Part shown: positions 1-64,000 of the stretch, piece by piece
Numbering within the stretch: the stretch's first letter is position 1
Layout of the letters: every line of letters begins with the position of its first letter
Made by a program: the position numbers and the translations under genes
Sequence record: SRR20825019_1354
Strand: one strand, 5' to 3'
Length of the DNA: 64,000 bases
Notes under the pieces: model-generated
Seen by the model: the letters and a program-made list of their open reading frames with translations, nothing else
The model's database searches: none
Told to the model about the DNA's origin: nothing

Positions 1-1
1 C

Positions 2-97
2 AACAAGGACGAAGAAGCCCCGATCTTCCAGGTTGCGGACTACGGCCTTGTGGCTGATCTCTTCGAGGCAGTGCCTGCTCTCGAGAAGGCTCTCTAA
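2..97 (+). CDS. etfA: Electron transfer flavoprotein subunit alpha, 3' end (truncated by window)
   Basis: Frame from nt 2 reads [31 protein letters not shown], the conserved EtfA C-terminus; etfA followed by a 3-hydroxybutyryl-CoA dehydrogenase is a familiar alphaproteobacterial order. Confidence 0.93.
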
Positions 98-118
98 GCC
101 TACAGACAATCAGAAATT

Positions 119-146
119 AAGGGCGCTTCTATAGCGCCCTTTTTTT
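119..146 (+). terminator. Intrinsic terminator after etfA
   Basis: AAGGGCGCT-TCTAT-AGCGCCCTT followed by a T run. Confidence 0.85.
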
Positions 147-205
147 AAACGTGATAATAAGAAGCCAGATAAGGCTCTGAAAACAAAGCTTCGAAAGAAA
201 TAAGA

Positions 206-1081
206 ATGGTTGAGAAGGTAGGGGTTATTGGCGCGGGCCAGATGGGTAACGGCATCGCGCATGTCAGTGCGCTCGCGGGCATGAATGTGATGCTTTCCGA
301 TGTCAGCATGGAAAAGGTTGAGCGTGGCCTTGAGATCATCAAAGGCAACCTCTCCCGCCAGGTTGGCAAGGGCAAAATCACCGCTGATGAAATGGATGCC
401 GCCCTCAAACGCATTAAAATTGCTGATAGCTTGAGCGCGCACTCGAGCTGCGACCTTGTTATTGAAGCGGCGGTCGAGAACGAGAAGATCAAAACCACGA
501 TCTTCAAGGAATTGTGCCCGCACCTGAAATCAAGCGCGCTTGTGGCATCAAACACATCCTCGATCGCGATCACTCGCCTCGCAGCGTCAACCGACCGGCC
601 AGAGAAATTCATGGGTGTTCATTTCATGAACCCGGTGCCGCTCATGCAACTGGTGGAACTGATCCCCGGCATTGCGACATCTGAAGAAACCTTTGAGCGT
701 TTCAAGGTGTTCACCGCCAAGCTCAACAAAACCACTGTCATTTCGGAAGATTTCCCGGCCTTTATCGTCAACCGCATTTTGATGCCGATGATCAATGAGG
801 CGATCTACACGCTTTATGAAGGCGTAGGCAGCGTTGAAGCGATTGATAATGCCATGATGCTGGGTGCCAATCACCCCATGGGGCCGCTCACGCTGGCAGA
901 CTTTATCGGCCTTGATACCTGCCTTTCCATCATGCAGGTGCTGTATGATGGACTGGCGGACAGCAAGTATCGCCCCTGCCCATTGCTGGTGAAATATGTT
1001 GAAGCCGGATGGCTTGGCCGCAAGGCCGGGCGCGGTTTTTATGATTACCGCGTTGAAGGCGACCCGGTTCCGACCCGCTAA
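206..1081 (+). CDS. hbd: 3-hydroxybutyryl-CoA dehydrogenase
   Basis: GAGQMG Rossmann motif, IEAAVE, ASNTSS, GVHFMNP, HPMGP, GWLGRK motifs. Confidence 0.95.
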   Translation: MVEKVGVIGAGQMGNGIAHVSALAGMNVMLSDVSMEKVERGLEIIKGNLSRQVGKGKITADEMDAALKRIKIADSLSAHSSCDLVIEAAVENEKIKTTIFKELCPHLKSSALVASNTSSIAITRLAASTDRPEKFMGVHFMNPVPLMQLVELIPGIATSEETFERFKVFTAKLNKTTVISEDFPAFIVNRILMPMINEAIYTLYEGVGSVEAIDNAMMLGANHPMGPLTLADFIGLDTCLSIMQVLYDGLADSKYRPCPLLVKYVEAGWLGRKAGRGFYDYRVEGDPVPTR

Positions 1082-1110
1082 CCCAACCGGTTAGACAAGC
1101 GCCAAAAATG

Positions 1111-1145
1111 AAAAAGCCGCCTCATTTGAAGCGGCTTTTCTTTTT
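1111..1145. terminator. Bidirectional intrinsic terminator between convergent hbd and the TPR gene
   Basis: AAAAAGCCGC-CTCATTTGAA-GCGGCTTTTCTTTTT, with A and T tails on both sides. Confidence 0.85.
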
Positions 1146-1185
1146 ATCTGGTCAGGAGCATCCAAGCCAGAAGAAGTAAAGCTTA

Positions 1186-3123
1186 TTATTGCTCTTTCTC
1201 TTTCTGCTCCAGAGCGGCTTTATATTCAATAATGGTATTTCTAAGCTCAGCCTGAAACGCTTTATCAAAGCCTGCGAGCGCGAACGCCGCTTCTGTCGCT
1301 GCTATTGCTTCACTGTATGACCCAAGTTGCGCGAGCGCGTAACCATAGTTTGCGGCCACTGCGGCTGAGTTTGGTAGCAACTGACGAGCCGTGCGCAAAG
1401 CAACCCGTGCTTCCGAGAACTCAGACAACATCAAATGTGTATGCCCGAGTTTTGCATAGAGCTGACCGTCACCCGCAACCTTGGTGACAAGCTCCTTCAG
1501 GTCAGCTTTAGTGCCCTGATAGTTGCCTAGCACACTATAAGCATAAGCCCGGTTCTTGAGTGCTGACTGATAATCAGGTTTCAACGCTATCGCCTTTGAA
1601 AGTGAGGCCACAGCGTCTTCCATCTGGTTCATGCGGTAATAGGCCGACCCCTTGATATTATGGGCCAAAGCATCGCTCCCGCCTTTTTCCAAGAGCTTGT
1701 TCGCCGTTGCCAGGGCATCTACATATTGCGCATTCTCAAGCTGCATGTTGGCGATGGATGTCAGGTGTTCACTTGAAAGCAAACCAAGCTCTTCAAGGCC
1801 GCTCATCAACTCAATCGCCCGATCACGGTTGCCTGCCCGGTATTCCGCAATCGCTTGCGCTGAAATCAAGCTGCCTTTGATCTGGCGGTTGGTATCATCA
1901 TTCTCAGAGGCTTTAACTTCCGTGGCATACTCAATCGCCTTGCGGTAATTCTCAGCTGCTTCCTTGCCGTTACCAAGCGCCACATTCGCAGCGCCTGCAG
2001 CCGCTTGCGCGTCCGCATCTGCCGCATCTTGTACCGTGAGCGGCTTGAGCACCTCAAGCGATGGTCCCGGGAAGCCGGTGCGCACAAGGCTTTCGGCCAG
2101 CGAAAGCCTCACTTCACGGTCTTCCGGATATCTATCAAGGAACAGTTGCAGATATTTTGAGGCGATTGAATATTTACCCGCGCGGAACGACACCAAGCCA
2201 TAGAGGCGGGTGGCGGCCGGGTAAACACCAATCAAATCGCCGGTGCGGAGCAGCGTTTCCTGTGCTTCCTGCAGGTTACCTTTTTCTGCCAGAATAAACG
2301 CTGCATAAAACTGGGTGATAGAATAGTTTGGCGCGATGGCAATCGCCCGGTCCAGTGTTTCTTCCGCTTTCTCTATATTGGCAACGTCCATGTAGGCTGC
2401 GATCAACTCGAGGAGAGCGTGAATATAGGTTGATTGCAGTTCAAGAGAGTTATTTAAAAGCTCAATTGCCCGCTCAGGCTCACCTTTCGCGCGCGCCACC
2501 GAGCCCATGATATACTCAGGCATCGCATTACTATCGTCTTTACCGTGAGCTACCTGTGCCGCCGCCTTCGCGGCGTCCAAATTGCCCTCGCCCAACTCCA
2601 GAAGCGCGATACCAAGATCAACCCGGTAGTTTTGAGGTTCCATCTCTGCTGCGGCTGCGTAATATTTGCGCGCAAGCTCAATATCATCTCCCTGCACCGC
2701 CAGATCAGCCTGAAGCATCAGGGCTTCAAAACCGCCGCTGCCGGACAGCATGACATTGCGAAGCTCTGCCTTGGCATCCTCTAGCCTGCGCTGCAGCATA
2801 TAGGCCGAGCCCATCGGCAGTGCGGTCTGGGAACGAATGGCACCGCTGTTGCGTGCTTTTTCAATCGCAACCTGGGCCGCGACTCCGTTAAACTGGCCCA
2901 GATAAATATCTGCAAGGACCAGAAAATCATCCGTACCAGCAATATTGAGCTGCTCTTTTGCACGAATAACCTTGATGGCCTTATCCGATTGACCATCCTC
3001 CACCAGTTTTTCGAGCGCAGCCTTGTCATATCCGGCCAACTCGTTGGAATCTAAACCTAATTCGCTGGAATCCCCACACGCAGCGAGAAGTAACGCAACC
3101 ACTAAACCATATTTCCGAACCAT
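1186..3123 (-). CDS. TPR-repeat lipoprotein, PrsT-like (PEP-CTERM system associated)
   Basis: Lipobox LAAC after a short hydrophobic signal; many TPR-like helical repeats; divergent from a PEP-CTERM gene. Confidence 0.75.
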   Translation of the reverse strand: MVRKYGLVVALLLAACGDSSELGLDSNELAGYDKAALEKLVEDGQSDKAIKVIRAKEQLNIAGTDDFLVLADIYLGQFNGVAAQVAIEKARNSGAIRSQTALPMGSAYMLQRRLEDAKAELRNVMLSGSGGFEALMLQADLAVQGDDIELARKYYAAAAEMEPQNYRVDLGIALLELGEGNLDAAKAAAQVAHGKDDSNAMPEYIMGSVARAKGEPERAIELLNNSLELQSTYIHALLELIAAYMDVANIEKAEETLDRAIAIAPNYSITQFYAAFILAEKGNLQEAQETLLRTGDLIGVYPAATRLYGLVSFRAGKYSIASKYLQLFLDRYPEDREVRLSLAESLVRTGFPGPSLEVLKPLTVQDAADADAQAAAGAANVALGNGKEAAENYRKAIEYATEVKASENDDTNRQIKGSLISAQAIAEYRAGNRDRAIELMSGLEELGLLSSEHLTSIANMQLENAQYVDALATANKLLEKGGSDALAHNIKGSAYYRMNQMEDAVASLSKAIALKPDYQSALKNRAYAYSVLGNYQGTKADLKELVTKVAGDGQLYAKLGHTHLMLSEFSEARVALRTARQLLPNSAAVAANYGYALAQLGSYSEAIAATEAAFALAGFDKAFQAELRNTIIEYKAALEQKEKEQ

Positions 3124-3219
3124 GCTGTGAGCCGCCCCTGTCAGATATTTGCGTACTTCTTACAATTTTAATAGAATTTCGTCCAGAATTTAGATATAAG
3201 GACATCAAATCACATTGTC

Positions 3220-3864
3220 ATGGGATATTTAAAAATGACGGTTCTAAAGAAAATCTTCGCGGTAGGCTTTGCCTTGGCATCGGGTATCGCATTTTCAAAT
3301 GCAGCTTCGGCGGCCACTATTTATGGCGAATTACAGGCTGATGCGGGCGTCTACTCCCCGATCGCTTTGGGAGAATCTGTTGCGCTCGACGGCTGCGGAT
3401 CGTCCTTTGACACCAATCCCAACGTGAATGTGCAGGGGACATTGACTTCCCTTTGCAACGGAGTCACTGACCTCGCTCCATTCGATTTCACCTGGAGTAT
3501 TTACGAATTTGATGGCGTCGCTACCTATTCGTTCCTTGGTTATGTTGTCGAGGAAACGGTTGCACCGATCCTGACAACCGGCGGCATTGGTGACCTCATT
3601 CAGGCAGCGGGTACTTATTTCCTAAGCCTTAACGTGACCCTGTCTCCATCCTCTTCCACATTCGCTTTGCCTGGCGGTGATACCGGTGCATTCCAGCCGA
3701 ACCCCGGCAACTTATCTCCGAACTCACACTCAGCATTCTCGAACGTTGCGCTGATTGTTGGTCCGGCGCCTGTGCCTGAACCTGCTGGCGCGCTTCTGCT
3801 GTTGCCTGCACTGGTTTACATGGTACGCCGCCAGCGCAAACAGCGCGGGAAAGCTGCTGCTTAA
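3220..3864 (+). CDS. PEP-CTERM sorting-domain surface protein with PKD/Ig-like region (start may be 3235)
   Basis: Signal peptide ending AASA; C-terminus VPEP + hydrophobic helix (AGALLLLPALVYMV) + basic tail RRQRKQR. Confidence 0.88.
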   Translation: MGYLKMTVLKKIFAVGFALASGIAFSNAASAATIYGELQADAGVYSPIALGESVALDGCGSSFDTNPNVNVQGTLTSLCNGVTDLAPFDFTWSIYEFDGVATYSFLGYVVEETVAPILTTGGIGDLIQAAGTYFLSLNVTLSPSSSTFALPGGDTGAFQPNPGNLSPNSHSAFSNVALIVGPAPVPEPAGALLLLPALVYMVRRQRKQRGKAAA

Positions 3865-3889
3865 TTAAGCGGCTGAAACCAATCACTGA

Positions 3890-3916
3890 AAAACCCGGCG
3901 TCTGCCGGGTTTTTTT
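3890..3916. terminator. Bidirectional intrinsic terminator
   Basis: AAAACCCGGC-GTCT-GCCGGGTTTTTTT between the convergent PEP-CTERM and ApbE-like genes. Confidence 0.85.
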
Positions 3917-4733
3917 ATGGCGTGCACTCCAGAACCCGCGGCCCCTCACGCGTTAACACAAGCCCTTGGGCGCTGAGGCCCCTCAGGACTTTGGCGGCAT
4001 CTGTGGGCATAAGGGCAGCAACATGCGTGAGGCCAGCGGCAAACGCGGCCGAAGGCGCACGGATAATCACACCGTCGGTCCCCCACTCTTCTTTCGCGAA
4101 CAACATATCCTGCCGGGCATCATAAAGGGCTGCGCTGCCGTATCCCTCCCCAAAACATGCCAAGGCGCCATCCCTGAGGGTGATGGGCAGCCTCGCGCCG
4201 TCTCCGGATGCGTTCAAGCTGAAGTATACGCGCCATTCCTGTGGGCCAAACGCCCGAATACAGCCATCAAGGTCTACAATGCCCTGGTGCACCCCAGCTT
4301 CCTGCAGCGCCTTGACGGCAGCATCAACCACAAAGCCCTTGGCGATCGCACATAAGTCAACCTGCAAGGGCCTGCTGAGCCGGACAAGGTTTTTCACCGA
4401 AAGGTCAATATCGGTCCAGCGTGCTGTACCGCCTGTGCCCGCTGCAGCAACATCAAACGCACCGTCTGAACGGTACGCGATCTCATTCGCGATCCTGAGC
4501 ATCTGCCATAGCGGGGTTGAGACATAATGGCTCTCCCCAATCGGCGCTGCCAGCAGGCGCATCAATTCGCTTTTTGTGCTCTCCGTGTCCACCATGCCGG
4601 TTATCAGGTCCACCGCTTCAAATGCCCGCCTGATCACCCGCGCCGCGCAAAACCCATGGAGCCCGAGTGTCGTGATGCTCATGGTGGCACCCATCACGGG
4701 TTTTGAACGTGACATCTTCTGGCAACAGGTCAT
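3915..4733 (-). CDS. ApbE-like (FAD:protein FMN transferase fold) protein, divergent
   Basis: MG-x-T N-terminal motif, SDGAFDV, DLCAIAKGFVVD (cf. DLGAIAKGYAVD); ATG at 4733 with purine-rich AAGGAAGGGG upstream; later catalytic motifs altered. Confidence 0.75.
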   Translation of the reverse strand: MTCCQKMSRSKPVMGATMSITTLGLHGFCAARVIRRAFEAVDLITGMVDTESTKSELMRLLAAPIGESHYVSTPLWQMLRIANEIAYRSDGAFDVAAAGTGGTARWTDIDLSVKNLVRLSRPLQVDLCAIAKGFVVDAAVKALQEAGVHQGIVDLDGCIRAFGPQEWRVYFSLNASGDGARLPITLRDGALACFGEGYGSAALYDARQDMLFAKEEWGTDGVIIRAPSAAFAAGLTHVAALMPTDAAKVLRGLSAQGLVLTREGPRVLECTP

Positions 4734-4763
4734 CGGTCCCCTTCCTTTATATCGCAATTTACC

Positions 4764-4851
4764 TGTGGCGGTGCTCCGCCACACCTACGCCACAAAAACC
4801 AGCACACTCGCGCCACACTCCTGCCTACAGACCCGCCACACATGTGTGGCG
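4764..4851. repeat. Phased array of CGCCACA-like units with inverted copies at both ends
   Basis: CGCCACA at 4777, 4788, 4811, 4834; degenerate units at 4800 and 4823; inverted TGTGGCG at 4764 and 4845. Confidence 0.65.
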
Positions 4852-4896
4852 TAACAGGTGGTTCGGCGGCGCTGCATTTGGCCTGAAGATCAGTAT

Positions 4897-4917
4897 AATT
4901 AATAATCATTCTTAATT
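4897..4917. promoter_or_regulatory. Fur-box-like AT-rich palindrome
   Basis: AATTAATAATCATTCTTAATT; core TAATAAT-C-ATTCTTA matches 11 of 14 positions of the 7-1-7 TGATAAT-n-ATTATCA consensus. Confidence 0.5.
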
Positions 4918-5040
4918 GCAATACCAAAGATGGGCACCTCTTTTCGTCTTTGCTTTATGAGGGATCAAACACGCTCGCACCCGCATCCGCGGTGTGTTAT
5001 GTGCAATAGTCTCTCTTAGGCATCTGGAGGAACCCACACC

Positions 5041-5718
5041 ATGCCCGCCCTTAAAATTGTCATCGGAACAAAGACTTATTCAAGCTGGTCCCTGCGCGGG
5101 TGGCTTGCTGTTGCCCATACCGGCCTGGTTTTTGAGGAAGAGAAACTGACGCTGGACACGCCGGATTTTTACGCACGCATTGGTGCACTTTCCCCAAGCA
5201 GGACCGTGCCGGCGTTGCATCATGGTGCGACGGTGGTGTGGGATTCGCTCGCGATTATCGACTATTGCGCGCGCATCGCCCCGCAGGCTTACTGGTGGCC
5301 GGAAGATGATGCGGCTTATGGTTTCGCCCGCAGCATCTGCGCCGAAATGCACTCTAGTTACATGGGCTTACGCACATATGCGCCCATGAACCTCAGGGGC
5401 TCATGGTCCGATATGGAGCTCTGTGAGGCTGTCGAGAACGACGTGAAAAAGGTCACCGCACGCTGGGATGAAGCCCGCGCTCGCTTTGGCGGTGCTGGTG
5501 ATTTCCTGTTTGGTGACTTCAGCGCGGCAGACATGATGTTCGCCCCCGTTGTGGCCCGACTTATCACCTACGGCATTGAGGTCAGCGAAACATCTCGCGC
5601 CTATATGGATGCCGTGCGCGCCCACCCGCTGGTGGACGCATGGTACAAGGACGCGGCCCTTGAAAATGAAGTTGTTGCGCAGGACGAAATTCCCATTGAT
5701 GCCAAGCGCTTAGGCTAG
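5041..5718 (+). CDS. Glutathione S-transferase family protein
   Basis: YSSWSLR, SP-x-x-x-VP, VWDSLAI, CAEMHS, FSAADMMFAPV motifs. Confidence 0.92.
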   Translation: MPALKIVIGTKTYSSWSLRGWLAVAHTGLVFEEEKLTLDTPDFYARIGALSPSRTVPALHHGATVVWDSLAIIDYCARIAPQAYWWPEDDAAYGFARSICAEMHSSYMGLRTYAPMNLRGSWSDMELCEAVENDVKKVTARWDEARARFGGAGDFLFGDFSAADMMFAPVVARLITYGIEVSETSRAYMDAVRAHPLVDAWYKDAALENEVVAQDEIPIDAKRLG

Positions 5719-6308
5719 ATTTTACCGTCCGCCAGTGCGTCAAAAAATGCTATTGTTTCCGGCGCTTCCCAGTGCCGGAGGCGATAGGATGTCGCTTTTA
5801 TCAAACCGTCCGGCCCTATGATAACTGAGGCGGGCCCTGTACCGTTTCGCCGGAAATCCGGGTCCATCGTCAGGTCTCGCAGGATGCTCAGGTGATACGG
5901 TGTATAAGGCGCAAGGCCTTCAATGCCCCAACGGTCAAGGGTGCGCTTTGCCTGGTGGATGTTGCCTTCGTCAAGGCTGAGAGCGACAATTTCCATACGG
6001 TCATCCCCCATCTCGCGCTGAAGTGCGGCGAGGCTACGCAGGTGGGCGCGACAGCCAAGACATTCCCGACCATAAAAGGTGACGATAAGAGCTTTGCCTG
6101 CCTTCTCACCGAGCGTCTCAACGGTTTTTTTGGTGCCGTTGAAATCAGAGACCACTTTCATATCAGCGACTTGCACTTCACCGGCCTTCACGTTCAGGCC
6201 ACTGAGGTCGCCAACAAGGTAATCATCCACATCAGCCGCAAAAGCGTTGCTGGCCGATAGGCTGGCTAAAAGAACGAGTGAAAAACCTATCAATTTACGC
6301 ATCATCAT
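5715..6308 (-). CDS. TlpA-like thioredoxin-fold protein, divergent paralog (CLGC)
   Basis: Signal peptide, CxxC (ECLGC), clear similarity to the neighbouring TlpA (WGIEGL, C-terminal ALADGKI); start among several Met codons. Confidence 0.75.
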   Translation of the reverse strand: MMMRKLIGFSLVLLASLSASNAFAADVDDYLVGDLSGLNVKAGEVQVADMKVVSDFNGTKKTVETLGEKAGKALIVTFYGRECLGCRAHLRSLAALQREMGDDRMEIVALSLDEGNIHQAKRTLDRWGIEGLAPYTPYHLSILRDLTMDPDFRRNGTGPASVIIGPDGLIKATSYRLRHWEAPETIAFFDALADGKI

Positions 6309-6399
6309 TCCCCAATCATGCAATCATTGAACGGGTTGATAATAGCACAAATGTGGGCCTACAACGATGACAAGAGTGTGAATTTCAAAAACTGAAAGC

Positions 6400-6981
6400 C
6401 TAGATTTTCCCGGCTGCCAGCGCTTTGAAAAGCTCAAGCGCCTCTGGCTTGTCCCATTTCAGGGGGCCAAGAAACAGGGCTTTCACCTCGCCGTCACGCC
6501 CGACCACATAACTTGTGGGCAGGGCGCCGTCAGCCAGATCAAAAGCGATTTTCATTGTGGGCTCGGCATAAAGCGCGAGGCCTTCAATACCCCATTCCTC
6601 AAGGGTTTCTTCCGCCTGCGGAATGCCGCCGCGATCCACAGTAATCGCCACCACTTCAAAGTTTTCGCCGCCCAGCTCATGCTGCAGATTAGCAAGCTCT
6701 TTCATCTCCGCGCGGCACGGCGCGCACCAGCTTGCCCACAAGTTCACCAGCATGGCCTTGCCTTTGAGGCTTGAAAGCGGCGCTTTGCTGCCATCCTCGA
6801 ATATAATTTCGTGCGACGGCAGCATCATTGGCTCTTCAGGCAAGGTCAGCTTTGCCATTTCGCCTTTCAGGTAAGAATTTATCGGTGCATCCGCCGTTGT
6901 CGGCGTTATAAACACTCGATAAGCTGCAACGCCCAAAAGAGCGACCACGATGGTGGAAAGTATGAGGACTTTTTTGGGCAT
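6400..6981 (-). CDS. tlpA: TlpA family disulfide reductase
   Basis: N-terminal membrane anchor, [14 protein letters not shown] cis-Pro motif; divergent from argH as commonly seen in alphaproteobacteria. Confidence 0.88.
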
Positions 6982-7055
6982 CCACTGACTCCGGGTTACA
7001 AAGGTACGTTAGCGGCCACAAACATATAGGCGCTGATTGGAAAGGCAAGACTGGC

Positions 7056-8465
7056 ATGGATCACAATAACGACAAAAACAAGCAAAAGGGCCAATCCATG
7101 TGGGGTGGGCGCTTTGGTGCGGGCCCTTCTGCCATCATGCAGGAAATCAACGCCTCAATCGGGTTTGACCGCCGCCTGTACGCGGAAGACATCGCGGGCT
7201 CAAAAGCGCACGCAACCATGCTGGGCGCACAGGGTATTATCCCGACCGATGATGTTGCCGCGATCCATAAGGGGCTTGATCAGGTCAAAGCTGAGATTGA
7301 AGCGGGCGAGATGGTTTTTGACCCCGCACTTGAAGACATCCACATGCACGTGGAAAATCGCCTGCGCGAGATTGTGGGCGATGCTGGCGCGCGGCTTCAT
7401 ACCGGCCGTTCCCGCAACGATCAGGTCGCGACAGACTTTCGGCTCTGGGTGCGTGAACGCTGTGACGAGCTGGACCATGGCCTCAGGGACCTGCTGAGCA
7501 CACTTCTTGATCAGGCTGAAAAACACGCTGGTTCGGTCATGCCCGGTTTTACACATTTGCAGACTGCGCAGCCGGTTACGCTTGGCCACCATTTGATGGC
7601 CTATCATGAAATGTTTGCACGGGACCGTGCACGCCTGAAAGACTGCCGCGCGAGGGTGAACGAAAGCCCGCTGGGCGCCGCAGCCCTTGCTGGCACCAGC
7701 TTCCCCATTGATCGGCACATGACGGCTGAGGCCCTTGGTTTTGACCGGCCGCTGGCCAACTCGCTTGACGCGGTATCCTCGCGGGACTTCGCGCTTGAGT
7801 TTTTGTCTGTGCTCTCAATCTCGGCCGTGCACCTGTCACGCCTTGCCGATGAGATCGTGCTGTGGGCCACGTCCGCCTTCAAGTTCCTTGAACTTTCAGA
7901 CGGCTTTTCAACTGGTTCGTCTATCATGCCGCAAAAGCGCAACCCTGATGCAGCCGAGCTTGTGCGTGCCAAGGTTGGCCGCATCACGGGCTCCCTGAAT
8001 GGCCTTCTGATGGTCATGAAGGGCCTGCCGCTTGCGTATTCAAAAGACATGCAGGAAGATAAAGAACCTGTTTTCCAGGCTGTGGACGACTTTGTGCTGT
8101 GCCTTGCCGCCATGACCGGCATGATGGCTGACCTGAAGCCCCGCACGGACGAGATGGCCAAGGCAGCGAGCCTCGGTTTCTCAACCGCCACAGACCTCGC
8201 TGATTGGCTGGTACGCGTGCTTGGACTACCGTTCCGCGACGCTCACCACGTGACAGGCACCGTGGTAAAAGAAGCGGAAACACAAGGTGTTGACCTTAAA
8301 GACCTGCCACTTGATGCCATGCAGGCGGTTGAGCCGCGCATCACGGAAGATATCTATTCTGTCCTCAGTGTTGAGGCGTCTGTCACCAGCCGCACCTCGT
8401 TTGGCGGCACCGCCCCTGAAAATGTGAAAGCTGCGGTCCAGGCCGCGCGGGAGACGTTGAAATGA
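7056..8465 (+). CDS. argH: Argininosuccinate lyase
   Basis: [34 protein letters not shown] signature. Confidence 0.98.
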
Positions 8466-8587
8466 AACAACTGATCAAATCTGTCGTCATCATGAGCGTG
8501 CTTTTATGCACTGGCGCCAGCCTGAGTGCATGCGGGAAAAAGGGCGATGTCAAGCCACCGCCAAGCTACCAGAACAGCAACGATTAA
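8462..8587 (+). CDS. lptM: Small lipoprotein, LptM/LppL (YifL) family, 41 aa (not in ORF track)
   Basis: [41 protein letters not shown]; lipobox LSAC followed by GxKG..PP; ATGA overlap with the argH stop; sits directly before lysA. Confidence 0.8.
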
Positions 8588-8604
8588 AGTGAGCCGGAGA
8601 CCCG

Positions 8605-9882
8605 ATGGACCATTTCCAGTATAAAGACGGCGCGATGCATGCCGAAGATGTTGCCCTTTCGCAAATCGCGGAAGAGGTCGGCACACCGGTATATGTATAC
8701 TCGACGGCGACGCTCAGGCGTCACTACAGGGTTTTCAAGGAAGCCTTCGCCGACATTCAGCCGCTGATCTGCTTTGCGGTGAAAGCCAACAGCAACCAGG
8801 CGGTGCTGGCAACCCTTGCTCGTGAGGGTGCGGGGGCGGATGTGGTGAGCCTGGGAGAGCTGATGCGCGCTCTCAAGGCTGGCATACCCGGTGAGCGCAT
8901 CGTCTTTTCAGGTGTTGGTAAAACCGATGAGGAAATGGAAGCCGCGCTCCACGCTGGCATCAAGCAGTTCAGTGTGGAAAGCGAAGCCGAGCTTGAGGCA
9001 CTAAATGTGGTTGCTGGCCAGCTCGGCAAAGTCGCCCCTGTTTCAATTCGGGTTAACCCGGACGTGGACGCCATGACCCACGCGAAAATTTCAACAGGCA
9101 AGTCTGAGAATAAATTCGGCATCGCGTGGCAAAAGGCAGATTCGGTCTATGCCCGGATCAAAGAACTTCAGCATGTGAAAGCCGTTGCCGTTAACCTGCA
9201 CATCGGCTCACAGCTCACCAGGCTTGAGCCCTTCAAAGAAGCCTTCACCCGCGTGGTCGCGCTCGTGAAAGACCTGCGCGCCAAAGGGCATGACATCACG
9301 CATATCGACCTCGGGGGCGGCCTTGGCATTCCTTATGACCCTGAGGCGGAAGCCCCGCCTGCCCCTAGCGCTTATGGCGAGATGATCCAGGACGTTATGG
9401 GGAATATCGACTGTGACATCATCCTTGAGCCCGGCCGTTTGATTGCTGGCAATGCGGGCGTTCTGCTCAGCAAGACAATCTATGAGAAGCGTGGTGAAAA
9501 CCGTATTTTCTATATCATAGACGCCGCAATGAACGACCTGACCCGGCCCGCGATGTATGACGCCTACCACGCTATTGCGCCTGTGGTTGAACCTTCATCA
9601 GCCGAGACAGCTGTGGCGGATTTTGTCGGCCCCGTGTGTGAAAGCAGCGACGTATTCGCGAAAGACCGCAAGACAACACCGCTTAAAAGCGGGGACCTGG
9701 TGGTGATCAAATCGGCGGGAGCTTACGGTGCTGTGATGGCCTCAACCTACAACAGCCGCCCGTTGGTGCCCGAGGTGCTGGTGGACGGTGACAGGTTCGC
9801 GGTGATCAGGAAGCGTCAGTCGCTTGAGGACTTGCTGGCGCTCGATACCTTGCCGTCCTGGCTGTCTGACGACGAGGTCTGA
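8605..9882 (+). CDS. lysA: Diaminopimelate decarboxylase
   Basis: FAVKAN (PLP Lys), HIGSQ, DLGGG, EPGR, GPVCESSD, GAYG motifs. Confidence 0.98.
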   Translation: MDHFQYKDGAMHAEDVALSQIAEEVGTPVYVYSTATLRRHYRVFKEAFADIQPLICFAVKANSNQAVLATLAREGAGADVVSLGELMRALKAGIPGERIVFSGVGKTDEEMEAALHAGIKQFSVESEAELEALNVVAGQLGKVAPVSIRVNPDVDAMTHAKISTGKSENKFGIAWQKADSVYARIKELQHVKAVAVNLHIGSQLTRLEPFKEAFTRVVALVKDLRAKGHDITHIDLGGGLGIPYDPEAEAPPAPSAYGEMIQDVMGNIDCDIILEPGRLIAGNAGVLLSKTIYEKRGENRIFYIIDAAMNDLTRPAMYDAYHAIAPVVEPSSAETAVADFVGPVCESSDVFAKDRKTTPLKSGDLVVIKSAGAYGAVMASTYNSRPLVPEVLVDGDRFAVIRKRQSLEDLLALDTLPSWLSDDEV

Positions 9883-10277
9883 AGAACCTCTTCCGTTTCA
9901 TCCCGCTCCTGCTTGCGCCGGTTGGCAAGAGCCTTGTTAACGGCGCCCAACAGTTGGTCCATGGTGAAGGGTTTTGAAAGAAGCCCTTCAATAAGGAGCG
10001 ACAGGTTATGGGCGCGCTGGCGCTCATTCGCAAAACCGGTCATCAAAATAATGGGAACATGTGGGCGCGTTGCCCGTACCTTGAGCGCAAGGGAAATACC
10101 GTCCATCATCGGCATCGCAATGTCTGAAACCAGCAGGTCGAAGTGATGGTCGTTCATCAGCTCCACAGCCTGCGCACCGTCACTGGCCACGAGGACCGTG
10201 TGCCCATGCAGGTTTAAGGCGCGGCTAACATAGTCGCGAACAGTTTCTTCATCTTCAACAACCAATACCCGTGCCAC
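9816..10277 (-). CDS. Single-domain response regulator, CpdR-like
   Basis: VVEDE, DLLVSDIAMP (phospho-Asp), MTG, KPF; no output domain. Confidence 0.85.
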   Translation of the reverse strand: MARVLVVEDEETVRDYVSRALNLHGHTVLVASDGAQAVELMNDHHFDLLVSDIAMPMMDGISLALKVRATRPHVPIILMTGFANERQRAHNLSLLIEGLLSKPFTMDQLLGAVNKALANRRKQERDETEEVLQTSSSDSQDGKVSSASKSSSD

Positions 10278-10313
10278 TGGGGTTTACTCCCACAAAAGAA
10301 ACGGCATTGCTTT

Positions 10314-10868
10314 TTATGCCCGGCCCATTTTGCCTATGAAAGGCAATTCCCGGTATCTGTATGCAATGTCCATTCCATATCCGATAACAAATATATCGGG
10401 GCACTCAAAACCAACAAAATCAGGCTTGATATTAGTTGTCCGGCCGTTACTTTTGTCAAGTAATACAACACTGGTTACACTTTCTGCCCCCAGTGAAAGA
10501 AAATACTTCCTTGCGAACTCCAACGTCTTGCCATGCTCATAGATGTCATCAATCACGAGAACATCTCGTCCCTCTACCGGCAGATCTGACGCCGATATAA
10601 GCTTAACAGAGCTCGTTTTTCTGTCTTTTTCAAGGCGAATAAAGTCCATCTCCATGACGCATCCACGCGCAGACATAGCCCGCGTCAGATCAGCTGCAAA
10701 CATCATCGCACCGTTCATCACCACCTGTGCAACCGGCTCTGTATCAAACCATCGGGTAAGCCGTGCGGCAAGATCTTCGACCTTTGCGACAATTTCCTCA
10801 GCCGTAAACACCGGCTCGATGCCATGATGTGCATCGCCCGCTTTATTCCAATCGAAGAAATAATCCAT
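10314..10868 (-). CDS. hpt: Hypoxanthine phosphoribosyltransferase family protein (divergent)
   Basis: FAADL, VLVIDDI PRPP-binding motif, LLDK, FVIGYGMD..YRELP. Confidence 0.8.
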   Translation of the reverse strand: MDYFFDWNKAGDAHHGIEPVFTAEEIVAKVEDLAARLTRWFDTEPVAQVVMNGAMMFAADLTRAMSARGCVMEMDFIRLEKDRKTSSVKLISASDLPVEGRDVLVIDDIYEHGKTLEFARKYFLSLGAESVTSVVLLDKSNGRTTNIKPDFVGFECPDIFVIGYGMDIAYRYRELPFIGKMGRA

Positions 10869-11941
10869 CAGGGTGTCTGTGCTTCTGCCGCCGAGCGACT
10901 GCCTTCAATGGCCTTCACGGCTACGTTGGCCGCACCGCTTGGGATAGGATAAAGGCTGGTTTCAAAATTCAGGATCGCGCCCCGACGAAGGATGCGGCCC
11001 GGTGGGTCAGTCACCCAACTGGTAAGCACCCGTTTATTGCCATCCAGAACTTCCACGCTTACCTGCGGCACCGTCGCAGACCGTGTTTTGCTTGTATTCT
11101 GGATATAGCCGCGCACCATCAGCGTATTGCGGCCATCAATCTCTTCCACCTTGGTGCGATCATTATAGAGAGCGGCGCTTACATATACTTCGGCCTCGCC
11201 AAGCGGGGTGGAAACCTCTTCCCCCTCTTCGGGTTGGAAACGTTCAACATCGCTCACACCCTCAAACATCTCATAAAAACCTGCCATGCCGGGCATCTTG
11301 TAGATGACTTCTTCCTTTTTGAAGACCAGCAGATAAAGAACCACCAACCAGAAAACGAGAAGCAAACCCCAAAGCGCTGTCAGCAATTTGCGTTTGCGTG
11401 CCGCTGACTGACGCTCCGCCTGACGGCGCTGTTCCGCACGACGCCGGGCCAGAAAGTCGTCTTCGTCATACTGGTCATCATCACCATTGTCGCCGGCACC
11501 ACCTTCGTGATCCTCAGCATAGTCGTCGTCTTCATCAAACTCTGAGCCAAAGTTGGCTTTCAACACAGCACCAACACCGAAATCATCACCATCCATCTTG
11601 GTGCTGGGTTCCGGGGCAGAGCGAACGTCGCCGTCATCATCGTAGATATCGTCTTCCACCGGAGGCGGCGGGGCATAGTCTGCGGGGTCGTCCTGCACTG
11701 TCCGGCGCACAGCGGCCGCACGGGCGGCCATGCCTGCGTCCATCTCCGGCGGCGGCGAAGCAGGGCTTGGTACTACGGGTCGCGCTGGTGCAGGTACCGC
11801 GGCAGGGCGGGCAAGTATCTGGTCAGGCAGCGCACGCCAGCTGTGCTTGCACTTTGCGCACCGCACGGTACGACCATCTGGCGGAATAGCGCCGTCGGGA
11901 ACTTTAAATTTTGCCTCGCACGACGGACAAACAAGGATCAT
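10868..11941 (-). CDS. MJ0042-type zinc-ribbon membrane protein with DUF3426-like periplasmic domain (ZitP-like)
   Basis: N-terminal CPSC..GRTVRCAKC..W, Pro/Asp-rich linker, single TM, C-terminal beta domain; divergent from ftsE. Confidence 0.85.
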   Translation of the reverse strand: MILVCPSCEAKFKVPDGAIPPDGRTVRCAKCKHSWRALPDQILARPAAVPAPARPVVPSPASPPPEMDAGMAARAAAVRRTVQDDPADYAPPPPVEDDIYDDDGDVRSAPEPSTKMDGDDFGVGAVLKANFGSEFDEDDDYAEDHEGGAGDNGDDDQYDEDDFLARRRAEQRRQAERQSAARKRKLLTALWGLLLVFWLVVLYLLVFKKEEVIYKMPGMAGFYEMFEGVSDVERFQPEEGEEVSTPLGEAEVYVSAALYNDRTKVEEIDGRNTLMVRGYIQNTSKTRSATVPQVSVEVLDGNKRVLTSWVTDPPGRILRRGAILNFETSLYPIPSGAANVAVKAIEGSRSAAEAQTP

Positions 11942-12092
11942 ATGACAAGCCCGGACCTGATTTTGGGCTCAAAGCGCCGGGCCTTGAGCCGCGTTTTATA
12001 ATGCCCGTCAACTGTATATGAAATCAGGCAAAAAAGACAAGCGCCTCGGCGCATTCAGGCAACAAAGACCATACAGCTTCTTGGAAGCTGCC

Positions 12093-12107
12093 TTAAATAA
12101 GCGCTAA
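12093..12107 (+). promoter_or_regulatory. CtrA-like site upstream of ftsE
   Basis: TTAA-ATAAGCG-CTAA, one mismatch to TTAA-N7-TTAA. Confidence 0.4.
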
Positions 12108-12183
12108 TCTGCGCCATAAAATTGCCCGCTGGACGGATAAGATGCCATGTGCAATTCTGCCCGCCGAGATCGTGGGAGCAGTA

Positions 12184-12870
12184 ATGATTACCTTTGAGAA
12201 TGTGGGCATGCGATACGGCATGGGAGCCGAGGTCCTTAAGGATGTCAGCTTTACCCTTGATCGCGGCTCATTTCATTTCCTTGTAGGGCCATCCGGCGCA
12301 GGCAAAACCACCCTCCTCAAGCTCTTGTATCTGGCGCATCGTCCCTCCCGCGGGCTGATCAATTTTTTTGGCCGGGACCTGATGACCCAGGAACGTGACG
12401 CCCTGCCCCGCCTCCGCCGCCGCATTGGTGTTGTGTTTCAGGACTTCCGCCTGTTTGATCATATGACCGCCTTTGAGAATGTGGCACTGCCGCTGCGCAT
12501 TCAGGGCGCCAAACGCGCGCAGGTCGCTGACCATGTGGAAGAACTGCTTTCATGGGTTGGGCTGGAAGACCGCATGCACGCCCGTCCCGCCACACTATCC
12601 GGCGGTGAAAAACAGCGGGTGGCCATAGCGCGCGCGGTTATCAACAAACCGGACCTGCTGGTTGCGGATGAACCCACCGGTAACGTGGACCCTGAGATGT
12701 CCCGCCGTCTGATGCATCTGTTTGTGGCGCTCAATAAAGAAGGTACAACAACCGTTGTCGCCACCCACGACGACCATCTGGTGCAAAGTATCGGTGCGCC
12801 TACCCTCAAGCTGGACAAGGGCGAAATGTCCTTCCTGCCTGGCGGCACACCGATTGACCCGGGAGCCTAG
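12184..12870 (+). CDS. ftsE: Cell division ATP-binding protein FtsE
   Basis: [38 protein letters not shown] precedes ATG 12184. Confidence 0.95.
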
Positions 12871-12873
12871 GCT

Positions 12874-13752
12874 ATGTGGGGACGCACGCTTCAATTCCTG
12901 CCCAGAGAGAATATGCGCGAAGGCCTGCTGCCGTGGGTTATTGGCGTAATGCTATTTCTGTGCACCCTTGCGCTTGCGTGCGGCCTTGCCCTTGGCAAAG
13001 GCCTGGACCGCTGGAGCGCCGGGTTGACCACAAATCTGACCGTTCAGATCGTGGTGGAAGACAAGGCGGTACGCGAACGCCAGACACAGGCCGCACTCAC
13101 GCTTCTGCGCGCCACACCGGGCGTGGTAGAAGCCAGCGTGTTGGCCGATGCTGATATTGTTGCGCTGCTTTCGCCCTGGCTTGGCGAGGTACCGTTTGAC
13201 GCAGGTTTGCCAATCCCCACACTGATTGATGTGAAACTTGCAAAGCCCGATGCCGTGAATACAGCAGGCCTCAGGGAACGGTTGGTTGCCGCTGCCTCCG
13301 GCGCGCAGCTGGATGACCATCAGGCATGGATGGGGCAGGTACTTGACCTCGCCGCCGTCGTCCGCTTGCTGCTGGCTGGTATTGTGGTGATGGTGGTGCT
13401 TTGTACCATCGCTATTGTAATATTTGGTTGCCGTGCGGGCCTCGCAACCCACAGGGAAAGCATTGAAATCATGCACCTGATGGGCGCTGAGGACAGCACC
13501 ATCTCCAAAGCGTTTGACGAGCGATATCTCTCCCACGGCCTCAAAGGCGGGCTATTGGGTGTGCTACTGGCAGCGCTAACGCTCTATCTGATCTCTCATT
13601 TGGCGGAGCGTATGGGCCAAGGGCTTTTAACGGCCACCCTGCCCACAAGCGACAATCTTTTATGGCTATCCCTGCTGCCGCTCGTATCAGCAGCACTTAC
13701 CATGGTGACGGCACGCATCACGGTGCGCCGCGCCCTGCTTCATATGATGTAG
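12874..13752 (+). CDS. ftsX: Cell division permease FtsX
   Basis: Four TM segments, LPIPTLIDV, DDH..W, IEIMHLMGA; follows ftsE. Confidence 0.9.
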   Translation: MWGRTLQFLPRENMREGLLPWVIGVMLFLCTLALACGLALGKGLDRWSAGLTTNLTVQIVVEDKAVRERQTQAALTLLRATPGVVEASVLADADIVALLSPWLGEVPFDAGLPIPTLIDVKLAKPDAVNTAGLRERLVAAASGAQLDDHQAWMGQVLDLAAVVRLLLAGIVVMVVLCTIAIVIFGCRAGLATHRESIEIMHLMGAEDSTISKAFDERYLSHGLKGGLLGVLLAALTLYLISHLAERMGQGLLTATLPTSDNLLWLSLLPLVSAALTMVTARITVRRALLHMM

Positions 13753-13762
13753 GTGATAGACC

Positions 13763-14323
13763 ATGCCAAAGGCCAAATCATCCAAACTGAGAGTGCTTGT
13801 TAAAGCCACCATCTATCTTTGTGTGGCGTGGCTTCTGGGTTTTGGGCTCTATTTTATCCAGCTGCCGAAGAACTCAGCGAAGGATGAACGCGTCGATGCG
13901 ATTGTCGTGCTCACGGGCGGCGCAGGGCGTCTGGAAGAAGGTCTTGCCCTTCTGGAGCATGGTGCCGCAAAACGCATGTTGATCTCGGGCGTGAACCCTG
14001 TGGTCAAAAGCGATGAATTAAGCGCGCTAACGGGCACCGAACAAGCGCTCTTCAACTGCTGTGTGGACCTCGGGAAAGCTGCGCTCAACACAGAGGGAAA
14101 CGCGCTTGAAACCGCCGAGTGGACGCTTGAGAATAAGGTCAGCACCCTCATTCTGGTAACGGCTGATTATCATATGCCGCGCACGCTCATCCTCTTTGAA
14201 GCGGCAATGCCTGATGTTATGATCATCGCCCACCCGGTAAGCGGTGAGTGGCCGCTCCTTTTTCTTGCCAAAGAATACAGTAAATATATCGTCACATTAG
14301 TTCGCCACGCGGCCTATAGCTGA
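13763..14323 (+). CDS. YdcF/DUF218 family protein
   Basis: DAIVVLTGG..R, ISGV, NTEGNA, VTADYHMPR, EYSK motifs. Confidence 0.9.
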   Translation: MPKAKSSKLRVLVKATIYLCVAWLLGFGLYFIQLPKNSAKDERVDAIVVLTGGAGRLEEGLALLEHGAAKRMLISGVNPVVKSDELSALTGTEQALFNCCVDLGKAALNTEGNALETAEWTLENKVSTLILVTADYHMPRTLILFEAAMPDVMIIAHPVSGEWPLLFLAKEYSKYIVTLVRHAAYS

Positions 14324-14342
14324 ACAACGAACAGGGAATAAA

Positions 14343-15290
14343 ATGACCAAATTGCGCGCTCTTGTCGGTCTCATCTTCATCGCCATACTCGTCTATTCTG
14401 GCCTTTGGTACACCTCGGCCTTCAAGGCCGAGAAAGCTGCGGCCATGCAGCTCGCGGATCTTCGCGACCAGGGCCTTAGGGTTGAGCATGGCAAGATCAA
14501 GCTTTCAGGTTTTCCCTACCGGATTGTGCTGACAATTGATGGCCTTAGCGTCAAGACACGCGCGGAGGGGCTCGATTTCGGCGCTGAAAGCGTGACCCTT
14601 ATCAGCCACCTCTGGACACCGGGCCACTGGATGGTTGAGGCGCGCGCTACATCGCTTGAGGCTGCACAGGGCGCGATTGCAGTAAAAGACGGTTACGTGC
14701 GCGCGAGCTTCAAACGCCACGGCGAGCAGCAAGCTGTTATCGCGATCGACTCGCTCACGACAGATGATTTCACCATCGAGGCCGCGCCCGGTATTGACGG
14801 ACCAATCTCACTCAAGGACTGGCAACTTTTCCTACGGTATGATGGTCAAGCCGAACCGACAGACGGGCTTTATGAAAAGCGCTTCCTGGACTTCAAACTA
14901 ACGCTGGATAGCGGCAACCGTTTTGAAGTGATGGGCGGCGTCATGGGCCCGGGTCTCAAGGATTGGACCCCCAGTGCGCTTGGCGCCTGGCGGGATGCCG
15001 GTGGCCTTGTGGAGTTTGACACCATAGACCTCGCAGTGCGCGGGGCGCGCGTTAAAGGGAACGGCAGCCTGACGCTGGACGAGAACTTCATGCCACTGGG
15101 CAGTGCCAGCCTCGCCGTTGCTGGTGGTCCCGCGCTCGCGGATTACCTGAAAGAGTTTGGCGTTGATACGGGCGAGGCACTCTCAAGCCTCGGGAGCCAG
15201 GCAGAGACCATGCAGTTTATGGCGCAGATGGGCATCCTCAGCATCAACAATGGCAGTGTGCTCAGGCTCAAGCCGCTGGTTGAAGAGTAA
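14343..15290 (+). CDS. DUF2125-like protein
   Basis: N-terminal anchor with YSGLWY, SGFPYR, and WRDAGG motifs; usual neighbour of ftsEX-ydcF. Confidence 0.75.
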   Translation: MTKLRALVGLIFIAILVYSGLWYTSAFKAEKAAAMQLADLRDQGLRVEHGKIKLSGFPYRIVLTIDGLSVKTRAEGLDFGAESVTLISHLWTPGHWMVEARATSLEAAQGAIAVKDGYVRASFKRHGEQQAVIAIDSLTTDDFTIEAAPGIDGPISLKDWQLFLRYDGQAEPTDGLYEKRFLDFKLTLDSGNRFEVMGGVMGPGLKDWTPSALGAWRDAGGLVEFDTIDLAVRGARVKGNGSLTLDENFMPLGSASLAVAGGPALADYLKEFGVDTGEALSSLGSQAETMQFMAQMGILSINNGSVLRLKPLVEE

Positions 15291-15370
15291 CATTTCAGCC
15301 TTTTTTTACGCGCAATCGCCCTATGTTATAAATCAACAATCATACACGCCTTGGAAGGGGAGACCACGTC

Positions 15371-16237
15371 ATGAGCCTAAAGGGAAAAACAATTTTCATG
15401 AGTGGCGGCAGCCGCGGCATCGGGCTTGCTATTGCCCTGCGCGCAGCCAAAGACGGTGCGAATGTCGCTATCGGCGCCAAAACCGCTGAGCCCAACCCCA
15501 AACTACCCGGCACCATCTACACTGCCGCAGAAGAAATTGAAGCCGCAGGCGGCAAAGCACTGCCGCTCATATGTGATATCCGGTTCGAGGATCAGGTTCA
15601 GGCAGCGGTTGCCAAAACGGTTGAGACATTTGGTGGCATTGATATCTGCGTGAACAATGCGTCTGCTATCGCGCTGACCAATACCCAGATGACGGAGATG
15701 AAACGCTACGACCTGATGAACAACATAAACACCCGTGGCACCTTCCTTGTTTCCAAAACCTGTATCCCGCATCTGCTCAAGTCGGATAACCCGCATATCC
15801 TTACGCTGTCACCGCCGCTGGATATCAACCCACGCTGGTTTGCGCCGCATGTGGCCTATTCGATCGCAAAATACGGCATGAGCCTGTGCACACTTGGCAT
15901 GGCGGAAGAATATAAAGCGGCGGGCATTGCCGTAAACTCGCTGTGGCCGTTCACCGCAATTGATACCGCCGCAGTGCGCAACGTGATTGGTGGGGATGGC
16001 ATGGCAAAAAACAGCCGCACAACCGAGATCATGGCAGACGCGGCGCACGCCGTACTTGTGCGCAACAGCAAAGAATGCAGCGGCAATTTCTTTATCGACG
16101 AAGAAGTGTTGCGCGCGGAAGGCATGACGGATTTCTCGAAATACGCACCCCATGCAGACGGCCCGCTGGTGCCAGACTTCTTTGTGCCTGATGAAGTGGT
16201 GGAGCGCCTGCCAACCAAGCTGATGAAGGTCTGGTAG
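15371..16237 (+). CDS. SDR oxidoreductase, HSDL2/AtuG-like
   Basis: GGSRGIG, PKLPGTI, NNASAI, YSIAK (YxxxK), NSLWP motifs. Confidence 0.9.
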   Translation: MSLKGKTIFMSGGSRGIGLAIALRAAKDGANVAIGAKTAEPNPKLPGTIYTAAEEIEAAGGKALPLICDIRFEDQVQAAVAKTVETFGGIDICVNNASAIALTNTQMTEMKRYDLMNNINTRGTFLVSKTCIPHLLKSDNPHILTLSPPLDINPRWFAPHVAYSIAKYGMSLCTLGMAEEYKAAGIAVNSLWPFTAIDTAAVRNVIGGDGMAKNSRTTEIMADAAHAVLVRNSKECSGNFFIDEEVLRAEGMTDFSKYAPHADGPLVPDFFVPDEVVERLPTKLMKVW

Positions 16238-16278
16238 GGACTAAACCCACGCTGCCACGGATGGTTGACGTTTGTGTC

Positions 16279-16893
16279 TTAGGTTCGCGAGAGCACAAGC
16301 TTCAACCCAGCCGCGCCAAAAAGCAGGCCGCAGGCCGCCTGCACCGGACGCCGCGCTTTCAGGTATCCGGTCATTGCCCTACGGGTAGAAAACACAAAGG
16401 CGTAAACCGTGAACACCACAGCGCCCAAAAGGCTACATACCACAAGAATCGTGGGGGCTACCCATACGGGCGATCCTTCGTTCATGCCAATTGTCAGAAT
16501 AGAACCCCACACCAGCACCGCCTTGGGGTTGGTAAGGTGAAGCAGCAATCCTTTCAGAAAATACCCTTCACTGGCGATGGAGCCGATAGCCTGTTGGTCA
16601 GGCTGCAGCGCAGCACAGAAAGACTTATAAGCAAGCCATAGCAGATATGCTCCGCCTACAAATTTCAGGACAAAAAGGGCAGAGGCAACTTCGCTCATCA
16701 CAACCGACAGGCCGAGCGTTGCGGCGATACCCCAAAGAACCGACCCCGTCATAACGCCTGCCGCAAGGCGGAGCCCTGCCGCGCGGCCAGCACCCGCTGC
16801 TGTCATCATGATCGTCAGGATTGCTGGTCCCGGGCTCGCAGTACCAATCACATATGCAAGAAAGGACAGCAAAAGCGGGCCCAGCGTTTCCAT
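16279..16893 (-). CDS. LysE/RhtB family exporter
   Basis: SPGP, GGAYLLWL, LTNPKA motifs; hydrophobic. Confidence 0.9.
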   Translation of the reverse strand: METLGPLLLSFLAYVIGTASPGPAILTIMMTAAGAGRAAGLRLAAGVMTGSVLWGIAATLGLSVVMSEVASALFVLKFVGGAYLLWLAYKSFCAALQPDQQAIGSIASEGYFLKGLLLHLTNPKAVLVWGSILTIGMNEGSPVWVAPTILVVCSLLGAVVFTVYAFVFSTRRAMTGYLKARRPVQAACGLLFGAAGLKLVLSRT

Positions 16894-16896
16894 GGC

Positions 16897-17820
16897 CTAT
16901 TCCTCGTGAGGGCGGCCAAAATCCGCCTTCGCGTCATCCTGCCCTGCGTCAATAATGCGACGGCGAACCTCTCGCGTGCGGGAGAACAGGTCAAACAGCG
17001 CATCGCCATCACCCCAGCGAATGGCACGTTGAAGGGCCGTCAGGTCCTCACTGAAGCGACCGAGCATTTCAAGCACCGCGTCTTTGTTGTTGAGGAAAAC
17101 ATCCCGCCACATGGTGGGGTCTGAGGCCGCGATCCGGGTAAAATCCCGGAAACCACCCGCTGAGTATTTGATCACTTCGGAGCGGGTGACCTCTTCAAGG
17201 TCAGAGGCTGTGCCGACAATGTTATAAGCAATGAGATGCGGCACATGCGAGGTGATCGCGAGCACGAGGTCATGATGCCGCGCTTCCATAATCTCAACGG
17301 TGCTGCCAAGCCCCTGCCAGAACGCGGTGAGCTTGTCGACAGCGCTTTGGTCAACTTCTTCATCAGGTGTAAGGATGCACCAGCGACCGTCGAACAAGGA
17401 CGCAAAACCAGCACCGGGGCCAGACTGCTCTGTACCCGCCACCGGATGGCCGGGAATGAGATGAACATGGCTTGGCAGCAAGGGTGACAGCGCTTTAAAA
17501 ACGCTTTCTTTCACAGAACCCACATCGCTCACGATGGCGCCATCCATAAGCGCTGGTGCCATCACCGCACCCACCGATGCCATGGCACCAACCGGCACCG
17601 CCAGCATCACAAGCCCTGCACCCGCGACGCCTTCTGCCGCGCCCAAGTGGTAGCTGTCAGCGAGGCCAAGTTCCTTCGCCTCACCGAGCACTTCAGGTGA
17701 CGCATCAACAATTGTCAGATGTCCGGCAAGTTTGCCCCGGCGCACAGCACGCGCGACCGACGACCCGATCAGCCCGGCGCCCACAATGGTGATGCGGTCA
17801 AAAAGAGGTGTATCAGCCAT
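16897..17820 (-). CDS. tyrA: Prephenate/arogenate (cyclohexadienyl) dehydrogenase
   Basis: GAGLIGSS, DVGSVK, HPVAGTE, HD...SHVPH, GGFRDFTRIA, MWRD; downstream of hisC. Confidence 0.95.
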   Translation of the reverse strand: MADTPLFDRITIVGAGLIGSSVARAVRRGKLAGHLTIVDASPEVLGEAKELGLADSYHLGAAEGVAGAGLVMLAVPVGAMASVGAVMAPALMDGAIVSDVGSVKESVFKALSPLLPSHVHLIPGHPVAGTEQSGPGAGFASLFDGRWCILTPDEEVDQSAVDKLTAFWQGLGSTVEIMEARHHDLVLAITSHVPHLIAYNIVGTASDLEEVTRSEVIKYSAGGFRDFTRIAASDPTMWRDVFLNNKDAVLEMLGRFSEDLTALQRAIRWGDGDALFDLFSRTREVRRRIIDAGQDDAKADFGRPHEE

Positions 17821-18925
17821 TGGCAGCCTCCTCTGCATCTGTGCCGCTCATGAACGCGGTGATCAGTTGGGTAACCGCTCGGTTCTGTTCATCAGTGCCA
17901 ACGGATATGCGCAGGTGGTGCGGCAACACAGGCAGTGCCCGTACGAGATAACCGTTAGCCGTGAGATATTCATTGCACGCAGCAGCCGTAAACGGCGCTT
18001 CGTGCGGGAACTCTACCAGAATGAAATTCGTCTCGCTGGGAACCACGTCAAGACCAAGTGCGCTCAGCTTCGCGGTCATCCAGTCACGCCATTCGTTGTT
18101 GTGGCGCACGGCAGCATCAAGGTGCTTCTGGTCATTCACTGCAGCAAGGGCCGCAACCTGCCCGGACAGGCACACATTAAAAGGCATGCGCCAGCGGTTC
18201 AGCGCATCTATCACCGCATCTGGGGCATAAAGCCAGCCAACCCGAAGACCGGCAAGCGCATACATTTTGGAAAACGTACGGGTCATCACCACATTGGAGG
18301 CAGAATCCACAAGGGCTTCACCCGCCTCATAGTCGCTTGCTGTCACACATTCCGCGTAAGCCGCATCAAGCACCAGCATCACATGGGCTGGCAAGCCCGC
18401 ATGCAGCCGCTCAACCTCGGACCACGGCAAATAGGCGCCGGTCGGATTATTGGGGTTATCAATGATCACCATGGTGGTGCGGTCCGTCACCGCCGCTAGA
18501 ATGCCGTCCACGTCCGCCGCCCAATCCTTGTTGGGCACCGCCACACCTGTGGCGCCGGCCGCCTGCGCTTGAATTGGGTAGACCATAAACCCGTAGGTGC
18601 TGAAGATCACCTCGTCGCCCGGTCCCGCATAGGTGTGAATGAGAAGTATGAGCCCTTCGTCTGAGCCCGCACCGCAGAGAATACGTTCAGCCTTCAGGCC
18701 ATGCACGTTGGCGATGGCTGCGCGCAGGTCATTTGAAGCCGGGTCAGGGTAGCGCATCACACCGCCTGCGGCGGCTTTGATAGCCTCAATCGCCTTGGGG
18801 CTTGGGCCAAATGCGCTTTCGTTCGCCGAAAGTTTGACGACTTTTTTCACACCGTCCGCATGTGAGCGTCCGGGCACATAAGGGGCTAGTCCCATAATCC
18901 AGTCATGTGCTTTAGGCGCGGGCAT
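17813..18925 (-). CDS. hisC: Histidinol-phosphate aminotransferase
   Basis: KLSANE, RYPD, GSDE, NPNNPTG, DAAY, RTFSK(PLP)MYALAGLRVG; GGGAG before ATG 18925. Confidence 0.95.
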   Translation of the reverse strand: MPAPKAHDWIMGLAPYVPGRSHADGVKKVVKLSANESAFGPSPKAIEAIKAAAGGVMRYPDPASNDLRAAIANVHGLKAERILCGAGSDEGLILLIHTYAGPGDEVIFSTYGFMVYPIQAQAAGATGVAVPNKDWAADVDGILAAVTDRTTMVIIDNPNNPTGAYLPWSEVERLHAGLPAHVMLVLDAAYAECVTASDYEAGEALVDSASNVVMTRTFSKMYALAGLRVGWLYAPDAVIDALNRWRMPFNVCLSGQVAALAAVNDQKHLDAAVRHNNEWRDWMTAKLSALGLDVVPSETNFILVEFPHEAPFTAAACNEYLTANGYLVRALPVLPHHLRISVGTDEQNRAVTQLITAFMSGTDAEEAANG

Positions 18926-19099
18926 GCAAATCTCTCCCAAAAGTCGCTGAAATCCGATATTTACTGCGGCATTAGAGTTAATGGGAGGCACCGCCAAAGG
19001 CAAAGGAAAGTTTCCTAATGCACCAAGTTAGATTAGGAAGATTGACATCCGGGCGCGTGATGGCTTTTCTTGGCGCCCTTGATAGCTCAGGAGCGAGAC

Positions 19100-20260
19100 G
19101 TGAATAAAGGTGCAGGCCAATCTGCTGTCCTGTTTGAAGACACACCGCTGACGCTGGACAGCGGCGCAACACTTGCGCCCGTTACCGTCGGTTATGAGAC
19201 CTATGGCACGTTGAACGCAGATGCTTCAAACGCTGTGCTGATATGCCATGCGCTCACCGGTGACCAATATGTCGCAAGCGTGCACCCCATCACCGGTAAA
19301 CCCGGTTGGTGGGAACGCCTCGTGGGCCCCTGCAAGCTGATCGATACCAACAAATATTTTGTCATCTGCTCCAACGTGCTGGGCAGTTGCCTTGGCACTA
19401 CCGGCCCGTGGGAGCCAAACCCCGCTACCGGCAAACCGTGGGGCACCAGTTTCCCGGTTATTACCGTGCGCGACATGGTCAAGGTGCAGGCCGAACTTGT
19501 TGGCCACCTGGGCATTGAGCGGCTGATGATGATCATCGGCGGATCCATGGGCGGCATGCAGGTGCAGGAGTGGCTCACCACCTACCCTGAGCGCCTGCAC
19601 AGCGCCGTTATGCTGGCAACTGCCCCCCGGCATACAGCACAGAATATTGCCTTCCATGAGGTTGGCCGGCAAGCCATCATGGCTGACCCGAACTGGCGGG
19701 ATGGCCGCTACTATGAACATAGTGAGAAACCCGACAAAGGCCTTGCTGTTGCGCGCATGACCGCGCACATCACCTATCTGTCTGAAGATGCGCTTACCGC
19801 CAAATTTGGCCGCAACCTTCAGAATCGGGAAGCGGTTACCTTCGGTTTTGAAGCAGACTTTCAGGTGGAGAGCTACCTGCGGCATCAGGGCTCCACCTTC
19901 GTTGACCGGTTTGACGCCAACTCTTACCTCTATATCACCCGTGCGATGGACTATCTCGATATCGCGGCGCGGCATGACGGCCGGTTGGCGGATGCCTTCA
20001 AAGGCGCGGCCCACGTGCGCTGTTGCGTTATCAGTTTCACGTCAGACTGGCTGTACCCGACGGTTGAAAACAAGCGCATCGTGCATGCGCTAAACGCCGC
20101 TGGTGTGCCGGTAAGCTTCGCAGAGATCGAAAGCCCGTTCGGGCATGACGCCTTCCTTTTGGATGTGCCGGAGATGGACCATATGCTCACCGGCTTCGTA
20201 ACTGCCGCCGCACGCACCAACGGGCTGGACCCGGAGACGGGGGAGGCTGTGCATGACTGA
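19100..20260 (+). CDS. metX: Homoserine O-acyltransferase, MetX family
   Basis: CHALTG, GWW, GGSMGG nucleophile, FDANSY, SDWLYP, GHDAFL; GTG at 19100 with AGGAG 6 nt upstream. Confidence 0.95.
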
Positions 20261-20852
20261 GTTAAGGCCAGACCTGAAACTGATTGCAGACCTTGTTGAA
20301 AGCGGGAGCCGTGTGCTGGACGTCGGCTGTGATGATGGCGCGCTTCTTGACTATCTAGTGCGTGAGAAAAACGTTGATGGACGCGGTATCGAGATCAGCC
20401 AGCAGGGCGTGAACGACTGCGTGGCCAAAGGGCTGTTTGTCATTCAGGGTGACGCGGACAATGATCTGGCGGAATACCCTGATGAGAGCTTTGATTATGT
20501 CATCCTCTCAAAAACCCTGCAGGCGGTTCACCGGCCACAGCTTGTGCTCTCAGAGTTGTTGCGCATCGGCAAACACGCGGTTGTCACCATTCCGAACTTT
20601 GGCCAGTGGAAGGTACGCATGAGCCTTGCGATGCGCGGCCGTATGCCGGTAACCAAAGCGCTCGACAAAACATGGTACAACACAGACAATATTCACTTCT
20701 GTACGATCCTCGATCTTTTCGACCTGGTTGAGGCCGAAGGCTTCAAGGTGCGCGAATTTGTGCCACACCGCCGTGATGGTACCCGCCTCACTATGGGCCG
20801 CACCCGCGCCAACTGGCATGCGGATCAGGGCCTGTTCCTGCTTGAACGCTAA
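20253..20852 (+). CDS. metW: Methionine biosynthesis protein MetW
   Basis: [31 protein letters not shown]; overlaps the metX stop. Confidence 0.95.
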
Positions 20853-20941
20853 CCCCCTAAGCCCAAAGCCTAGACCAAAAGCTGGGATTGACCGTTCAGT
20901 CGTGCCGTGGCTCTCTTGCCTCTCATTAATGGGAAGGAAGA

Positions 20942-21433
20942 ATGCTGATGCGTGCATGGATATTGAAGGTGGTATGTGTATTTTTTCTGACGTCAGCCGT
21001 CACCGCTCAGGAACAGATCGATTACAGCCATTCGGACGCCTACGCGCGCCTATACCTTGAGCAGAGCTTCTCATCGCTCGCACCGCACACAACAGACGAT
21101 ATCACCTTTGTTGACCGGTTCGCGCAAACGGAAGGACGCACCACCACGCTGAAAGGGTTCGCAAATCGCGCTGACACCTCGCCAGTTGCGTTCAAGAGCT
21201 TCACTTTGGGCACACCGCTTTATAGTGGCAACCGCATGTTATACCCGAGCCGGATAGTATTCACCCTGCCCGCAGAAGCTTTCGGGGTGGAGGGTGAGGC
21301 GTTTACCTTCGATGTACCGATGACCCTGCTTATCAGGATAAAAGACAATCTCGTGAGCTATCACGAGGACATCATGGATGTACCTGAATTTCAGAAACAA
21401 ATGCGGGAACAAATAGCCGCACGCGGTTCCTAA
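20942..21433 (+). CDS. Secreted hypothetical protein, possibly SnoaL/NTF2-like
   Basis: Signal peptide ending VTA; DDITFVD and a C-terminal beta pattern (IRIKDNLVSYHEDIMD) typical of SnoaL-like folds; AAGGAAG RBS. Confidence 0.6.
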   Translation: MLMRAWILKVVCVFFLTSAVTAQEQIDYSHSDAYARLYLEQSFSSLAPHTTDDITFVDRFAQTEGRTTTLKGFANRADTSPVAFKSFTLGTPLYSGNRMLYPSRIVFTLPAEAFGVEGEAFTFDVPMTLLIRIKDNLVSYHEDIMDVPEFQKQMREQIAARGS

Positions 21434-21936
21434 AGGCTCGGCAGCTCTTTGGAAATCACAACACCGTCAGCATCAGCGATCACCCAATTGCCGGGGTGCA
21501 CTGTGACACCGCCGATGGCGATCTCGACATTCACCTGCCCTCGGCCCAGCTTTTCGCTTTTCTGCGGGCAGGAACCAAGCGCCTTGATGCCCACATCTTC
21601 CCGCGCCAGTTCATGCTGGTCACGCACGCGACCATAAATCACGATACCTTCCCAGCCATTTTTGGCTGCAAGCCCAGCCAGGTTGCCGCCCAGAAGCGCC
21701 ACGCGGCTTGAGCCGCCACCATCCACCACCAACACACGGCCCTCACCCTTGGTTTCAAGTAGCGCCCGCACCTTGGTATTGTCATCCAGCGTTTTGAGGG
21801 TAACGGCAGGCCCGGCGAAATCGAGCGTCCCGCCATAGTCATGAAAATCGACCGGCAGGACAGACACAGCGTCACCCATCGCGTCACACACATCTGCAGT
21901 CGCAAGTTTTGGCGTGATAATTCTGCCAAGGGGCAT
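21430..21936 (-). CDS. rraA: RraA family protein (HMG aldolase/RNase E regulator)
   Basis: TADVCD, FAGPAVT, DN, VLVVDGGGS, ALLGGNL, VRD, ADADG. Confidence 0.92.
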   Translation of the reverse strand: MPLGRIITPKLATADVCDAMGDAVSVLPVDFHDYGGTLDFAGPAVTLKTLDDNTKVRALLETKGEGRVLVVDGGGSSRVALLGGNLAGLAAKNGWEGIVIYGRVRDQHELAREDVGIKALGSCPQKSEKLGRGQVNVEIAIGGVTVHPGNWVIADADGVVISKELPSL

Positions 21937-21978
21937 GATATTGGTCCGTCCTGCTGTCAGTTTTGTCCGTCCGTTCGG

Positions 21979-22191
21979 CTAGTCTTGCTTGTGAATGATT
22001 GGCACCAGCATATCGCCCCATGCGCCTTCTTCATTATGGTAACGTGATGCCCGCATCAACTCCACCGTAACGCCCTTGCTCACGGCGGAAATAACGGCAT
22101 CGTTCAAGCGGTGCAGGGCGTTTGCCACCTGCCGGATCGCCATTTCTTTGTCGTCACTCATCGTCGATTCTTTAGGGGTATCGTCAGTCAT
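21979..22191 (-). CDS. Small protein resembling the SMc00767 family (acetate metabolism associated)
   Basis: AIRQVANALHRLN.AV..AV..GVTVELMR..R.H...G.WGD.LVP pattern recalled for that family; GGAGAG RBS. Confidence 0.6.
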   Translation of the reverse strand: MTDDTPKESTMSDDKEMAIRQVANALHRLNDAVISAVSKGVTVELMRASRYHNEEGAWGDMLVPIIHKQD

Positions 22192-22434
22192 GGGGCTCTC
22201 CGCTTATTGAGACGCTATTGAATAATTTTATGACCCAAACAATATTATCCACGCAATAATAATACAAGGCGTTTTCTAGGCGTTTTCTGGGTGCCCTGCG
22301 TTTGTTCGGCCAGAATACAAGGTGGACCGTCGCCGCAAAATAACAAGGCCAACATGCGCTTGTCTGGCGTGATCGTGAATGGCCCGCACCCTGTTTTCTC
22401 GTTACCATCCTAACACAATGACAGGAGGACAAAC

Positions 22435-23079
22435 ATGGCTGATCATCTGGCTGGCATGACATTATTCGGTGCAAAAGGGGGCGGCTCCGCCATCATTGAG
22501 GCCCTGCTTGCTATTCTGGACCTTCCCTACGCACGCCGGTATCTGGATTGGGATAGCCTGCACGATCCAAGTGGCCCCCTCTCCAAGGTGAACCCCGCTT
22601 GTGAGATACCAACGCTTCTGTTGCAGGACGGGTCTGTGATGACCGAATCTGCCGCCATCACCCTTTGGCTGGGGGCTGAAAGGCCAGAGAGCGGGCTGGT
22701 GCCACTCGTAGGCACACCAGAACACCCCGAGTTCCTGCGCAGGCTTATATGGCTGGTTGCAAGCGTATACCCCACCTTCAGCTATGGCGACCACCCTGAA
22801 CGCTGGCTTAAAAACGAGGCTGCTGCTCAAGCGCTTAGAACTGCAACAGACAAGCGCCGGGAAGTGATGTGGCAACAGTTTGAAGCCGCTATTACACCAG
22901 CGCCCTGGCTATTGGGTGATGCGATGACAGCGCTGGATATTTATATGGCGGTTATGACCCATTGGCGTCCACGGCGCGACTGGTTCGAGGAAAACTGCCC
23001 CAAACTATTTGGTATCGCCAAGCGCGTGGATACCATCCCTGAACTGAAAGAGGTTTGGGAAAGAAACTTTGCGCCCTGA
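22435..23079 (+). CDS. Glutathione S-transferase family protein
   Basis: NP...IPTL, MTESAAI, YPTFSYGD.P.RW, W.PRR.WF; AGGAGG RBS. Confidence 0.9.
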   Translation: MADHLAGMTLFGAKGGGSAIIEALLAILDLPYARRYLDWDSLHDPSGPLSKVNPACEIPTLLLQDGSVMTESAAITLWLGAERPESGLVPLVGTPEHPEFLRRLIWLVASVYPTFSYGDHPERWLKNEAAAQALRTATDKRREVMWQQFEAAITPAPWLLGDAMTALDIYMAVMTHWRPRRDWFEENCPKLFGIAKRVDTIPELKEVWERNFAP

Positions 23080-23083
23080 GCGC

Positions 23084-23818
23084 CTAGGCCCCAGCCCCCG
23101 GCCCGGTTAATACCGGCATGCCCCGCACCGATTTGGAGGCCTTCGGCAGCGCGCCATAAACCTGCTTCTGTGCACATACGAGAAGCACGCCACCGAGATT
23201 ACGCCCAAGGGCATGCACCACCGGTTCACCGTACCGCACGATACGCGCACCACCGGGCCATGAGAAAGGTGGTAACATCAATGCCGTATCCCACCCTTCG
23301 GGGGGCAGCATCTGCTCGCTCATCAGCTCATAAAGCTGGGCTTTGGAATAGGGCCTGCCGTGCCCAAACGGGGTGATATCGAGCGCAGACCAGCTTCTGC
23401 GCCTGTTGGGTACAATCAGAACGATCTGTCCACCCGGCGCCAGCACACGCCACAACTCCCGCAGCAAATGTTTGGGCCTGTTTGCATGCTCAAGCGAATG
23501 AGCAAGGATAAAACGATCAACACTCGAATCCGGCAAAGGCAAATGGTATTCTTCAACCAGTGCCGTGCGGCTGCCGTGCGCGCCCGGCCAGTGACACACG
23601 CCTTGCTGCGCCGGCATAAATGCCAGATAGCGCGCGGCCGCGTCAGCTTCCTGCTGCTCAATCACGTCCAGATAAGGGAGCGCATAACCAAGGCCAACGG
23701 TCACACCGCCAGCGCGGCGTGACAAGAGATTACGAAGCCGATCAGACACCAGTGTCGCCACGGTCTGACCAAGCGCCCCTGCATAAAAGCGGTGTAGTTT
23801 AAGGACCTCAGGCCGCAC
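23084..23818 (-). CDS. Class I SAM-dependent methyltransferase-like protein (YafS-type)
   Basis: FY...LG, GLGYA.PYL, FMPA.QGV..WP, H.LE, E.WRVL.PGG, PFGHGRPYS; likely GTG start 23818 overlapping the upstream stop. Confidence 0.85.
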   Translation of the reverse strand: MRPEVLKLHRFYAGALGQTVATLVSDRLRNLLSRRAGGVTVGLGYALPYLDVIEQQEADAAARYLAFMPAQQGVCHWPGAHGSRTALVEEYHLPLPDSSVDRFILAHSLEHANRPKHLLRELWRVLAPGGQIVLIVPNRRRSWSALDITPFGHGRPYSKAQLYELMSEQMLPPEGWDTALMLPPFSWPGGARIVRYGEPVVHALGRNLGGVLLVCAQKQVYGALPKASKSVRGMPVLTGPGAGA

Positions 23819-25073
23819 GGGCCACCTCCCCATTTTTTAACCAGCTCACAAGTGGCGCCCAAAGCCCACGCTCGGCCCGGGAACCAACCATCATACCCAC
23901 ATGGCCCGCACCCGGGTCATGTGTCGTGGCATTTGGCAAGCGCCGCGCCATGGCAAATGCGCTATCTTGCGGCACCAGCCTATCCTTCTTGGGGGCAGCT
24001 ATCCATACCGGGCAGTTGATCTCTTCAAGCGCTACAGGCGCGCGCCCTACATTCCAGACACCTCTGCCCGTCTCATTCTCCAGATACCATGCGCGAATAC
24101 ATTCTTCCGCCGCACTGCGCGCAAGCGGTGCACCTGTGTTGGCCCATGTCTCGAGCGCAACAAAAAATTTCGCTTCCTCACTCTGAGCTTCAAGCCCGGC
24201 GAAACGCCTGAATTTTCTGTCGCTCAGCGTCGGGTCAACGCTCGTGAAAAATACCTGCATCATATCCGTTGGCACCGGCATGCCTTCGGGCAATTGGTCC
24301 AGCAGCTCGGCCATCACATGGGCATACCTGCGACCCGCATGCGGCACTTCCGAGGCGAAATCCCACGGGGCCGCCACCAGCGCCAGGCTAGAGACCAGGT
24401 CTCCCGCTCGTGCAGCTAGCCCGGTCATCAATGTGCCACCCATGCAATACCCCAGCACCGGGCACGCCGCACCAGATAGCGCGCATATATATTCGAGCAT
24501 CGGTTTGGCGCGCTTGAGGATAAAATCACTCAAACCAAAGGTTAGTTCCTCTTCACCCGGATCAAACCACTTCACCAGAAAGGGCCGAAAACCACGCTGC
24601 TTCAGGTATTGGGCTAAACTGCGCCCCGGCATCAGGTCCAGAACATAGTGTGGATTCACAAGGCTTGGCACCATAAGGATGGGCTGACCATCACCCCCAA
24701 AATCAAAGAGCTCACAACTGCCTACATTCAAGCATGAAACCGCGTCGCTTTCGGGACGAACATAGGGATGTTGCAGATACTGGTTTATACCTTGGAGGAA
24801 CCCTTCTGCCTGCCTCCCCGCACCCGCTCCAACAGCTTTTAGAAAACGGCTATGGGAATCCGGGTCAGCCATACAAGCCTTAAGGGCGGCCATGTCATCT
24901 GCGATAACCGGATGCCACGCACCGTCCCCTGTTAGAAAGCGCACCGCGCCAGCCGGCGCTTCCCGCCATATGCCGAGAGCGTTGGAAAGATGCAGCGCCA
25001 TCGGCCTTGGGCCCTTGATCTCGCTCGGCGACATTGCGTCGGTGCTTGCTTTATCGGAAAATTCACGCCGCAT
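23808..25073 (-). CDS. PhaC-like alpha/beta hydrolase (short PHA synthase homolog)
   Basis: VPSLVN..YVLDL.P.RSL, GYCMGG (Cys nucleophile box), D(RLVP), GHVG; AAGGAGG before ATG 25073. Confidence 0.82.
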   Translation of the reverse strand: MRREFSDKASTDAMSPSEIKGPRPMALHLSNALGIWREAPAGAVRFLTGDGAWHPVIADDMAALKACMADPDSHSRFLKAVGAGAGRQAEGFLQGINQYLQHPYVRPESDAVSCLNVGSCELFDFGGDGQPILMVPSLVNPHYVLDLMPGRSLAQYLKQRGFRPFLVKWFDPGEEELTFGLSDFILKRAKPMLEYICALSGAACPVLGYCMGGTLMTGLAARAGDLVSSLALVAAPWDFASEVPHAGRRYAHVMAELLDQLPEGMPVPTDMMQVFFTSVDPTLSDRKFRRFAGLEAQSEEAKFFVALETWANTGAPLARSAAEECIRAWYLENETGRGVWNVGRAPVALEEINCPVWIAAPKKDRLVPQDSAFAMARRLPNATTHDPGAGHVGMMVGSRAERGLWAPLVSWLKNGEVARAA

Positions 25074-25260
25074 TTTCGTCGCCCTCCTTATCTGAGAACG
25101 AGCTACCATCACCAACAGGTGTGCTCAGGCCAGCGGCCTCCAGAAGGGCTTCAAGTTCGCGGGGGGCCAACAGTTCTTTCTCAACCGCCCATAGACGGAT
25201 GTTTTCCTGCCAGAGTGCCAGAAACACGTCCGCTGCTTTATCGATGTCTTCATCACCCAT
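25063..25260 (-). CDS. Small hypothetical protein (65 aa) overlapping the PhaC-like start
   Basis: MGDEDIDKAADVFLALWQENIRLW...; AGGA upstream; 11-nt overlap with the downstream gene. Confidence 0.55.
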   Translation of the reverse strand: MGDEDIDKAADVFLALWQENIRLWAVEKELLAPRELEALLEAAGLSTPVGDGSSFSDKEGDENAA

Positions 25261-25307
25261 GGGTAATTTCCTAAAGGAGCCACATCGGCAAGCAAAGCCA
25301 TTTTCTG

Positions 25308-25342
25308 TGTGCAAATGCACAATTTTCCTTGCGGCAGCGCAC
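25308..25342. promoter_or_regulatory. PhaR-type TGC..GCA operator sites
   Basis: Palindrome TGTGCA-AA-TGCACA (25308-25321) and TGCGGCAGCGCA (25330-25341) in the phaR divergent promoter. Confidence 0.55.
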
Positions 25343-25470
25343 CAAATACCATTTAATTCCGCGCTAGAATAAGGATTTATGCATATCTTGCGCAGCAACA
25401 AAGCTCCGACGCAATATATGAACCGGGTGACTGTTAAGGGCAAGCAGTCACTCCAAGGGTGAAGTTAACT

Positions 25471-26061
25471 ATGGCGCGTAAAAAGCGAGAGCCGGGCGAA
25501 CCAATCGTCATAAAAAAATATGCGAACCGGCGTCTCTATAATACTGAGACTTCGAGCTACGTTACGCTTGACCATCTGGCAGACATGATCAAAGGCGGAG
25601 ACGAGTTTATCGTACTGGATGCCAAAAGCGGCGATGATCTCACGCGCACTGTTCTTACCCAGATCATCTTTGAAAAAGAAACCAATGAGAAGAACATGCT
25701 ACCGCTTTCTTTCCTGCGGCAGTTGATCAGCCTTTACGGTGACGGGCTGCAGGTCATGGTGCCAACGTACCTGCAAAGCGCCATGGAAGTTCTGACCCGC
25801 AACCAGGACCAAATCCGCCGCGCCTGTGGTGGCGATACAAATGCGCGTAGTTTCATGCCCATTTTTGAAGAGATCGCCCGGCAGAACATGGCGCTTTTTG
25901 AAGAAAGCATGCGTGTTTTCACCAGCCGCACGACCGGCAAGACGGGGCCTGCTCCTGCCAAACCTTCCGCCAACCGTACCGCAGAGAAGGACGAGAAGAT
26001 CGCAGCCCTTCAAGCCCAGTTGGCTGCGCTCAAGGAAAAGGTGGACGCGCTTTCCAATTAG
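25471..26061 (+). CDS. phaR: Polyhydroxyalkanoate synthesis repressor PhaR
   Basis: IKKYANRRLYNT..S.YVTL, DAKSGDDLTR.VL.QII, LP..FLRQLI..YG. Confidence 0.96.
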   Translation: MARKKREPGEPIVIKKYANRRLYNTETSSYVTLDHLADMIKGGDEFIVLDAKSGDDLTRTVLTQIIFEKETNEKNMLPLSFLRQLISLYGDGLQVMVPTYLQSAMEVLTRNQDQIRRACGGDTNARSFMPIFEEIARQNMALFEESMRVFTSRTTGKTGPAPAKPSANRTAEKDEKIAALQAQLAALKEKVDALSN

Positions 26062-26154
26062 ACGCACCCACTAACGGCCATCTCCCGATCTTGTGATACT
26101 AACCGCCTATAATTTCGCTATGCTGAACGCGTTTCCACTGTCAGGATTTCCGGC

Positions 26155-27327
26155 ATGCCAATCATTCTGTTTGCAATTTTTATCGACCTTCTGGGTTTTG
26201 GCATCATCGTCCCCATACTGCCGTTCCTGACACTGAAGTACGGCGGCGACACTATGGTCGGCACCGCCCTTGTCTCGATCTATTCTTTGATGACATTTCT
26301 TGCGGGGCCTTTATGGGGCCGCCTTTCGGACCGTATCGGGCGGCGCCCTGCGCTTGCCGCAACCTTCCTTGGGTCCACCCTCGCTTATATCGCTCTCGCA
26401 TTCTCAAGCAGTCTCGTCATGCTTTTTGTAGCGCGCGCGCTGTCCGGCATGATGGCGGGGAACGTGGGCATTGCCATGGCTGCCATGTCTGACCTGACGG
26501 ATGAAAACAACCGCGGGCGTGCCATGGGCCTGATAGGCGCCACCTTCGGGCTCGGTTTCGCTTTCGGGCCTTTCATCGGTGGCTTGCTGGGCAGTGTAGG
26601 CGGTGAGCCCAACATCTTTCTACCCGCCCTGGCCGCAGCGGTCTTTTCGTTCACGGCCATGTTCCTGACCGCACGCTACATGCCGGAAACCAGCAAACAC
26701 AGGCAGGAAGACGCAGACGACGGGCAAGGAAAAGTACCCCTTCCGCATTGGACCGTTGTGATCAAATCACCGGGCCAGCTTATGCTTTTTGCCATGTTCT
26801 TCGTTACTGCCATCGGGCAAAGTATCTGCTTTGCAATCACGCCCTTTTGGGCCCAAGCCATGCTTGGCTGGGATCAAGTGAAAGTTGGTTTCCTTCTGGC
26901 GGGTGTCGGGCTTTGCGTCGCGGCTATACAGTCGCTTGCCATCGGACCTCTCTTTAAAAGGTTTGGCGAACTGAAGTCCTTGATGATAGGTGCAACCGCA
27001 CATCTGATAGGTTGTGCAATTTTGATATTTGGTCCCGGCACCGTCACCACAGCGCTGATTGCCTTCCCGCTTGTCATGAGCGGCCTGACCGTTTCCTTCC
27101 CCGCGCTCAACAGCATTGTCTCCCGCAGGGCTGACAAACGCCTGCAAGGCACGGCGCTCGGGTTTTCAAGCGGCATGTCTGCGCTTGGGCGGGTTTTTGG
27201 GCCGCTGGCTGGCGGGATGGTTTTTGCCGGTTATTCTGCGAACTCGCCGTTTTTTGTAGTCGCCGCCACAGGGGTTATCGCCTTTATTTGGGCGGCATCA
27301 GAGGTCAGGCGCGTCTCACACAGCTAA
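26155..27327 (+). CDS. MFS transporter, DHA1/TetA-like
   Basis: DLLGFGII.P.LP, motif A GRLSDRIGRRP, motif C G...GP.IGG. Confidence 0.9.
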   Translation: MPIILFAIFIDLLGFGIIVPILPFLTLKYGGDTMVGTALVSIYSLMTFLAGPLWGRLSDRIGRRPALAATFLGSTLAYIALAFSSSLVMLFVARALSGMMAGNVGIAMAAMSDLTDENNRGRAMGLIGATFGLGFAFGPFIGGLLGSVGGEPNIFLPALAAAVFSFTAMFLTARYMPETSKHRQEDADDGQGKVPLPHWTVVIKSPGQLMLFAMFFVTAIGQSICFAITPFWAQAMLGWDQVKVGFLLAGVGLCVAAIQSLAIGPLFKRFGELKSLMIGATAHLIGCAILIFGPGTVTTALIAFPLVMSGLTVSFPALNSIVSRRADKRLQGTALGFSSGMSALGRVFGPLAGGMVFAGYSANSPFFVVAATGVIAFIWAASEVRRVSHS

Positions 27328-27330
27328 CAT

Positions 27331-28008
27331 TTAACTGTTTTGCCCAACACACTGCATTGCCTGCCCTTTAAGCCACGATCCCATATCACGGGCCGTTGCA
27401 GCCATCGCCCGGTTAAAGGCTGCCGCAATCGCGTCGTTTTCGCTTGCACCAACCACCTCGACGGATTGCTCGAACGTTGGGTGACTAAGCAGCTTGCTAT
27501 CCCTCAACCTCACGAGCGCCATCTCAACCGCAACCACAACCTTGTCATCAGTGGCGACATCGCCCGGCACGAACTCAAGCGCCCAGACCTTTGTGCCCAA
27601 ACGGCAGCCTGCATGAATATCAAGACCGCCTTCACCAATCATATGCGCACCGGCTTTATCGCCCATCGAGCGCACAACATAATCCCTGACGAGGTTACTG
27701 AGCGGTGCAGACCAACGCGCGCCCTTAAGCGTGCTACGTTTCTGGCCCGCAAGCGCGACCGAGATATTCTGACCGACAAGGCCATCACCCAAATGAGGTT
27801 CGTCCACATAAATCACCGCAGCACCCGCTTCGCCGCTGTGGTAAGCACCGTCATAGCGAAGCGAATATACGGTGTCTGCAGGGCCATCCCCGCCGAAGGA
27901 GATGATCGGCCCACATGCGGATAGAGCGGCCCCGAAGGTCGCCAGCAATAGAGCCGCAACCTTTGCCTCTCTGCGACGAGAGAAGAATGTTTTGGCTCGC
28001 AACATCAT
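27331..28008 (-). CDS. ABC-type auxiliary lipoprotein (PqiC-like)
   Basis: Lipobox LSAC, ARW motif; last gene of the mla-like operon. Confidence 0.8.
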   Translation of the reverse strand: MMLRAKTFFSRRREAKVAALLLATFGAALSACGPIISFGGDGPADTVYSLRYDGAYHSGEAGAAVIYVDEPHLGDGLVGQNISVALAGQKRSTLKGARWSAPLSNLVRDYVVRSMGDKAGAHMIGEGGLDIHAGCRLGTKVWALEFVPGDVATDDKVVVAVEMALVRLRDSKLLSHPTFEQSVEVVGASENDAIAAAFNRAMAATARDMGSWLKGQAMQCVGQNS

Positions 28009-28976
28009 TTTTTCTTCTCCTCTTCGGAACGGGTCTTCAGGTCATACTTTGTTTCATTAGGCCCAAACAGCGCTTCACTCGGGTTCCGCTCGATACGAGT
28101 GACTAACCGCGACAAGCTCCTCGCGGTTCGCCGCAGGTCAGCAATCATACGTGTTACCTCAGGCAAACTACCTGCCACAAACTGGGTGATGTTTTCTTCG
28201 TTCGCGGCCACCAGCCCATCAATTCGTGCCAGCGTTGCCTCAGCCGCGTTCACAGCTTTAACAGCTTCGCTCATCAGAAGCGTAGCATCTTCAGATAACA
28301 GCTTGTTACCACTGTCCGCCAACTGATCAAGCTTGAAGGCCGTCTCATTCACCTTTGCCATAACCGAACGCGCTTCGGCGACAAGCAGGTCGAGATCTTT
28401 GGTGCCGTCAGCCAAGTTGGCGCTGACGCTATCAGCGTTTGAGAGAATGTTGGACACCCGGCCCAGATTGTCATCGCTCAAGAGTTTCTGAACCTGCTGG
28501 ATTGCAAGAATGGCTTCGTTGATCAGGTTGGGCGCGCTTTCATAAAACTCAAGAAGCGGGGAGGCTTCAGACGGGATCACTGCCCGCTCATGCCCTTCTT
28601 TCGGCCTAAGCTTCGCACCGCCCTGCGGGCCACCCTTCAGCTCAATATAGGCAACGCCAGTAAGGCCCTGAAACTCAAGCCTTGCCGTAGCGCCCTCCGT
28701 CACAGGCACTTCGTCCCGTAGCCTGACAATCACATGCACCCTGCTGCTGTCCTGTGCTGCCACGCGGATATCACGCACATCGCCAACCGGAATACCCAGA
28801 TAATACACCACACTACGCTTATATAGACCGGACACCGTGCCATCGAAATAGATGTCATAGTCGCGGTATTCTGCATCCAGATCGACCTTCGCAACCCAAA
28901 TGGCGAATGCTATCAACCCCGTCAAAAACGCGAGGACAAAGCCGCCAACCAATATATGTGATGCCCGAGTTTCCAT
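28005..28976 (-). CDS. mlaD: MlaD/MCE family protein
   Basis: METRA...VG.FV, VSGL...V.Y.GI.VG.V, QGLTG..YIEL.GG, long helical tail ending ERNP. Confidence 0.9.
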   Translation of the reverse strand: METRASHILVGGFVLAFLTGLIAFAIWVAKVDLDAEYRDYDIYFDGTVSGLYKRSVVYYLGIPVGDVRDIRVAAQDSSRVHVIVRLRDEVPVTEGATARLEFQGLTGVAYIELKGGPQGGAKLRPKEGHERAVIPSEASPLLEFYESAPNLINEAILAIQQVQKLLSDDNLGRVSNILSNADSVSANLADGTKDLDLLVAEARSVMAKVNETAFKLDQLADSGNKLLSEDATLLMSEAVKAVNAAEATLARIDGLVAANEENITQFVAGSLPEVTRMIADLRRTARSLSRLVTRIERNPSEALFGPNETKYDLKTRSEEEKKK

Positions 28977-28994
28977 CGCCTGAAGCGCCCCTGC

Positions 28995-29780
28995 CTAGCT
29001 TTCATCAATTCCTGCAGCACGCGCACGCGGGCCACCAAAATACTCTTTCACCCAAGGGTGATCAAAATTACGTACCTCACGTAGAGGCGCATTCACCAGA
29101 ATCTTCTTGTCCCCCAGCACAGCCACACGGTCGCACACACGGGCGAGCGTGTCGAGATCGTGCGTCACCAGAAAGACCGTGAGGCCGAGGGAGCGGCTCA
29201 ATTCGCGCACCAGTGCATCAAACGCAGATGCGCTGATCGGGTCGAGCCCCGCTGTTGGTTCGTCCAGAAACAAGATACTTGGGTCGAGCGCGAGAGATCG
29301 TGCAAGCGCCGCCCGCTTCCGCATGCCGCCGGAAAGACCCGAAGGAAACTTGGCTGCTGCGTCAAACGGCAGCCCCGCCATGCTTATTTTGCTCAGCGCC
29401 AGATCATCCATCAGATCCTGCGACATGTGGAAATGTTCCCGCAGCGGCACCTGCACATTCTGTGCAACCGTAAGCGAGGTAAAAAGCGCGCCGTCCTGAA
29501 ACAAAACACCCCATTCGCGGCGGGAAAGCCTGTCTTCTTCATCGCTGAGTTCTGCCCGGTTACGCCCGGCGATCTCGATCGTCCCTTCCGCTGGGTTTAA
29601 TAGTCCCACAATAGCTCGCAACAGGACAGATTTGCCGGTGCCCGATCCGCCAACAACCCCAAGGATTTCACCTTGCCTGACATCCAGATCAAGCCCGTCA
29701 TGCACCACATGCGTCCCAAAAGCGGTTTTCAGGCCGCGGACCCGGATCGCGATATCGTTTGTCGCCTGATCGTTTTCCAT
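28995..29780 (-). CDS. mlaF: ABC ATPase, MlaF family
   Basis: GGSGTGKS, LFQDGALF, LSGGMRKR, DEPTAGLDP. Confidence 0.92.
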   Translation of the reverse strand: MENDQATNDIAIRVRGLKTAFGTHVVHDGLDLDVRQGEILGVVGGSGTGKSVLLRAIVGLLNPAEGTIEIAGRNRAELSDEEDRLSRREWGVLFQDGALFTSLTVAQNVQVPLREHFHMSQDLMDDLALSKISMAGLPFDAAAKFPSGLSGGMRKRAALARSLALDPSILFLDEPTAGLDPISASAFDALVRELSRSLGLTVFLVTHDLDTLARVCDRVAVLGDKKILVNAPLREVRNFDHPWVKEYFGGPRARAAGIDES

Positions 29781-29783
29781 GCC

Positions 29784-30923
29784 CTAAAGCCCTACACTGG
29801 TGAAGAAAATGGCGAAAAGCGCATCAAGCGCAATCACCATGAAGATAGACTGCACCACGGCCCGCGTTGTGCGCGTGCCAAGAGAATCTGCGCTGCCTTC
29901 AACCCGCAGGCCGTTATAACAGCCCGCAGTTGCGATGATCGCAGCAAAAAACGGTGCCTTGATAATACCCACCCAATAGTGTTCGATCGCGATAACCTCA
30001 CGGAAGTAGACAAGGAAATTGGCCGGTGTGATATCAAGCTGTATCCACGCCATCAAAGCACCTCCCGCTATCCCCACCACATCTGCATAAAACCCGAGAA
30101 GAGGTAGGCAGATGACAAGAGCCAGAAGGCGCGGCAGCACAAGCACGTCAATCGGGTTCATGCCAAGCGTGCGCATGGCATCCACTTCTTCATGCAGCAC
30201 CATGGAGCCTATCTCTGCGGTAAACGCACTGCCGGACCGCCCAGCGACGATGATGGCGGTGAGCAGGATACCAAGCTCGCGCAAGTGCCCAATACCCAGC
30301 ATATCAATAACAAAGATATCGGCCCCGAATTTGGCAAGCTGAATGGCCCCCTGGTTCACCATGACCGCACCGATCAGAAATGCGATCAAGCCCACAATCC
30401 CCATTGAACGCAGGCCCACAATTTCCATCTGGTGCACGGTTGGCACAAGGCGCAGCCGCGCAGGGTCCATCACCGCACCAAAAAGCCTGATCAGGATAAG
30501 CCCCATAAAGCTGAGAAGACGACCGCTGGAGCGCAAACCCATAATTGTTGCGTCCCCAAGCTGCAATAGCGGCTGCAAATACCAGGCAACACTGTCTGGC
30601 AGGGTAGGCGCCGGCGGAGGGCGAGACGATATGACTTCCAGCAATGTTTTATGGTCAGCCAACACACCGGTTAGAAGCGCTGCGCCAGACTGCTCAATGC
30701 TCGCGGCATAGCGCCTGATCAGCACGGCGCCGGTGGTGTCCAGATGAGTAATGCCAGAACAGTCGATAACTGCCCCGTCGCCGCATGCTGTCACCGTCTT
30801 CGGCATAGCGCCATCTATGGCTTCTGCGTTCTCAATCGTCCAGTCACCCAACAGCCGAACCATGGCTGAAGGCGTGCCCGCCTCGACGCTCACAAAGGCG
30901 CTTTCATAAAGTTTCTGTGTCAC
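29784..30923 (-). CDS. mlaE: MlaE family permease with N-terminal STAS-like domain
   Basis: LDTTGA (STAS), LRELG.LLTAI..AGRSGSAF.AEIGSM...EEVDA; GTG start. Confidence 0.9.
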   Translation of the reverse strand: MTQKLYESAFVSVEAGTPSAMVRLLGDWTIENAEAIDGAMPKTVTACGDGAVIDCSGITHLDTTGAVLIRRYAASIEQSGAALLTGVLADHKTLLEVISSRPPPAPTLPDSVAWYLQPLLQLGDATIMGLRSSGRLLSFMGLILIRLFGAVMDPARLRLVPTVHQMEIVGLRSMGIVGLIAFLIGAVMVNQGAIQLAKFGADIFVIDMLGIGHLRELGILLTAIIVAGRSGSAFTAEIGSMVLHEEVDAMRTLGMNPIDVLVLPRLLALVICLPLLGFYADVVGIAGGALMAWIQLDITPANFLVYFREVIAIEHYWVGIIKAPFFAAIIATAGCYNGLRVEGSADSLGTRTTRAVVQSIFMVIALDALFAIFFTSVGL

Positions 30924-31061
30924 GGCAGTCGCAGCCCTTGATTATCGGCGCCTCAATTTGCACATAGGGGTCCGTAAGACTTTATCTAACATCGCGAATT
31001 AACTATAACAAACCTTGCCTAAAACGGGCCAACAAACAACCCTATAAAGGGCAGCGGACAA

Positions 31062-32468
31062 ATGAAGATCGACCCTACCAACCCTTTGCACGCTTTCGCA
31101 GCTTGGGCGGCGAATGTAGACGACAACTGGTCGGCACTTGCCCGCATACGTGCGCGCGACGCCTTTATTGATGTGATCGCCGTAATGGTGCCCGGTGCCG
31201 CAGAGCCTGTCAGCGAAACGGTGTATAATCTGGCGCACAGCTGGGGACGTGGCGATTGCCATGTCATAGGTTTTGAAGGCGGATTGCCCGCCCCCATGGC
31301 GGCGCTCGTTGGCGGCACGGAAGCACATGCGCTCGATTTTGATGACAATTTTGACCCCGCCAAAGCACACGCCACGGCTGTTCTGGCGCCTGCCCTTCTC
31401 GCACTCGCCGACGAGAGAGACCTCTCAGGCGAAGACCTGATCGATGCTTATATCGTCGGCCTGCAAATCATTGGTCGCGTTGGGCAAGGGGTGAACCCCT
31501 ATCACCGCAGCCGCGGCTGGCACGCAACGGCAACTGTTGGCGCGGTTGGTACTGCGGCAGGATGCGCACGCCTTCTAGGCTTGAACACAGAGAAAACCGC
31601 CCACGCCATTTCACTTTCAACCAGCCTTGCGGGTGGGTTCATGAGCCAGTTTGGCACCATGACGAAACCACTGCATGCGGGCCTCGCGGCCTCGGGCGCG
31701 GTGCAAGCCGCCTTGTTCGCCGAAGCCGGGATCACTGCGGGGTCCGAGACCTTGCACGGGCAAAACGGCATGGGCACCCTGATGGTTGGCCAAGACGTTG
31801 AAGAGCTTCGTGCGATCATGGCGGACAAGGATGAGCATGGCCAGAAAGTCAGGTTCGCGACAGAAGACATCGGCACCCCCCTGCATATTGAAAAATACGG
31901 CCTCAAAGTAAAACGCTTCCCCAACTGCGGAAGCGTGCACCGTGCGCTTGATGGCTTGTTGGCACTTCGTGAAGCTCACGGGCTAAGCCCTGAAAACGTG
32001 GCCGAGATTTTTGTACGGGCACCAGCCGCCCACCTGCGCAACCTGATGTATGAGCGCCCAACTAACCCGATGGAGGCCAAATTCAGCCTGGAATATGGCC
32101 TGGCTGTTGGCCTTCTCAGCGGCAATGCAACACTCAACGACTATGAGCCTGAAGCTATTGGCAGACCTGAAGTGTCGGCCCTGCTTCCGCTTGTTAAGAA
32201 GGAATATGTCGAGAAGCTGGAGAGCGATTTCCCAACAGAAGTTCATGTCACGCTCAAGGACGGTACAACCGTTCAAACCAGCGTCGCTATGCCTGTCGGG
32301 TCATCCGTCGCACCGCTTTCAGAAGCGCAGCTTCTTGAGAAATTTGACGGGTGTGTCACTGGCAGGATGGACAAAACGCGCGCGGATATGGTTAAAGGCG
32401 CCCTGTTGTCGCTTGAGAGCGAACAAAGTGTTCGAAATCTCACGGCTTTGCTTACACGGCAGAAGTGA
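31062..32468 (+). CDS. MmgE/PrpD family protein
   Basis: AHALDFDD, GWH.T...G, FGTMTKPLHAG, K.FP.C...H, AKFS..Y. Confidence 0.9.
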   Translation: MKIDPTNPLHAFAAWAANVDDNWSALARIRARDAFIDVIAVMVPGAAEPVSETVYNLAHSWGRGDCHVIGFEGGLPAPMAALVGGTEAHALDFDDNFDPAKAHATAVLAPALLALADERDLSGEDLIDAYIVGLQIIGRVGQGVNPYHRSRGWHATATVGAVGTAAGCARLLGLNTEKTAHAISLSTSLAGGFMSQFGTMTKPLHAGLAASGAVQAALFAEAGITAGSETLHGQNGMGTLMVGQDVEELRAIMADKDEHGQKVRFATEDIGTPLHIEKYGLKVKRFPNCGSVHRALDGLLALREAHGLSPENVAEIFVRAPAAHLRNLMYERPTNPMEAKFSLEYGLAVGLLSGNATLNDYEPEAIGRPEVSALLPLVKKEYVEKLESDFPTEVHVTLKDGTTVQTSVAMPVGSSVAPLSEAQLLEKFDGCVTGRMDKTRADMVKGALLSLESEQSVRNLTALLTRQK

Positions 32469-32504
32469 ATTATTATACCCCGCAGAAGGGCAAAGGATAA
32501 GAAG

Positions 32505-33320
32505 ATGGCAAAAGGTAAACTGGTGACCGCCCTTGTGCTGGCTGCAAGTCGGCGCGGGGCTGAAGATACGGTGGCAAAAATTCAAGGTGTCAGCCACAAG
32601 TGTCTGGTAACCCTTGATGGGGTTGTCATGCTCGAGCGTGTCGTACGCGAAGTTCTGGCCGCTAAATCCGTTGGCAAGATTTATGTCTCGATCGAGAGCG
32701 AAGAACTATTGCGCTCCGTCCCTGCGCTTGAAGCAATGCTGGACCGCAGTGAAATCCATTATGTGCAAAGTGCCGACAACCTCTATCTGTCAGTTGAAAA
32801 AGGGATCGCCACTATTGACGATCCTTGGCCGGTGATCATCACCACAGGCGACAATGCATTGCACACATCCGAGATGATTGACCATTTCTGCGGCGAACTG
32901 AAAACTGGTGGTGCAGACGCAGCAGTAGGCATGACCCCTGCTGACGTGATTTTGGCGACATACCCGGACGGCAAACGCGCTTTTCACAACCTCAAGGATG
33001 GCGGCTGGTCCAGCTGTAATCTATACGCTCTGACCAGCAACAAGGCCGTGATAGCTGCCAAAGTGTTTGAAGGCGGCGGCCAGTTTGGCAAAAAGCCACA
33101 GCGCATCATGAAGGCATTTGGGTTGATGTTTATGATGCTCTACAAGTTTAAGCTTGCCACTATCGACCAGTTAGCAGGCATGCTCAGCCGTCGCTGGAAG
33201 TTGAAGGTGCAGGTCATTCGCATGCCGTTTGCCGATGCGCCGATTGACGTAGACAACCCCGGTGACTTTGCACTGACTGAGCGGATATTGCAGTCTCGCC
33301 ACGCAGCTGCGGCTGAATAG
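32505..33320 (+). CDS. MobA-like NTP transferase/nucleotidyltransferase family protein
   Basis: ALVLA..R, K.LV...G..ML.RV, P.IITTGD, YP...R, S.CNL, IDVD.P.D. Confidence 0.82.
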   Translation: MAKGKLVTALVLAASRRGAEDTVAKIQGVSHKCLVTLDGVVMLERVVREVLAAKSVGKIYVSIESEELLRSVPALEAMLDRSEIHYVQSADNLYLSVEKGIATIDDPWPVIITTGDNALHTSEMIDHFCGELKTGGADAAVGMTPADVILATYPDGKRAFHNLKDGGWSSCNLYALTSNKAVIAAKVFEGGGQFGKKPQRIMKAFGLMFMMLYKFKLATIDQLAGMLSRRWKLKVQVIRMPFADAPIDVDNPGDFALTERILQSRHAAAAE

Positions 33321-33334
33321 GACTTCCCCTCATA

Positions 33335-33365
33335 AGAAGCCACCTCATACGGTATGGTGGCTTCT
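33335..33365 (+). terminator. 10-bp stem-loop after the NTP transferase gene (no U tail)
   Basis: AGAAGCCACC / GGTGGCTTCT inverted repeat. Confidence 0.45.
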
Positions 33366-33497
33366 GAGTGAATGGCAGCCATGTGCCACCAGCCCATATA
33401 AACCGTCAATTTTCCAGCCAGCCTTCCGCACGCAATTCTTGTTTTCTTAACTCTTGCTGCCTATTCTGGTTTCAAGAAGAACCTGAAGGACAGCACG

Positions 33498-34463
33498 TTG
33501 CGAGCAGACAGCACCACCACTTTTCGTTCACTCTATCCCTCAATCGAGCCTTATACGAGTGAACGCATTCCCGTGGCTGACGGGCATGAGATTTATGTAG
33601 AACAGTCGGGCAATCCGCACGGCATACCGGTACTGTTTGTGCATGGCGGCCCGGGTGGTGGCACAAGCCCTATCCAGCGCCGTTTCTTCAATCCAAGCAA
33701 ATATCGCATCATTCTGTTTGATCAGCGCGGTTGCGGCAAAAGCCGCCCTCATGCGTCGCTTGAAAATAACACCACGTGGAACCTGATTGCGGATATGGAA
33801 GCTATCCGGACACACCTGCGGGTAAAAACATGGGTCCTGTTTGGTGGATCATGGGGCAGCACACTGTCGCTTCTTTATGCACAAACCCATCCAGACCGTA
33901 CACGACAGATCATCCTGCGCGGCATCTTCCTTTCGCGGCAAAAAGAGCTGGACTGGTTCTACAAGGATGGGACCCGCTCTTTGTTCCCTGAGGCCTGGCA
34001 CCGTTTCTCAACTATGGTACCAGCGGATGAGCAAGATGATCTCATCGGAGCCTACTACAAGCGCCTGACCGAGCCGGAATTTGAACGCGAGCGGCTCAGC
34101 TTCGCCAAGGAATGGAGCCTTTGGGAGGGTAGCACAGTAACGCTTGTACCGGACGACGAGCAGCGCGCCCATTCGGTTGACCCGGTGTTTGCACTCGCCT
34201 TCGCACGCATTGAGGCGCATTATTTCCTCAACCAGTGTTTCCTCGACAGTGACAACCACATCCTGCGCGACACGCCCAAGCTCAAGGATATCCCCGTCAC
34301 TATCATTCAGGGCCGCTACGACGCCATATGCCCCCCAACCAGCGCTTGGGAACTTGCACGGGCGATGCCGTGGGCCACATTGAAGATTGTACCCGTTGCA
34401 GGGCACTCAGCTTTTGAGCCTGCTATCCAGCACGAGCTCATATGCGCAACAGACGCGGTCTGA
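33498..34463 (+). CDS. pip: Proline iminopeptidase
   Basis: HGGPG, DQRGCGKS, GGSWG nucleophile, QGRYD, AGHS; TTG start after AAGGA. Confidence 0.95.
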   Translation: MRADSTTTFRSLYPSIEPYTSERIPVADGHEIYVEQSGNPHGIPVLFVHGGPGGGTSPIQRRFFNPSKYRIILFDQRGCGKSRPHASLENNTTWNLIADMEAIRTHLRVKTWVLFGGSWGSTLSLLYAQTHPDRTRQIILRGIFLSRQKELDWFYKDGTRSLFPEAWHRFSTMVPADEQDDLIGAYYKRLTEPEFERERLSFAKEWSLWEGSTVTLVPDDEQRAHSVDPVFALAFARIEAHYFLNQCFLDSDNHILRDTPKLKDIPVTIIQGRYDAICPPTSAWELARAMPWATLKIVPVAGHSAFEPAIQHELICATDAV

Positions 34464-34553
34464 CAAACTCGTTCATCATGCGCCAATCTGTCACTTGCCG
34501 ACATGCCGGAAAACCGCTAAGGCTGCCTGCGTTCGTTTAATGAGGAAGTGACC

Positions 34554-35003
34554 ATGAAGATTATTTTGGCTGTGATCATGTTTTGTTTTACGCTTGGTGC
34601 AACTCCTGTGTTCGCACACGGCGAAGAAGGCCACGGCCTGAGCATTGAGAAAGCCTGGGCACGCAAGACCAGCCGTACGGTATCCGCTGCCGTCTATCTC
34701 ACCATCACCAACGATGCACACGATATGGAATTCCTGAACGGCGTCTCAACAGACATCGCCAACATGGCTATGATACATCAGTCCCGTGAAGTGGATGGTG
34801 TGATGCAGATGGACCATATGGATACTCTGCCCATTGCACCCGGCGAAACGCTAGAGTTCGCACCGGGCGGTTACCACGTCATGCTGATGGGGCTCACGAA
34901 ACCACTTGCCGAAGGCGACGTGTTCACCATCACGCTTGATTTTGAGAATGCCGGGGCCACGCCCGTCATCGTTGAAGTCACCGGCCTTATGGGGCTTGAA
35001 TAA
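34554..35003 (+). CDS. Periplasmic copper chaperone PCu(A)C
   Basis: Signal peptide, AWAR, H-x10-M..PGGYHVMLMG copper-site pattern. Confidence 0.92.
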   Translation: MKIILAVIMFCFTLGATPVFAHGEEGHGLSIEKAWARKTSRTVSAAVYLTITNDAHDMEFLNGVSTDIANMAMIHQSREVDGVMQMDHMDTLPIAPGETLEFAPGGYHVMLMGLTKPLAEGDVFTITLDFENAGATPVIVEVTGLMGLE

Positions 35004-35009
35004 CCTTCG

Positions 35010-36032
35010 TTAGAGCCAACCCTGCAACTCGCTGCACGCAACAGCGTCAATCACCCGCATGCCCCCCTCGGTCGCGTTCAGGCAGGGAATGTAATGGAAG
35101 TGCGTGCCGCCATTCTCCAGGAAGGTTTCGCGCAGCTCCATATTGATCTCTTCCAGCGTCTCAAGACAGTCTGAGCTGAAAGCTGGCGCCAAAACCGCCA
35201 AGCGTTTGAGGCCATCTTTCGCGAGCTTCTCCACAGTTTTATCTGTATAGGGGCTGACCCATTCCGTTGGCCCGACACGGGACTGGAAGCTGGTGATCAA
35301 TTCATCTTCGCTTTTGCCAAGGCGTTCCCGCAACAGACGGCTGGTTTTAAAACACTGGCACGGATATGGGTCTCCTTTGTCCCAATATGATTTGGGGATG
35401 GAGTGATAGGAGGCGAGGATTTTCTCCGGCTGCCAGTCAAGCGTTTCAAGTGACGCTGTCACGGATGCAGCGAGCTCCTCCGAGAAGGACGGATGGTCCA
35501 CATAAGCGGGAACGGTTCGCACCGCCGGTTGCCAGCGCATCTCACCCAACACTTCAAAGACCTTATCGTAGGCCGTTGCCGTTGTGGTTGCGCTATATTG
35601 CGGGTAGAGCGCAAATGCGAGGATGCGGTCACAGCCCTTTTCCCTCAGGGCCTCCAGCCCCCGTTTTATTGAGGGCTGGCCGTAACGGAACGCCCATTCC
35701 ACATGCGCCGCGTCGCCCATCAATTGCTGAAGTTTCTCTGCCTGGTCTCGTGAGTGGGTACGAAGAGGCGATTCGTCACGCTCATAGTCCCAGACCTTGG
35801 CGTACGCCTTTGCTGACTTGGCTGGCCGGAATGTCAGGATGGGGCCATAAAGAATGGGCAACCATATGGGTTTTGGTGTTTCGATCACGCGCGGGTCTGA
35901 CAAAAACTCGGCCAGATACCGACGCACGGCGCCATAGGTTGGCGCGTCTGGCGTCCCAAGGCTGAGTAGAAGGATACCAACCTTGCCGTTTTTAACCAAA
36001 GGATGCAGATCGTTCATTTTCTTCTTAACCAA
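35010..36032 (-). CDS. hemH: Ferrochelatase (start TTG 36032 or ATG 36017)
   Basis: LGTPD, YL.EFLSD.RV, YPQYS, SYH.IP, GDPY, FQSR.G, DCLETLEE. Confidence 0.96.
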   Translation of the reverse strand: MVKKKMNDLHPLVKNGKVGILLLSLGTPDAPTYGAVRRYLAEFLSDPRVIETPKPIWLPILYGPILTFRPAKSAKAYAKVWDYERDESPLRTHSRDQAEKLQQLMGDAAHVEWAFRYGQPSIKRGLEALREKGCDRILAFALYPQYSATTTATAYDKVFEVLGEMRWQPAVRTVPAYVDHPSFSEELAASVTASLETLDWQPEKILASYHSIPKSYWDKGDPYPCQCFKTSRLLRERLGKSEDELITSFQSRVGPTEWVSPYTDKTVEKLAKDGLKRLAVLAPAFSSDCLETLEEINMELRETFLENGGTHFHYIPCLNATEGGMRVIDAVACSELQGWL

Positions 36033-36142
36033 AACCGTTGTGTGACATGCTTTTTCCTACGACATCCACGCGCCTTTAGCTCATAAAAAAACGCGATTTC
36101 TGCAATCGCTGCGGTCATATGTCGTACTGGAAGCTTTTGGGA

Positions 36143-37186
36143 TTACTGCAATATCCGGACAAGCATTTGTCCGGCATCACGCACAGGGTCCGTTGCAACA
36201 GCCAGCACCCATCCAGCGTGGGGCGTGTGATAGGAGCGTATTGGTGTGCCAAAAGGGTCATAGATCGTCGCTACCAACTGCCCTTTTTCCACCCGGTCAC
36301 GTAACGAGACGTGAACAACAGCGAGCCCGCCCTCCTCCGTCGTAACGTTGCTATAATGCGTACCCACAACCGGGGACGCTTTTGGCTTAAGGGGTGTTCC
36401 ATCAAGAAGGCCGCTGGTCACCATCATATTCTCAAGCCCCATAACCGCCTTCTCGATCAACTGGTCCTGAAACCGCTTGGGTGCACCAATTTCATAGGTA
36501 ACGGCGGGAACGCCTTTTGCAAGCAGGCTGGTTTCCAGCGTGCCTTTCTCGCCCTTGTCGTTTTTGATCATTTCAGGCAACAGGGCGTAAGCCATCTTCC
36601 GCGCTGTATTGTTGCGAAAATCAGCAAACACAAAAAGCGGATAGGCTGTGCCTGTGGTTTGGGTATGCAGGTCGACGGCGAAATCCGTACCCGGCAGAAA
36701 CAGGTCCTGCCACAGATGGCGCACATAAACTGCCTCAGCCTCACCGCGTTTCTGGTTACCCGGGAACGCGCGGTTTGGGTCACCGCCACGTGGGCCAAAA
36801 TACCGGCTATGGGCCTCCATGCCCGGTTGGTTTACGCCGGGAACGGCAACAATCGTACCCGAGAGGGCAACGGGTTGGATTTCTTCCAGCAACCGGTGAA
36901 TGACGCGAATACCGTTTAATTCATCACCGTGCACCGCCGCTGTAAGCAGAAGCTGCTTACCTGGTTTTTCACCCTTCATCACAATGACCGGCACCAGCAC
37001 AGGCACACCCGTACCCCTCGCTCCAGCACGGAAATAGAAATGGTGTCGCCCAGGTGTCAGTGACGCCGTATCCAGCCGATCAATGAGAGGCGGTGCGGCT
37101 TTCTCAACCGGGTGGTCTGCGAAAGCATTGCCAAGGGGCATTATCGCGCACAGCACCATGATCAAGGCTTTCCTGACAAACCCCAC
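36143..37186 (-). CDS. Secreted succinylglutamate desuccinylase/aspartoacylase (M14-like) protein
   Basis: HGDE.NG, D.NR.FPG, DLHT, EIG, C-terminal biotinyl-like barrel; GTG 37186 with AGGAG 8 nt upstream. Confidence 0.85.
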   Translation of the reverse strand: MGFVRKALIMVLCAIMPLGNAFADHPVEKAAPPLIDRLDTASLTPGRHHFYFRAGARGTGVPVLVPVIVMKGEKPGKQLLLTAAVHGDELNGIRVIHRLLEEIQPVALSGTIVAVPGVNQPGMEAHSRYFGPRGGDPNRAFPGNQKRGEAEAVYVRHLWQDLFLPGTDFAVDLHTQTTGTAYPLFVFADFRNNTARKMAYALLPEMIKNDKGEKGTLETSLLAKGVPAVTYEIGAPKRFQDQLIEKAVMGLENMMVTSGLLDGTPLKPKASPVVGTHYSNVTTEEGGLAVVHVSLRDRVEKGQLVATIYDPFGTPIRSYHTPHAGWVLAVATDPVRDAGQMLVRILQ

Positions 37187-37329
37187 CAAACGATCTCCTT
37201 TTCCACAATCTGGTACACATATTCGCAGACGAAACCACCGTGTTGCAATCATCATTCTGATACTGCACGGAAAATTGGGTTGCGCGCACAATCCAGCTAG
37301 TGCCAAATAGAGGGGAAGGAGAGCTCCCT

Positions 37330-37962
37330 ATGGGCGCCAATTGCTGTCATAATGTAAAATTTGAAGGCATGGACCCACGATACCGTCGTGCTCTCATTCT
37401 GGTTATTCTTATCAATGCTGTCATGTTTCTGGTCGAAATGCCGATGGGTTTTGTCGGCGATAGCCAAGCGCTCAAGGCCGATGCTCTCGATTTTCTCGGC
37501 GACACATGCACCTATGCGCTCTCACTTTATGTGATCGGAAAAGCCGCCAGCCTGCGTGCAAAGGCTGCGCTTTTTAAAGGGCTCAGCCTCAGCGCAATGG
37601 GGCTTTGGGTTCTGGGCTCAACACTATACACGGTGCTCTACCTCAAGGAGCCGCAGGCGTTCATCATGGGTTCTGTTGGCGCCGCTGCTCTGGCCGCAAA
37701 TATCGCGAGTGTGCTTCTGCTCATGCGCTTCAAGGACGGAGACGCAAACGTGCGTTCCGTATGGTTATGCAGCCGTAACGACGCCATCGGTAACGTGATG
37801 GTCATGATCGCGGCATCAGGTGTCTGGGCTACCGGCACCGGCTGGCCCGATCTTATTGTCGCAGCCATTATGGCCAGTATTTTCCTGAGCGGATCCTTCA
37901 CCATCATCAAACAAGCCCGAGCGGAATTGGCCCATCTCAGGCATCACGCTGCCGCAGAATAG
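37330..37962 (+). CDS. Cation diffusion facilitator family transporter, short form
   Basis: N-terminal CCH, N..MF.VE, S.AL.ADALDF.GD, N.RS.WLCSRNDA.GN, WPD; His-rich tail. Confidence 0.9.
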   Translation: MGANCCHNVKFEGMDPRYRRALILVILINAVMFLVEMPMGFVGDSQALKADALDFLGDTCTYALSLYVIGKAASLRAKAALFKGLSLSAMGLWVLGSTLYTVLYLKEPQAFIMGSVGAAALAANIASVLLLMRFKDGDANVRSVWLCSRNDAIGNVMVMIAASGVWATGTGWPDLIVAAIMASIFLSGSFTIIKQARAELAHLRHHAAAE

Positions 37963-37971
37963 GGGCTTCGC

Positions 37972-39264
37972 ATGAGCCATACAAAATTCTCGCTCCTTGG
38001 AACCCGTCGGTTCCTTGCCATTTTCATTACCCAGTTTCTGGGAGCCATGAATGACAACCTGTTCCGGCAGGCGTTAATCATGCTGATCACCTACCGCATC
38101 GCGGAACAGGTAGCCATGCAGCCGGCGGTTCTGAATAATCTGGCGATCGGGCTTTTCATCCTGCCCTATTTTCTGTTCTCAGCCCTTGCTGGCCAACTCG
38201 CAGACAAATTTGACAAATCGAAACAAATCGTCTGGATTAAGCTTTGGGAGGTGGGATTGATGCTAGTAGGCGCACTTGCGTTCCAGCTTTCAAGCCTGCC
38301 GCTGATGATCGCGGTCCTCTCTGGCCTTGGGCTGCAAAGCACCTTCTTCGGGCCCATCAAATATAGCATCCTGCCTGAATTGACGAGCAAGGACGAGCTT
38401 CTGAGCGCCAACGGTCTCATCGAGGCTGGCACATTTGTATCCATCCTCCTTGGTTTGCTGATCGGCGGGCTTCTGGTGCTGCAACCCGGCGGCACAGACA
38501 AGATGGCCATACTGATGATCACTCTGGCCATTATTGGTACTATTTCAGGCAGCATGGTGCCAAGCACAGGTGCAGCGGCGCCAGACTTGAAACTCAACCT
38601 CAATATTTTCACCGCAACCGGTCGGCAGGTCAAAGCGGCGTGGCGACATGAAATTGCCCGCCCTGCTATTATTGGCATCAGCTGGATATGGTTGTATGGC
38701 TCTATCTATCTCACGCAAATACCTGACGTGGTAAAAAACAGGCTTGGTGGTGATGAAACCGTAGTCACCATCATCATCGCCTGTTTCTCGATCGGCATCG
38801 GTGTCGGGTCTTTGATGTGCGCGCGTCTCCTGAAAGGCGAAATTTCCGCCAAACTGGCCAAACCCGCACTGTTTACACTCACTGTCACCAGCCTCTTGTT
38901 ATACCTTTCTCTGCCCGGCGAAAATGGTGTGACCCCGGATGAGATTATCAATATCGGCGAATTTCTGGTAACACCAACCAATTGGATCGTTCTTGCGCTC
39001 ATTATTGCTGTGGCAATAGCGACAGGCATGGTAATCGTGCCTTTCTATGCAATCCTACAGGATCGCAGCAAGCGCAGCGAACGGTCCCGCATGATTGCGG
39101 CAAACAACATTTTCAACAGCGGTTTCATGGCTGGTGGTTCTATCATTGCGGCGATCCTTATTGTGCTGGGGCTATCGTCCTCCGAGATTCTGTTGGTGTT
39201 TGCCTTTGCCAACCTGGCCATCGTACCCGTCGCCATGCTGTTGATGAAGCGAATGCAGCAATAA
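37972..39264 (+). CDS. MFS transporter, LplT/Aas-associated lysophospholipid-flippase-like
   Basis: RRF...F.TQFLGA.NDNL, FILP..LFS..AGQLADK, STFFGP.KYSILP, RSR.IAANNI.N. Confidence 0.85.
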   Translation: MSHTKFSLLGTRRFLAIFITQFLGAMNDNLFRQALIMLITYRIAEQVAMQPAVLNNLAIGLFILPYFLFSALAGQLADKFDKSKQIVWIKLWEVGLMLVGALAFQLSSLPLMIAVLSGLGLQSTFFGPIKYSILPELTSKDELLSANGLIEAGTFVSILLGLLIGGLLVLQPGGTDKMAILMITLAIIGTISGSMVPSTGAAAPDLKLNLNIFTATGRQVKAAWRHEIARPAIIGISWIWLYGSIYLTQIPDVVKNRLGGDETVVTIIIACFSIGIGVGSLMCARLLKGEISAKLAKPALFTLTVTSLLLYLSLPGENGVTPDEIINIGEFLVTPTNWIVLALIIAVAIATGMVIVPFYAILQDRSKRSERSRMIAANNIFNSGFMAGGSIIAAILIVLGLSSSEILLVFAFANLAIVPVAMLLMKRMQQ

Positions 39265-39359
39265 ATATGTGCATGAGCGCCTTGAAATAGATACATTTGA
39301 ATCAAAGACTTGTGGCATAGTTCCCCTGCTGCATATAGTGACCGAGAGAAGGAGTTTTC

Positions 39360-40076
39360 GTGACCCGCATCTTCAGTAGACGCAAGCGCCCGGTTCTTGA
39401 GGCGATTGGACAGATCTTCATCGTCCTGTCGCTCCTAGGTGCTATTGCCTATGGTGCTGGTCTGTATCCGGAAGGCATCCTTTGGCAAGCGCTTGTAAAG
39501 ATGAGCGCTGTTGGGTTTCTCGTCCTGTTTGTTGGCATCAACCTGCGCACTTTCAGCCATCTTTTGCTTTTGCTTGCGCTGATCGGTTCTGTCGCCGGTG
39601 ATGTGTTGCTGGTTCTACCCCATGAGCAGGCCTTCCTGCGTGGCTTGATGGCTTTTGCCGCAGCCCATGCAATTTTTATCATCCTATATAGTGCGAACAG
39701 ACAGCGGCTCGGCGATGTTAGCAATACTCGCCTGCGCACAGCCGCCCTGTTGTGGGCTACGGCATTTATCGCCTGCTTCACGATGTATGAAAAACTGGGT
39801 GACCTCACGGTCTATGTGTTCGCCTACGCTGGCATCCTTACATTGATGGCAACAATGGCACTCTTAAGCAAATTCCCGCCCAAACTGGTCGGGTTTGGGG
39901 CCATTCTTTTTGTGGCATCAGACGCTGCGCTCGGCGCACGCCAGTTCCTGGATGTACCCGCTTATGTTGGGTATTTTGTCTGGATTAGCTATTATCTCAG
40001 CCAACTTCTGGTGACCTTGGGTGTGATGCTGACCGATGACCGGCCAGCCAGCTATGGTGGGTACCGATTTGACTAA
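39360..40076 (+). CDS. Lysoplasmalogenase, YhhN family
   Basis: AL..S..GD.LL, F..GL.AF..AH..F, GA.LF..SD, W.SYY..Q. Confidence 0.88.
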   Translation: MTRIFSRRKRPVLEAIGQIFIVLSLLGAIAYGAGLYPEGILWQALVKMSAVGFLVLFVGINLRTFSHLLLLLALIGSVAGDVLLVLPHEQAFLRGLMAFAAAHAIFIILYSANRQRLGDVSNTRLRTAALLWATAFIACFTMYEKLGDLTVYVFAYAGILTLMATMALLSKFPPKLVGFGAILFVASDAALGARQFLDVPAYVGYFVWISYYLSQLLVTLGVMLTDDRPASYGGYRFD

Positions 40077-40125
40077 TCGGGCATTTCCGCCCAAAAGGTG
40101 TCATTCGGTTTCAGGATAGAAGGTC

Positions 40126-41025
40126 ATGATTAAAGTGGACCACGATAAAAGAAAACTACAGAAAAAAGCCGCAACGCTTGTCGAGGCCCTGCCTTACATG
40201 CGCAAATATGCGGGTGAAACATTTGTCATTAAGTACGGCGGGCACGCCATGGGCGACCCCGCTCTTGCAAAGCAGTTCGCCCAAGACATCGTGCTGCTGA
40301 AACAGGTCGGCATCAACCCCGTGATTGTTCACGGCGGCGGCCCACAAATCGGTCAGATGCTGTCACGTCTCTCCATCGAAACCGAATTTGTTGACGGCCT
40401 TCGTGTGACCTGCAAGGCCACCGTTGAGGTTGCCGAGATGGTCCTGGGCTCCATTGGTAAATCCATTGTTGCTGATATCAACGAAGCGGGAGGACGGGCT
40501 ATTGGGCTATCTGGCAAAGACAGCTCAATGGTCACTGCAACCAAAATGGCGCGTACCAAGCGTGACCCGGATTCAAACATTGAGAAGGTCATCGACTTTG
40601 GTTTTGTGGGCGAACCGACAACGGTTGACCCGCGCATCGTCGAGCAATGCATCGAAAACGGTATCATCCCGGTTATCTCCCCCATCGCACAAGGGGAAGA
40701 CGGCAACACATACAACATCAATGCGGACACAATGGCGGGCGGTATCGCAGGTGCTTTACATGCACGGCGCTTCTTCCTGCTCACCGATGTGCCGGGGGTG
40801 TTGAGCAAAGAAAAAGAACTGCTGACCGAGCTTGACCGCAGTGACATCGAAGCGCTGGTGGAAGATGGTACCATTACAGGCGGCATGATGCCCAAGGTGG
40901 AAACCTGCCTGAGCGCTGTTGACCTTGGCGTGAAGGGCGCGGTTATTCTTGACGGTCGGGTCATGCACGCCATGCTGTTGGAAATCTTTACCGAGCGCGG
41001 TGCGGGTACCCTTATCCGACTATAG
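40126..41025 (+). CDS. argB: Acetylglutamate kinase
   Basis: VIKYGG.AM, VHGGGP, GLRVT, YNINAD, LTDV.G, GGM.PK. Confidence 0.97.
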
Positions 41026-41031
41026 GCGCTC

Positions 41032-42432
41032 TTATTGCCGCTTGTCCGGCCCAACCATCTGGCTTGGGTCGGTCCAACGTTCAAAATCTTCTTCTGACAC
41101 AAACCCAAGCTTGAGTGCCGCAGCTTTCAGCGTCGATTTTTCATCATTGGCCAGTTTGGCGATTTGCGCCGTTTTGTCATAGCCGATGTGTGGCACCAGC
41201 GACGTTGCCAGCATCAAAGAACCCTTGAGCAGCTCCTCCACCCGACCTTCATCCGGCACCAGACCTTCAAGGCAACGCTCCGTGAAACTCGCAACCGCGC
41301 TCGCAAGCAAGTTCAAGGCCTGCAGCACGTTATAGATAATCACCGGTTTGAACGCATTCAGTTCAAAATGCCCTTGGCTGCCCGCGATGGTGACCGTCGT
41401 ATGGTTACCCATCACCTGCGCGCACACCATGGTCAATGCCTCAGCCTGTGTGGGGTTCACCTTGCCCGCCATGATAGACGAACCGGGCTCGTTTTTGGGC
41501 AGGATCAATTCACCAATGCCGCCCCTCGGGCCGGATCCCATCAGGCGAATATCATTCGCTATTTTCATAAGCGCCACGGCGGCACCATTCAATACACCGG
41601 ACAGAGCGACCAACTCATCATGAGCACTGATGCCAGAGAACTTGTTTCTGGAAGGCTTAAACGCCATACCTGTATTAGCACTCAGGTAGTCACAAAAAAC
41701 AGCGGCGAAATCTTCATGGCAATTGATGCCAGTGCCAACGGCTGTGCCGCCCTGCGGCACCGCCAGCAGCCTTGGCAGCACATTATCTGCCTCGGTCAGA
41801 AGCGCTTCAATTTGCGCCTGATAAGCTGATAATACCTGACCAAATGTAATGGGCGTCGCGTCCTGCAGGTGTGTGCGCCCCAGCTTGATAATGTGCCCAA
41901 AACGCTCACGTAGGCCCGTGAGAGTGTCAATCATCCTCAAAAGCGCAGGCTTGAAACCTGACGCAACACCGGTAGCGCTTGCGATCAACATGGCCGTGGG
42001 GATCGTGTCGTTGGATGACTGCCCCATGTTGACATGATCATTTGGGTGCACGACATCTTTGGCGCCGCGCGCCCCCCCGAGCAGTTCCGCAGCACGGTTC
42101 GCGATCACTTCATTGGCGTTCATGTTGCTTTGGGTGCCGGACCCGGTTTGCCAAACGGGGAGAGGAAACTCGTCGTCAAGACGGCCCGCCACAATCTCGT
42201 CCGCTGCCGCTACAATCGCGTCCGCAATCTTACCCTCCAGCAAGCCCAACTTCTTGTTGGCCTGTGCCGCAGCCTTTTTCTGCTGCGCCAGTGCCCTGAT
42301 AAAAGGTGTGGGCATGCGTTCCGTGCCGATCGGGAAGTTCTGCAGGCACCGCTGTGTTTGCGCGCCCCATAGCCGCGACGCGGGAACGTCAATTTGCCCA
42401 ATCGAATCTGTTTCAGCCCGGGTTTTTGTCAC
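41032..42432 (-). CDS. fumC: Class II fumarate hydratase
   Basis: WGAQTQR, WQTGSGTQSNMN, HPNDHVN, GRTHLQDA, GSSIMAGKVNP. Confidence 0.96.
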   Translation of the reverse strand: MTKTRAETDSIGQIDVPASRLWGAQTQRCLQNFPIGTERMPTPFIRALAQQKKAAAQANKKLGLLEGKIADAIVAAADEIVAGRLDDEFPLPVWQTGSGTQSNMNANEVIANRAAELLGGARGAKDVVHPNDHVNMGQSSNDTIPTAMLIASATGVASGFKPALLRMIDTLTGLRERFGHIIKLGRTHLQDATPITFGQVLSAYQAQIEALLTEADNVLPRLLAVPQGGTAVGTGINCHEDFAAVFCDYLSANTGMAFKPSRNKFSGISAHDELVALSGVLNGAAVALMKIANDIRLMGSGPRGGIGELILPKNEPGSSIMAGKVNPTQAEALTMVCAQVMGNHTTVTIAGSQGHFELNAFKPVIIYNVLQALNLLASAVASFTERCLEGLVPDEGRVEELLKGSLMLATSLVPHIGYDKTAQIAKLANDEKSTLKAAALKLGFVSEEDFERWTDPSQMVGPDKRQ

Positions 42433-42505
42433 AGAAATGCTCCCGTCAATGAACGACCTTCACACTGCAAAGGCATAACACTCTTCACGCTATATTGGGA
42501 TGGCA

Positions 42506-43795
42506 CTAGGCCTGTTCAACAAAATAGCTCAGGTGCCAATCAAGTTCGTTCTCATCAATCGGGTATTTGTTGCCATCTTTTGCGCTCAGTAGCTGCGCTG
42601 TTGGCACAAGCGCATAACGGGTTTGCAACTCGTAGGCGGTGCGCATACCAAGGTTGGCCTTCCATGCTAACGCCGTGACCGCCCGGCCGCTTTTGGAATG
42701 AATAATCTGTCGTACCGTCGCCGCAGGGATGTCAGCCATTACAGCCAGGCACTGCAGCAAAAGCTCACGCCGGTTGGCTTCAACCTGTTCATGCACAAAC
42801 TTATCGTCCAGCATGCCCTTCTGGAAATATTCCAGCGCGCGCGCCGCCAACTTGGCTTCCTCATCATCACCCACACGCTCTTCGCTCAAACGGTCCCGCA
42901 CACGCTCAAGCAAATCTTCGGCCTGCTCTTCAGGCAGTTTGGCCTGCTCCATCATCGCATGCACAAGCGCCGACGCCACAAAACCGGCAATGCGCTTCAT
43001 TGCGCGGATGGAAAGCTGTGGCCGCAATGCAAGCGGCTCATGCAGCGCCTCAATCGAGGTTGCGTGGTCGATAATCTGGTCGAGGGTATCTTCCCTGATC
43101 TGCGCACTGGCATTTGCAAGCAAGGCCGCGATTGCGGGCACATCGAGCGAAGCCGCAACCTCGTCCGATATCTCCGCCGGCAGGTTCGAGCGACCAGCGA
43201 TCGCTTTAAGCGCGCCTTCGCTTACGCCCGCCGCGATAATCTCCCTGAGATCATCATCGTTCAAAAGAGGCGAATATTGCAGAATCGGGCCACACACGAT
43301 GGCTTCGACATCCCGCGCCAACCTATCGATCAGATCCTTGGGAACCTGATCGCTGCTTTTGATCTCGTCCGCTATAATGGCGCGCACTTTTGGCAGTTGG
43401 TCAGCCGCCAGTGTTTCAAGCACCTTGATTGCCTTTTCGCGCAAGGCTGTTTGTTCACCCGGCGCCAACCCAGGCACCAGTCGCCCAATTTTTCGGGCCA
43501 GTTCCTGACGCACTTCCTCATCATCATCAGAGATGAGTTTTTCTGCAGCTTGTATTGGTGTGGCTGGGTTTTGCGCGATGGCCTTGCGCACCTCTGGTGA
43601 GGCATCTTCCGCCAGATAATACAATACCTCGGGCCGGGCATCTTCCCGGAGCGCCAAAGCCTGCCGCTCACCCTGCGTGCCGCCCTGCAGGATTTGCTGT
43701 TCTTGCTCTTTGGTCAGCGTTGCAGGCAACCCTTTGCCGCCGCCATCCTTGGCTTTACCGCCTCCCCCCAAAAGCGATTTGAGCTTCCCGAGCAT
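42506..43795 (-). CDS. DUF2336 family (HEAT/LRV-like repeat) protein
   Basis: LA.D..PEVR..IA.N repeats, LA.DQ...VR, PIL..SP.L.D.DL, L.W.A; directly downstream of the DGC. Confidence 0.8.
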   Translation of the reverse strand: MLGKLKSLLGGGGKAKDGGGKGLPATLTKEQEQQILQGGTQGERQALALREDARPEVLYYLAEDASPEVRKAIAQNPATPIQAAEKLISDDDEEVRQELARKIGRLVPGLAPGEQTALREKAIKVLETLAADQLPKVRAIIADEIKSSDQVPKDLIDRLARDVEAIVCGPILQYSPLLNDDDLREIIAAGVSEGALKAIAGRSNLPAEISDEVAASLDVPAIAALLANASAQIREDTLDQIIDHATSIEALHEPLALRPQLSIRAMKRIAGFVASALVHAMMEQAKLPEEQAEDLLERVRDRLSEERVGDDEEAKLAARALEYFQKGMLDDKFVHEQVEANRRELLLQCLAVMADIPAATVRQIIHSKSGRAVTALAWKANLGMRTAYELQTRYALVPTAQLLSAKDGNKYPIDENELDWHLSYFVEQA

Positions 43796-43796
43796 A

Positions 43797-45494
43797 TTAC
43801 GCTTCCTCCACCACTACGTCGGTTTCATTTCTGGCGATCGCGACATCACCACGACCCGACCCTTTCACCTCATACAACACTGCATCTGCCTTGTCGGCAA
43901 GTTCAACAAACGAAAGATCAACACCAGGACGCGACTGACAAACCCCAATCGACGCGCCTAATTGCAGGTCTTCACCGCCGATAGCAGCCTTCACCTTTGG
44001 CATAAAGTCGAGCAGCGACCTGACCTTATCAGCCGCCTTTTCCGCCCGCATGTCCTCAAGCCATAAAACAAATTCATCGCCGCCATACCGTCCGGCGTAA
44101 TCACACGGCCGAATCATGTTTTGCATAACCTCCGCAACCATTTTGAGCGCGGTATCGCCTGCCTGATGGCCTAGTGTATCGTTCACTTCCTTAAAGTGAT
44201 CCAAATCAATAAAAACCAGGCAACCTGAAAGGTCTGTCCGGCATTGATGCTTAAGGCGCGCTTCCACGGTTTCTGCAAGTGCGCGACGATTAAGAAGGCC
44301 TGTGAGGTCATCTTTGCTGGAAAGCCGATACAGACGGTCGATAAGTTCTGCCTTGCTAAACGCAGCGGTGAGTACGCCGGCCACACCGTCCAGCAACTGC
44401 TTTTCCTGGTCTGACCAAGGGCTGACCTCGGTGTCGCGGCTGATAATCACCATGCCAAGCGCCTGCCCATTAAGGTCAAGCCGGATGCCAAGATGGGCTC
44501 GATTATCGCCCGCAATCACGCCCGCGCCGTTTTTGTCGTCAAACGAATGCCAGATGGTATCCAGATCCAAAATCTCGTGCCGAGAGCCCATGATGGATAT
44601 CGGCACCAAACCTTCATGATATTTGACGACAGCCCAAACCATGTCCGCCCGCAGCATTTCCTGAAGCGCTTCGGAGGCATTGTCCATCAGTTCCTGTGCC
44701 GTCTCCGAACTATTCAAGCTACTTGTGATGCGTTGCAGCAGTGTGAACCGCAGGCTGTCCTGCTTGGCCTTGCGCTCCGCCAGCAAGCGCGCGGTCATAT
44801 CGCGGCACGTACCCCGTAGCGAAACCCTATTTCCGGTTTTATCGAGCTGAGGGTGAACGGAAAAATGGAGCCAGCGCCGTTCCTGCCCTTCAAGCTGAAC
44901 GGGAACAGCGTCAAAATGGGCAGCAACTTTGGACGCAAACGGGTTACGCACGGGCGCATCCCCTTTTGGCCAGAAAAGCTGGCTTGCCGCACGCCCCAGC
45001 CACATTTCTGTTTTGAAACCAAAGGCCTCAACCGGTGTAATGAAGCGAATATTCTGGTCCGCGTCCACTTCAAATGCCACATCTACGGCGGAATCAAGCA
45101 GCTCCTTCAACAGAGCGCGACTTTTCATCAGCGCTTCTGTGACCTTGTCCGGCAACGTGGTATCCCGCCCGACGATGAGGCATCCATCACCCTCAGGTAC
45201 GGCAACCAACCAAAAGTTTGTCCCCGCCACACCTTCCAGCCGAGCGTCGCACGGCACGCGGGATGCCAGCGCCTTAGTGGCCAGGCTGTGAAGTGTCGGC
45301 TCATTCTCACGCCAAAGCTCGGCCAAAGCACCAGCATGAGCTGACTGGTCACATATTTTCCCATTCGCGTTGATGCGAATTGCGCAGCCTTCAGCAGAAG
45401 CCAAGCCGTTTGACCCACCTTGCTTTTTCCAGGACGCTACAAATTTCGCCAATGTGCTCACAAGACAAATTCCAAACCCAAGCAATGCCAACAA
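43797..45494 (-). CDS. PAS-GAF-GGDEF diguanylate cyclase (start uncertain)
   Basis: PAS-like segment ending RGTCRDMT, GAF-like region, D.LTGL.NRR, DLDHFK.VND..GH..GD, RPCD I-site five residues before GGDEF. Confidence 0.92.
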   Translation of the reverse strand: MLALLGFGICLVSTLAKFVASWKKQGGSNGLASAEGCAIRINANGKICDQSAHAGALAELWRENEPTLHSLATKALASRVPCDARLEGVAGTNFWLVAVPEGDGCLIVGRDTTLPDKVTEALMKSRALLKELLDSAVDVAFEVDADQNIRFITPVEAFGFKTEMWLGRAASQLFWPKGDAPVRNPFASKVAAHFDAVPVQLEGQERRWLHFSVHPQLDKTGNRVSLRGTCRDMTARLLAERKAKQDSLRFTLLQRITSSLNSSETAQELMDNASEALQEMLRADMVWAVVKYHEGLVPISIMGSRHEILDLDTIWHSFDDKNGAGVIAGDNRAHLGIRLDLNGQALGMVIISRDTEVSPWSDQEKQLLDGVAGVLTAAFSKAELIDRLYRLSSKDDLTGLLNRRALAETVEARLKHQCRTDLSGCLVFIDLDHFKEVNDTLGHQAGDTALKMVAEVMQNMIRPCDYAGRYGGDEFVLWLEDMRAEKAADKVRSLLDFMPKVKAAIGGEDLQLGASIGVCQSRPGVDLSFVELADKADAVLYEVKGSGRGDVAIARNETDVVVEEA

Positions 45495-45512
45495 TAAACT
45501 AGATTAAATACT

Positions 45513-45529
45513 GTTAAGGTAGATTTAAC
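45513..45529. promoter_or_regulatory. Perfect CtrA full site
   Basis: GTTAA-GGTAGAT-TTAAC, matching TTAA-N7-TTAAC on both strands, between the DGC and the nucleotidase. Confidence 0.75.
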
Positions 45530-45556
45530 AGTGATTTGCGCATAATTCTAAGACTT

Positions 45557-46249
45557 ATGTTGGATTATAAAAATCATAGCTTCCACCCGGCTTTCGATGA
45601 TGATCGAAATACCTGGGTATTTGACCTGGACAACACGCTCTATCCAGAGAAGTGCAACCTTTTCATGCAGATCGACCAAAAGATCGGTGAGTATGTACAG
45701 AATTTGCTGCGTCTGGACCCTGAGGAGGCGCGAAAAATCCAGAAAGGGTACCTTCTGGAACACGGCACCACGCTCAAGGGCTTGATGGCCAACCATAAGG
45801 TGGACCCATACCACTATCTTGACCATGTGCACGATATCGACTTCAGCCCGATTGCCCGTGACGACGCATTGCGTGAGGCACTTACCACCCTCAAAGGGCG
45901 CAAGATCGTTTTCACCAATGCTGACCTCCCCTATGCCGAGAAGGTACTCGAACGTCTTGGCATCGCGGATCAGTTTGAAGCCATCTTTGATATCCATGAA
46001 GCCGCGCTTGAGCCAAAACCGAAAAAAGATGTTTACGACAAGTTCGTGCATAAGTTCGACATCGACCCCAAGCGAGCGGTGATGTTTGAAGATATGGTGC
46101 GAAACCTGAAACCCGCACACGCCCTTGGCATGGCAACGGTCTGGATCAACACGGGCAGTGTTTGGGGGCAAGCAGACTATGATGCAGCCTTTGTGCATGC
46201 AGAAACGGATGAGCTCACCACCTGGCTGCAGGCTTTTTTAACCCGCTAG
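45557..46249 (+). CDS. Pyrimidine 5'-nucleotidase (HAD family)
   Basis: WVFDLDNTLY, GTTL.GL, FTNA, PKP, MFED..RNL; precedes dapD. Confidence 0.92.
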   Translation: MLDYKNHSFHPAFDDDRNTWVFDLDNTLYPEKCNLFMQIDQKIGEYVQNLLRLDPEEARKIQKGYLLEHGTTLKGLMANHKVDPYHYLDHVHDIDFSPIARDDALREALTTLKGRKIVFTNADLPYAEKVLERLGIADQFEAIFDIHEAALEPKPKKDVYDKFVHKFDIDPKRAVMFEDMVRNLKPAHALGMATVWINTGSVWGQADYDAAFVHAETDELTTWLQAFLTR

Positions 46250-46357
46250 GTAAGGAATTCTAGGGCATAGAGCGCCCAGGTTTGATTGACTTCACCCCCT
46301 TCGCCGCTATTGTTCTCGGGATTTTTCGCGAATATGCCGTAATGAGGATGCCCGCCC

Positions 46358-47203
46358 ATGTCTTATGCCCACCTTGAAGCCACCATCGATGCAGCGTTTG
46401 AAAGCCGCGATGAGATAAGCGCCCATACAAAAGGTGACGTACGCGACGCCGTTGAACAAGCGCTCAAGCTTCTTGATAGCGGTGAGTTGCGTGTCGCTTC
46501 CAAAGAAGGTGGCGCTTGGGTTGTTCACCAATGGCTTAAAAAAGCGGTTCTGCTTTCTTTCCGCCTCAACGACATGGCGATGATTGCAGGCGGCCCTGGT
46601 GAGAGCACCCACTGGTGGGACAAGGTGCCCAGCAAGTTTGAAGGCTGGTCTGCCAACACATTCCAGGCAGCAGGTTTCCGCGCCGTGCCGGGTGCCATCG
46701 TTCGTCATTCCGCGCACATTGCGAAAGGCGCTGTGCTGATGCCGTCGTTTGTGAACCTCGGTGCGTACGTTGGCGAAGGCACAATGGTGGACACATGGGC
46801 CACCGTGGGTTCCTGCGCACAAATTGGCAAAAACGTCCATATCTCAGGCGGCACTGGCATCGGCGGTGTGCTTGAACCGTTGCAGGCTGGCCCGGTGATT
46901 ATTGAAGATAACTGTTTTCTTGGCGCGCGGTCTGAGGTCGCAGAGGGTGTGATTGTCGAAGAAGGTGCGGTTATTTCCATGGGTGTGTTTATTGGTGCTT
47001 CCACCAAGATTGTTGACCGCGAAACCGGTGAGGTCTTCATGGGCCGAGTGCCTGCGTACAGCGTTGTGGTGCCTGGCACATTGCCAGGCAAGCCGCTCGC
47101 TGACGGCACACCAGGCCCTGGCCTCGCCTGCGCTGTCATTGTAAAACGGGTAGACGAGCGCACACGCTCTAAAACGTCGATAAACGACCTCCTCAGGGAT
47201 TAA
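46358..47203 (+). CDS. dapD: Tetrahydrodipicolinate N-succinyltransferase
   Basis: [47 protein letters not shown]. Confidence 0.98.
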
Positions 47204-47207
47204 TGTC

Positions 47208-48353
47208 ATGCTCACCCTCGATCCTGTCAGCCTGTCCCAGCATCTGATTCGCCGTGAAAGCGTTACGCCCGACAAAGGCGATGCGCTTGATTTTCTCGCC
47301 GGTGCGCTCACGACGCTGGGTTTTAAATGCCACAAACTGACCTTCGAGGAAGAAGGCACTGAGCCAGTTCCCAATCTCTATGCGCGCTTCGGCAGTGAAG
47401 GACCGAACTTCTGTTTCGCAGGTCACACAGATGTTGTGCCCGTAGGTGCCGCAGACCATTGGAGTGTTGCGCCTTTTGCAGCAGAAGTGCGGGACGGCCA
47501 GCTTTTTGGCCGCGGCGCCGCTGATATGAAGTCGGCAATCGCTGCATTTGTAGTAGCGGCTGAGCGTTTTCTGGCTAGCCGGGACACGCCGCCAAATGGC
47601 TCCATCTCGCTCCTGATTACCGGCGACGAGGAGGGCATGGCCATCAACGGCACCCGCAAGGTGCTGGATTGGCTTAACGAGCGCGGTGAAGAGGTCGACA
47701 TGTGCCTTGTGGGTGAACCCACCAACCCCACAGCTATGGGGCAAATGATCAAGATCGGGCGCCGCGGCAGCCTGCACGGCGTTATCACGGTTAAGGGCAC
47801 GCAAGGTCATGTGGCCTATCCGCACTTGGCGAAAAACCCGATCCCGGATCTCGTGAAGGTGCTTGCCACCCTTGAAGGGTCGTTGGATGAAGGCAATGCG
47901 AGCTTCCAGTCCTCCAACCTTGAAATCGTCAATATCGACATCGGCAACGAAAGCCATAACGTGATCCCCGCTGAAGCGAAATCCCGCTTTAACGTGCGTT
48001 TCAACAATGAATTCACGCCGGAAAGCCTGAAGGCGGAGCTAAGCCGACGCATGGACAGCGCGGGCGTGACCTATGAAGTTGATTGGTGGTTATCCGGCGA
48101 CAGTTTCCTCACAGAACGCGGCCCACTTTCGGATGCGGTTTCAAGCGCCGTGGAATCCCGCCTTGGCGTGAAGCCTGAACTGTCGACAACCGGGGGCACT
48201 TCAGATGCCCGCTTCATCAAGGACATGTGCCCCGTGGTGGAATTTGGCCTTGTAGGTGCCACCATGCACAAGGTTGACGAGCATGTGGCCGTTGCGGACA
48301 TTCATGCGCTCACAGACATATATGAAGACGTGCTCAAGCGGTTGATCGGATAA
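47208..48353 (+). CDS. dapE: Succinyl-diaminopimelate desuccinylase
   Basis: [46 protein letters not shown]. Confidence 0.98.
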
Positions 48354-48419
48354 TAGTCCCCAATCCCACCTAAATTAATTCTAGTTTCGCGAGCATATGC
48401 GTGAGGCTATTGTCATCTC

Positions 48420-48606
48420 GTGGTTCACGGAAGAGTACAGGGGTGAAACCCCGCCGTCCCTACGGTTCTGCCCCAAAGGGGTCCCTGTAATGGCGTTGCG
48501 AGTGATCGCGCACCTTTCTTCTTTGAACCCAGCTCCCCTGAGCCCTGCCCAACAATCTCAGGCGCTCAAATAAAAGGGGCCCGCACCTCCCGCGGGCCCC
48601 TTTTTT
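48420..48606 (+). ncRNA. Candidate structured small RNA of unknown family
   Basis: Intergenic; nested stems, a GNRA-capped hairpin and a strong intrinsic terminator; possible -35/-10 (TTCGCG-N16-TATTGT) just upstream. Confidence 0.55.
48572..48606. terminator. Bidirectional intrinsic terminator
   Basis: AAAAGGGGCCCGC-ACCTCCC-GCGGGCCCCTTTTTT. Confidence 0.9.
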
Positions 48607-48625
48607 CAACTCAAGGCTCGGCTTG

Positions 48626-49012
48626 TTATTCGCCGCGTAGACCTGCGATATTGTCTTCCCAGTTGGCACCGTCAAACTCGCCAACAGTAAGCGAGTTTAC
48701 CGTCGCCATATCGATGCAATTTGTGTTGATCGACCAGCCATCAGGGTGGCTACGCGGCACATAAAAGGCCTTAACACCACAGGTGCTGCAAAACAGATGC
48801 CTGGCGGTGCCCGTATTGAAGCGGTAGTCGGTGAGGTTATCCTCGCCAGAGGTAATCCGGAACTCGGCCTTAGTGGCAAAATAGTGCACAAACCCGGTCA
48901 GCTTGCAGATGCTGCATGTGCAGCTTTTGGCTTGCAGGTCGGCCGGGGCGTCCAACTCGAAAGAGACAGCGCCGCAGTGGCAGCCGCCTTTATGGGTAAT
49001 ATTACCTGTCAT
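48626..49012 (-). CDS. GFA/CENP-V family zinc protein
   Basis: GGCHCG.V, CTCSIC, Y.FNT..A.H.FC..CG, PRS.P; true start at ATG 49012. Confidence 0.92.
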   Translation of the reverse strand: MTGNITHKGGCHCGAVSFELDAPADLQAKSCTCSICKLTGFVHYFATKAEFRITSGEDNLTDYRFNTGTARHLFCSTCGVKAFYVPRSHPDGWSINTNCIDMATVNSLTVGEFDGANWEDNIAGLRGE

Positions 49013-49331
49013 GACACTCCACCACTTTGCCAACCATGCGCTCAACACGGAAGACACCATCAAACTGCTTGTAAACCGGCGCGAAAGACCGGAACAAATC
49101 GCTTTTCTGGTACTCCTCCAGCGCCTGCCTGCTCTCAAAAGCATAAAGCGCCATAAAACCAAGCCAACCATCATCAGCTCGGTCTTCAAGCTCCACAAGT
49201 CGTGCCCACATGACGCCCGGCACCGATGCGACCTCAGCCACATGCCCACCCTTGAGCCAATTGATATAGACCTGCCCCTTTGTGGGGTCGACCCATACCT
49301 TCACCGCATATAATATCTCGTCCAGCATCAC
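49002..49331 (-). CDS. DUF4286/EthD-like dimeric alpha-beta barrel protein
   Basis: Y.V...V.......Y..WL...H..EV...PG...A and Y.FES..AL..Y pattern. Confidence 0.65.
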   Translation of the reverse strand: MMLDEILYAVKVWVDPTKGQVYINWLKGGHVAEVASVPGVMWARLVELEDRADDGWLGFMALYAFESRQALEEYQKSDLFRSFAPVYKQFDGVFRVERMVGKVVECHDR

Positions 49332-49335
49332 CGCA

Positions 49336-49941
49336 TTAGCTCACGTTGCTACGGGCTTTGAGGGCTGCCGCAAGCGTGCCGTCATCCAGATAGTCAAGCT
49401 CGCCGCCCACGGGCACACCATGCGCAAGTGCCGTGACCTTCACACCGCTTTCAGACAAGCGTTCCGCCAGATAATGGCTGGTGGTTAGACCATCCACCGT
49501 GGCGTTGAGTGCGAGAATCACTTCGCTTACCTCGCCCGTGACCGCACGGTCGAGCAGGCTCGCGATATTCAATTCGTCCGGCCCGACACCGTCGAGGGCC
49601 GAGAGCGTGCCACCAAGCACATGATAAAGCCCCTTAAAGGTCTCGCTTCGGTCAAGCGCCCACAAGTCAGCCACATCCTCAACCACACAAATGGTGGTGC
49701 GGTCGCGCCTCACGTCTTCGCACACATGGCAGGGGTCGCTCGTGTCGATATTGCCGCACGTAGCACAGATCACGATCTTGTCCGCAACCCGCATAAGCGC
49801 ATCCGCCAGCGGGATCATCACGCTGTCTTTTTTCTTGAGAAGCTGAAGCGTAGACCGCCGCGCAGAGCGTGGGCCCAGCCCCGGCAATTTTGCCAGAAGC
49901 TGGATCAGCGTATCGATTTCACTGCCGTGGGAACGGGGCAT
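49336..49941 (-). CDS. recR: Recombination mediator RecR
   Basis: LPGLGPRSA HhH, C4 zinc finger, YHVLGG, N.TV.G..T, G.ELDYLD.GTL. Confidence 0.98.
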
Positions 49942-49944
49942 AGA

Positions 49945-50421
49945 CTAGGAACCTGAGTTTTCAGTATCAAGCGGCAGGCCGTTCTTAACTCCAAGACCGA
50001 TAAACAGCACAAGCCCCAGGTAATAAAACAGCGACACCAGCGCAAACACAAAACCCCATACATCAAGCGGCATGTTGGTAAGTGCATCCATAAAGCGCGC
50101 GCTTTCGCCCTCGCTCATGGTTGCAAGCGTGATCGCCGCCATATTCGCGGCTGAGCACAGGTAAGAAACCATCAGGCAACCCAGCGCCAGTTTCCATTTC
50201 TCGGTGCCTTCAAGGCTGCGCTCATGGTCTTTGGCAAAACGTACGCCCGCAAAAAAGCCGGACAGAAGCAATATGGCAATGCTGCCCAACCGCCCGAAAT
50301 TGATACCAAAGCCAAGGCTGACACCGGTGAGTGCAAGCATGGCGCAAATATACCAAACCGCGAAGGTGCCGATGGTTGGCATCAAACGCGCGTTGCCCTG
50401 TTGTGTGTCTTCTTCTGTCAT
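49945..50421 (-). CDS. Four-TM membrane protein (ABZJ_00895-like)
   Basis: Four hydrophobic segments; F.K...R.....EKW.L pattern. Confidence 0.55.
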   Translation of the reverse strand: MTEEDTQQGNARLMPTIGTFAVWYICAMLALTGVSLGFGINFGRLGSIAILLLSGFFAGVRFAKDHERSLEGTEKWKLALGCLMVSYLCSAANMAAITLATMSEGESARFMDALTNMPLDVWGFVFALVSLFYYLGLVLFIGLGVKNGLPLDTENSGS

Positions 50422-50425
50422 GCCG

Positions 50426-50707
50426 TTAGCCTACCCTGCCCAAATATTCTTCCATCAGCTTTTTGCGGAATTTCCGGTCACGTTTCAAGTGCCATTCCCG
50501 GCTCATGGCCTCCGGCCGGGTTTTAAATTCTTCTGAGTAGAGGACTACCCAAACCCGCCCGCGTGTCGATTTCGCGCCCGTTCCAGCGTTGTGAGCGACC
50601 AGCCGTTTCTCAACATCGGTTGTCCAGCCCACATAAGTTCTCGCGGTGCCATCTTTGACACTGCCAAGAATATAGGTGAAGCAGGGATATTCAAACGTGT
50701 CCGTCAA
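50426..50707 (-). CDS. GIY-YIG nuclease family protein (UPF0213/YhbQ-like)
   Basis: FTYIL, YVGWTTD...RL..HN.G.GAK.TRGR, AM.REW.LK. Confidence 0.9.
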   Translation of the reverse strand: MTDTFEYPCFTYILGSVKDGTARTYVGWTTDVEKRLVAHNAGTGAKSTRGRVWVVLYSEEFKTRPEAMSREWHLKRDRKFRKKLMEEYLGRVG

Positions 50708-50711
50708 TTGC

Positions 50712-51035
50712 TCAGAAAGGCATCTTGAAACCAGGTGGTAGGTCCAAGCCGCCAGTAAGGTCTTTCATACGGTCCTGCATGGCGTCTGCCGCTTTGGCTC
50801 TCGCCTGCGCATGGGCGGCAACAATCAGATCTTCCACCACTTCCTGTTCCTCGCTTGAGAACAAGCTCGGGTCAATCGATACGGATTTCATGTCACCTTT
50901 GGCGGTGAGCACCACCCGCACCATGCCAGCGCCGGCCGTGCCGTCCACCTCAACCGTGTCCAGCTCCGCCTGCATGTCACCCATTTTGGACTGCATTTCC
51001 TGCGCTTTTTTCAGCATCTCGGAAAGGTTTTTCAT
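50712..51035 (-). CDS. ybaB: Nucleoid-associated protein YbaB/EbfC
   Basis: M.K.AQ.MQ, G.AG.G.V, EDLI.AA, TGGL.LP.G.K.PF. Confidence 0.96.
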   Translation of the reverse strand: MKNLSEMLKKAQEMQSKMGDMQAELDTVEVDGTAGAGMVRVVLTAKGDMKSVSIDPSLFSSEEQEVVEDLIVAAHAQARAKAADAMQDRMKDLTGGLDLPPGFKMPF

Positions 51036-51053
51036 TGCTCAATCGCTCCAGAC

Positions 51054-52841
51054 TTAAAAATCAAACTCTGAGGTATCATCCGCGTCATCAAAGGAAACAC
51101 CCTCAAGCGGGTCATCGCTCGCGCTAAGGTCTTCCTCCTCCGCCCGGCTGTCCCGCACGTGGATAAGTTCGGCGTCCGGGAAGGACGAGAGCAGGGCTTT
51201 CACAATCGGCTCCGCCAGCGCTTCATCACGGCGTTTTTTGTCGCGCGCGATTTCCTTGTCGCGGATGGTGATCTCACCCTCGGCGTCCCGCGTGATGGTG
51301 ATCTGCCAGTCCACACCGGTCCACATCTTGAGGCAGGATTTAACCCGCATCATGAAGTCCGGCGGAATCTGGCGAAGCGTGCGGATCGTAATCGAGCCCG
51401 GCTTATAGTTCACGAGCCGCACATGGTCCTTCAAAAGCACTGCGAGCGAAGCTTCTTTCTCGGCATTAAAAAGTGCGACGAGCTTCTCAAAATCCACCGG
51501 CATGGGGTGTTTGGCGTGGTCATCGCCATAAGACGCATCATTCTTGAACGCGAGCACTTGCGCGCCTTGCTGCGCTGTTGGCCCTTGCCCCGTTGAGGCT
51601 TGCGGCGCTTGCTGGCCGGATATGGCGTGTACATTGCCACCACCACCTGACGGCGCAGGCGCACCGCTGGGCGTACTACCGCTGCCGCTTTGAAGTTGCT
51701 TCACCAGGTCAGCCGGGCTGGGCAGGTTGGCTGCATAACATAGCCGAATGAGAACCATCTCCGCAGCCGCAATCGGACTTGGTGCGGTACGAACCTCACC
51801 AAGGCCCTTGAGGAGCATCTGCCACGCACGGGTCAGATGCGGCATGCTGAGATTTTGCGCCATCTCGCCGCCCTGTGTGCGCTCCGCTTCGGAAACCAGC
51901 GTATCCGTGCCCGTGTCCGGCGTAACTTTAAGCCGCGTGAGCCAATGGGTAACCTCCAAGAGGTCATTCAGCACCACAGCCGGGTCCGCGCCTGCGTCAT
52001 ACTGGTGCCGAAGCGTTGCAAGGCCTGTGGCCACATCGCCTTTCATCAGTTGCTCGAACAGGTCCAGCACAAGCGCCCGGTCAGCAAGGCCGAGCATGTC
52101 CCGCACCTGGCTTTCCGTCACCTCACCCGCACCATGCGCGATGGCCTGATCCAGAAGCGACAGGCTGTCCCGCACCGACCCTTCTGCCGCACGTGCAATC
52201 AGCTTAAGCGCGCCATCTTCCGCTTTGCAGCCTTCTTGCTCAACAAGCTTGGCCAGATGGGCAATCAGCACGTCCGCCTCAACACGCTTGAGGTCAAACC
52301 GCTGGCAACGCGACAGCACCGTCACCGGGAGTTTTCTGATCTCTGTGGTCGCGAAAATAAATTTCACATGCTCAGGCGGCTCTTCAAGCGTTTTAAGAAG
52401 CGCGTTGAACGCGTTCTTTGAAAGCATGTGCACTTCATCGATGATGTATATTTTATAACGCGCAGAAACGGGGGCGTACCGCACGCTCTCGATAATCTCG
52501 CGAATGTCATCAACACCGGTGCGGGAGGCCGCATCCATCTCCAGCACATCAACATGTCGGCTTTCCGCAATGGCCTTGCAGTTATCGCACGCACCACAAG
52601 GGTTGATGGAAGGCCCATCATGCACCGTACAGTTCAGCGCTTTGGCGATAATACGCGCCGTGGTGGTTTTTCCGACCCCGCGAACCCCTGTCAGCACAAA
52701 GGCATGCGCCAGCCTACCGCTATCAATAGCGTTTGAAAGCGTGCGCACCATGGCTTGCTGCCCGATAAGACTATCGAAGTCAGACGGGCGGTACTTACGG
52801 GCCAGCACCCTGTAGTTTTGTGATTGTGCCTTGTCGCTCAT
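51054..52841 (-). CDS. dnaX: DNA polymerase III subunit gamma/tau
   Basis: LARKYRP, GVGKTT, zinc Cys cluster, DAAS, IDEVHM, SRC; start at ATG 52841. Confidence 0.97.
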   Translation of the reverse strand: MSDKAQSQNYRVLARKYRPSDFDSLIGQQAMVRTLSNAIDSGRLAHAFVLTGVRGVGKTTTARIIAKALNCTVHDGPSINPCGACDNCKAIAESRHVDVLEMDAASRTGVDDIREIIESVRYAPVSARYKIYIIDEVHMLSKNAFNALLKTLEEPPEHVKFIFATTEIRKLPVTVLSRCQRFDLKRVEADVLIAHLAKLVEQEGCKAEDGALKLIARAAEGSVRDSLSLLDQAIAHGAGEVTESQVRDMLGLADRALVLDLFEQLMKGDVATGLATLRHQYDAGADPAVVLNDLLEVTHWLTRLKVTPDTGTDTLVSEAERTQGGEMAQNLSMPHLTRAWQMLLKGLGEVRTAPSPIAAAEMVLIRLCYAANLPSPADLVKQLQSGSGSTPSGAPAPSGGGGNVHAISGQQAPQASTGQGPTAQQGAQVLAFKNDASYGDDHAKHPMPVDFEKLVALFNAEKEASLAVLLKDHVRLVNYKPGSITIRTLRQIPPDFMMRVKSCLKMWTGVDWQITITRDAEGEITIRDKEIARDKKRRDEALAEPIVKALLSSFPDAELIHVRDSRAEEEDLSASDDPLEGVSFDDADDTSEFDF

Positions 52842-53041
52842 TTTAATGTGCGTCCCCCACTTGTGCGCATTCTTCAGGGTCATTCTTGATTTTCATGACT
52901 AGCAGGATTGACCGCATGGGGAAAGGCCAAAGCACCATTTTGAAGGCTTGGGAAAATACCGAACACCCGATGACAGGCGGAGCAAGATTTCCCGCGCGTG
53001 TCATGCGAATTTCATGAAGTATTCTGAAAAATAGGATGATG

Positions 53042-53137
53042 GGTGGGAGGGCCTGCACGACCCATGCACAACTCGTTACGGCTGCTTCCTTTCGGACCTG
53101 ACCGGGTTGGCGAGCGGAATGTCCGCCGGCTCTCCCG
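53042..53137 (-). ncRNA. ffs: Signal recognition particle (4.5S) RNA
   Basis: Minus strand contains TCAGGTCCGAAAGGAAGCAGC (helix 8) inside a long hairpin closed by GGGAG/CTCCC; upstream of dnaX. Confidence 0.95.
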
Positions 53138-53222
53138 TCGGTGTATATGGCGATTCTTGATCTGACTTGCAAGAGGAATGTGCCCGCCCTAGCTTACTCC
53201 GCAATGATAACGGGAGAAAAAC

Positions 53223-54146
53223 GTGGCCTTAGGTACCGTAACCACTGCATTTTCAGGTAATCCGCTCGACCGGGCAGACCAATTGCGTACAGATGACGAA
53301 ATTCTGGGTGCCTGGGCGCAAAGAGATGACGCTCGATTCGTGCTGATTGCCGAAGGCAAGGTACTGACCGATGAGTTTGGCGATATACTGTGGGTAAGTG
53401 CTGCAAAATGTCGTTTTCTCCCTATCGGCACAACAGTCTTTCTCGGGCTGGACAAAGGACCTGGCGGCGACGCACCGCGCTACGGTGCCGAATTGAACGG
53501 CTCACCAGAAGAATTTGATGACATGTTCACCCCCGGCAAGTTCCGGGAGCCACGCGCTATCGGCCTCAAGTTCGGGCACGCTCACCCCAGCCTCGGCATC
53601 ATCGCGCAGGCCAAATCCATGCTGTCATGGCATGCGAGCCACCAGTTTTGTGCCAAATGCGGCGCACCCTCAACGCTGAGCAAAGCCGGGTACGAGCGCA
53701 AGTGTGACACGTGCGAGGCCAGCCACTTCCCGCGTACGGATCCGGTGGTGATCATGCTCGCCTTCTATGGTGACAAAGCGCTGGTGGGCCGCGGCCATCA
53801 TGTACCGCCCGGTTTTTATTCAGCGCTTGCTGGTTTTATGGAGCCGGGAGAAACAATAGAAGAAGCCGTCGCGCGCGAGCTTTATGAAGAAGTGGGCGTG
53901 CACACCACCAAGGTTGAGTATAAAACCAGCCAACCCTGGCCGTGGCCGTCTACGCTCATGATCGGATGTTTTGCGTGGGTAGAGGATGACGAGCTGACGA
54001 TCGACCCCACCGAGATTGACGACGCGATCTGGATTACCAAGGAACAGGCCCGCGATGTACTTGCGGGAAAAAACAACGACTTTTTCCTGCCACCCTTCAT
54101 TGCGATCGCCCGGGACCTGATGGACATCTGGCTCAGCGAGGCATAA
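53223..54146 (+). CDS. nudC: NAD(+) diphosphatase/NAD-cap decapping enzyme NudC
   Basis: FC..CG and C..C zinc finger, FPRTDP, Nudix box GE..E.AV.RE..EEVG, SQPWPWP. Confidence 0.95.
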   Translation: MALGTVTTAFSGNPLDRADQLRTDDEILGAWAQRDDARFVLIAEGKVLTDEFGDILWVSAAKCRFLPIGTTVFLGLDKGPGGDAPRYGAELNGSPEEFDDMFTPGKFREPRAIGLKFGHAHPSLGIIAQAKSMLSWHASHQFCAKCGAPSTLSKAGYERKCDTCEASHFPRTDPVVIMLAFYGDKALVGRGHHVPPGFYSALAGFMEPGETIEEAVARELYEEVGVHTTKVEYKTSQPWPWPSTLMIGCFAWVEDDELTIDPTEIDDAIWITKEQARDVLAGKNNDFFLPPFIAIARDLMDIWLSEA

Positions 54147-54169
54147 ATATCCGAGTCTCACGCGGCACT

Positions 54170-54208
54170 TTATTGCACTTGCAATAATAGCTTCTACAGG
54201 TGCAATAA
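54170..54208. promoter_or_regulatory. Operator-like palindrome with an extra half-site
   Basis: TTATTGCA-CT-TGCAATAA (54170-54187), with TGCAATAA repeated 21 bp downstream (54201-54208). Confidence 0.55.
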
Positions 54209-54363
54209 TTCTTCATCACAATACCGTTAATTAGGCAGAATTACTGTAAAATTTTCCTAAAAGTATCTGAAACGTTAAGTATTCATGTTAGAGTAAACAT
54301 GTTGTTAAGATTTGTTCAGGGTCGCCCTTTAATACTAAGCCAGAATGGCACATGGAGGCGTCT

Positions 54364-54843
54364 ATGAGAATGTCTGAACCGCAGCAGAATATGCTGAGCC
54401 ACTGGACCAAGCTTTCCATGCGTGATGGAGCCCTCCCTTCCCGCGCAGATATGAGGCTTCAGGACATCGGCAGATACGCATCGAAGATCATAATTGTCGA
54501 TATCAAGACCGATCCGCTAGACTTCGAATACCGCCTTATCGGGCAGGATGTCGCTGACGAGTTGGATCAGGACTATACCGGCATTCGAATATCTGAACTC
54601 CCAGGAAAAGGGCCCGGAAGTGACTTCTGGGACCATATGATCAAGACGTGCGAGGAAGGCCGCCCAAACTTCTGGACGGAGATATGCAAGCAAGCCAAGG
54701 TTGGCGAGAAAGAGGCGGCAACGCTTTATCTTCCGCTTGCATCGGATCACAAAACCCCTGACAAGGTTATGCTTGTGATCCAGTTTGGCCGTAGCAAGGT
54801 CCGCCCGATCCAGATCCAGCAGGCTCCGCATTATTACGCATAA
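54364..54843 (+). CDS. Stand-alone PAS domain protein (PAS_5/DUF1457-like)
   Basis: W......LP.R.D, F.YRL.G, D.TG, LPL..D pattern; GGAGG 5 nt before ATG 54364. Confidence 0.8.
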   Translation: MRMSEPQQNMLSHWTKLSMRDGALPSRADMRLQDIGRYASKIIIVDIKTDPLDFEYRLIGQDVADELDQDYTGIRISELPGKGPGSDFWDHMIKTCEEGRPNFWTEICKQAKVGEKEAATLYLPLASDHKTPDKVMLVIQFGRSKVRPIQIQQAPHYYA

Positions 54844-54858
54844 GTCGGTGTAAAATAT

Positions 54859-54889
54859 GAAACCGCTGGGGGAAACCTCAGCCGTTTCA
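54859..54889. terminator. Stem-loop between convergent PAS and cupin genes
   Basis: TGAAAC-C-GCTGGGG-GAAA-CCTCAGC-C-GTTTCA. Confidence 0.5.
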
Positions 54890-54900
54890 AGTTTGTTTCC

Positions 54901-55305
54901 CTACTTGTTGCGCACGGTGTTTGGCACACCCTGTGCCCCCGCATAAAACACAACAATCTTCACCATCTCGCTGCCCCGATTATGGCCTTGGTGCGGTGTA
55001 TGCTGGGCTTCAACAAGCGTATCCCCAACACCGATCACCTTCACTTCACCGGTTTCATATTCAACCGTCAGCTCACCTGACAGCACATAGCCAAATGTTG
55101 GCACGGGGTGGCTGTGCCAACCGTTGCTGTCCCCCGGTTCCATAGTGATCATGATGCCAGTGATCTCGGCCGGGTCACCATTGGGGTAAGAAATCGGGTT
55201 GCCAAGGATATCCTTATCCGCCTTCATCAATTCTTCAACACCGGCGAAAGATGCAGGTGTTGTGAGCATAACGGTAACGGCCAATCCACAAAGGGACTTC
55301 AGCAT
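54901..55305 (-). CDS. Secreted cupin domain protein
   Basis: Signal peptide, PG...GWHSH....YV.SGEL, E....H.G.N.G. Confidence 0.88.
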   Translation of the reverse strand: MLKSLCGLAVTVMLTTPASFAGVEELMKADKDILGNPISYPNGDPAEITGIMITMEPGDSNGWHSHPVPTFGYVLSGELTVEYETGEVKVIGVGDTLVEAQHTPHQGHNRGSEMVKIVVFYAGAQGVPNTVRNK

Positions 55306-55309
55306 TTCA

Positions 55310-55612
55310 CTACTCCCCGGCGAAACGGTTCATCGCCGTCGCCATATCGATATCGAGTGAGGTGACACCGTCTGCGTCATGCGTGGTCATTTTCACTTCA
55401 ACACGGTTATAAACATTGAACCACTCCGGGTGATGATCCATTTTTTCCGCGAGAAGCGCGGCCCTGTTCATAAAGGCCCACGCTTCTGAAAAATCAGCAA
55501 ACTTGAAGGTTTTGTTGATCGCCAGCGCTTCCGTATCATAAGCCCAGCCCGCTAGCTTACCCAGCGCGTCAGCGCGGGCAGCGTCGTCAAGTTTCTGTGG
55601 TCGTGTACTCAT
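55310..55612 (-). CDS. phhB: Pterin-4a-carbinolamine dehydratase
   Basis: F.DF..AW.FM, AE..DHHPEW.NVYN.V, TH..D. Confidence 0.95.
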   Translation of the reverse strand: MSTRPQKLDDAARADALGKLAGWAYDTEALAINKTFKFADFSEAWAFMNRAALLAEKMDHHPEWFNVYNRVEVKMTTHDADGVTSLDIDMATAMNRFAGE

Positions 55613-55641
55613 GGCTCTTCCCCTAACAATGCATCAAAATA

Positions 55642-56343
55642 TCATGCCAAAATTTCTTCTACGAGTTTTGGCACAAGCTCGCCCGCGCGTCCATGGCGGC
55701 ACTCCCCAAAATAGCTAACGCCCTGGCTTGGCTCCAAATTCACCTCAATGGTGTGGGCGTAGCCAATGGCACGCACTTCAGCCACAAACCCGGCAGCAGG
55801 ATACACATTACCGCTCGTGCCGATAGAGACAAACAAGTCACATGCCGCAAGCCGCGCCATAATCTCGTCCATCTGGAAAGGCATTTCACCAAACCATACG
55901 ATATGCGGCCGAAGCGCGGGAGCGAGAGCGCAGGCCGGGCACTGTGTTGCCTGCTCACAGTCACCGTCCCAAAGGTGAACCGTCATGCAGCTTTCGCACC
56001 GCACTTTCACAAGCTCCCCGTGCATATGGATGATATTTTGGGACCCCGCTCGTTCGTGCAGGTTATCAACATTCTGGGTCACGACAGTAACCTCACCACT
56101 GAACTCCCGCTCAAGCCGCGCGAGGGCTTGATGGGCGAGGTTCGGTTCAATGTCCCTCAATTGTGCCCGCCTCAGGTTATAAAACCGTTGTACAAGGTTT
56201 GGGTTGCGGGCGAAAGCTTCAGGTGTTGCAACATCTTCCACCCGGTGTTCTTCCCAAAGCCCACCGTTGTCGCGGAAGGTGCGCACACCGGATTCGGCCG
56301 AAACGCCCGCCCCTGTCAGCACAACAATGTTTTTATAAGGCAT
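55642..56343 (-). CDS. cobB: NAD-dependent protein deacylase (sirtuin, class III)
   Basis: GAGVSAESG..TFR, FYNLRR (YxxR), TQNVD.LHE, HG, C4 zinc site, GTSG.VYPAA. Confidence 0.95.
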   Translation of the reverse strand: MPYKNIVVLTGAGVSAESGVRTFRDNGGLWEEHRVEDVATPEAFARNPNLVQRFYNLRRAQLRDIEPNLAHQALARLEREFSGEVTVVTQNVDNLHERAGSQNIIHMHGELVKVRCESCMTVHLWDGDCEQATQCPACALAPALRPHIVWFGEMPFQMDEIMARLAACDLFVSIGTSGNVYPAAGFVAEVRAIGYAHTIEVNLEPSQGVSYFGECRHGRAGELVPKLVEEILA

Positions 56344-56438
56344 TTAGGGCACCCCCTTTCGCTTTTTCCGCCAATCGGTTACGTCTTGCGTGTATGTTTT
56401 AGCCGAGAAACGAGACCAAGGCCAACAGGGGTACACAC

Positions 56439-56915
56439 ATGGTGGTGAAAGTTTTATTTGTCTGCATGGGGAACATCTGCCGCTCACCGATGGCGGAAGG
56501 GGCCTTCCGCGCCGCCGCAGAGAAGGCAGGCCTTCTCGACAGGTTCGAGATTGATAGCGCAGGCACCATCGGCTATCACGCTGGCTCACCGCCCGACAAA
56601 CGCGCCATCGCAACCGCAAAAGAACGCGGGATCGACATCTCTCTCCAGCGGTCCCGCAAGGTGGAAGACGCGGATTTCAGTACATTCGACTATATTCTGG
56701 TGATGGACCATGACAACCTGCGGGACGTGATGGAGCGCTGCCCGGACGAATATAAAGACCGGATTTCCCTGTTTTTGACTCACGCGCCGGATATGCCGCT
56801 TGATGAAATGCCCGACCCCTACCAAGGACATATCAGCCAGTTTGATAGCTGCTATCTGGCGGCGATGGACGCGTCTGATGGCTTGCTGGCCAAGATAAAA
56901 GCTGAGCGCTTCTAG
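56439..56915 (+). CDS. Low molecular weight protein-tyrosine phosphatase
   Basis: VCMGNICRSP P-loop, DSAG, DPY general-acid loop. Confidence 0.95.
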   Translation: MVVKVLFVCMGNICRSPMAEGAFRAAAEKAGLLDRFEIDSAGTIGYHAGSPPDKRAIATAKERGIDISLQRSRKVEDADFSTFDYILVMDHDNLRDVMERCPDEYKDRISLFLTHAPDMPLDEMPDPYQGHISQFDSCYLAAMDASDGLLAKIKAERF

Positions 56916-56923
56916 AAGAACCC

Positions 56924-57832
56924 ATGGCCTCACCGCTTGCAAAAAAGCTTGAAAAAGCATTGGGTTGTGGGATCAAGGGGTCCAGGCCCATGCACGGGGG
57001 AGACATTGCTGATGTCTCGCTTCTGACCCTCCAGAACGGTGCGCGCGTGGTTGCCAAACGCCCGCGCGCCGACCAACCCGACACCACCGACACAGAAGCC
57101 CTTATGCTTCAACACCTTAAGGCGCACTCCAGCCTGCCCGTGCCGGATATACTTTTCCACGCGCCCGGCATATTGGTGCTGAGCCATATCCCTCACGCAG
57201 GCCCACAGGATGTTGCACTTGCATCAAAATCTGTGGCTATAAATGTGGCGCAATTACATGCATGTGTGGCGGAATCCGTGTCAGGTTTTGGGCGAAGTGC
57301 GGCGAAAGGTGTGACAAAACCCTATGGCTTCAAACACGACACCTATATCGGCCCGCTGGTGCAACAAAATGCGGTGAGCGCGAGCTGGGTTTCCTTTTTT
57401 AGGGACCGGCGCTTGCTCGCCATGGCAGGCTCGTGCCAGCGCACCGATAAACTGAGCAGCAGCGATTACGCCCGGGTGGAAAAACTCGCGCTCAAACTTG
57501 GTGACCTGATCCCCGACACCCCACCCGCCAGCCTGCTGCACGGGGACCTGTGGGCGGGGAACATGCTGATAGATGGCGACCATGCCGCAGGTTTCATCGA
57601 TCCTGCGATTTCATACGGTCATAATGAGATGGACCTGGCGTTTATCGACCTGATGGGCGGCCTCGACCCGGTGTTTTTTGATGCCTACAATGAACACCGC
57701 CCCATCGAACCGGGCTTTCATGAAGAACGCAAATCCATCTACCAGCTTTGGCCGCTTCTGGTGCATGTCCGCCTGTTTGGGGGCGGGTATGTCGCTCAGG
57801 TCAGCCGCATACTTGAGCAGTTCGACTGTTAG
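56924..57832 (+). CDS. Fructosamine/ketosamine-3-kinase family protein
   Basis: GG.I, E...L..L, W..F....R, LLHGDLW.GN, IDPA..YG..E.DLA, YQL.PLL.H..LFG..Y. Confidence 0.92.
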   Translation: MASPLAKKLEKALGCGIKGSRPMHGGDIADVSLLTLQNGARVVAKRPRADQPDTTDTEALMLQHLKAHSSLPVPDILFHAPGILVLSHIPHAGPQDVALASKSVAINVAQLHACVAESVSGFGRSAAKGVTKPYGFKHDTYIGPLVQQNAVSASWVSFFRDRRLLAMAGSCQRTDKLSSSDYARVEKLALKLGDLIPDTPPASLLHGDLWAGNMLIDGDHAAGFIDPAISYGHNEMDLAFIDLMGGLDPVFFDAYNEHRPIEPGFHEERKSIYQLWPLLVHVRLFGGGYVAQVSRILEQFDC

Positions 57833-57846
57833 ACTGAGTTTGGCTC

Positions 57847-59409
57847 TCAGGCTTCCTGCGGGCCCGCCACCCCGTCCTCGATCACAAACCGCTTCAGGGT
57901 GCTGGCATCAGGCTCGGGTTTGGTGACATCCCCCACAACACGCATGTCTGCGGTCCAGCTACCCTTGCTCACATCACAGAGCGTATAGCCGCGATACCGC
58001 CCTTCATAGAGCTTGATATGCGGGTTTTCAGGGATCGAGGGCATATTGCGCTGCCAATAACTGTTCCCGCTGGTGATGGAGGTCGCCACAAACTCGCTGG
58101 CCACGGTTTTCGAGTTTGGGTCGTCAAAATCCCGCTTCACGTCACAAACGTAGGTGGCATGCACATCCCCGCCGATGATCACCGGGTTGGAGACATTGCG
58201 TTTTTCAAACATGTCCAGCACCCGGTCGCGGGAGGCAACATAGCCGTCCCAATATTCGCTGCCGATCAACTCGCCATCCCCCGGTTTATAGTCATGCTTT
58301 GAAAACAGCATGCCCTGCGCCATCACATTCCATTTGGCGCCCGCACGACCCATACCCCACATCAGCCATTTTTCCTGCGCTTCACCGAGGATGGACCGGG
58401 TTGGCTCGAACCGCTCCGCGCACGTGCCGTCAATAAGCCGCCAACCGCCGTCATCCGGGGTTTGGCAGGGCTGGTCGGTCCGGTACTGGCGGGTATCAAG
58501 CATGTTGATCTCAAGCAGATTGCCATAATTCGTGCGGCCAAAAAGCGCGGCGTCTGCCCCAATAGGCGCCGCCGCCCGCCGGAGCGGCAAATGCTCATAA
58601 TAGGCTTTATAGGCCGCCGCGCGCCGCTTCAGAAACTCGATCGGGTCCTCAAAATTCTGACCCTGGTCGGCGGCATAATCGTTTGCCACTTCATGGTCAT
58701 CCCAGGTGAACAGCCAGCTTGTGTGCGCGTGGGCTGCCTGCAGGTCCGGGTCCAGTTTATAGGTTGCGTGCAGCGCGCGGTAATCATCCAGCGTGACCGC
58801 ATTGCCCACTGGCACACGCCGGTGCGCCGCACCATAGGATTGCTCGTAGATATAGTCCCCCAGATGGACGATCAGCTCCACATCCTCCAAAACCATATCG
58901 CGGTATGCCTTGAAATATCCCTCGGTAAAATTCTGGCAGGAGCAGAAGGCAAACTTCATGCGCTCAAGCGGCGCCATAACAGCAGGTGCCGTGCGCGCGC
59001 GCCCCACGGGGCTGACCTCATCGCCTGCATGGAAACGGTAAAAATACGGCCTGCCGGGCGCTAGCCCAACCACGTCCACATGCACCGCATGGGCATTCTC
59101 CGCATGCGCCACAGTCGCACCTTTCTGCACAACTTTCTTGAAAGCATGATCTTCAGCAACCTCATAAGCCACCGGCACCGGGTCTGGCCCCACTGCCCTG
59201 TGATCCAAGGGGTCAGGCGCCAGCCGGGTCCAGATCACGAAGCCGGTGGGCATGGCGTCACCCGAAGCCACGCCAAGCGTGAAGGGGTATGAGATAAAAC
59301 GCGGTTTCCCGGTTACCCAGGCTGGTGTTGCAAGCAGTGGCGCGGAAAAAGCCGCAAAACCAAGCGCACTGGCTGTGCGCATAAATTGTCGCCGTGAAAA
59401 ATTGCTCAT
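57847..59409 (-). CDS. phoD: PhoD family alkaline phosphatase (Tat-exported)
   Basis: SRRQFM Tat motif, GVASGD, WTRLAP, HLGDYIYE, WDDHE..ND, LDTRQYR, WDGY, GDVH. Confidence 0.95.
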   Translation of the reverse strand: MSNFSRRQFMRTASALGFAAFSAPLLATPAWVTGKPRFISYPFTLGVASGDAMPTGFVIWTRLAPDPLDHRAVGPDPVPVAYEVAEDHAFKKVVQKGATVAHAENAHAVHVDVVGLAPGRPYFYRFHAGDEVSPVGRARTAPAVMAPLERMKFAFCSCQNFTEGYFKAYRDMVLEDVELIVHLGDYIYEQSYGAAHRRVPVGNAVTLDDYRALHATYKLDPDLQAAHAHTSWLFTWDDHEVANDYAADQGQNFEDPIEFLKRRAAAYKAYYEHLPLRRAAAPIGADAALFGRTNYGNLLEINMLDTRQYRTDQPCQTPDDGGWRLIDGTCAERFEPTRSILGEAQEKWLMWGMGRAGAKWNVMAQGMLFSKHDYKPGDGELIGSEYWDGYVASRDRVLDMFEKRNVSNPVIIGGDVHATYVCDVKRDFDDPNSKTVASEFVATSITSGNSYWQRNMPSIPENPHIKLYEGRYRGYTLCDVSKGSWTADMRVVGDVTKPEPDASTLKRFVIEDGVAGPQEA

Positions 59410-59448
59410 GCTCGCCCCCGGGATGATGGCCTACCACTTCATCTGACT

Positions 59449-59477
59449 ATGCCACCTATATCACAATCCGATGACAA
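59449..59477 (-). promoter_or_regulatory. Pho box (three half-sites, 11-bp period) upstream of phoD
   Basis: Minus strand TTGTCAT-CGGA-TTGTGAT-ATAG-GTGGCAT versus PhoB CTGTCAT-N4 repeats. Confidence 0.75.
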
Positions 59478-59544
59478 TTCAGGCAAGCACCTGCGACAAA
59501 AAACGCACTTGTCCGTGCGCATGAAACACCCTAAAGCGCACACC

Positions 59545-59916
59545 ATGAATATCTTCAGGAAATCGTCCGGCATGACCACCGACCTCGCGCTTTTCGCGGT
59601 GTTGGCACAGCTATGGCTTGCGCTTTCCTGTTGTGTGAGCCTGCCGGCAGGCGACCACCTTGTTTTTGGCGATGACACCTGGTGTTCGGTCGATAGCCTG
59701 AGCACCGGGCATTCCGGCGAGCATGCCGCGCATGAATGCGACTGCGTGATGATGGGCACGCCTTTCGTGTCCGAACCCGTGACCGCAAACCTTCTGCTGC
59801 CGAGGATGCCTGAGCCAAAAGGCCCTGTTTTCGCACAACAGCCAACCCTTCCCTTAAGCCCGCACTACGGCACCATCGGCAGCCGCGCACCGCCCGCCGC
59901 CCTCCAAACAGCATAA
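59545..59916 (+). CDS. DUF2946-like (CruR/CutF-type) leader peptide with C-terminal RAPP arrest motif
   Basis: Hydrophobic N-terminal segment, single Cys, His-rich H..EH..HECDC, Pro-rich linker, SRAPP six residues before the stop; upstream of a TonB-dependent receptor; start 59545 preferred. Confidence 0.82.
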   Translation: MNIFRKSSGMTTDLALFAVLAQLWLALSCCVSLPAGDHLVFGDDTWCSVDSLSTGHSGEHAAHECDCVMMGTPFVSEPVTANLLLPRMPEPKGPVFAQQPTLPLSPHYGTIGSRAPPAALQTA

Positions 59917-59961
59917 ATCAGATTTATCGGCGCGCACCGCCGCGCCACCCTGTTTTGGAGG
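59901..59961 (+). promoter_or_regulatory. Shine-Dalgarno-sequestering RNA structure
   Basis: CCTCCAAACAG (59901-59911) pairs with CTGTTTTGGAGG (59950-59961), which contains the receptor's SD; two inner hairpins. Confidence 0.75.
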
Positions 59962-59967
59962 AAACTC

Positions 59968-62025
59968 ATGAAGTCCCTTTTGAAAGGCGCATGCTCAACC
60001 GCAGCGCTCATGCTCACCACGCCTGCGCTTGCCACAAATGCTGCCACCGATGATGTGGAAACTATTATCGTCACCGCTGAGCGCGGCAAAGGTGAACCCC
60101 CGGTGATTGCTGAAAACCGCGAGCGCCTCGCCCGCACACCGGGCGCTGTTGCCCTTGTTGCTGTTGAAGCTTATGAAAACCGCACGGCCCAGGGCTTTGC
60201 TGATATGCTGCGCGACGTGCCGGGTGTGATGGCCCAAAAACGCTACGGCGAAGAATCCCGCCTCTCCATCCGCGGGTCCGGCATCGGGCAATCCTACCAC
60301 CAGCGCGGTGTGATGTTCGCGCAGGACGGTGTGCCCTTCGCAGACGCAGACGGTTTTTCTGATTTCCAAAAAATCGACCCGCTCGCCGCGCGCTATATTG
60401 AAGTTTACAAAGGCGGCAATGCGCTGCGGTTTGGCGGTGCACAGCTTGGCGGTGCCATCAACCTTGTTACCCCCACCGGCCACACCGCACAGTCAAATTA
60501 TATGCTACGGCTTGAAGGTGGCTCATTTGATACCCTAAGGGGCGGTGCCGCACTCGCCCAGGTGCTGGGTGACTTTGATGTGTACGCATCCGTAAACGCA
60601 TTACGCTCAGACGGCTTTCGGGAATGGGCAAAACAAGACCAAGTGCGTGCGACCGTCAATATGGGCTATAGCTTTGGCGAGGACCGCGAGATCCGCCTGA
60701 TCGCGTACGGCGCTGATATCGACCAGAACGTGCCCGGCTCGCTTGACCTCACCACCGCGCTTGATGCACCGGAAACCTCAACTGATGCAGTCAAAAACGG
60801 CAAATGGGCGCGGGATCAACAGTTGGGCCGCCTGAGCCTGCAAACCCGCTGGCGCTTCAGTGAAAACCTGCTGTTTGAAGGTGGGCTACACGCTACGACA
60901 ACCGATCTGCACCACCCGATCCCCATCATCATCGACCAGCAGTCAGACACCCAAGGCGCCTTTGGCCGGTTTGATTGGGCCGGTGAAGTTGGTGGCCATA
61001 AGACAGACATCTTCTGGGGTATTTCCTACCGGCAGGGACAACTTGACCAACAGCTTTACAGCAACATTGGGGGTGAAAGCGGCTTCCAGTTCGGCGGCAG
61101 CCGCCACAAGGCAACCGGCCTTGATGTTTTTGCTGAAGCCCGCATTTTTGCGACCGATACGCTCGCGCTGGTTGCCGGGGCGTCCTACGGGCGCGCGACG
61201 CGGGACTATACCAACCACCTTGCGCCAGCGAATGACGCGGACAAAACCTTCGACTGGTTCGCCCCGCGCGTTGGCCTGTTGTGGCAAAGCGAAGACGGCA
61301 CCCAGGTTTACGCCAACGTGACCAAATCTGTAGAGCCACCGCACTTTGGTGCGCTTGTGCAGGCCCCATACCCCGGTTTTGTACCTAACAAACCGCAAGA
61401 GGCGGTAAGCGCCGAGATCGGCACCCGTGGCCGGGCCGACAAGCTTGTTTGGGATATCACGCTCTATCAGGCCTGGCTCCAGCATGAGCTGCTGTCGTTC
61501 GCCAATACCTTTGGCTTGCCCAGTGCGGTTGCAGGCGCTGATGACACCATCCATCGCGGCCTTGAGGCTGCCTTTGACTGGCAGCTGATAGAAGAAGGTT
61601 TCATGGGCGGCGGGCTTACATTACGGCTTGGCTATACCTATTCGGACTTCACCTTCGATGATGACGCTACCTACGGCGACAACCGCCTGCCGGTGGTGCC
61701 CAAACACCAGATCCACCTGGGGCTGAGGTATGAGAACACAGCGGGCTTTTTCCTGCATCCAAGTGTGGAGTGGCGGCCAAGCGATACCTTTGTGGATTAT
61801 GCCAACACCATGAAAGCGCCGGGCTATGCGGTGCTGTCGCTGAACGCGGGTTTTGAAGTACGTGAGGGTGTCACCCTGTTTGTTGATGCCCGCAACTTAA
61901 CCGACAAAGCCTATGTGCCCGAGTTTGGGGCCATCAATGACGCGAGCGCAGCCGGGGCAAACCTGGCTGTATTTTACCCCGGCGAAGGCCGCGCCATTTA
62001 TGGCGGCATCACCTACCGCTTTTAA
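59968..62025 (+). CDS. TonB-dependent outer-membrane receptor
   Basis: Signal peptide, TonB box ETIIVTA, plug motifs SIRG, DGVP, IEVYKG, GGAINL, C-terminal NL.DK.Y...GR..Y.G..YRF. Confidence 0.95.
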   Translation: MKSLLKGACSTAALMLTTPALATNAATDDVETIIVTAERGKGEPPVIAENRERLARTPGAVALVAVEAYENRTAQGFADMLRDVPGVMAQKRYGEESRLSIRGSGIGQSYHQRGVMFAQDGVPFADADGFSDFQKIDPLAARYIEVYKGGNALRFGGAQLGGAINLVTPTGHTAQSNYMLRLEGGSFDTLRGGAALAQVLGDFDVYASVNALRSDGFREWAKQDQVRATVNMGYSFGEDREIRLIAYGADIDQNVPGSLDLTTALDAPETSTDAVKNGKWARDQQLGRLSLQTRWRFSENLLFEGGLHATTTDLHHPIPIIIDQQSDTQGAFGRFDWAGEVGGHKTDIFWGISYRQGQLDQQLYSNIGGESGFQFGGSRHKATGLDVFAEARIFATDTLALVAGASYGRATRDYTNHLAPANDADKTFDWFAPRVGLLWQSEDGTQVYANVTKSVEPPHFGALVQAPYPGFVPNKPQEAVSAEIGTRGRADKLVWDITLYQAWLQHELLSFANTFGLPSAVAGADDTIHRGLEAAFDWQLIEEGFMGGGLTLRLGYTYSDFTFDDDATYGDNRLPVVPKHQIHLGLRYENTAGFFLHPSVEWRPSDTFVDYANTMKAPGYAVLSLNAGFEVREGVTLFVDARNLTDKAYVPEFGAINDASAAGANLAVFYPGEGRAIYGGITYRF

Positions 62026-62037
62026 GGGAGAGACAGG

Positions 62038-62571
62038 ATGAAAAAGATGATTACCGCCCTTGTGCTCAGTGCCGCAGCGCTCGCGTCGCCCGTGAAAGCG
62101 CATGTTGTGCTGAGCGAAACAGAGGCCAAACCGGGTGCCTATCATTTCACTTTCCTGCGGGTTGGCCACGGCTGCGACGGGCAGGCAACAGAAAGCCTGA
62201 CGGTAGAAATTCCCGCCGGGGTTTATAGCGCAAAACCGCAACCAAAAACAGGTTGGAAGGTTGAGATTATACGGGAAGACCTGCCCGCCCCGGTGGTTGG
62301 CCCGCACGGCAAAGCGCTGACCGACCGCGTCGCGCGCATTCGCTGGAGTGGTGGTGCGCTCCCTGACAATATGGTCGACCAGTTCGGCCTTTTGGTGAAG
62401 CTGCCAACGAGTTCAGGCCCGCTTTATTTCCCGACCGTGCAATCCTGCGCGCTTGGTGAAAAAAGCTGGACCATGATCCCGCCCGAGGGAGCCGCATGGG
62501 GCAGTGTGCCCACGCCCGCGCCGGTCGTATACCTGAAAAGCGATGAGGATACACAAGCGCCGCATCACTAG
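62038..62571 (+). CDS. YcnI (DUF1775) family copper-binding protein
   Basis: Signal peptide followed by mature N-terminal His (AHV), RV.HGC, P.P..GW, W.GG.L, FP..Q.C, W, PAP. Confidence 0.9.
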   Translation: MKKMITALVLSAAALASPVKAHVVLSETEAKPGAYHFTFLRVGHGCDGQATESLTVEIPAGVYSAKPQPKTGWKVEIIREDLPAPVVGPHGKALTDRVARIRWSGGALPDNMVDQFGLLVKLPTSSGPLYFPTVQSCALGEKSWTMIPPEGAAWGSVPTPAPVVYLKSDEDTQAPHH

Positions 62572-62583
62572 GCGTTAGCGCTC

Positions 62584-62615
62584 GCTGCCATGCTGGAGAT
62601 GTCCGGCATGGCAGC
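62584..62615. terminator. 14-bp stem-loop between convergent ycnI and thpR
   Basis: GCTGCCATGCTGGA-GATG-TCCGGCATGGCAGC. Confidence 0.6.
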
Positions 62616-62619
62616 ATCT

Positions 62620-63240
62620 TCAATAAGCGGGCTCCAGCGTCCAGCCAAACTCGCGGGCCATATCAAACGAGCTGTAGCTGTCTTCCACATCGGGTTCGCT
62701 TTCGAGCGCCCTGCCGAAGCGGCTTTCCACCGTGTAGTAGGAGCCTTCATGCGTGCGCTGGCTTGAGAACAGCGTGAAATGCTGCACGGTTTCAACCGGT
62801 GTGTGCAACATCTCCCCGTGCAGCAACCAGTCCCCGACCCTCGCCTGGGCACCGCGCCTAAAGCGTGCCAGCGTGACATGCGGTTTATACTTCCGCCGCT
62901 CCACCTCAACATCAACACGGTCCAGTGCGTTCAGCACTTTTTCATGCAGGTGCATCAGCGGTGCTTTGTCTTCAACACCGGCCCACAGGCATTTGGGCTG
63001 TTTGGGTTTACCAAAAAGACCCACGCTTTTGAGCGCGAGGTCAAACGGCGTGAAAGAGATACGCGAAAGTTCGCCTTCAATTTCACGGAAGGTCTTCTTC
63101 GGCACGTCGCCGATAAATGCAAGGGTTAGGTGAAGCTGGTCATCCCGTTGCCAGTGTGCGCCTTCAACGCCGCCGCGTACGTGAGAAAGCGCGTCCCTGA
63201 TATTTTCCGGAATTTCCAGGCCGACGAATAAACGCACCAT
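62620..63240 (-). CDS. thpR: RNA 2',3'-cyclic phosphodiesterase (2H phosphoesterase)
   Basis: RLFV, HLTL.F.G and PHVTLAR (two HxT motifs); AAGGAGG RBS. Confidence 0.93.
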   Translation of the reverse strand: MVRLFVGLEIPENIRDALSHVRGGVEGAHWQRDDQLHLTLAFIGDVPKKTFREIEGELSRISFTPFDLALKSVGLFGKPKQPKCLWAGVEDKAPLMHLHEKVLNALDRVDVEVERRKYKPHVTLARFRRGAQARVGDWLLHGEMLHTPVETVQHFTLFSSQRTHEGSYYTVESRFGRALESEPDVEDSYSSFDMAREFGWTLEPAY

Positions 63241-63405
63241 GGCCTGCCTCCTTCGATCAAGATATCGGGCTCAAAATGGCCCGACATACTAATGCTAGCG
63301 TAAAAATCGCCGGAGGGGAATCGTCAACCTTGCTGAAATTTTTGTGACAATGGGGAAAAACCGTTAAAATGTTCAGATAGGGGCCAAAATTTGGGGGTGG
63401 AAAAA

Positions 63406-64000
63406 ATGAATCATATCAACATATGGGTACGTGTTTTTGTCAGCGGAATGGGCGCTATCTATCTAGTGTCAATGTATCTGATCCCTGCATTACAAGCAGT
63501 AGTTGGACATGCGACCGTACTGGATGCATGGGAGTACTATCAAGGCGTTCTCCATGACTGGCAAACTCTCAATGGCAGCTTGATAGCGTTGGCAGGGGCC
63601 GGATTTGCTTTAGTTGCAACTAAAATGTCCCTGCATAATGACTTTATCAAAAACCAAGTTGATAGGGAGAGAAAAAAAGAAGAACAACTACTCAAAGCGA
63701 GCGCCATATTATTGGCGATGGTTGATCAATATGAGTTCCTACTCGACAAACGTTCAAACGCAGGTAATCGGGTACCCTTAGAACCGCTGTATATATGGCG
63801 AGAAAATACGGGACTGTTCATTGATGCGTTTGGTGTTCAGAATTACAGTTCAATTCGAGCCGGTGTGAAGGACATAGAAACAGCTCTAAATCCCGATGCG
63901 GGGAACAAGATTACATATGCGGCCGCCTTGGAAATAACCAAGCTCTTCCAAAACTATGCACAACAGACCTCATCTACACGACGAGCGGGAGTTTTTCATC
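63406..64000 (+). CDS. AT-rich hypothetical membrane protein, 3'-truncated (not in ORF track)
   Basis: Open from ATG 63406 to the window end (198 codons): MNHINIWVRVFVSGMGAIYLVSMYLIP...DWQTLNGSLIALAGAGFALVA...RERKKEEQ; two TM segments then a charged helix. Confidence 0.7.
   Translation, partial: MNHINIWVRVFVSGMGAIYLVSMYLIPALQAVVGHATVLDAWEYYQGVLHDWQTLNGSLIALAGAGFALVATKMSLHNDFIKNQVDRERKKEEQLLKASAILLAMVDQYEFLLDKRSNAGNRVPLEPLYIWRENTGLFIDAFGVQNYSSIRAGVKDIETALNPDAGNKITYAAALEITKLFQNYAQQTSSTRRAGVFH

Follow-up and report, generated by a model that had tools for sequence, protein, structure and literature searches.

The window analysed in this work, a stretch of 64,000 nucleotides, carries a dapE gene (NF009557, 522.8 bits) with its stop at 48353 and, convergent with it, an open reading frame on the minus strand at 48626-49012 that codes for a GFA-family protein (PF04828, E 1.5e-14). 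Between the two genes, on the plus strand, lies a predicted small RNA transcript of ~187 nt (48420-48606), its start placed from a -10 element and its end from a terminator; the RNA is single-copy in its own genome. An initial sequence-only reading had stated that no gene follows on the same strand, and the orientation of the GFA gene bears this out: a same-strand gene 3′ of the element, as would mark a cis-riboswitch or leader, was not found. An imperfect palindromic box, ACCTAAATTAATTCTAGTT (48368-48386, plus strand; half-sites CCTAAA and TCTAG), begins only 14 nt after the dapE stop and may serve as a transcription-factor site; its centre lies ~43 nt before the predicted start. The box runs into a putative plus-strand promoter (48385-48413) made of the -35 hexamer TTTCGC (48385-90), a 17-nt spacer and the -10 hexamer TATTGT (48408-13). 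No terminator was found between the dapE stop and the RNA, so that read-through from dapE must also cover the latter. At its far end, the RNA is closed by a Rho-independent terminator (48572-48606, plus strand) with an A-tract on its 5′ side and a T-tract on its 3′ side, read as GGGGCCCGC-ACCTCCC-GCGGGCCCC-T6 at 48576-48606. Given the A-tract, this terminator likely works in both directions and serves the convergent GFA gene too; a generic promoter/terminator scan missed it, although the fold shows it. Its loop had been described as similar to an anti-Shine-Dalgarno motif and the resemblance is exact: ACCTCCC with its closing base gives CACCUCC, identical to 7 nt of the 16S rRNA 3′ tail, as read directly from the 16S rRNA 3′ end in the window's genome.

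The element is narrowly distributed. By blastn, it was detected in 4 of 24 sampled congeners and in none of 16 genomes that represent other families of this order. A covariance model (CM R1) built from five sequences gave, in a genus search whose first-look filter scored only part of the candidates, full-length matches in 5 of 32 Kordiimonas genomes including the window's own (E 1e-39 to 2e-44), and a metagenome scan added one further homologue, on contig locus L020; in these five genomes and in L020 the matches span positions 1-182 of the 182 of the model. The element always sits between dapE and the convergent GFA gene, and the dapE proteins of the homologues are 83-94% identical to that of the window. 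Exact-pattern scans of public genomes, with one genome per species, recovered only one part of the RNA, an invariant core described below, in four records that all belong to Kordiimonas (K. gwangyangensis, K. aestuarii and two MAGs). Two near-identical strains were compared with the window, and the listed differences from it fall at 48341-48366 and at 48662, with none inside 48368-48606. The retention of sequence and synteny in 5 of 32 genomes and one metagenome contig upholds the proposal of a structured non-coding RNA: judged by its conservation, the region has the character of a separate gene for a non-coding RNA.

Among sequencing runs on record as RNA, none contains the stretch. Of four runs compared with a 401-nt stretch covering the element, one whose library type was guessed to be RNA (X24) had no match. 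Another (X18), whose type is not on record and was likewise guessed, yielded a 152-nt contig that corresponds to 48440-48575 at full identity and continues with 16 unmatched A-rich letters after 48575, the rest of the 401-nt stretch being without match; this contig cannot show transcription.

Folding of the 192-nt plus-strand segment 48415-48606 gave a minimum free energy of -82.8 kcal/mol, compared with -60.9 +/- 4.1 for 200 dinucleotide shuffles (z -5.33), none of which folded as well; the minus strand of the same segment scored z -3.0. Taken by itself, the 5′ domain (48422-48529) reached z -3.03 on the plus strand and -1.77 on the minus strand. All the stems listed in the sequence-only reading are present where it had placed them. 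The basal stem P1 pairs GGTTCACGGAAGA (48422-48434) with TCTTCTTTGAACC (48517-48529), with one C.U mismatch and one G.U pair. Inside it, P2 joins TACAGGG (48436-48442) to CCCTGTA (48483-89), which directly follows the 3′ strand of P3, GGGGT (48478-82), the two 3′ strands occupying 48478-48489. The apical hairpin P4, GCCGT-CCCT-ACGGT, lies at 48453-66, and GCCCC-AAA-GGGGT is found at 48470-82. A side hairpin, TGCGA-GTGA-TCGCG (48497-48510), is a lineage-variable element, and downstream of P1 a further plus-strand hairpin, H5 (48539-48568), is formed by TGAGCCCTG and CAGGCGCTCA around the loop CCCAACAATCT and appears in the minimum free energy fold of all six homologues.

The way in which the inner stems had been assembled, as a cloverleaf of three hairpins closed by TACAGGG/CCCTGTA, did not hold. 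It had already been suspected that the G run at 48440-43 could pair in two ways, and indeed both TACAGGG/CCCTGTA and GGGGT/ACCCC use it; since this GGGG is needed twice, the cloverleaf cannot form as drawn. In addition, in four of the six homologues the GCCCC-loop-GGGG hairpin would have a loop of only 1-2 nt (GCCCCAGGGG, GCCCCAAGGGG). We favour a rod model, P1-P2-P3-P4, in which the apical hairpin is preceded by a CCCC that pairs with the GGGG on the 3′ side of UCUGCCCCA, leaving the UCUGCCCCA loop exposed. This arrangement lies within 0-1.1 kcal/mol of the unconstrained optimum in all six homologues, and in all six it retains a P2 helix (UACAGGG/CCCUGUA, GGGGG/CCCUC, GGGGG/CUCCC or CGGGAG/CUCCCG) between flanks that differ. 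The inner fold stays a model because the many G and C runs permit alternatives. Among the variable parts, the side hairpin becomes ACGA-CUUG-UCGU in G012, a compensated change, and an 11-nt insertion in the 5′ strand of G013 and G008 pairs with a GUUGCAC segment that forms a local hairpin in G018 and L020.

A covariation count on the six-sequence alignment, covering P1, P4, H5 and the terminator, supports part of this structure. Pairing is kept in 96% of cells overall, as against 33-53% after a shift of the partners by 1-3 columns. Five pairs, located in P1 and the terminator, changed on both sides, and the covariation score was reached by 1 of 500 shuffles, a control that is generous in that the kinship of the six sequences inflates it. 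Within the conserved 9-bp part of P1, 92.6% paired across the six sequences, two pairs show double-sided and four single-sided changes, the segment GGUUCA/UGAACC being replaced by GGUUUGCA/UGCAGACC, UGCAGGCC, UGUGAACC or UGUAAAUC. In the terminator, three pairs changed on both sides, with C-G to U-A at two positions. P4 and H5 pairs do not vary across the six sequences and hence give no covariation signal; the outer five pairs of H5, being invariant, are uninformative in this respect. The check on homologues that had been suggested at the outset thus found compensatory changes in P1 and in the terminator. In the basal stem, several pairs are G.U and would become A.C on the opposite strand, so that the structure fits the plus strand only.

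The sequence is also constrained over and above the structure. The core at 48449-48475 (plus strand), CCCCGCCGUCCCNACGGUUCUGCCCCA in full, follows the pattern CCCCGCCGTCCC[T/A]ACGGTTCTGCCCCA, with 26 of 27 columns invariant in the six sequences, and is more conserved than the dapE-RNA spacer and the 3′ end of dapE. It comprises the 5′ strand of P3, the P4 hairpin and the exposed C-rich loop UCUGCCCCA (48467-75). A second C-rich stretch, GCTCCCCTGAGC (48532-48543, plus strand), is identical in all six homologues and its CUCCCC part is predicted to be single-stranded; it is the candidate seed, and the widely shared 3′ module starts with it. In the same alignment, no variation is seen in GCUCCCCUGAGC and the terminator loop, in contrast to the adjacent stems.

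The upstream signals are conserved as well. The invariant box ACCTAAATTnnTTCTAGTT precedes all six homologues; at a constant distance from it come TTTCGC, 17 nt and TATTNT. We aligned without gaps 14 promoters, namely those of the six homologues, of dapE-downstream units in six further congeners and of a DUF2336 gene in G000 (the window's genome) and G012: CCTAAA.T..TT.TAG.T is invariant in all 14, the -35/-10 spacing recurs and the TA...T of the -10 is invariant or nearly so. In the 32 genus genomes, the box pattern CCTAAAWTNNTTNTAG has 41 matches compared with 8 for the reversed control, a ~5-fold enrichment. The promoter first proposed, TTCGCG-N16-TATTGT, is present and its region conserved, with the adjustment that the -10 sits 8 nt, and not ~7, before the first stem. 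A generic sigma-70 scan returned no site at its threshold, so that it is conservation that carries the promoter assignment; as the hexamers are weak by the sigma-70 consensus, the putative promoter is probably activator-dependent. Comparison of the box with consensus sites of several regulators gave no convincing match. The DUF2336 gene deserves mention in its own right: at G000:C1 ~3789333-3789960 (minus strand; L054:434-1061), the box and the -35/-10 geometry occur ~155 nt before a 139-aa DUF2336 protein (PF10098, E 4e-10), and this promoter is found in G012 as well (L085). The box and geometry common to the sRNA and this gene suggest a shared regulator. Immediately 5′ of the box that belongs to the DUF2336 gene there is a tRNA gene (L054:1197-1268, minus strand; RF00005, 69.7 bits).

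To place the element within the genus, we compared 29 dapE-downstream regions. The box occurs in 11 of them and the C-rich 3′ module (CUCCC-GAGCC hairpin-terminator) in 10, the same number as for the motif CUCCC(C/U)GAGC; only five have the 5′ core as in the window, and eight show a variant promoter with the same geometry and CACCCCUG motifs. Since the box and the 3′ module are distributed more widely than the sub-clade-specific 5′ rod, promoter and seed module appear older than the rod. What lies between them varies: a different non-coding body in G001, G010 and G023, and an ORF of ~110 aa in G007 and G002, truncated in G014 with a similar N-terminus, while in G044 a related ORF occurs without the box. 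The ~106-110-aa protein that replaces the sRNA after dapE (L034:1031-1360, L040:1056-1385 and L049:1064-1381, all on the minus strand, in G007, G002 and G044) has conserved parts including FPLGA and SH.A.FWS.GD; it has no Pfam family, matched NCBIfam only below threshold and is absent from the genome of the window (best E 0.63). Derivation of the 5′ domain from this ORF was considered and rejected, blastn finding only the box and CCCTGAGCCC in common. The eight genomes with the variant promoter (G047, G004, G011, G021, G009, G022, G024 and G017) carry a different syntenic unit after dapE; its variant promoter reads ..TTTTAGTTTCTTCTT.TGCGTGTATTTGGTATGAT, and the unit contains CACCCCUG and a long hairpin whose loop starts with a C run. 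It probably represents a further body of one fast-evolving sRNA locus.

A scan of the whole genome for exact complements returned 348 distinct sites of at least 11 nt, about chance level and none outstanding. A 14-nt complement to the core at C1:3991926-39 was discarded as a conserved target, being absent in G012, G018, G013 and G008. Anti-Shine-Dalgarno-like motifs pair with almost any ribosome-binding site, and the motif by itself is not specific. Outside the window, at G000:C1 ~1685900-1686044 on the genome minus strand, we noticed a second, box-driven candidate sRNA (L055 / L075): a perfect palindrome, ACCTAAATTTTTTCTAGGT, located between convergent genes is followed by a ~100-nt unit that closes with a terminator hairpin, whose loop GAUGGGGGU is G-rich, and has no Rfam match. 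Close copies exist in G023, G019, G014, G007, G001, G010, G008, G012, G018, G013 and G002, and G042 and G020 keep its box and terminator hairpin around a different middle. In the window's genome, the predicted duplex of the two RNAs has an energy of -77.9, where 200 shuffles give -58.9 +/- 4.4, and contains a perfect match of 11 bp between the side hairpin (48506-16, UCGCGCACCUU) and the 5′ part of the second candidate (AAGGUGCGCGA, L075). In G012, both sides of the 11-nt match differ and nine pairs remain. A conserved pairing between the two was nonetheless rejected, an 8 x 8 cross-species matrix showing no cognate preference.

We favour, with moderate confidence, the interpretation that a sub-clade of Kordiimonas, a marine genus of Alphaproteobacteria, has at this locus a separate gene whose product is a small regulatory RNA of ~187 nt that acts in trans and is probably transcribed independently. 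Transcription would start near 48420, from a weak -35 and the conserved -10 TATTGT, with the palindromic box just upstream probably binding an activator, and would end at the strong terminator at 48576-48606. According to the comparison of the homologues, the RNA begins with a long irregular 5′ rod, P1-P2-P3-P4, that displays the invariant apical hairpin and the C-rich internal loop UCUGCCCCA. After the rod comes the 3′ module, with single-stranded CUCCCC, a hairpin and a terminator loop that copies 7 nt of the anti-Shine-Dalgarno tail. By analogy with known sRNAs, at least one of the C-rich motifs may pair with G-rich ribosome-binding sites of mRNAs and so alter their translation or stability. 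The 3′ module would represent the older, shared seed part, and the structured 5′ domain a more recent acquisition, which may contribute further targets, stability or the binding of a protein.

Other readings of the same locus have to be weighed against this one. The element might be mainly a structured 3′ UTR of dapE with a bidirectional terminator shared with GFA, its structure serving mRNA stability, in which case an sRNA would be processed from the dapE mRNA or not exist at all. The short distance from the dapE stop to the box, the continuity of the two units up to a terminator with A- and T-tracts, and the position of the 3′ module as the 3′ UTR of a small ORF in G007 and G002 all speak for it. 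Yet the dapE-RNA spacer encloses an invariant box and a fixed -35/-10, an arrangement that also precedes the DUF2336 gene and thus fits a promoter and not a 3′ UTR; the core is better conserved than its surroundings on the dapE side, and dapE in other members of the genus precedes quite different sequence. We therefore regard this explanation as unlikely, while giving it more weight than any other rival. Quite unlikely, in our view, is a structured non-coding RNA with a 5′ rod that serves to bind a small molecule or a protein; base pairing would then not be its main mode of action, and it would work as a sponge, a scaffold or a sensor. A core invariant in 26 of 27 columns on a conserved rod exceeds the constraint needed by a seed of 7-10 nt, and the complement scans yielded no target; on the other side, the 5′ domain resembles no aptamer or protein-binding RNA in Rfam at E up to 10, occurrence in 5 of 32 genomes of one genus is unusually narrow for ligand sensors, and it is the C-rich 3′ module, not the rod, that is widely shared.

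Loss of coding capacity offers another route to such a locus: the RNA could be the decaying remnant of a small-protein mRNA, a ~110-aa ORF having been lost here and the leftover being transcribed without function. Box, ORF and 3′ module do occur together in G007 and G002, the ORF persists without the box in G044 and in truncated form in G014, and the 5′ bodies differ between sub-clades. Against this, the 5′ domain retains no residual similarity to the ORF loci beyond the box and CCCTGAGCCC, and the core stays invariant across homologues with dapE proteins 83-94% identical to that of the window, with pairing kept by compensatory changes. The invariant core and the compensatory pairing indicate selection and we consider a remnant improbable. 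A dual-function RNA, as the sequence-only reading had allowed, has less in its favour than any of these. An open frame of 58 codons does exist at 48397-48573, but its ATG overlaps the predicted promoter spacer, upstream of the predicted start, and occurs in only two of the six homologues, G000 and the 93%-identical G012; beyond a 1-nt indel their frames are no longer alike, that of G012 reaching 96 aa with another C-terminus. The 58-aa sequence has no Pfam match and no Shine-Dalgarno-like sequence was seen before its ATG; an additional peptide is extremely improbable.

A more ambitious version of the small-RNA interpretation, to which we assign a low probability, somewhat under that of the ORF remnant, would make the locus a modular riboregulator. 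The genus-wide box and anti-Shine-Dalgarno seed would be kept while the body is swapped for a ~110-aa ORF or for at least three unrelated structured RNAs; the 5′ rod would be a sensor for a protein or metabolite that gates the seed, trans-acting but riboswitch-like; and a shared regulator would drive also the second sRNA, with its G-rich loop, and the DUF2336 gene. If true, this would amount to a small uncharted sRNA regulon in Kordiimonas; our search of the literature on sRNAs of this genus found none described for Kordiimonadales. With its defined promoter box, seed and terminator, the locus is a clean candidate. It also offers a natural series for the study of sRNA evolution, in which promoter and seed module stay and the body is a small ORF in some genomes and one of the unrelated structured RNAs in others. 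What is more unusual about the locus is its modular evolution, together with the shared box. Its practical value is modest, consisting of better annotation and of a palindromic site as a handle on the regulator, and no long-standing question is touched.

The failure of the sequence-only reading to match the RNA to a known family was confirmed, as an Rfam 15 search gave no gathering-score match in 48386-48606. At gathering thresholds, the whole window contains only the bacterial small SRP RNA, at 53041-53137 on the minus strand (RF00169, 48.3 bits). When E values up to 10 were admitted for 48300-48700, 13 matches appeared, all far below their cut-offs; the best, ar14 (RF02344; 22.4 bits against a gathering score of 58.8, E 0.032), is confined to 48518-48607, on the terminator hairpin with its CCUCCC loop, and ar14 has no match at cut-off anywhere in the genome. 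Membership of the ar14/cuckoo group was rejected on this score and on the absence of the 9-mer CCUCCUCCC from 48420-48606. 6S RNA (RF00013) was also dismissed, having no match in the window and being encoded elsewhere in the genome (C1:1154476-1154636, 52.5 bits), as were tRNA and tmRNA, for which ARAGORN reported 0 genes in 48300-48700.

Comparison with known sRNAs places the RNA in a familiar functional landscape. Enterobacteria have 3′UTR-derived sRNAs such as CpxQ and SdhX, which the locus recalls in that the 3′ module forms, in G007 and G002, the 3′ UTR behind a small ORF and, in the window, stands downstream of dapE with no terminator between; unlike in these sRNAs, a promoter-like box separates dapE from the RNA, which points to independent transcription. 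In Firmicutes, sRNAs of the RsaE/RoxS type carry more than one C-rich motif, with Shine-Dalgarno regions as the proposed pairing partners; the C-rich motifs are the likeness here, in an unrelated phylum, and we claim no homology. Closer in taxonomy are the alphaproteobacterial cuckoo, ar14 and CcsR (RSs0680) RNAs, with which our RNA shares a terminal terminator and C-rich, anti-Shine-Dalgarno-like loop motifs. The pairing of C-rich motifs with G-rich mRNA sites is an established mode of sRNA action, described for cuckoo/ar14 RNAs, which are defined by two to four adjacent simple hairpins, each with CCUCCUCCC, with no multiloop (PMC4615179). In our RNA, by contrast, CCUCCC occurs in no hairpin loop other than that of the terminator, and a long branched rod makes up most of the molecule. 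GsrN, the general-stress sRNA of Caulobacter, is described as pairing with G-rich mRNA sites through an exposed C-rich loop that is its best conserved part, and as being under sigma-EcfG control, usually near ecfG/nepR/phyR (PMC5869019). The window RNA is likewise alphaproteobacterial and has invariant C-rich motifs predicted to be unpaired, but it is flanked by dapE and the GFA gene and preceded by the box and TTTCGC-N17-TATTGT; no EcfG-type promoter was seen upstream. As far as can be read from sequence, the RNA has the general attributes of a trans-encoded sRNA, being intergenic and having a terminator, invariant C-rich stretches predicted to be unpaired and a promoter deduced from conservation. 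It constitutes a new family of an already known kind, confined to some members of a single genus.

Follow-up and report, generated by a model that had tools for sequence, protein, structure and literature searches.

The locus that we analyzed, at 59545-62571 of the window (by which we mean the whole 64,000-nucleotide stretch from sequence record SRR20825019_1354), contains three genes in the order leader, TonB-dependent receptor and YcnI, separated by gaps of 51 and 12 nt. Its features are as follows.

59545..59916, + strand: leader ORF (123 aa plus stop, from the ORF list), a predicted DUF2946/CruR-like arrest peptide
59581..59643, + strand: hydrophobic N-terminal segment, residues 13-33 (mean Kyte-Doolittle hydropathy up to 2.12)
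59683..59685, + strand: C47 of a W-C-S motif, invariant in 7/7 leaders
59707..59754, + strand: His/Cys/Met patch G55-M70 (GHSGEHAAHECDCVMM), a putative metal sensor (alignment A3)
59825..59902, + strand: C-rich, G-poor tract at the 3′ end of the leader (49% C, 19% G)
59884..59895, + strand: R-A-P-P arrest codons, R114-A-P-P117 (CGC GCA CCG CCC)
59901..59911, + strand: anti-Shine-Dalgarno (anti-SD) arm CCUCCAAACAG in the last codons of the leader, with Leu120 = CUC (folds, duplex controls)
59929..59946, + strand: G+C-rich inner hairpin GGCGCG-CACCGC-CGCGCC, lying inside the long-range helix (fold)
59950..59961, + strand: 3′ arm CUGUUUUGGAGG with the receptor SD GGAGG (59957-59961), 6 nt before the ATG (fold, duplex, pair table)
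59968..62025, + strand: TonB-dependent receptor, 685 aa (Pfam Plug plus beta-barrel)
62038..62571, + strand: YcnI/DUF1775 protein, 177 aa (Pfam, 128.8 bits)

The earlier note had described a 123-aa leader with a hydrophobic N-terminus ending in CC, a His/Cys patch (GHSGEHAAHECDC) and a Pro-rich spacer, followed by a TonB receptor and a YcnI protein, and our analysis found each of these at the locus, the spacer carrying nine Pro within residues 73-106. The leader runs from an ATG at 59545 to a TAA at 59914-59916, and its MxxFRK N-terminus is conserved among relatives in alignment A3, which supports this ATG as the start; the start codon called for this leader varies between gene callers. When compared with the homologous leader in genome G012, the nucleotide differences fall 24/14/46 across the three codon positions, a third-position bias that counts for the leader being translated. 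The codon changes in the same comparison are 7 synonymous against 2 non-synonymous in residues 13-33, 5 against 3 (a slight excess) in the His/Cys segment, and 9 against 16 in the 34-residue spacer, i.e., the spacer evolves freely. The N-terminus is of an export type, with a positively charged FRK followed by the hydrophobic stretch, and this arrangement is conserved in relatives; judged by hydropathy, residues 13-33 are likely to be an export signal or signal anchor. This segment ends in C29-C30, both of which are invariant in 7/7 leaders. A promoter scan upstream of the leader found nothing, and a GCGCAC-N5-GTGCGC palindrome has a single occurrence, no more than expected by chance. In run X20, which is RNA only by guess, one 221-nt contig lies on 59615-59835, and three runs guessed as RNA, sharing their species label with several of the runs that bear the stretch, had no contig on it; this coverage does not serve to judge expression or attenuation.

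Our search against Pfam DUF2946 (PF11162) aligned the leader with profile positions 3-117 of 117 at 23.3 bits (cut-off 23.7; E = 1.2e-4), and a six-frame search of the genome scored it at 22.8 bits, just under the same gathering cut-off; two homologues that are 90% identical to the leader, P0001 and P0002, carry a precomputed PF11162 annotation. Homologous leaders are present in 7 of 45 genomes of the family, and all seven belong to one genus, i.e., these loci are kin and counts made on them are not independent. The yield of homologues was small, with 3 proteins from a word-indexed search and 5 at E<=0.001 from an exhaustive profile search, and a JGI metagenome scan (alignment A1) gave 51 pattern matches with no relative among them. 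The RAPP motif, which ends six residues before the leader stop and had been expected to be conserved in orthologous leaders, occurs as R[AG]PP in 7/7 of them (five RAPP, two RGPP). Genome-wide, R[AG]PP or RAGP falls within the final 12 residues of 41 out of 37,660 stop-to-stop frames (50-260 aa), and by our reading of this list only three of these combine a hydrophobic N-terminus and Cys/His with an adjacent TonB receptor gene. RAPP and RGPP are described as the strongest arrest cores (PMC12992588), and toeprinting placed the arrest in CruR with the third codon at the P site and with the fourth at the A site (PMC12992588; PMC10951233); here and below, these two sources, PMC9973294 and bioRxiv 10.1101/2025.02.05.636593 are cited from partial text. 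By analogy, we would expect a ribosome to stall with its P site on the Pro116 codon (59890-59892) and its A site on the Pro117 codon (59893-59895).

Alignment A3 shows that H63, D66 and C67 are invariant in the seven leaders. A literal CxxC is absent from the leader, which has C65-D-C67 (CxC) instead, with these two Cys located 48 and 46 residues before R114; in a class sample of 28 alphaproteobacterial DUF2946 leaders the CxxC lies mostly at 49 and 46, and the spacing between Cys motif and RAPP in CruR is 45 residues within one or two (PMC9426467). A C.C, C..C or C...C motif is present in 21 of these 28 leaders, mostly as CxxC, and the remaining 7, in which none of the three patterns occurs, carry either one Cys or a CC pair at that distance. 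Within the genus, the G002 and G015 leaders contain C-x3-C. The earlier note had called this a DUF2946 leader of CruR/CutF type with an unusual sensor. This class is supported, with 23.3 bits (just under the cut-off) across the whole profile, R[AG]PP throughout the homologues and 46 residues from Cys to RAPP; the CxC in place of CxxC also stands, and its unusualness was overstated, since the spacing is near canonical and the 7 sampled leaders just mentioned likewise have no CxxC. The putative sensor would comprise the invariant C29, C30, C47, H63, D66 and C67, with C65 and M69-M70 added in this lineage. In a ribosome positioned at RAPP, C67, which lies 46 residues before the arrest site, would be close to where the tunnel ends.

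The RNA that follows the RAPP codons pairs with the SD of the next gene, as had been proposed. The 5′ arm, CCTCCAAACAG (59901-59911), has as its first base the sixth after the last Pro codon, with a CUCC core from the seventh, and it forms 11 bp with one bulged U with the 3′ arm CTGTTTTGGAGG (59950-59961), which contains GGAGG and lies ahead of the receptor ATG at 59968. A 77-nt fold of 59896-59972 has an energy of -24.4 kcal/mol (z = -2.85; 2/200 shuffles equal it), and a wider 121-nt fold is indistinguishable from shuffles (z = -0.84). The 21 nt that follow the second Pro codon and the 24 nt that precede the receptor start form a duplex of -15.7 kcal/mol, which was matched by 0/500 shuffles and by 0/279 windows slid along the leader's upstream 300 nt. 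The inner hairpin is predicted at the same place in 7/7 loci, and is listed as terminator-like with the tail ACCCTGTTTT. We rejected a regulated intrinsic terminator as the main mechanism, since a ribosome stalled at RAPP would be short of this hairpin and the U-tract is poor.

Examination of the seven loci of the genus showed a CUCC opposite the receptor SD, located in six of them 6 nt past the second Pro codon and in the other one 3 nt past it. The Leu codon at this point is CUC in 7/7 loci, against 18.6% of Leu codons genome-wide in long frames. When the seven regions from RAPP to the receptor start were aligned with MAFFT (A2), the 3′ arms did not fall in register, and we therefore compared the pairs in a scripted, anchored pair table. 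In this table the position 5′ of CUCC is occupied by C-G, U-A or A-U, with U-A or C-G at the next pair, and the pair 3′ of the CUCC core is A-U, G-U or G-C. In 7/8 loci the minimum free energy fold pairs the post-RAPP codons with the receptor SD without any adjustment, and G012 shows this pairing once its region is trimmed. The cognate duplexes range from -12.0 to -15.7 kcal/mol and are matched by 0-14 of 500 shuffles; in three genomes competing leader windows pair as well or better with the SD region (37/279 in G019, 80/279 in G001 and 15/279 in G014). In the class-wide sample of 28 leaders, SD pairing reached p<=0.05 in 11 and p<=0.01 in 6, with no significant SD pairing in the other 17.

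Opening the SD is predicted to cost 7.1-10.0 kcal/mol when the RNA is free and 0.8-4.0 kcal/mol when it is masked to +15 from the P site, to represent the footprint of a stalled ribosome, in 7/7 genus loci. If the 90 nt of leader RNA upstream are retained and the mask is confined to the footprint, the probability that the SD is unpaired rises little in most loci (0.25 to 0.32 in the window, 0.00 to 0.19 in G019 and 0.00 to 0.07 in G014); the SD can re-pair elsewhere. With the 3′ RNA alone the SD in the window is still mostly paired at equilibrium (probability unpaired 0.09-0.18), so that the argument rests on the lowered opening cost and not on a fully open site. Together with the invariant R[AG]PP and the compensatory changes in the helix, this lowered cost supports in silico the proposal of the earlier note that a stall at RAPP frees the receptor SD. 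Another reading has no regulated arrest: the helix would only couple the receptor to translation of the leader, since by geometry any ribosome crossing 59901-59916 must open the 5′ arm, and the leader protein, with its conserved Cys/His residues, would have a periplasmic metal-handling role of its own. We consider this very improbable, as R[AG]PP does not vary and keeps a fixed distance to the Cys motif and to the anti-SD alike, a freely evolving 34-residue spacer is atypical of a folded protein, and the CruR and CutF proteins went undetected in cells (PMC9426467; PMC9973294).

The gene order leader, receptor and YcnI is common to G012, G002 and G015, and YcnI follows the receptor in 4/4 loci of the HxCDC clade. 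The copper site of OprC consists of Cys, Met and His. Our receptor scores 25.1 bits against TIGR01778, the OprC-type copper receptor family (cut-off 472), and its only Cys is at position 9, in an N-terminal signal-like segment; the suggestion that it is not OprC-like was borne out. Its nearest solved structures in a PDB sequence search are YncD and PqqU (6v81, 9c4o; about 97 bits), and the protein atlas placed it only in generic TonB receptor clusters. In the YcnI protein, His22 follows VKA and would be the mature N-terminus if cleavage occurs at the predicted site, and alignment to PDB 3esm puts W144 on a Trp and the Glu position on G45. The YcnI of B. subtilis binds Cu(II), with an N-terminal His and a Glu as the copper ligands and a conserved Trp, and many proteobacterial members keep the His and Trp and not the Glu (PMC8424229). 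Genes for TonB receptors and YcnI have also been found downstream of RAPP uORFs (PMC12992588).

These observations bear on the identity of the metal that is sensed and imported, for which Zn, Ni, Co and a metallophore complex are conceivable alternatives to copper. Pointing that way are the receptor, nearest YncD/PqqU, a sensor that mixes His, Asp, Cys and Met, the CutF-like clusters with other motifs that adjoin Ni/Co genes (PMC9973294), and a second arrest-leader locus in the same genome, which precedes a ZnuD-like receptor. We nevertheless think a metal other than copper rather unlikely, given that a protein of a Cu(II)-binding family follows the receptor throughout the clade and that the receptor downstream of a sister clade of leaders in the genus has TonB-copper as its best NCBIfam match (177 bits, below the cut-off). 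The second locus has tandem leaders, and pairing between the tail of leader 1 and the start of leader 2 was not beyond shuffles in 4/5 genomes; an SD-occlusion relay between these two leaders was rejected on this basis.

Our preferred reading, which we consider fairly probable, is that 59545-62571 is a three-gene operon in which a CruR/CutF-type DUF2946 leader serves as a cis-acting, metal-sensitive arrest switch that frees the receptor SD. The ORF, its motifs, the helix, its conservation and covariation, and the gene neighborhood are in silico observations; from these we infer the stall at RAPP, and YcnI and the family precedent suggest copper as the sensed metal. The first gene would encode a short-lived, exported leader peptide bearing Cys and His. 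While a ribosome is stalled at RAPP, its mRNA channel would cover or unwind the 5′ arm of the helix, which would otherwise sequester the receptor GGAGG; the freed SD would allow a second ribosome to initiate on the receptor gene, with YcnI following. On release of the stall, the leader would be completed, the ribosome would leave, the helix would re-form and the receptor would go untranslated, with the untranslated C-rich RNA perhaps then also open to Rho. For an importer we lean toward the polarity of CruR, in which metal releases the stall and import is shut off.

One of the closest relatives of this arrangement is CruR (Bp2923)-bfrG of Bordetella pertussis (PMC9426467). There, as is predicted here, the operon opens with the gene for a small, exported DUF2946 protein, which has a C-terminal RAPP, a Cys motif about 45-46 residues upstream of it and a C-rich tract in the 3′ part of its gene, and the gene for a TonB-dependent transporter comes next; the neighbors of cruR in the family include TonB transporters and YcnI. 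In contrast to our locus, CruR has CxxC and not CxC, three residues and not six from RAPP to the C-terminus, an intergenic region of 162 nt and not 51 nt, and a PepSY_TM protein and not YcnI as the third gene. Our anti-SD lies within the last codons of the leader, whereas a word search of the CruR paper (Roy et al.) gave no mention of a Shine-Dalgarno sequence. Control here may instead be transcriptional, as in CruR: the stalled ribosome would protect a site for Rho loading within the C-rich 3′ portion of the leader, and its release would lead to termination before the receptor, the SD helix being secondary or reinforcing polarity. The tract at 59825-59902 is a possible Rho loading region by analogy, as it resembles the C>G region of cruR to which the rut site was coarsely mapped, and CruR, the only characterized TonB-linked member of the family, acts through Rho and not SD occlusion (PMC9426467). 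We judge purely Rho-based control to be unlikely, because it would not require a conserved helix, with its compensatory changes, to keep a set distance from RAPP, our intergenic region is much the shorter, and the C-richness may merely reflect Pro/Ala codons. Rho termination and the SD helix are compatible and may act together.

In the second relative, CutF-cutO of Rhodobacter capsulatus, the leader is DUF2946-like and is likewise exported and translated in cis, the intergenic region is short, several Cys lie ahead of the arrest site, and the SD of the following gene is shielded by a stem-loop (the export and the stem-loop being predictions in our locus); the melting of this stem-loop by a stalled ribosome, as proposed for CutF, is the experimental precedent for our reading (PMC9973294; bioRxiv 10.1101/2025.02.05.636593). 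CutF differs in its arrest core, which is PPP and EF-P dependent, in its CxxxC sensor, compared with CxC plus MM in the window, and in its cargo, a multicopper oxidase compared with an importer here; the polarity is probably opposite. The same switch could nonetheless work with the polarity of CutF, with metal on the exported nascent chain prolonging the stall and turning the operon on, and with the four invariant Cys otherwise forming disulfides whose pull releases it. The invariant C29, C30, C47 and C67 recall the four-Cys model of CutF (bioRxiv 10.1101/2025.02.05.636593), and the export-type N-terminus and the short intergenic region with its stem-loop are as in CutF. This polarity appears rather doubtful to us, since positive feedback would result if the imported metal induced an importer and a YcnI-type protein, copper represses bfrG (PMC9426467), and the arrest core is RAPP as in CruR. 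Two further comparisons concern the arrest itself. The RAPP/RGPP uORFs also encode small proteins with a localization signal upstream of metal-homeostasis genes, and the survey describing them is one of statistics and arrest assays rather than of our locus, with no discussion of SD occlusion in a word search of the partial text (PMC12992588); ApdA and ApdP monitor protein localization and not metals (PMC10951233).

The window leader is therefore well supported as a new example of the described CruR/CutF copper-sensing leaders and not as a new kind of switch; its leader, arrest motif, SD-shielding stem-loop and TonB/YcnI neighborhood already have published counterparts (PMC9426467, PMC9973294 and PMC12992588, the latter two in partial text), and the locus reveals no new principle. 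For annotation, it serves as an aid, as the leader lies just under the Pfam cut-off and its start codon is called variably. The receptor is likely to be a copper-related importer outside the OprC family. We tentatively suggest, as a possibility only, that TonB-linked DUF2946 leaders of this kind hold their arrest codons and anti-SD at a fixed distance (CUCC 6 nt past the A-site Pro codon), with control mainly translational and not through Rho as in CruR, and that the four-Cys/His/Asp sensor of the genus (plus Met-Met) could sense periplasmic redox or competition between metals while the leader is exported, and could be tuned to some ligand that is not free copper, which a YncD/PqqU-like rather than OprC-like receptor would fit. 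The locus joins two published modes of DUF2946 control, in that a CruR-type cargo is wired through a CutF-type SD-shielding helix, and since the start of this helix is fixed a few nucleotides past the RAPP stall site, it offers a compact model of how a metal sensor in a nascent chain may be linked to translation initiation.

We find that the region 59545-62571, from an organism we judge to be Kordiimonas-like from the source name of a homologous protein (P0003), contains a leader ORF followed by genes for a TonB receptor and a YcnI protein. The leader features described in the earlier note, i.e., a hydrophobic segment ending in CC, a His/Cys patch and RAPP at 59884-59895, are all present in the sequence, and the elements of the locus are as follows:

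57847-59409, minus strand: upstream, divergent gene for a Tat-signal PhoD-like phosphatase (344.8 bits)
59545-59916, plus strand: leader ORF of 123 aa, from the ORF list (ATG 59545, TAA 59914-59916)
Leader N-terminus: MNIFRK, then hydrophobic residues 13-33, ending C29-C30 (Kyte-Doolittle windows up to 2.12)
Leader W-C47-S motif: C-terminal to the hydrophobic segment
Leader residues 55-70: patch GHSGEHAAHECDCVMM, C-terminal to W-C47-S
Leader spacer: nine prolines, between the residue 55-70 patch and RAPP
59884-59895, plus strand: R114-A-P-P117, from the sequence
59901-59911, plus strand: anti-Shine-Dalgarno (anti-SD) arm CCUCCAAACAG, within the final leader codons, pairing with the 3′ arm
59950-59961, plus strand: 3′ arm CUGUUUUGGAGG, containing the receptor GGAGG, 6 nt 5′ of the receptor ATG
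59968-62025, plus strand: TonB-dependent receptor gene, 685 aa, Plug and barrel domains
62038-62571, plus strand: DUF1775/YcnI gene, 177 aa (128.8 bits)

The gap from leader stop to receptor start is 51 nt and that from receptor to YcnI is 12 nt; with the PhoD gene divergent upstream and a LigT-like gene convergent downstream of YcnI, we therefore class this as a three-gene unit. We saw no evident connection between the PhoD-like phosphatase and the leader operon. No SD is recognizable before the leader ATG (59545), and a promoter scan found no sigma-70-like promoter in the leader 5′ region; a leader without a recognizable SD would fit with low leader translation, as reported for CruR, the copper leader upstream of bfrG in Bordetella pertussis (PMC9426467). 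In the leader 5′ UTR (59484-59548), the blocks AGGCAA.CACCTGCGAC and CTAAAGCGCACACCATGA are kept in the genome G012.

The leader covers the whole Pfam DUF2946 profile at 23.3 bits, slightly below the cut-off of 23.7, and its earlier assignment to this class stands. Roy et al. (PMC9426467) describe CXXC and RAPP as defining the DUF2946/CruR family, with an export signal in >95% of members, and place these members first in operons with TonB transporters, PepSY_TM, YcnI, PCuAC and others. Of 201 genomes in a class-wide sample, 43 contain DUF2946 matches, and an R.PP-tailed ORF was present in 28 of the 30 class-level loci that we fetched. The usual distances from Cys to the Arg of the motif in these 28 leaders are 49 and 46 residues, and in the window leader C65 and C67 lie 48 and 46 residues N-terminal to R114; its CxC is therefore one residue shorter and at the canonical place. 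In addition, 7 of the 28 leaders match none of C.C, C..C or C...C, with one Cys alone or two adjacent Cys (CC) at this position instead, and thus departures from CxxC are not rare, so that CxC in place of CxxC is less unusual than had been described.

Of 45 family genomes searched with a leader profile, 7 were positive, i.e., 7 of 32 in the genus (the window's genome included) and 0 of 13 across ten other genera; another search recovered these seven loci as well. The earlier reading depended on RAPP being conserved in orthologous leaders; R[AG]PP is kept at all seven C-termini, five as RAPP and two as RGPP. Invariant in the alignment of these leaders are A15, A18, L20, L25, C29, C30, W46, C47, S48, H63, D66, C67, R114, P116 and P117. 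Clade 1 (the window's genome, G012, G002 and G015) contains H-x-C-D-C, with a 685-687-aa receptor and then YcnI in all four loci. Clade 2 (genomes G019, G001 and G014; loci L013, L014 and L015) contains D-C-x-D-C-x-x-C, ends in RGPP or RAPP, and precedes a different receptor of ~705 aa, which shares 25% identity over 147 residues with the window receptor and has as its best NCBIfam match the OprC-type TonB-copper model (177 bits, below cut-off); the ORFs 3′ of this receptor in G001 and G014 matched no Pfam family. With clade 2 leaders on another receptor, related leaders therefore occur on at least three receptor types in the genus. The window and G012 receptors are 91% identical, and their leaders differ at 24, 14 and 46 nucleotides by codon position, with 7 synonymous versus 2 non-synonymous changes in the hydrophobic segment, 5 versus 3 in the His/Cys segment (a slight excess), and 9 versus 16 in the spacer. 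This leader-wide pattern fits a translated peptide whose ends would be important and whose spacer may be merely a ruler.

It had been proposed that the codons past RAPP pair with the SD of the next gene, and our analysis confirmed this: the arm-to-arm duplex in the window (-15.7 kcal/mol) was matched by 0 of 500 shuffles and by 0 of the 279 alternative windows taken from the upstream 300 nt of leader sequence. A 77-nt fold reached -24.4 kcal/mol (z = -2.85; 2 of 200 shuffles as good), and the fold of a 121-nt stretch was no better than shuffles (z = -0.84). Codons 3′ of the second Pro are able to pair with the receptor SD in all seven genus loci and in an unrelated second arrest-leader locus of the window's genome (G000), with this pairing present in the MFE folds of 7 of these 8 loci at once and in that of G012 after trimming of the folded region. 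For the cognate duplexes (-12.0 to -15.7 kcal/mol), 0-14 of 500 shuffles were as good. Against uniqueness of the helix, equal or better pairing with the SD region is reached by 37 (G019), 80 (G001) and 15 (G014) of the 279 other windows of the leader. Anchoring the seven genus loci on CUCC and GGAG, we observe that CUCC starts 6 nt past the second Pro codon in six of them and 3 nt past it in one, and that the Leu codon giving CUC is CUC in 7 of 7, against a CUC share of 18.6% among the Leu codons in long frames of the window's genome. Among these loci, which are kin, so that counts overstate their independence, the core is flanked 5′ by C-G in three, U-A in one and A-U in three, with U-A or C-G as the next pair outward in five, and is flanked 3′ by A-U, G-U or G-C. 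Even allowing for kinship, the occurrence of three Watson-Crick combinations at a single position argues for selection for pairing, being otherwise hard to explain.

Across the class, we assessed pairing between the 24 nt past the motif and the 24 nt that precede the best downstream start. Pairing was better than 95% of shuffles in 11 of 28 leaders (~1.4 expected by chance), reaching p<=0.01 in 6, and no such pairing was seen in 17 by the same test; since the start codon was chosen automatically, this count is a minimum, by an uncertain margin. Several alphaproteobacterial genomes contain two DUF2946 matches ~1-2 kb apart (e.g., G237:C1:3800165-3801481, G186:C6:111230-112537 and G096:C4:502618-504507), so it may be common for leaders to be paired or arranged as leader-gene-leader.

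The same genome contains a second arrest-leader locus (L016), which lies beyond the window on the minus strand of G000:C1:218000-228500 (with the leaders at approximately C1:225596-226394) and where a hybrid histidine kinase/response regulator gene is followed by two tandem small ORFs and a 735-aa TonB receptor with long His/Asp/Glu-rich loops (best NCBIfam match ZnuD, 350 bits, below cut-off). The first small ORF (107 aa) contains HTHDGHPCIIATACKH and ends in RGPPSL, and the second (111 aa; DUF2946, 15.9 bits) contains CALC and ends in RAPPSFVTPL. The second leader tail UCCUUUGUAACCC pairs with the receptor GGGUUACAGGA at -14.9 kcal/mol (4 of 500 shuffles as good). Tandem R[AG]PP-tailed leaders 3′ of the kinase gene are present in all 5 genus genomes, out of 32 searched, that have a second leader, i.e., G000, G012, G008, G013 and G018 (loci L047-L051), and pairing of the first leader tail with the second leader start region was not beyond shuffles in four of these five loci (123, 10, 120, 124 and 62 of 200 as good).

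On the ribosome, mRNA helicase action is located near +11, with the mRNA channel covering RNA to about +15. Ribosomal helicase activity was reportedly described by Takyar et al. in 2005, as the Discussion of the CutF preprint has it. With the P site at 59890-59892, CUCC (59902-59905) is located at +13 to +16. Removing RNA up to +15 as a model of the stall, and computing the ensemble cost of an unpaired SD core, we observe a drop in this cost across the seven genus loci, which is 7.1-10.0 kcal/mol with the RNA intact and 0.8-4.0 kcal/mol after the removal (window, 10.0 and 3.0 kcal/mol). With the 3′ RNA only, the equilibrium probability of an unpaired window SD is 0.09-0.18, so that it mostly stays paired, in a weak alternative helix formed with the 5′ end of the receptor coding region; allowing 90 nt of upstream leader RNA to pair gave a small gain in most loci. 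For the proposal that a stalled ribosome melts the anti-SD, these calculations thus point to a lower barrier to SD opening and not to an SD that is fully open.

Our best reading is that the leader would be a cis-acting arrest switch, in which a stalled ribosome exposes the receptor SD. Rho may contribute, since C makes up 49% and G 19% of the tract 59825-59902. Among possible ligands, copper is the most likely, because YcnI is a Cu(II) protein (PMC8424229) and is located 3′ of the receptor in all four clade 1 loci. In the window YcnI, the predicted N-terminal His and a Trp that aligns with PDB 3esm are kept and the Glu is not, and PMC8424229 describes His and Trp without Glu in many proteobacterial members. 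The earlier note saw no obvious OprC-type CxxxM plug motif in the receptor, and the receptor is not OprC-like (TIGR01778, 25 bits); YncD and PqqU are the closest to it among solved structures (~97 bits), and it contains a single Cys, at position 9, so the imported species could be a complex rather than a free ion. In CruR, copper sensed via CXXC relieves RAPP arrest, allowing Rho-dependent termination before bfrG; the intergenic region there is 162 nt, compared to 51 nt in the window (PMC9426467). We lean towards the same importer polarity here, in which metal would release the stall and import would fall.

The earlier reading was largely right, in that both the class assignment and an SD-hiding helix with conservation were found. 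Analyzing 5,334 CutF-like proteins, related to the Rhodobacter capsulatus leader, the CutF authors report TonB-like neighbors among the most frequent, intergenic regions mostly <100 nt, and clusters whose motifs are Cys, His or mixed (PMC9973294; preprint). The survey in PMC12992588 describes RAPP/RGPP uORFs as enriched 5′ of TonB receptor, YcnI, PCuAC and PepSY genes. Word searches of the available texts found no mention of SD, stem-loop or secondary structure in PMC12992588, and no "Shine-Dalgarno" in Roy et al. (PMC9426467), and a literature search gave, besides these CruR, CutF and survey papers, a single one on Sec/YidC arrest peptides; a fixed RAPP/anti-SD coupling in TonB-linked leaders is not spelled out in the available CruR, CutF and PMC12992588 texts, and their supplements may show it. 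Such coupling would be an expected extension of the CutF design, and the leader is a fresh example of an already described class rather than a new class.
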